A DNA stretch of 64,000 nt, from assembly GCA_951406725.2 (NCBI GenBank), contig OX597834.1:27342001-27406000 (forward strand), given 5' to 3'. Below are positions 1 through 64,000 of this stretch, in pieces. This DNA comes from Octopus vulgaris. Lineage: Eukaryota. Both the position numbers and the translations under genes were made by a program. The notes under the pieces were generated by a model that saw only the letters and a program-made list of their open reading frames with translations, searched no databases and was not told the origin of the DNA. The number at the start of each line of letters is the position of its first letter. Position 1 is the first letter of the stretch.

Positions 1-286
1 ACCGCTAAGTTACAGTGACGTAAACACACTGGCATCGGTTGTCAAGCGATGTTGGGGCGACAAACACAGACACATATATACACACACATACGTATATATA
101 TATACATATATATACATATATACGACGAGCTTTTTTCAGTTTCTGTCTACCAAATCCTCTCAGAAGGCTTTGGTTGGCCCGAGACTATAGTAGAAGACAC
201 TTGCCGAAGATATCACGCAGTGGGACTGAACCCGAAACCATGTGGTTGGTAAGCAAGCTACTTACCACACAGCCACTCCTACGCCT
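1..286 (-). mobile_element. SINE family A, cut by window edge
   Basis: Minus strand has a tRNA-like head (A box TGGCTGTGTGG; B-box-like GGTTCAGTCCC), then the body and internal (TA)/(TG) tract shared with the full copies at 16976 and 60832. Confidence 0.9.
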
Positions 287-957
287 ATTATATTTAATGA
301 TTAATCAATGGTATGACCAGCCACTACAAAGTCAGACAGTTAGTCGTTGTAGGAGGTTAGTAGTAGAGTCGTTGTACGAATTCTCAGTTTGAGTCAGTGT
401 CAGTTATGTGATATATACGAGTTCAAGTCAAGGTAGACGTTTCAAGTAATAGTTTGGCGGAGCTATCGGCGGACAACTTTATGCAACTACGCAATATAGA
501 GTTATTTATATAGCTGATTCAACCCACCACCCAATTTATTGGAAAGGGTGGAATCGAATGGTTCGGGGAAAATGTCACCTCCGAGCAATATATGAGTCAT
601 GTGACCACATTGAGTACTTGCTGTTTGAATGAAAAACGGGGTGGCCACGGATGGAGCAACTTGCATCACTTTCGATCGTAGTTGGTTTGAGAGTGAACAA
701 TAACAGCGACAGCAAGCAGACATTTTGGAACACTGATCCAATGGTGAGAGAAAGAGAGAGAGAGAGAAAGATGACAGAGAAAGAGGATTCGGGAGAAAGA
801 GAGAGAGAGAGAGAGAGGGGGGGGAGAGGGGGAAAGATAGCTTCCAAATAATGATGTCAAGACTCGTTACACTTAGAGACACACAAACATAAACAGAGAC
901 ACAAGTGCAGCAGCAAACAGCTCTCGGCGATTTTTGTCGCGGTGAACAATAATGATT

Positions 958-1009
958 CATGCATACATACATACATACATACACATACATACATACATAC
1001 ATACATACA

Positions 1010-1043
<34 letters not shown>

Positions 1044-1071
1044 CATACATACATACATACACGCATACATA

Positions 1072-1113
<42 letters not shown>

Positions 1114-1156
1114 CATACATATCTATGCAAGTATGTATATGTATATATATATATGC

Positions 1157-1221
<65 letters not shown>

Positions 1222-1305
1222 ACATACATATGTATTATATACGTATACTATTTACATTACATATGCATGCATATGTTCATGTATGTATATAAATGTATGT
1301 GTGTG

Positions 1306-1339
<34 letters not shown>

Positions 1340-1367
1340 CACATATATACATATATACATACATACT

Positions 1368-1431
<64 letters not shown>

Positions 1432-1465
1432 CATACATACATATATATATTTATATATACACATG
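958..1465. repeat. Compound (CATA)n/(TA)n microsatellite
   Basis: Directly visible; explains the YI/HTYI ORFs. Confidence 0.95.
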
Positions 1466-1624
1466 CATACACGAGCATACCTTTGCTTATACTGTATTTG
1501 GTGAGTTCCTCTTCAGTAATATATATATCCTGCAGCCATATTACCGGAACTGAACACTTGACACAGAATAAGAAACACACACACACATACAAAAACAAAA
1601 AATAAAGGAAATTAATAAAACCCA

Positions 1625-2026
1625 CAGCAAACAAGCGATAAGAATAATAAAATATATATATAAGTAATAAAAGTAATACAAAAATATATCCCTTAAAAAG
1701 ACTGGAAATTGTGCGAGCCATAGAGTGTGTCTCTAAGTTAGGGCAGTGAGCGAGCTTCTACGCGGTCGGTTTGTGCGCTAGAGATAGCTGCCAAATCGCT
1801 CTCAAATCGCAAGTCACTGACTTGATAAAGGAAATAGCATAAAACATTGGATAACTTAGCCGATCCAAATGGAGAATGTCGCTCACTGCCCTACCTTAGG
1901 GACACACTCTATGGTCCGCACAATTTCCAGTCTTTTTTAAGGGATATATTTTTGTATTACTTTTATTACTTATATATATATATATATATTATATTATATT
2001 ATATTATTCTTATCGCTTGTTTGCTG
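1625..2026. repeat. Long inverted repeat (fold-back), arms 1625-1753 and 1879-2026
   Basis: CAGCAAACAAGCGATAAGAATAATA...GGGCAGTGAGCGA is reverse-complemented in the right arm, with a few substitutions and a longer TA tract. Confidence 0.92.
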
Positions 2027-2350
2027 ATTTATATCCAGGTTTTAGTTATGATGAGGGTAGATTTTGGTTTCTGAATATCATGAGGAGTGGTGGCATGCCC
2101 TCAAGGTGCTACGTAAACCGATCCTTGACGATGTAGAGCCTTCCTCTTTTGCTTGCTCTTAGTTTCAAAGTGAGAATCACTTTGCGCAATGCGATCTTGC
2201 TCTGTATGCTTGGAAGTCTGCTCACCCATCAGGTTTAACCTAGGGCTAAACAATATCAACAAGAATAGCAACGGTGACGACAACAGCCAGTACAGGTAAT
2301 TGTGCATGGTATGTCACTAGAGTGCTATTGTATTTCCATCACCAGACGGT

Positions 2351-2580
2351 ACTCTTTTCTTTTTACTCTTTTACTCTTTTACTTGTTTCAGTCATTTGAC
2401 TGCGGCCATGCTGGAGCACCACCTTTAGTCGAGCAAATCGACCCCGGGACTTATTCTTTGTAAGCCCAGTACTTATTCTATCGGTCTCTTTTGCCGAACC
2501 GCTAAGTGACGGGGACGTAAATTCACCAGCATCGGTTGTCAAGCAATGCTAGGGGGACAAATACAGACACACAAACATAT

Positions 2581-2623
<43 letters not shown>

Positions 2624-2789
2624 TACGACAGGCTTCTTTCAGTTTCCGTCTACCAAATCCACTCACAAGGCATTGGTCGGCGCGGGGCTATAGCAGAAGA
2701 CACTTGCCCAAGATGCCACGCAGTGAGACTGAACCCGGAACCATGTGGCTGGTTAGCAAGCTACTTACCACACAGCCACTCCTGCGCCT
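2351..2789 (-). mobile_element. SINE family A, full length
   Basis: Head GGCGCAGGAGTGGCTGTGTGG, internal microsatellite, 3' end GGTGCTCCAGCATGGCCGCAGTCAAATGACTGAAACA plus (AGTAAAAG)n tail. Confidence 0.93.
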
Positions 2790-3469
2790 ATGTAATCTTG
2801 AAGATATGTTCATATGTATTGAGATCTCCGTCCGTTGTCTTTTCCATTTAACATCATCTTGTAGCAACATCTGTTTCGATTTAGTTTAATACCCACACCA
2901 TTTACTAATCTTATTCAACACCATGACCATCACCACAAATATTATGCTGTCGTGTAGTTTTTTTTTTATATTAGATTGCACTCCCGGCTCTCAAACTTAA
3001 TAGCGAACACCACCTATATCACAACGACATTTTTTTTGTCACGTAACTCACAACAAAATAACGTCGCAACAAACGCAGCTTTCAACGCTAACAACAATTA
3101 CCACAATATCTTCTTCATAACATACTTTACAAGAAATCCACATCACAATAAAACCAATTCACAAAACGAACAACAAACTCTCCTAAAACCGTAATGAATT
3201 CTACTTTCATCAGACACCAACCTCGCAAAATAACAGTAAATATTATCAATAACACCTCGTCTTTGATACTATGCCTCACAACAAGCCAATTATCACAACA
3301 ATAACAATAAGAGTCAACAGCAATGTTAGAACAATCTCATATCGAACACATTGCCTCAATCGTCAAATCGCCAACAACAAAATTACAACACACAACCTCT
3401 AGTTTACCAAACAACTATCCAACAAACCTATCGTCAGAACAACAACCAGCAGCAGCAACAACAACAACA

Positions 3470-3532
3470 GTGGAGGCGCAATGGCCCAGTGGTTAGGGCA
3501 GTGGACTCGCGGTCGTAGGAACGCGGTTTCGA
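3470..3532 (+). mobile_element. SINE family B tRNA-like head only
   Basis: GTGGAGGCGCAATGGCCCAGTGGTTAGGGCAG...GGTTTCGA matches the head at 17694; the match stops inside the B box. Confidence 0.85.
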
Positions 3533-3777
3533 CGTAGCTTTCGCGCCCGTGCAACCGCCAGTCTATCGCGTGTGGTGGGTGGATCTACAAGTTTCCACAT
3601 GCATTCTTAGTAGCTTAGAGTAGGCTCGAATTAGAGATTATTCTTTGTGGCTAATGGCGCGAGTCCTGATTGGAAGAAGAAAAAGAAGAAGAAGAAGAGG
3701 AAGAAGAAGAACCACCACCACTACCACCACCATCACCACCACCTCTACCACCATCACCACCATCACCACCACCACCA

Positions 3778-3826
3778 CATATTCATCTGCTTAGCGTTTA
3801 GCCCTTGGCCAATTGCTTTTGTGAAG
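3778..3826 (+). repeat. 49-bp dispersed core between (CCA)n and (GAA)n, copy 1
   Basis: CATATTCATCTGCTTAGCGTTTAGCCCTTGGCCAATTGCTTTTGTGAAG; second copy at 36772-36820 differs at 2 positions. Confidence 0.9.
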
Positions 3827-4317
3827 AAGAAGAAGAAGAAGAAGAAGAAGAAGAAGAAGAAGAAGAAGAAGAAGAAATAGTAGAAGAAGAAGAAGAAGAA
3901 GAAGAAGAAGAAGAAGAAGAAGAAGAAGAAGAAGAAGACAGCAACAACAACAAATAGTGCTAAATATTATAATAATAATAACTTGTTCAGCAGAAGGCCT
4001 CATAACATATTGAGTCCCCCCTCACAACAATCAAACACTAAACCGCAAACAGCAAAATTACCGCAGCACTTTGTCACATTTGATCACAACGAAGCAACCC
4101 TCGCCAAAACACGACGATGACGAAGGCAGCGATATTCGCATCAGCTGCTGCAGCCACAGAAACGCATTTCGTCAGTCCTTACCAAAGACACCCTTGAAGG
4201 CGTGCTTATATCAGTTGTGAGAGGTTTACTTCCGATCCCTTTGTCTCTGACATTTATTTACTCCTTCACTTAGGACTGGTGGTGTTTCGTTTCGGCGTTC
4301 GTCGTTTCGCTTCGTTC

Positions 4318-4365
<48 letters not shown>

Positions 4366-4415
4366 ATTATTATCATCATCATTATTATTATCATTATTAT
4401 TATTATTATTATTAT

Positions 4416-4450
<35 letters not shown>

Positions 4451-4499
4451 TTGTTGTTGATGTTGTTATTATTATCATCATCATCATTATCATCATCAT

Positions 4500-4538
<39 letters not shown>

Positions 4539-5054
4539 TATTATTATTATTATTATTATTTGTGTTATAATTCATTTTAGTCCGCTCACCACGGCAACGA
4601 CGACGACGACCACCACCACCACTACCAACATCATCACCGCTGCCTACATCACCACCCCTTTCACAGTATCACGACCGCCAACCGCCACCACCACCATCAC
4701 AACCGCCAACCACCATCACATACCACCACTACCATCACCACTACCACCATCACCATCACTACAATCACCGCCGCCGCCGCCACCACCACCACCACCACCA
4801 CCACTACCAATACCACCATACCGTTTATTTATATATTTATTTACTTTTCTAGGTTGTAGTCATTGAGTACTTGATAAATACTTGACTGGAGTGAAGAATA
4901 ACAGTTTTAAATCCATTATGTCGACCACATTTCTCTCTTCTCTTTCTATTCCGTTTTTAACATTTTCCTTTCATTATTTTGGTTTTATTTTTGTCATTTT
5001 GAAATTTCCGATGGCGTAAAAACGCGTTATTTGTGTTTCGTTTCGTTTCGTTTA

Positions 5055-5550
5055 TCTTTATATATAAAAGTGAAGTTGTGTGTCTGTCTTCTACGATTTA
5101 GATTCCTAACTACTCCAACATTTTGCGGTGCAGTTTAACCAAAACCGAGTATCTTATAGTCGTGATTCATATCGAGCCCTTCTGGGTATTAGCGCGCGTC
5201 TACGATGAGTCTACGATTTTAAAAATAATTTACCATCATTTTTTCCATTTTAATGCATTTTTTCGCTATTATATAAGGGAAGTAACTCTCTAAAAATGTC
5301 TACGATGAGCCAACGATTTTTACAAAAATTTACCATCATTTTTTCCCATTTTAATGTATTTTTCGCTATTATATAAGGGAAGTAACTCTCTAAAAATGTC
5401 TACGATGAGTCAACAATTTAAAAAAAATTTACCATCATTTTGTTTCCATTTTTGATGCATTTTTTTGCTATTTTTTGGCTATAACTCTCTAAAAATGCTT
5501 ATAAAGTTATTTCCCTTACAAACCCGAGCAACGCCGGGGGATACTGCTAG
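5055..5550 (+). mobile_element. Non-autonomous Helitron, copy 1 (three ~100-bp internal repeats)
   Basis: 5' TC and 3' CTAG termini, inserted between A and T with no TSD; GC-rich hairpin CCCGAGCAACGCCGGG just before the 3' end. Confidence 0.88.
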
Positions 5551-5933
5551 TTTAATCTAAATTAAACGATAATTCCAGTAAACTGGTGTAAATTTGCAAT
5601 TACCCTTATGTTCTGAAGGGGCCTGAAGAATTTGGTAACAGAAATAGAATGCAGCACCTTGGGCGAATGCATATCTTCTACGACAATGCTACAGGGCGAC
5701 CAATGCTTCGCCAATGTCAATTTGTTAGACTGAGGCTAGGAGTGAAACTACAGTGCCAAGGACATCTTGAGACCAGCCGCTGTAATCCTAGCTTGTCGCC
5801 TGTAAGTGAAAAAGAAGAATGGGAAGTTTTGGACGGGAAAATAGTTCGGGAACTGAATGTGCTGAAAGAGAAGCACGCTCTGGATCAAAAGCTAGTCACA
5901 TTCGAATATGTGCGTTTTTAACGTATGCTAAAT

Positions 5934-6271
5934 GAAGGTGCATGGCTCAGTGGCTAGAGCGTCGAGCTTACTATCGTGAGGCTGTGAGCTCGAATCCTAG
6001 ACCGGGCTGCGTGTTGTGTTCTTGAGCAAGACACTTTATTTCATGTTGCTCCAGTTCACTCAGCTGTAGAAATGAGTTGCGACGTCACAGGCACTAAGCT
6101 GCATCGGCCCCTTTGCCTTTCCCTTGGATAACACTGGTGACGTGGAGAGGGGAGGCAGGTATGCATGGGTGACTGCTGGATTTCCATAAGCAACCTTGCC
6201 CGTACTTGTGCCTGGGAGGGTAACTTTCTAGGTGCAATCGCATGGGCTGTGTCGTGACCGAAGGGCGTCTC
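5934..6271 (+). mobile_element. SINE family D (tRNA head, CORE-like central block)
   Basis: A box TGGCTCAGTGG, degenerate B box GCTCGAATCC; TGTGTTCTTGAGCAAGACACTT...CTCAGCTGTAGAAATGAG resembles the CORE domain (from memory); the 3' half recurs at 40951-41146. Confidence 0.82.
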
Positions 6272-6429
6272 AGAAGTGAAGTAACCCAGAGTGAGTCACG
6301 TTGGCGGTAGCGTTGACACCGTCGACGTTTCACCGTTACCATGACTACCGACGTTATTTAAAAAATTAAGTCTGAAAGCAGAGGCACTGGTGAAGAGATT
6401 CAGCTAGATCGTGTCGACAAAATCTCCAT

Positions 6430-6850
6430 GACTGTGAGGTAAGAAACTTGTTCCTCAACCATACCCTCGACAAGTGTCATCTATTATAGCCTCGGACCCA
6501 GCAAAGCCTTATGAGTGGGTTTGGTAGACGGAAACAGAAAGAAACCCGTCGTATATGTATATATGCATGCATGTATGTATAAAGATAATCTGGAACTCGA
6601 CAATTTACCCATCACATCCTGTAGTGTATGTGTTTATGTTTTTACACCACCACCACCACCACCGCTTGATAACCGGTGCTGGTTTTGTTTACGTCCCTGT
6701 AACTTAGCAGTTCGGCAAAAGAGAGCAATAGGATAAGTACTTAGCAGAACAAAAAACTAAGTCCTAGGGTCCGATTTATTCAACTAAAAATTCTTCAAGG
6801 AGGTGCCCTAGCATGGCCGCAGTATAATGACTGAAACAAGTGAAAGATAC
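6430..6850 (+). mobile_element. Diverged SINE family A
   Basis: TTGGTAGACGGAAAC...GTCGTATA body and GCATGGCCGCAGT...TGACTGAAACAAGT tail, with many substitutions. Confidence 0.78.
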
Positions 6851-7094
6851 AAGAATCATAATAAGTCTCCGACATCCAAGTGCCTGGAAAACATCAGCAG
6901 AATGCACCCAGGAATCATGAGCTGGATGTGGCCCGGTCTCTTTAGCGTCCAAGCAGTTAAGAGCCGAAACACTTTCCTGTGATGGGTTTCTTCTCAGAAG
7001 ACCTTTTGCTGATCAGTTTTCCCGAGAATATCATAGTACTTCTTATCACTGTGGACAAGTACATCGTGTATACGTTTCAATTTTCTATTTTTAA

Positions 7095-7491
7095 TCTTTA
7101 TATATAAAAGCGAAGTTGTGTGTCTGTCTCCTACGATTTAGATTCCTAACTACTCCCACATTTTGCGGTGCAGTTTAACCAAAACCGGGTATCTTATAGT
7201 CGTGATTCATATCGAGCCCTTCTGGGTATTAGCGCGTGTCTACGATGAGTCTACGATTTAAAAAAAAATTACCATCATTTTTTCCATTTTAATGCATATT
7301 TTTCGCTATTATATAAGGGAAGTAACTCTCTAAAAATGTCTACGATGAGTCAACGATTATTAAAAAAAATTACCATCATTTTCTTTCCATTTTTAATGCA
7401 TTTTTTTGTTATTTTTTGGCTATAACTCTCTAAAAATGCTTATATAGTTATTTCCCTTACAAACCCGAGCAACGCCGGGCGATACTGCTAG
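7095..7491 (+). mobile_element. Non-autonomous Helitron, copy 2 (two internal repeats)
   Basis: Same termini (A|TC...CTAG|T) and hairpin as 5055-5550; 99 bp shorter. Confidence 0.88.
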
Positions 7492-7564
7492 TTTAGAATA
7501 AATTTTGGCTGGCCACATGCTTAGAGGCATGGTTGTGAAAGAAAGTATCTTGTTTACTTTGTGA

Positions 7565-7906
7565 ACCTTTAAATCTTAAGAAACTCTTGCAGATTTTTAT
7601 TCTCTCAGATACTGTGATCATGAGACACGTATGAATTCACGAATTGCATTCTCTGTCCAAGAACCCAAGTTCAGCCATATTTTGCTCCAGTCGGGTTGTT
7701 ATGTATCCAGTTGATCCAATAATTAATAGGTTTGAATTGAAAGTGCTTTTCAGTCTTGGATTTACCAATTTCTTATCAATGGTCCGTAGACATTTCTTTC
7801 TCTTGTATTTTCCCGATCGTATTGGCATCCAACATCAGAAGATTTACACAGGAATGCATATTTTGTTTTAGTGGTCCCACACAACATCGAGTCGGTTGTG
7901 CTGTAA
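7565..7906 (-). pseudogene. Decayed C-terminus of a non-LTR retrotransposon ORF, restriction-like endonuclease (R4/Dong-like)
   Basis: Translation across stops and frameshifts: HNRLDVVWDH*NKIC...LDANTIGKIQEKE/NVYGPLIRN...IIGSTGYITTRLEQNMAELGF...IKICKSFLRFK, resembling the HNRPD..D..K..Y..IIGALG pattern of these LINEs. Confidence 0.72.
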
Positions 7907-7970
7907 TTATGTATGTATGCATGTATGTATATAGATACATATATGCGGGCATATTTACATACACATACAG

Positions 7971-8100
7971 CTTCTTCTTCTTCTTCTTCTTCTTCTTCTT
8001 CTTCTTCTTCTTCTTCTTCTTCTTCTTCTTCTTTTTTCTTCTTCTTCTCATTCTTCTTCTCCTTCTTCTTCTTCTTCTTCTTCTTCTTCTTCTTCTTCTC

Positions 8101-8131
<31 letters not shown>

Positions 8132-8413
8132 TCCTCCTCCTCCTCCTTTTTCTTCTTCTTCTTCTTCTTCTTCTTCTTCTTCTCCTTCTTCCTCTTCTTC
8201 TTCTTCTCCTCCTCCTCCTCCTTTTTCTTCTTCTTCTTCTTCTTCTTCTTCTTCTTCTTGCCGTTGTCGTCAACATCATCATCATGATTAGTAGTAGTAG
8301 TAGAAGAAGTAGTAGTAGTAGTTGTAGCAGTGGTAGTGGTGGTAGTAGTAGTAGTAGTATTTGTAGTAGTAGTAGTCGTAGTAGTAGTAGTATTAGTAGT
8401 CGTATTAGTAGTC

Positions 8414-8466
<53 letters not shown>

Positions 8467-8470
8467 TGTA
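7971..8470. repeat. (CTT)n then (TAG)n microsatellites
   Basis: Directly visible. Confidence 0.95.
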
Positions 8471-8775
8471 AGAATTATCATCATCGATCACGGTGGTGAT
8501 AACTGAAATGGTGCTTTATCTTCTGTTTGAATGATTGCTGCACTCCCCTCCGCCCTTCCCCTACCAAACCCAAACAAAAACAAAAACAGAAAAAGTAAAA
8601 TAAAAGATAACAATATAATAAAATAAAAGAGAGTGACGCCAAACAAAAACGACCAAACCAACAACGCCATGTTTTAAATGTCAAAGTAAGGCGGCAAAAC
8701 GAAGACATGCAATTTGAACCTGTGAATTCTCTGTTGTTGTATTTGTCACGTGAGTAATAGACAGACACACAAATA

Positions 8776-8855
<80 letters not shown>

Positions 8856-9189
8856 TATATTTTATATATCTAATACGACTGTACATATAAATATAGTGTG
8901 CATATGACTGTATATTCTTCGTATCAAAGCTAAGATTGCATTCAATGAGAATTTGTGAAGCTCCCTCAGAATGGAAGAAAACAAAAATCATTATTAATTC
9001 ACAGAAAATTCTTAGGTTCAATTCTCGCTTGTGTCTGTCGTATTCTTCCATTGTCTGCCATGTTTCAGTGAAGAATCTTCATAAAGGAGGAACAAGTAGT
9101 TGAAACATGTCTTTGAGATGAACAGATATGAAGAGAAGACATTCCTAACCAATTTTATTTGTAGCTACGTTTTTGTCCTTTATACTTTG

Positions 9190-9281
<92 letters not shown>

Positions 9282-9296
9282 TATAATATACATACA

Positions 9297-9341
<45 letters not shown>

Positions 9342-9460
9342 CATGCATATACACACAAAGTGATTTCTAAACACAAGAAAAATAAAATTAAATTAAAACA
9401 AAAATAATTATAGTTACATCAATAACAATAAGATCATAATAATACTTGTAGTAGTAGTAA

Positions 9461-9501
<41 letters not shown>

Positions 9502-9632
9502 ATAGCTGCAGCATCAGCAACATCAGCAGCAGGAAAGAGAATGTATATGAGGAAGATAATAATGATAATAATAATAATAGCGATAAAGATGATGATGATG
9601 ACGATGACGATGATGATGATGATGATGATGAC

Positions 9633-9664
<32 letters not shown>

Positions 9665-10205
9665 CGACGATGACAATGACGATGACGATGATGATGATGA
9701 TTATAATATAGTGGTTTCTGGCCTCATTCAATGTTGTCTATAATGGGTTTTCAAGGTTGGATTGTTTCCCCCTGTTTTCAGTGCTTTGATATGAGATTTT
9801 TCAGTTTGGGATTGCATGAAAAGGAGGTGGGGGGGTCTCCTCCTACCACTGGAACTTGGCCACGTCACGGTTTTTGGTACAGTTTCCTCCTACCATTGTG
9901 GTATTGTCACGTTATGTCGTTCTTGTCGTTTCCGGCGTTGCAGTTCGCGATCGTCAGTCTCCTACGACAAAAATGATGATCACAAAAATGACAGAAGCAG
10001 AAGCAGAGGCAGAAGTAGAAGATGAAGGGGAGGAGGTAGAAGAGGAGGAGGAGGAGGTGGAAAAGGAGAAAGAAGAAAACCGTTTTTCTATCATTCATAC
10101 TGAAATCAAATGAACATCAAGCTGGTAACTCAACACTCTAGAAAGAGCAGTAAAAGCACTATTTTGAATGTGACACTAATGAATAAAGACAAAATAAGTA
10201 CTATA

Positions 10206-10270
<65 letters not shown>

Positions 10271-10373
10271 GTATATATATATATATGTATATATATATAA
10301 ATTAAATTAGAGATAAAAACCACTATTAGGCAACTCAAGTAAGTTTGGATATACTCCCTAATATCATTATTAT

Positions 10374-10425
<52 letters not shown>

Positions 10426-10466
10426 GTATGTATATATATATACATACATTCATACATACATACATA

Positions 10467-10523
<57 letters not shown>

Positions 10524-10540
10524 ACTTACATACATAGATA

Positions 10541-10735
10541 AGCTTAGATATGTTTCGACTAAAGATTGGTCCAGGCCACGTCTAACTTAATAGCACCACC
10601 TGATAGGATTATCTAAATCCTGTTTAAGTCAAGTTTTGTTTATGGTCCATTCACGTAGTGAGTTCTTCTTAATTGAGTTGTATCCAGGTAGGGATAGCTT
10701 ATCCGGTATTCCTTGAAGAAATCTGTCCAGGCTCC
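10541..10735 (-). mobile_element. 5'-truncated LINE 3' end (CR1/L2-group-like), copy 1
   Basis: Encodes SLDRFLQGIPDKLSLPGYNSIKKNSLREWTINKT* plus a short 3' UTR; homologous to 46777-46983, with several synonymous differences. Confidence 0.78.
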
Positions 10736-10777
10736 ATGGGTATATATAAGTATATCACTTATTTCTTTGCCACATTA

Positions 10778-10829
10778 ATCACTGATGAAGGGAAGGTTCT
10801 TATGAACTAACTCTGAAATCGGGTCCGAT
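10778..10829 (+). ncRNA. Minimal type I hammerhead ribozyme motif, slightly decayed; probable Penelope-like relic
   Basis: ATCA-CTGATGA-stem II (contains GTTC TTAT GAAC)-GAAA-TCGGG-TC-CGAT; stem I has a core-proximal A-C mismatch. Confidence 0.6.
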
Positions 10830-11065
10830 ATGGTAATAACGGGATTTTTTAGAAATCTCTGTCGGCTTTCTTCGACACGCGTGCTTGTGGTGATAAATTA
10901 CATGGTTATTGACGTTGTGTCTATTTTCGGCATATTTTGGCATTAGAAATTTTTTCTTTTGCCCTTACTTATAAATTGTTTATAAATTTAACCTTTAAAG
11001 GTATTTTTTAATAAGCTGGCCATTGATAGAAATTTTTTCGAAAAATTTTATGCTACATTAGATGT

Positions 11066-11379
11066 GATCACCGTGATCACCGTGACCGACCAGGCTATCA
11101 GATGTTGCTACACATCGCTGGTCACAATGCGCTTCGAATTGATTTAGCCTTCAAATGACGCCACCCCGCTGGCTAAGCGAGCAGGCCAACAGAAGAAAGA
11201 GTGAGAGAAAGTTGTGGCGAAAGAGTACAGCAGGGATCGCCACCATCCCCTGCCGGAGCCTCGTGGGGCTTTAAGTGTTTTCGCTCAATAAACACAGACA
11301 ACGCCCGGTCTGAGAATCGAAACCGCGATCCTACAACCGCGAATTCGCTGCCCTAACCACTAGGCCATTGCGCCTCCAC
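11066..11379 (-). mobile_element. SINE family B, tail type B2
   Basis: B head and body; tail ends in (CACGGTGAT)n; TSD ATTAGATGT at 11057-11065 and 11382-11390. Confidence 0.92.
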
Positions 11380-11520
11380 ATATTAGATGTATATATACAC
11401 ATATATATATACACATAAATATTATTATGTGTATCAAAACTACAATCTTACGATCTCGAGTGCAACACACTAAACACTAAGCCATGCATTTCCACTTACA
11501 TAAAGATTTCCTATTTTTAA

Positions 11521-11732
11521 CTGTTTAGCATTTAAACAGGCCATATCCGGCCCAAATATTGTACCTGTTTTATGATAAAGCTGGCCAGATCCAGTCTCTC
11601 ATACCAGTCCTGCAATGTCATCCTAAAAATACACAATCACATCTTTGAAATCTCAAAGCTACGAGATAGCACAGGATAAATTATGTAAAATGTGAATATA
11701 ACATTTGACAAAGTAATCTGAATTCTAAAGGG
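11521..11732. mobile_element. Degenerate piggyBac-like MITE
   Basis: Flanked by TTAA and TTAG; imperfect TIRs CTGTTTAGCATTTA and TGAATTCTAAAGGG. Confidence 0.5.
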
Positions 11733-11894
11733 TTAGAGAAGGGTTCTGAGAGTGAGGTTTTTGTAGACGTGCCAAGATGTTTCGTGAAGTGTCAGGTGGA
11801 TGTACACGTAAAGACGAGTATGAGAGTTGCATATAATAGGGATACTATGTGGTGGCCAAGACACCCGGGTACCTGGGTATGTGTACATAGGATA

Positions 11895-11940
<46 letters not shown>

Positions 11941-12010
11941 CATATACACACACTTGGATTTTTTACTATTTATATTACTATTTAGAAATTATTTACTCTT
12001 ATTATTATAT

Positions 12011-12077
<67 letters not shown>

Positions 12078-12513
12078 TGTATGTATGTATGTATGTATGT
12101 GTATTTACATAAAGTGAGGTAGAAGCATGTAAACGCGGGGTAGGTATATGGCGATAGAGATTGGACTGGGTCATTTCGGGTAGAGTGTAATAGTAGGAAC
12201 TTGAGATTTCGGGTATGTCGTTCAGTATGCAGAATAGGGTGGGTTGAGAGGGGAAGGAGGGGGATAAATAAGAGAGTAGGTGAGTTTTTTAATATTCTAA
12301 TTCCGTGCGAGGGTGTGCAAGAAAAAGACTGCTGGTATGTGTGCATATACATACACGTACACGTACACAGATACATGCATATACATACATACGTACATAT
12401 ATGCACAAATATATACACACACATATATATATATATATATATAGACACGTATATATCTATATATTTATCTGTCTGTCAATCTCACTCTCTCTCTCTCTTT
12501 ATCTATCTATCTA

Positions 12514-12573
<60 letters not shown>

Positions 12574-39534: not shown

Positions 39535-39934
39535 GTTCTATCTACTCTAGGCGCAAGGTCTGAAATTTTGGGAGAGGGGTCAGTCGATTAGATCGACCCT
39601 AGTACGCAACTGGTACTTAAATTATCGACTCCGAATGGATGAAAGACAAATTCGACCTCAGCGGAATTTGAATTCGGAACGTAAAGGCAGACGAAATACT
39701 TATTTCTTTACTACCCTCAAGGGGCTAAACACAGAGGGGACAAACAAGGACAGACAAACGGATTAAGTCGATTATATCGACCCCAGTGCGTAAGTGGTAC
39801 TTATGTAATCGACCCCGAAAGGATGAAAGGCAAAGTCGACCTCGGCGGAATTTGAACTCAGAACGTAACGGCAGACGAAATACGGCCACACATTTCTTCC
39901 CGCCGTGCTAACGTTTCTGCCAGCTCAACGACTT
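39535..39934 (-). mobile_element. SINE family C heterodimer (standard body + C2-tail body)
   Basis: 13-bp TSD ACGGATTAAAGAT at 39522-39534 and 39935-39947. Confidence 0.9.
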
Positions 39935-40334
39935 ACGGATTAAAGATAGTGAGAACAGGAATTCGGTGTCACAACCTCCAGGATAATTTTCTCAGACCTA
40001 CTAGATCGAATCACATGACAGTTATCTTGAGTAACTGTTGGTTGATACTTGTAGCTATACTAAGTGGGGTACACGTATGTATGATTATAGGAAAGAAAGG
40101 CGTAGGGCGTTTTGCTTTGGATTCTAGTGACCAACCAGACAAAACATATCAGGGTAATCTCCTATTTTCTTTTTACGAAGGGAATATCAAAATGCACTTA
40201 CTTATTTTAATTTCCACAATGCGATCGTCTTATACTGCAGGTTAACCAGCATTAAACTTGAGTTATATTTTATAATACAAGCCGTGAGTGCATAAAATAT
40301 ACATTAAGTATTTTATCACATCGCCGACTAATAC

Positions 40335-40480
40335 TCTATATGGAAATTTGCCAAGCCATTTCAATTACTAGTTTCAAGTTTGTATCTGATTTGAATAGCG
40401 ATTTACTATTGATTTCAGACGTAGAATGGTGAAGAGGGCTTATCTTGTGGTGAGTGGCCAGGGTAATTTCCATATTTTTT
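40335..40480 (-). pseudogene. Possible highly decayed Tc1-like transposase fragment
   Basis: Frameshifted LPWP..SP..ISP and FKSDTNLKLVIEMAWQIS resemble WPxxSPDLxP...LKxxIxxxW; weak. Confidence 0.35.
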
Positions 40481-40636
40481 CTGTGTGAAAAGAATAATAG
40501 GTTGTATTTATATGTTTCATTTTCACAATAATAATGTGAGTGCCTTCCTCTACATGCTACTTCATTCATACATGTATTCCCCTATAATTGTAACTGTACT
40601 TAGAAAACTGTAATATATTCTATTAATGTCAAGTCA

Positions 40637-41146
40637 GTGGAGGCGCAATGGCCCAGTGGTTAGGGCAGCGGACTCGCGGTCGTAGGATCGCAGTTTCGAT
40701 TCCCAGACCGGGCATTGTGAGTGTTTATTGAGCGAAAATACCTATAGCTCCACGAAGCTCCGGCAGGGGGGGGGGAGTGAACCGTGCTGAACACTTTCAC
40801 CACAACTTTCTCTCTCTCTTTTTTCCTGTTTCTGTTGTACCTGTATTTCAAAGGGCCAGCCTTGTCACACTCTGTGTCACGCTGAATCTCCCCGAGAACT
40901 ACGTTAAGGGTACACGTGTCTGTGGAGTGCTCAGTCACTTGCACATTAATAAATGAGCTGCGACGTCACTGGTTCCAAGCTGTATCGGCCTTTGCCTTTC
41001 CCTTGGATAACATCGGTGGCATGGAGAGGGGAGGCCAGTATGCATGGGCGACTGCTGGTCTTCCATAAACAACCTTGCCCAGACTTGTGCCTCGGAGGGT
41101 AACTTTCTAGGTGCAATCCCATGGTCAGTCATGACCGAAAGGGGTC
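40637..41146 (+). mobile_element. Chimeric SINE: B1 5' portion (to ~40950) fused to the D 3' half
   Basis: B1 match ends at CACTTGCACATTAAT; AAATGAGCTGCGACGTCAC... then matches 6071-6271; possible TSD AAT(G/A)TC(A/C)AGTCAG at 40625-40637 and 41151-41163. Confidence 0.88.
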
Positions 41147-41246
41147 GCAAAATATCCAGTCAGATATTAATACTTAGTAGTTACACCAGTCTCACAGATA
41201 GTTGTTTTTAAATTCTTTCCTGGTCTGTCTAAACTTAGATGTTGGA

Positions 41247-41606
41247 TGGAAGCACTCCGTCGGTTACGACGATGAGGGTTCCGGTTGATCCGAATCAACG
41301 GAACAGCCTGCTCGTGAAATTAACGTGTAAGTGGCTGAGCACTCCACAGACACGTGCACCCTTAACGTAGTTCTCGGGGATATTCAGCGTGACACAGAGA
41401 GTGACAAGGTCGGCCCCTTGAAATACAGGTACAACAGAAACAGGAAGTAAGAGTGAGAGAAAGTTGTGGTGAAAGAGTACAGCAGGGATCACCACCATCT
41501 CCTGCCGGAGCCTCAATAAACACTCACAACGCCCGGTCTGGGAATCGAAACCGCGATCCTATGACCGCGAGTCCGCTGCCCTAACCACTGGGCCATTGTG
41601 CCTCCA
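41247..41606 (-). mobile_element. SINE family B, tail B1, small internal deletion
   Basis: Matches 38239-38621; TSD AAC(T/A)TAGATGTT. Confidence 0.92.
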
Positions 41607-42046
41607 AACATAGATGTTACATTTTTTTTAAGAAACAAATTCTGTAATGCTTAAAATCCGATGGCTGATGCTCGGTCATGTCATTCCTGTAGTACACAGA
41701 AATCATTGTTTGAATCGCCGTTGTATGCTTTGTTTTTCATTCAGAAATAGTTGGTTGCATTTCAAGATGAGGGAAGATTTAAGTCAATGCCCAGCATTGC
41801 TAGACTATTGCAAACATGCTTCTCAGATTTTACTTCCTAAATTACGTATCTCCAAACGGTAACATGAAACAATGAAAAGCATAACAGATAAAGAAAAATG
41901 AGAAACGAGAAAAACAAACGAAACGAAAGAAATAATTTGATATGTTTTAATTTCAGATTTGAGAGTCCACGCAAATTATTTCCGTTGCAATATTATTGTT
42001 TTTAACACACACACAACACATTTCTCAGCAGTGATCTAAGTATCTA

Positions 42047-42141
<95 letters not shown>

Positions 42142-42178
42142 GTCCGTCCGTCTTTCTGTCTGTCTGTCTTTCTGTCTA

Positions 42179-42245
<67 letters not shown>

Positions 42246-42270
42246 CTATTCATGCCTCTGTCTCAGTCTG

Positions 42271-42347
<77 letters not shown>

Positions 42348-42349
<2 letters not shown>

Positions 42350-42760
42350 TCTTACTCTTTACTCTTTTACTTGTTTCAGACATTTGACTGCGGCCATGCT
42401 GGAGCACCGCCTTTAGTCGAGCAAATTGACCCCGGGACTTATTCTTTGTAAGCCCAGTACTTATTCTATCGGTCTCTTTTTGCCGAACCGCTAAGTGACA
42501 GGGACATAAACACACCAGCATCGGTTGTCAAGCAATGCTAGGGGTACAAACACAGACACACAAACACACACACATATATATACATATACATATATACGAC
42601 GGGCTTCTTTCAGCTTCCGTCTACCAAATCCACTCACAAGGCATTGGTCGGCCCGGGGCTATAGCAGAAGACACTTGCCCAAGATGCCACACAGTGGGAC
42701 TGAACCCGGAACCATGTGATTGGTTAGCAAGCTACTTACCACACAGCCACTCCTGCGCCT
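42348..42760 (-). mobile_element. SINE family A, full length
   Basis: Matches other A copies; tail abuts (TA)n. Confidence 0.93.
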
Positions 42761-42973
42761 ATTCTTTATCTATTGGCAAGAAATATTGAAATAAACCTGA
42801 ATGATATACATACATAAATATATACATGCATGCTTGCATAGATGCATATATACATAAATACATACATACATGAATACATACATACATACATACATACATA
42901 CATACATACATACATGTATTTTTAATGTGCATTATATGTTTCCGAATATGTATATAGCTCTTTCACTAGCTCA

Positions 42974-43037
<64 letters not shown>

Positions 43038-43315
43038 ATTTCTTTCTTTCTCTGTAGGCACACTCACTTGAACACATTAACTCGATGGAACTTTTCGCAA
43101 CTAACTGAAAGAGTTTCAAATTCTTCACTTAACAAACTGACTTAAAGAAAGAAAGAAAAAAATAGAAAGGACGAAATAAGATTCCTCTCTGATACAGAAT
43201 GAAATACAATTCTTTCTCATATTTTGCGAATTTCGGATAATCTAAACATTAAGCAAAGGGTAGGCTTAAGGAAAAGAAACTGGTGGTCATTGTGTCACTT
43301 TTCTAACATTATGCG

Positions 43316-43374
<59 letters not shown>

Positions 43375-43465
43375 CTTTTTTTTCTTTCTTAAACCTTCAA
43401 AAGAAAAGCTCTACCTTGTAATTTGTTCTATCTGTGTGCAGCCCTGTGTGGCTAATAAAGAAACA

Positions 43466-43528
<63 letters not shown>

Positions 43529-43532
43529 TTGC

Positions 43533-43617
<85 letters not shown>

Positions 43618-43720
43618 AATCTATATATACACATATATACATATATACGTATACGTATATCAATCTATCTATACACATATATACATATATACGTATACAC
43701 ACACACACATATATATATCT

Positions 43721-43794
43721 GTGGTGCTATTAAGTTAGACATGGCCTGGGCCAATAATGGCCGAAACCTATCAAAGTATCAAAGTATCAAAGTA
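43721..43794 (+). mobile_element. Extreme 3' tip of a LINE related to 10541 and 46777
   Basis: GTGGTGCTATTAAGTTAGACATGG is shared with the LINE 3' UTR; GGCCA-ATAA-TGGCC hairpin; (TATCAAAG)3 tail. Confidence 0.75.
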
Positions 43795-43833
43795 TATATA
43801 TGTATATATGTATGTATCTGTTTCTTTTTCAGC

Positions 43834-43878
<45 letters not shown>

Positions 43879-43880
<2 letters not shown>

Positions 43881-44045
43881 GCCAGGAGTGGCTGTGTGGT
43901 AAGGAGCTTGCTTACCAACCACATGGTTCCGGGTTCAGTCTCGCTGCGTGGCACCTTGCGCAACTGTCTTCTACTATAGCCCCGGACCGATCAAGGCCTT
44001 GTGATTTGATTTCGGAGGCAGAAACTGAAAGAAGCCCGTCGTATA
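43879..44045 (+). mobile_element. SINE family A, 5' half
   Basis: CAGGAGTGGCTGTGTGGTAAG...GAAACTGAAAGAAGCCCGTCGTATA. Confidence 0.87.
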
Positions 44046-44108
44046 CGTGTGTGTGTGTTTTTGTGCGTGTGTGTGTGTATGTGCGTATAGATTGATCGAT
44101 AGATAGAC

Positions 44109-44192
<84 letters not shown>

Positions 44193-44205
44193 TGATCGAT
44201 AGATT

Positions 44206-44262
<57 letters not shown>

Positions 44263-44324
44263 CGAGAGAGTAGGAGAGAGATAATGCACAACAAAAGATA
44301 CCATAAACATATAAACACACAAAT

Positions 44325-44372
<48 letters not shown>

Positions 44373-44607
44373 ACATACACAGACACACACACACACCCAC
44401 ACTTACACACCCCTACCCACACATGCACTCACACACCGCACAAGCATTCATGCACCCTGGATAAAATATTCCTATCAGACGATATCATAGGTGGCGCTAG
44501 CGAGCCAAGCAACTCGTACCGCTAAAGCAGACTCCATGATGGAAGATTGAAACAAAGGAAAATTGGTGAGATCCATCGTTGCTGCTGCTGCTACCACTGC
44601 TGCTACC

Positions 44608-44652
<45 letters not shown>

Positions 44653-44829
44653 ATTATTCGCTGGAATCCTGAACGATTTGTCTGTGTGTCACCGTTTGAC
44701 TTTTTCCCATGGTCACTAGAGAAAAACAACTTTGGTATTTATCACAAACTAAACGGAAACCGACGATTCTAATGATGCAAGATACTTGCAGCATCCACAT
44801 CCTATGAAGAGGGGTGGGGTGACATATCG

Positions 44830-45097
44830 GTGGGGATGATGGTGGTGGTGGTGGTGGTAGGGATAGTGGTGGAGGTTATGGTGATCATGGTGGTGGTGGT
44901 AGTAGTGGTATCAGTAGTGATGGTAGTAGTGGTATCGGTGGTGACGGTGGTGGTGGTGGTAGTAGTAGTAGTGGTATCGGTGGTGATGGTGGAAGTGATG
45001 ATAGTAGTGGTATTGGTGGTAGTGGTGGTGATGGTAGTAGTAGTAGTAGTAGTAGTCGGTGGTGATGGTGGAAGTGATGATAGTAGTGGTATTGGTG

Positions 45098-45129
<32 letters not shown>

Positions 45130-46060
45130 GGTATCGGTGGTGATGGTGGAAGTGATGATAGTAGTGGTATTGGTGGTAGTGGTGGTAGTGGTGGAGGTAG
45201 AGATAGTGGTGGAGATATGGTGATGGTGGTGGTGGTAGTAGTAGTAGTGGTATCGGTGGTGATGGTGGAAGTGATGATAGTAGTGGTATTGGTGGTAGTG
45301 GTGGTGGTGGTGGTGCTGATGCTTGTAGTTGCGGTAGTGGTGGAGGTAGAGATAGTGGTGGAGGTTATGGTGATCATGGTGGTGGTGGTAGTAGTAGTAG
45401 TGGTATCGGTGGTGATGGTGGAAGTGATGATAGTAGTGGTATTGGTGGTAGTGGTGGAGGTTATGGTGATCATGGTGGTGGTGGTGGTGATGTTGATAGT
45501 TGTTGTGGTAGTGGTGGAGGTAGAGATAGTGGTGGAGGTTATGGTGAGCTAATGGTGGAGGTTGTAGTGTCGGTGGTGCCAGTGGTGATGGTGGAAGTGA
45601 TGATGGTAGTGGTGGTGGTGGTAATGGTTGTGGTGGTGGTGGTGGTGGTGGTGATGTTGATAGTTGTATTGGACTTGGAAGCATATATATTTGGTGGTGG
45701 TCGTGGTGGAGGTATAGCTAATGGTGGAGGTTGTAGTGTCGGTGGTGCCAGTGGTGATGGTGGAAGTGATGATGGTAGTGGTGGTGGTGGTAATGGTTGT
45801 GGTGGTGGTGGTGGTGGTGGTGGTGATGTTGATGGTTGTATTGGATTTGGAAGCATATATATTTGGTGGTGGTCGTGGTGGTGTTGTAATTTTTATTTGT
45901 TGTTGTCGACATTAGTGGTGGTAGTGGTAGTGGTGGGGTGGTTGTGGTTGTGATGGTGGTGATTGTGGCGGTGGTAGTGGTAGTGGTGGGGATGGTGATG
46001 GTGGTGGTGGTGGTGGCGGATTGTTCGTTATTGGTGGTAGTTGTGGTGATGGTGGCCATG
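44830..46060. repeat. (GTG/GTA/ATG)-derived minisatellite with higher-order repeats
   Basis: Recurring GGTATCGGTGGTGATGGTGGAAGTGATGATAG; 169-bp tandem duplication starting at 45547 and 45716. Confidence 0.9.
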
Positions 46061-46299
46061 GTAGGAGCACAGTGTTGTTCTTGGTACTGATGATGGTGGA
46101 CGAAGGGATGGTGGTAGTGGTGGTGGTAATGGTTGTTGTGATGGTATATTTTCCTATAAAGTAGGTGATCATAGTCATGATAATAGTGACATAGAAATAT
46201 TAAAATGTTTATGCGATGAATATATTAAAATGGAAACTAAGCACCTCAGAAAAAATATATATATATATGGAGAGAGACAATGTGAAGGAGTGAAAGAGT

Positions 46300-46358
<59 letters not shown>

Positions 46359-46452
46359 ATATATATAGGCAGATGCCTATACATTTGTATATAGGGAAAT
46401 GTGTTAATTACCAGTGACAAATATGTGATCAAATATATTTCGAAACTTTATG

Positions 46453-46525
<73 letters not shown>

Positions 46526-46776
46526 TATATATGTGTGTGTACATATGTATAGTATATATATACAGTAGATATATTTTTGTTGAAAAAGGAAATAGTAGTC
46601 TTTTGGCTGCTATTTCTAAAATTTTCGGTATGTGGTCAAGCAACTTGTTGCAAAAACCCTTATTGTTATAATTATATATGTTTTTACCGAATATGGTCCT
46701 TTTCCATACCGAAATACTACTAGGTGAAATTTGTTGATTTTATTAACTTAATTATATTTCACCCTATATCTGTAAT

Positions 46777-46983
46777 AAACTTAGATATGTTTCGACCAAA
46801 GATTGCTCCAGACCATGTCTAACTTAATAGCACCACCTGATAGGATTACTTGAATCCTGTTTAAGTCAAGTTTTGTTTATGGTCCATTCAAGTAGTGAGT
46901 TTTTGTTGGGTGAGTTGTATCCAAGTATGGGTGGCTTATCTGGTATTCCTTGAAGGAATCTATCCAGACTCCGTTTAAAGTTG
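46777..46983 (-). mobile_element. 5'-truncated LINE 3' end (CR1/L2-group-like), copy 2
   Basis: Encodes FKRSLDRFLQGIPDKPPILGYNSPNKNSLLEWTINKT*, a typical FK..LD.FL..IPD.P...GY LINE ORF2 terminus. Confidence 0.8.
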
Positions 46984-46996
46984 AATATATATATAT

Positions 46997-47129
46997 CTCT
47001 TTTAATTGTTTCAGTCATTTGACTTTGGCCATGCTGGAGCACCGCCTTTAGTCGAGCAACTCGACCCCGGGACTTATTCTTTTGTAAGCCCAGTACTTGT
47101 TCTATCGGTCTCTTTTGCCGAACCGCTAA
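46997..47129 (-). mobile_element. SINE family A, 3' fragment
   Basis: GCCATGCTGGAGCACCGCC...GCCGAACCGCTAA. Confidence 0.88.
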
Positions 47130-47193
47130 ATGTGCATCGTTGGCGATTTTTTTTCCCTCTGTCTTCCCTTCTCTGGATCTTTCCTTCTCCTAT

Positions 47194-47228
47194 GTTTCCG
47201 ACGAAGAGCTCCGCTCGAAACGTTGAAC
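47194..47228 (+). ncRNA. Minimal type I hammerhead-like motif, variant core CCGACGA
   Basis: GTTT-CCGACGA-A-GAGC TCC GCTC-GAAA-CG-TT-GAAC; stems I and II pair; stem III region AACGTT is palindromic. Confidence 0.6.
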
Positions 47229-47401
47229 CCTCCTTCTTTCCTTCTTTCCTGAGCGTCCAATAATACTATATTTGTCCCACGTCCTCGCGTTGTTGTGTTT
47301 TTTGTGCTTTCTTGTTTGGATTTACTTTATATATATGGATATAGACAGAGAGACCGGCAGACAGACAGACAGATACATACATACATACATACATACATAC
47401 A

Positions 47402-47437
<36 letters not shown>

Positions 47438-47782
47438 TATGTTGGTATATATACGTGCATGTGTGTGTGTGTTTCTGTTTCTCCCTCACCACCACTTTAC
47501 AGCTGGCGTTGATTCGTTTACGTCCCTGTAACTTTGCAGTTCGACAAAGGAGACGATAGATTCACTACCAGGCTTATAAAAAATATGAATATATAAGTGA
47601 TGAGCTGACGAAGTGGCTTGCGAGTGATTCTGGTAGACTGAAACCGCAAGGAAATGCGTTGTACATACATTTACGTGAGTGTACGTGTGTATGAGTGCGT
47701 ATGTATGTGTGTAAGATGGTAGGAGTGTCTTTGTATCCATATTTGACCCTCCAGTGAATAGACAACCCATATCCGTTTAAAA

Positions 47783-48933
47783 GGCGGCGACCTGGCAGAA
47801 ACGTTAGCACGCCGGGCGAAATGCGTAGCCGTATTTCGTCTGCCGCTACGTTCTGAGTTCAAATTCCGCCGAGGTCGACTTTGCCTTTCACCCTTTCGGG
47901 GTCGATTAAATAAGTACCAGTTACGCACTGGAGTCGGTATAATCGACTTAATACCTATGTCTGTCCTTGTTCATCCCCTCTGTGTTTAGCCCCTTGTGTT
48001 TAGTAAAGAAATAGGTATTTCGTCTGCCATTACGTTCTGAGTTCAAATTCCGCCGAGGTCGACTTTGCCTTTCATCCTTTCGGGGTCGATTAAATAAGTA
48101 CCACTTACGCACTGGGGTCGATATAATCGACTTAATAGCCATGTCTGTCCTTGTTCGTCCCCTCTGTGTTTACCCCCTTGTGGGTAGTAAAGAAATAGAT
48201 ATTTCGTCTGCCGCTACGTTCTGAGTTCAAATTCCGCCGAGGTCGACTTTGCCTTTCACCCTTTCGGGGTCGATTAAATAAGTACCAGTTACGCACTGGA
48301 GTCGGTATAATCGACTTAATACCTATGTCTGTCCTTGTTCATCCCCTCTGTGTTTAGCCCCTTGTGTTTAGTAAAGAAATAGGTATTTCGTCTGCCATTA
48401 CGTTCTGAGTTCAAATTCCGCCGAGGTCGACTTTGCCTTTCATCCTTTCGGGGTCGATTAAATAAGTACCACTTACGCACTGGGGTCGATATAATCGACT
48501 TAATAGCCATGTCTGTCCTTGTTCGTCCCCTCTGTGTTTACCCCCTTGTGGGTAGTAAAGAAATAGATATTTCGTCTGCCGCTACGTTCTGAGTTCAAAT
48601 TCCGCCGAGGTCGACTTTGCCTTTCATCCTTTCGGGCTCGATAAATTAAGTACCAGTTACGCACTGGGGTCGATATAATCGACTTAATACCTATGTCTGT
48701 CCTTGTTCGCCCCCTCTGTGTTTAGCCCCTTGTGGGTAGTAAAGAAATAGATATTTCGTCTGCCATTACGTTTTGAGTTCAAATTCCGCCGAGGTCGACT
48801 TTGCATTTCATCCTTTCGGGGTCGATTAAATAAGTACCAGTTACGCACTGGAGTCGATATAATCGACTTAATACCTATGTCTGTCCTTGTTCGTCCCTCT
48901 GTGTTTAGTCCCTTGTGGGTAGTAAAAAAATAG
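47783..48933 (+). mobile_element. SINE family C hexamer: one head + six 184-bp bodies
   Basis: Units start at 47831, 48015, 48199, 48383, 48567 and 48751; units 1-2 are repeated as 3-4 (identical 64-aa ORFs 368 bp apart in the track). Confidence 0.95.
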
Positions 48934-49235
48934 ATAGTTTAGTTTATGTTAGCGATTCAACACAATGTCCGTTAGAATACGGAGCAGATTTTATGAATTA
49001 AGCATTGAAGTCGGTTTCTTTGAATAAAAGCTCTGCAAACACTGCCCCAGCATGGCCGCAGTACAATGACTGGAACAAGTAAAAGATAAAAGATCAAAGA
49101 GTTGCGATAGGGAAGACTTATTTACAAAATGTCTGAAATGCTATCAATGACGAGATGTGAAAGCTGTGACGTAATTTGTAATGGATATTCTCCAATCACA
49201 AGGTCAGCCGGTAACTGCAAATCCCGTTGCTGCTG

Positions 49236-49289
<54 letters not shown>

Positions 49290-49941
49290 TTACTACTACA
49301 TATATATATACATGAAAATATTCATACATGTACACATACGTCCAATTATATACAAGCATATACTCGTATATACATACACGTAAAAATACGTAAGTACAAA
49401 CAGATTAATAACAGAGTATTACAAACAGAGTATTCATAAATATATTCATATACACTCGCGTAGATATGTAAATATATACAAACATATATACGTATAAAAA
49501 TGCATATATGCGTATATACAATTATTTATGCATAAATAAGTACAAACACACACTTTCGCACATACATAGAAAAACATAGTATTCATACCTAATACATAAT
49601 ATAATTATATATATATGTATGTATGTATGCATGCATGTATGTATGTATGTATGTATGTATGTATGTATGTATGTATGTATGTATGTATGTATAGCATGTA
49701 TGTATGTATGTATGTATGTATGTATGTATGTATGTATGTATGCATGCATGTATGTATGTATGTATGTATGTATGTATGTATGTACGTAAGCATGTACGTA
49801 AGCATGTATGTATGTATGTATGTATGTATGTATGTATGTATGTGTGTGCGTGTGTGTGTATTTATATATACATATATATATATAAGTACTTGAATAAAGA
49901 TATAGATAAACATATGCATGTGTACAGAAATGCATATTTCC

Positions 49942-49981
<40 letters not shown>

Positions 49982-50351
49982 GCATACATATTTACATGCA
50001 TATTTACGTAGATAAATATATAATATATAATTATATATAAACATACGTGTTGATATATATATGTATATATATATATACATACATACGTGTTGATGCAATA
50101 CGAGAGAGCTCGAGTCTGTTATACTCCACATTCGCCCTCCCTCCTGTTCCTCCTCCTTGGCGTTTATTCCGCCCACTACCCGAAACAAATTACATTCGAC
50201 ATGCTACACACACACACACACACATACACACACACATACACACAAGAACATATATACATATACATATATATACACAAAAATATATTTATATATATATATC
50301 TACACATATATGTATATATACATACACACACACACAGACACACACACACAC

Positions 50352-50404
<53 letters not shown>

Positions 50405-50842
50405 CATATATGTTTAAGGTGTTGCATTGCATTACATTCTTCAGCAAGCAACACGCTCTGTGTTGGTATTTCCTGCGTATATGCAACATTACAAACACTT
50501 TTACAGATAGAAACAAGAACAATAAAATGAATAGAAATAAATAAAACAAAAAAAACATATACACACAAAGACGTAACTACAAGGAAAAAGAAAAGTAAAC
50601 AATAAATATATAAAAGGAGATAAAAAAACAAAAAGCAATGCAGAACAACCTCTTCTGCCATCCGGGTATTTCCTGCGTTGATACGAACAATTCTTTTTGG
50701 TAATAGCATTACGTTCGCGTCCACTTCAGATGTATATGAATAGCGGTGGGTGCATATAGAGAAGTACTTACGAAATTATGTATTTTGAAATGTGTGTATA
50801 TAAACATACATACATACATACATATATATATTATATATATAT

Positions 50843-51104
<262 letters not shown>

Positions 51105-51249
51105 CGTACATTATACATATAAACAAATATATGCTATATATTCGCGCACATAAATATGCATATATATATGTATGTATCTATATATATATATGTATGTATA
51201 TATATATATATATATATATATCCCCATCAATCTAGCTATCTATCACAAA

Positions 51250-51285
<36 letters not shown>

Positions 51286-51308
51286 AACACACACATGTTA
51301 TAATGTAA

Positions 51309-51481
51309 CAATTATTCGGTAGTCATGATAAAACTTCGAGTTTCGGATGCCGAAGTGGAAATCCACGCTGCCATCTCTTCAGTTATCCGGCCATCGGAAA
51401 AAATACTATGAAGAGATGGCGGTGTGGGTTTCCACCTCGGCATCCGAAACTCGGAGTTTTATCATGACTACTGAATGATTG
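51309..51481. repeat. Inverted repeat: 73-bp arms, 27-bp spacer
   Basis: Arms 51309-51381 and 51409-51481; 7 differences by my alignment, all transitions, no indels. Confidence 0.94.
51327..51387 (-). ncRNA. Type I hammerhead ribozyme motif
   Basis: Minus strand: GATAA-CTGAAGA-GATG...GTGG ATTT CCAC...CATC-C-GAAA-CTCGAAG-TT-TTATC; 5-bp stem I, 3-bp stem III, one extra C at the base of stem II. Confidence 0.62.
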
Positions 51482-51805
51482 CTTCTTGTCTGTCCACTAA
51501 CAGTTTCTTCTTGAATTACATTTATTCGTTTTCGTATATCCACTTCTGTATCGCTTGTCATTCATGTATTGTTTGTCTGTTCTCAGTCCCATATTCCCTC
51601 CAAGTCTTCAAAGAGCCACCAGCTAGGAAACAATATTATCGTTAAAGATACGAAATTGCGTTAGACTCACTGGCCGATAGCTGATGAGATATTGAGGACC
51701 TTCTGTGTCTGTTTTCCATTCGTCTGTGCATTTAGTATATGTTTTCTAACTTGCCATTCTGTGTCTGTTTCTCGTGTGCGCATTTATAATACATTTTTAA
51801 CTTAT
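51482..51805 (+). repeat. Unclassified ~320-bp dispersed repeat, copy 1 (possibly Penelope-like UTR)
   Basis: Colinear with the reverse complement of 62600-62930 (TGAATTACAT, CCACTTCTGTATCGCTTGT, AATATTATCGTTA, CGATA.CTGATGAG). Confidence 0.82.
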
Positions 51806-52044
51806 ATATATATATAAGAGGGTCTTCTTTCAATCACCACCATCAAAATCCTCCACTCACAGGGATTTGTTCTGCCTGAGGTTATGGTAAAAGACACTTG
51901 CCCAAGATGCCACACAGTGAGACTGAATCAGAAAAGATATGGTTGGACATACATGCATGAATACACACAAACATACATACATACATACATACATACATAC
52001 ATACATACATACATACATACATACGTAGAGACAGAGAGACAAAC

Positions 52045-52105
<61 letters not shown>

Positions 52106-64000: not shown

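Follow-up and report, generated by a model that had tools for sequence, protein, structure and literature searches.

Single-headed tandem SINE arrays in Octopus vulgaris and their probable growth by insertion of new copies into older ones

Architectures similar to the one reported here have already been published for a clam and for reptiles. In the blood clam Scapharca broughtonii, tandem SINE multimers of the form TSD1-(SINE)n-TSD1 reach 4–15 units and account for ~3% of copies (PMC11481361). Their first unit has a full tRNA head, the later units share the same head truncation, a single pair of target-site duplications (TSDs) frames the array, and the first and inner tails are truncated. The SINE-derived satellites of squamates (sSats), which have been ascribed to DNA duplication, repeat a segment of a SINE in tandem, one of the terminal units being longer, and form up to hundreds of homogeneous units with a subtelomeric leaning; the same paper cites full-length Dip/B1 multimers of a jerboa, which retain their heads (PMC10702118). 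Tx1 families target microsatellites or other transposons, and Tx1-Mar mobilises the crocodilian SINEU, a SINE with a target-preferring L1-group LINE that makes sequential tandem insertions (PMC4494074). In the autonomous elements R1, R2, and SART1, which are aimed at rDNA or telomeres, RNA letters that match the target aid priming: the RNA of SART1 and R1Bm pairs with the cut target (PMC7265360), upstream homology gives R1 precise 5′ joints (PMC2718515), and R1 arrays arise from repeated insertion. Non-LTR retrozymes are also short tandem non-coding units in animals; they carry a hammerhead, are likely copied by a rolling circle, and are linked to Penelope-like elements (bioRxiv 10.64898/2026.07.22.740005). 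Finally, MetaSINEs (PMC4824008) and the octopus SINEs OK, OR1, and OR2 are tRNA-type cephalopod SINEs, to which we liken the present family by description.

We analyzed a stretch of 64,000 nucleotides from Octopus vulgaris (assembly GCA_951406725.2, contig OX597834.1, positions 27,342,001–27,406,000; hereafter, the window), in which positions 47783–48932 of the plus strand hold a SINE array. Alignment to the consensus resolved a single 47-bp head (consensus 1–47; 47783–47829) and six bodies (consensus 48–231) starting at 47830, 48014, 48198, 48382, 48566, and 48750. The initial annotation had described one head followed by six 184-bp bodies, and this description holds, except that the last body is 183 bp. 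Body unit 1 (47830–48013) comprises the target motif, a shared central region, and the tail of the family called A below; unit 2 (48014–48197) and unit 5 (48566–48749) are both 184 bp, units 3–4 (48198–48565) are identical to units 1–2 as assembled, and unit 6 (48750–48932) contains the sole T4 run of the array, at 48771. Unit 1 is thus identical to unit 3 and unit 2 to unit 4, and the remaining pairs differ at 10–14 alignment columns. The head contains a motif (47793–47805) that we take to be A-box-like, and body unit 1 one that we take to be B-box-like (47855–47867), both named by motif. A hairpin in which consensus positions 33–43 are predicted to pair with 48–58, with the pairing kept among copies, spans 47815–47840, and the part of the tail that resembles the 3′ terminus of an L1-group LINE (47970–48011) is repeated alike in every unit. 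The junction had been given as GAAATA-GG-TATTTC. GG is indeed found at junctions 1 and 3, and GA at junctions 2, 4, and 5; GAAATA ends every unit except unit 6, which ends in AAAATA; and the true restart is consensus position 48, two bases before the TATTTC previously taken as the body start. No clear TSD frames the array: the best match covered 12 of 16 columns and began ~25 nt downstream.

The array belongs to a 231-bp family that we label A in this analysis; two older families, labeled B and C, have positions 1–166 in common with A and different tails. In the whole 2.80-Gb genome, an exact tail 22-mer had 67,054 matches, of which 35,944 (53.6%) continued with GGTAT and 18,847 (28.1%) with GGTATTTCGTC. 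The proposal of a multimer-generating system is therefore borne out genome-wide, since 18,847 of the 67,054 exact tails lead straight into a body start. An exact junction 26-mer had 16,562 matches and a head-to-body 28-mer had 22,691, and reversed control k-mers had none across the genome. For counts independent of any search pattern, we used 664 kb, made up of the window, the adjacent 200 kb, and 40 stretches from other contigs. This sample contained 55 headed A elements: 32 monomers, 16 dimers, 5 trimers, 1 tetramer, and the hexamer described above, i.e., 23 of the 55 were multimers. The 40 distant stretches alone held 16 monomers, 9 dimers, 2 trimers, and 1 tetramer. A larger set comprised 434 non-redundant elements in 1.54 Mb, much of it picked via junction patterns, a selection that biases motif and tail counts. 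In this set, 220 of the 240 restarts after an A tail fell at positions 48–51 and 11 at positions 15–21; in the stretches not chosen by pattern, 31 of 40 fell at 48–51. Variable junctions had been expected to speak against such a system, and the junction proved to be fixed. The number of bodies ranges from 1 to 7 and is mostly 2–3 in arrays, with a mean within-array distance of 0.068, and inner units end at 229–231, i.e., their tails are whole. On contig G000:C1 (4676264–4677965), ten exact junctions ~185 bp apart mark an array of at least 11 units.

Family A has the features of a SINE: it is short, interspersed, and present in at least 100 copies; TSDs frame 34/76 monomers, 17/54 arrays, and 0/300 controls; and its 3′ end is 77–84% similar to that of a LINE over 42–43 nt. 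Its putative likeness to tRNA was judged from the A- and B-box-like motifs; ARAGORN and Rfam gave no match, and the ARAGORN result led us to reject identity with a tRNA gene. The central region may resemble the Meta domain. The octopus SINEs OK, OR1, and OR2 were reportedly described by Ohshima and Okada in 1994.

The window also contains monomers and dimers, in agreement with the earlier statement that arrays of one, two, and six bodies all occur in it. On the plus strand, one 16–18 bp TSD surrounds a dimer of the same family at 37328–37745, and the two units of a second dimer (15421–15834) have 5 rare variants in common. On the minus strand, a head, an A body, and a family-B body whose B tail runs on form a chimera (39582–39926) framed as a whole by a 13-bp TSD; a head with two A bodies restarts at position 15 into a family-B copy (23092–23661); and a monomer with an 11-bp TSD, preceded by an extra GG, lies within an older copy of opposite orientation (57012–57242). 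In the region 22075–23661, short (ATT)n spacers separate about eight older B/C copies that follow one another head to tail, and an A dimer caps the cluster. Further short tandem repeats, with 100-bp and 155-bp units, lie at 5198–5497, 7237–7438, and 25553–26080. Elsewhere, the last 50 bp of the tail are present three extra times between two whole copies (L089:6318–6957), and rare alternative restarts (185 to 21 and 170 to 20) occur at L165:1389–1904 and L195:4607–5315, the latter two likely representing local duplications.

Like the clam multimers, the octopus arrays have one head, head-truncated later units, and one pair of TSDs; unlike in the clam, the inner tails are whole, multimers make up 23/55 of headed copies rather than a few percent, the units are often unrelated, and nested intermediates exist. 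Similarly, they share with sSats the tandem units and one longer terminal unit, but they are short, dispersed, and mixed, not long and homogeneous. They do not form a fixed dimeric SINE family, given that n ranges from 1 to 7 and last units come from A, B, or C. In SINEU, the target is another transposon and the TSD is kept between tandem copies, whereas in the octopus it is the element's own head, and the head is probably merged. The same self-targeting distinguishes it from R1, R2, and SART1. In contrast to the retrozymes, no hammerhead was seen in the octopus unit and its tail is LINE-like; a single circular template, which might apply to a minority of arrays, does not describe the rest.

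The first component of the explanation that we favor is an insertion preference for GGTAT-like targets. In 36 cases at non-SINE sites, the TSD begins directly after the tail, and the upstream TSD copy, which represents pre-existing DNA, starts with GGT in 13 of them and with TATAT, TGTAT, or AGAA in others. Position 48 of family A itself reads GGTATTTCGTC and is one such site. The number of GGTATTT sites at SINE position 48 (51/178) was discarded as proof, because it contains the junctions themselves. The second component is that whole younger copies sit at the position-48 site of older copies with the target duplicated. Such unmerged forms were collected with the pattern "position 49–59, short gap, new head", which had 137 matches against 19 for a control at positions 90–100, 9 of these 19 lying in two tandem clusters. 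The enrichment is only ~7-fold, and unmerged forms make up <1% of junctions, so we infer the link between them and the merged majority. In the 30 loci inspected, the upstream part was an old head in 16, an A tail in 13, and neither in 1. After the removal of nine loci (2 duplicates and 7 without a measurable host), the insert was younger than its host in 15 of 21 (0.037 vs. 0.065, p = 0.004). At the cleanest locus, L148 (1295–1625), a whole A copy lies between two copies of an 18-bp target that includes a deletion belonging to the old C element itself. Two further loci, L204 and L207, resemble it, and at L207 the downstream target copy is nearer the A body start than the upstream copy. The TSD lengths at nested loci (8–17 nt) are partly imposed by the search pattern, and only L148 is independent of it. 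A separate region (G000:C10:17996024–17996502) consists of eight tandem 64-bp repeats of head plus target, and we take it from this that unmerged joints are unstable as DNA. When the empty site was sought in contigs of related organisms, these covered the flanks, the head, or the host tail, with the break inside the repeat, and none bridged it.

The relatedness and age of the units within arrays bear on this direction of insertion. The earlier suggestion of rolling-circle copying fails for most arrays, which contain unrelated copies, and nested intermediates exist; one template may nevertheless hold for the hexamer, the units of which have rare alleles in common. Of 34 dimers, 22 have no rare variant in common and only 1 has two or more, and at 10 polymorphic sites dimer units differ by 3.18 mismatches, compared with 4.10 for random pairs (p = 0.001) and ~0.9 expected from one template; most seeds are thus different copies that were joined, and a minority are related. 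In contrast, two or more rare variants are common to the units at 13 of 19 internal junctions of longer arrays, so DNA duplication is what enlarges long arrays internally. Near-homogeneous arrays (5 of 55) and the closeness of dimer units relative to random pairs count against the self-insertion reading. The tail of the last unit in 121 arrays belongs to A in 62, B in 32, and C in 8 and is unclear in 19, i.e., B or C is last in 40. In 35 measurable chimeras, compared at 95 common sites, divergence is higher in the last unit than in the adjoining A unit (0.071 vs. 0.040; 27 vs. 5; p = 5e-5), and a TSD of at least 10 nt frames the whole chimera in 10 of 31 (control, 14/500). The mean pairwise distance is 0.149 among the last B/C units and 0.092 among their A neighbors, and only 5 genomic matches represent a restart after a B tail, although at least 9,854 such tails exist. 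Last units alone carry an older A haplotype (0/185 vs. 15/62 in the pattern-biased set; 0/30 vs. 2/15 in the unbiased one). Arrays made up entirely of A units show no clear age gradient, with divergences of 0.044 in the last and 0.040 in the first unit (p = 0.25), which counts against the self-insertion reading.

The heads tell a different story from the last bodies. In arrays ending in B or C, they are no older than monomer heads (divergence, 0.058 vs. 0.059) and track neither the first nor the last body in age, so the old head is mostly not retained. The sole head feature that points to the host is T19 (15/38 vs. 22/133, p = 0.006), the head type shows no linkage to body alleles, and at L180 (4983–5328) an old head clearly precedes a pristine body. 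In most cases, the resident head has likely given way to the incoming one, or multimer RNAs contribute.

The repeats that match the last 42–43 nt of the SINE tail at 77–84% are 5′-truncated ends of a LINE, one of which lies in a (CTAT)n tract of the window (43376–43463, plus strand); the GAAA at the SINE tail end derives from the LINE end. A full-length L1-group LINE at L242:2557–8657, also within a (CTAT)n tract, has two open frames of 728 aa and 1,152 aa. The longer frame (L242:4773–8228) contains endonuclease (EN), RT, and zf-RVT domains, with human L1 ORF2p as its best solved relative, and the best named relative of the LINE is from Argonauta hians. In 29 of 30 copies, the LINE is followed by CWTATCTA, a (CTAT)n target, so both its domains and its target are those of an L1-group LINE aimed at a repeat. 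Judging from the similar 3′ end, such a LINE is the likely helper of the SINE, and the candidate probably fits the Tx1 clade, a label given from its features. Because the SINE is older than the fetched LINE copies (97–98% like the query), its actual helper may belong to a sister LINE family.

We consider it fairly probable that new SINE copies insert at position 48 of older copies, likely through pairing of read-through RNA, that the cDNA then likely fuses with the head already present, so that the product has a single head and one more body, and that DNA duplication likely lengthens some arrays. Following the two observed components, Pol III reading through the tail would produce array transcripts with GGUAUUUCGUC after the tail, and GGUAUUUCGUC would pair with the nicked target and prime reverse transcription by the L1-group LINE protein. 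The head end of the cDNA would anneal to the resident head, which would explain why no second head or new TSD is seen and why the TSD of the host frames the array. Slippage or unequal exchange would then copy units, as seen among internal units, and every new array may in turn supply further self-aiming RNA, which would amount to positive feedback. In the hexamer, local duplication or multimer RNA would account for most units.

Read-through is expected from the consensus unit, which contains no T4 run; a T4 run is the terminator of Pol III, so the polymerase would run through the tail. RNA carrying tail-to-body junctions, as proposed earlier, is likely: among 15 cases with extra letters between tail and TSD, 6 carry letters of the body start or of position 15 (G, GG, GGTA, GGTAC, 26 nt of the body start, or AGAAAC). 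The address also differs between subfamilies. Tails with GGGCAATA are followed by AGAA in 6,773 matches and by GGTA in 1,140, whereas behind tails with GGGTAGTA the next letters are GGTAT in 54%, and AGAA was seen there in 3 of the 208 cases sampled. Restarts at position 15 stand mostly behind GGGCAATA tails, i.e., the older subfamily prefers another address, AGAA at position 15. This difference points to guidance by read-through RNA, but the two addresses could also stem from different helpers or from one helper having replaced another over time. A broader proposal, toward which we are somewhat more doubtful than confident, is that the SINE is self-homing: the read-through letters after the tail would serve as the guide, each subfamily would have its own inherited head address (GGTATTTC at 48, AGAAACG at 15), and each hit would turn old or dead SINEs into new sources of guide RNA, so that tens of thousands of loci would have been rebuilt.

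The alternative that survives best is that a few early dimers or chimeras acted as masters, were read through by Pol III, and were retroposed whole, with priming at any tail yielding one, two, three, or more bodies. The lack of T4 in the consensus, the single TSD around 17/54 arrays, the young heads, the partial restarts ahead of TSDs, and the rare alleles common to the hexamer units all agree with such masters, and they likely act as a second route alongside self-insertion. As the main explanation they are unlikely, because the last units are so varied and older than their neighbors that very many chimeric masters would be needed, and because unmerged nested copies exist.

Joining at the RNA level is quite unlikely. 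It would require the RNA to be cut in the head loop between positions 47 and 48 and then either circularised and copied repeatedly or used by an RT that, on reaching the cut end, switches to another RNA at its 3′ end. Template jumping has a precedent in R2 (PMC2718515), jumps between RNAs would yield young heads and mixed units, and the near-homogeneous arrays (5/55) would fit a circle. The restart does lie at a structural edge: TATTTC is the 3′ arm of the head hairpin, the insertion site 47^48 is at the 3′ edge of its 4-nt loop, and 278 of 313 heads maintain pair 43:48, as U-G, G-C, or U-A. With the nick site at this position, a structure-guided cut of either DNA or RNA would be conceivable. 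Pairing of the body ends, which had been put forward as possibly promoting repeated template jumps or a circular RNA, received mixed results in the predicted folds. For the full-length RNA, TATTTC is predicted to pair with the head (P = 0.997), and its pairing probability with the tail is about 0; the tail becomes its predicted partner only in headless or dimer RNA, where the ends of a headless linear body pair and the junction hairpin reaches P about 0.65 in the dimer, and the isolated junction hairpin has only −1.4 kcal/mol. End pairing is thus disfavored as the main cause. A circular RNA copied by the rolling-circle mode fares no better as the main cause: it predicts matching units, whereas dimer units are unrelated (3.18 mismatches instead of ~0.9) and 40/121 arrays end in B or C, and the predicted circular fold (−33.3 kcal/mol) is not better than that of shuffles (−36.9 ± 3.8 kcal/mol), which led us to reject the reading as a stable circle. 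A ribozyme or known RNA family was also rejected; in line with the initial annotation, the hammerhead core CTGANGA was absent from the 6 units and the circularised consensus on both strands, and an Rfam search returned nothing at E ≤ 10. Moreover, RNA-level joining predicts neither the GGTAT preference elsewhere nor nested copies with duplicated targets, and it leaves the older last B/C unit unexplained.

Unequal crossing-over or slippage in DNA alone, between a short match at position 48 and a TSD starting with GGTAT, as recombination was suggested for the clam (PMC11481361) and reptile (PMC10702118) arrays, is very improbable as the origin: it would fit the identity of units 3–4 and 1–2, the related internal units (13/19 junctions), the tandem amplification of the head-plus-target 64-mers, and the frequency of GGTAT at TSD starts, but it can neither join unrelated units nor place an older family last, it does not explain why 28% of tails are at one exact junction and B tails hardly ever restart, and as the seed of dimers with unrelated units it is refuted. 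DNA-level exchange clearly acts secondarily.

Alleles common to all units of the hexamer count against the self-insertion reading. C190 is present in all six units and has a frequency of 1.8% elsewhere, and only 4 of 384 other units carry the same five-site haplotype. The four distinct units are 5–6.6% apart and differ at the family-wide alleles 64, 125/128, and 150. The units therefore likely descend from one source, through early local duplication or a multimer RNA, with exchange afterwards; a single-template origin may thus apply to this locus although it fails for the family. The final step was likely the exact doubling of units 1–2: the identical 368-bp repeat makes units 3–4, as assembled, a likely recent DNA-level copy, as the initial annotation had recognized. 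At 47950–47958, and at the same place in each unit, positions 168–176 are the exact reverse complement of the tail–body junction. In the hexamer subfamily these positions are predicted to pair with the junction, and in the commonest haplotype they are not. This post hoc observation suggests that the source copy of the subfamily may already have held a tail–body junction.

The literature consulted, which lies outside most subscription journals, Repbase, and Dfam, contained neither a description of the octopus arrays nor a SINE that targets its own head; the self-insertion mechanism, unlike the architecture, was not encountered there. A total of 893 unclassified SINE families have been listed among recent O. 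vulgaris insertions (PMC13282606, Table 1), and we speculate that composite SINEs could inflate this number. For annotation, about four in ten headed copies are composite, which would split consensus building and blur age estimates. The octopus family provides a concrete path by which a dispersed SINE can become tandem arrays, its intermediates surviving in the genome, where the clam and reptile papers invoke recombination. If the self-insertion reading is true, a non-coding retroposon makes its own safe target, and young bodies and tails put into old copies amount to a direct swap of SINE modules between families. If the SINE is also self-homing, its target would be set by the passenger RNA and inherited through flanking DNA, and not by the helper endonuclease alone.
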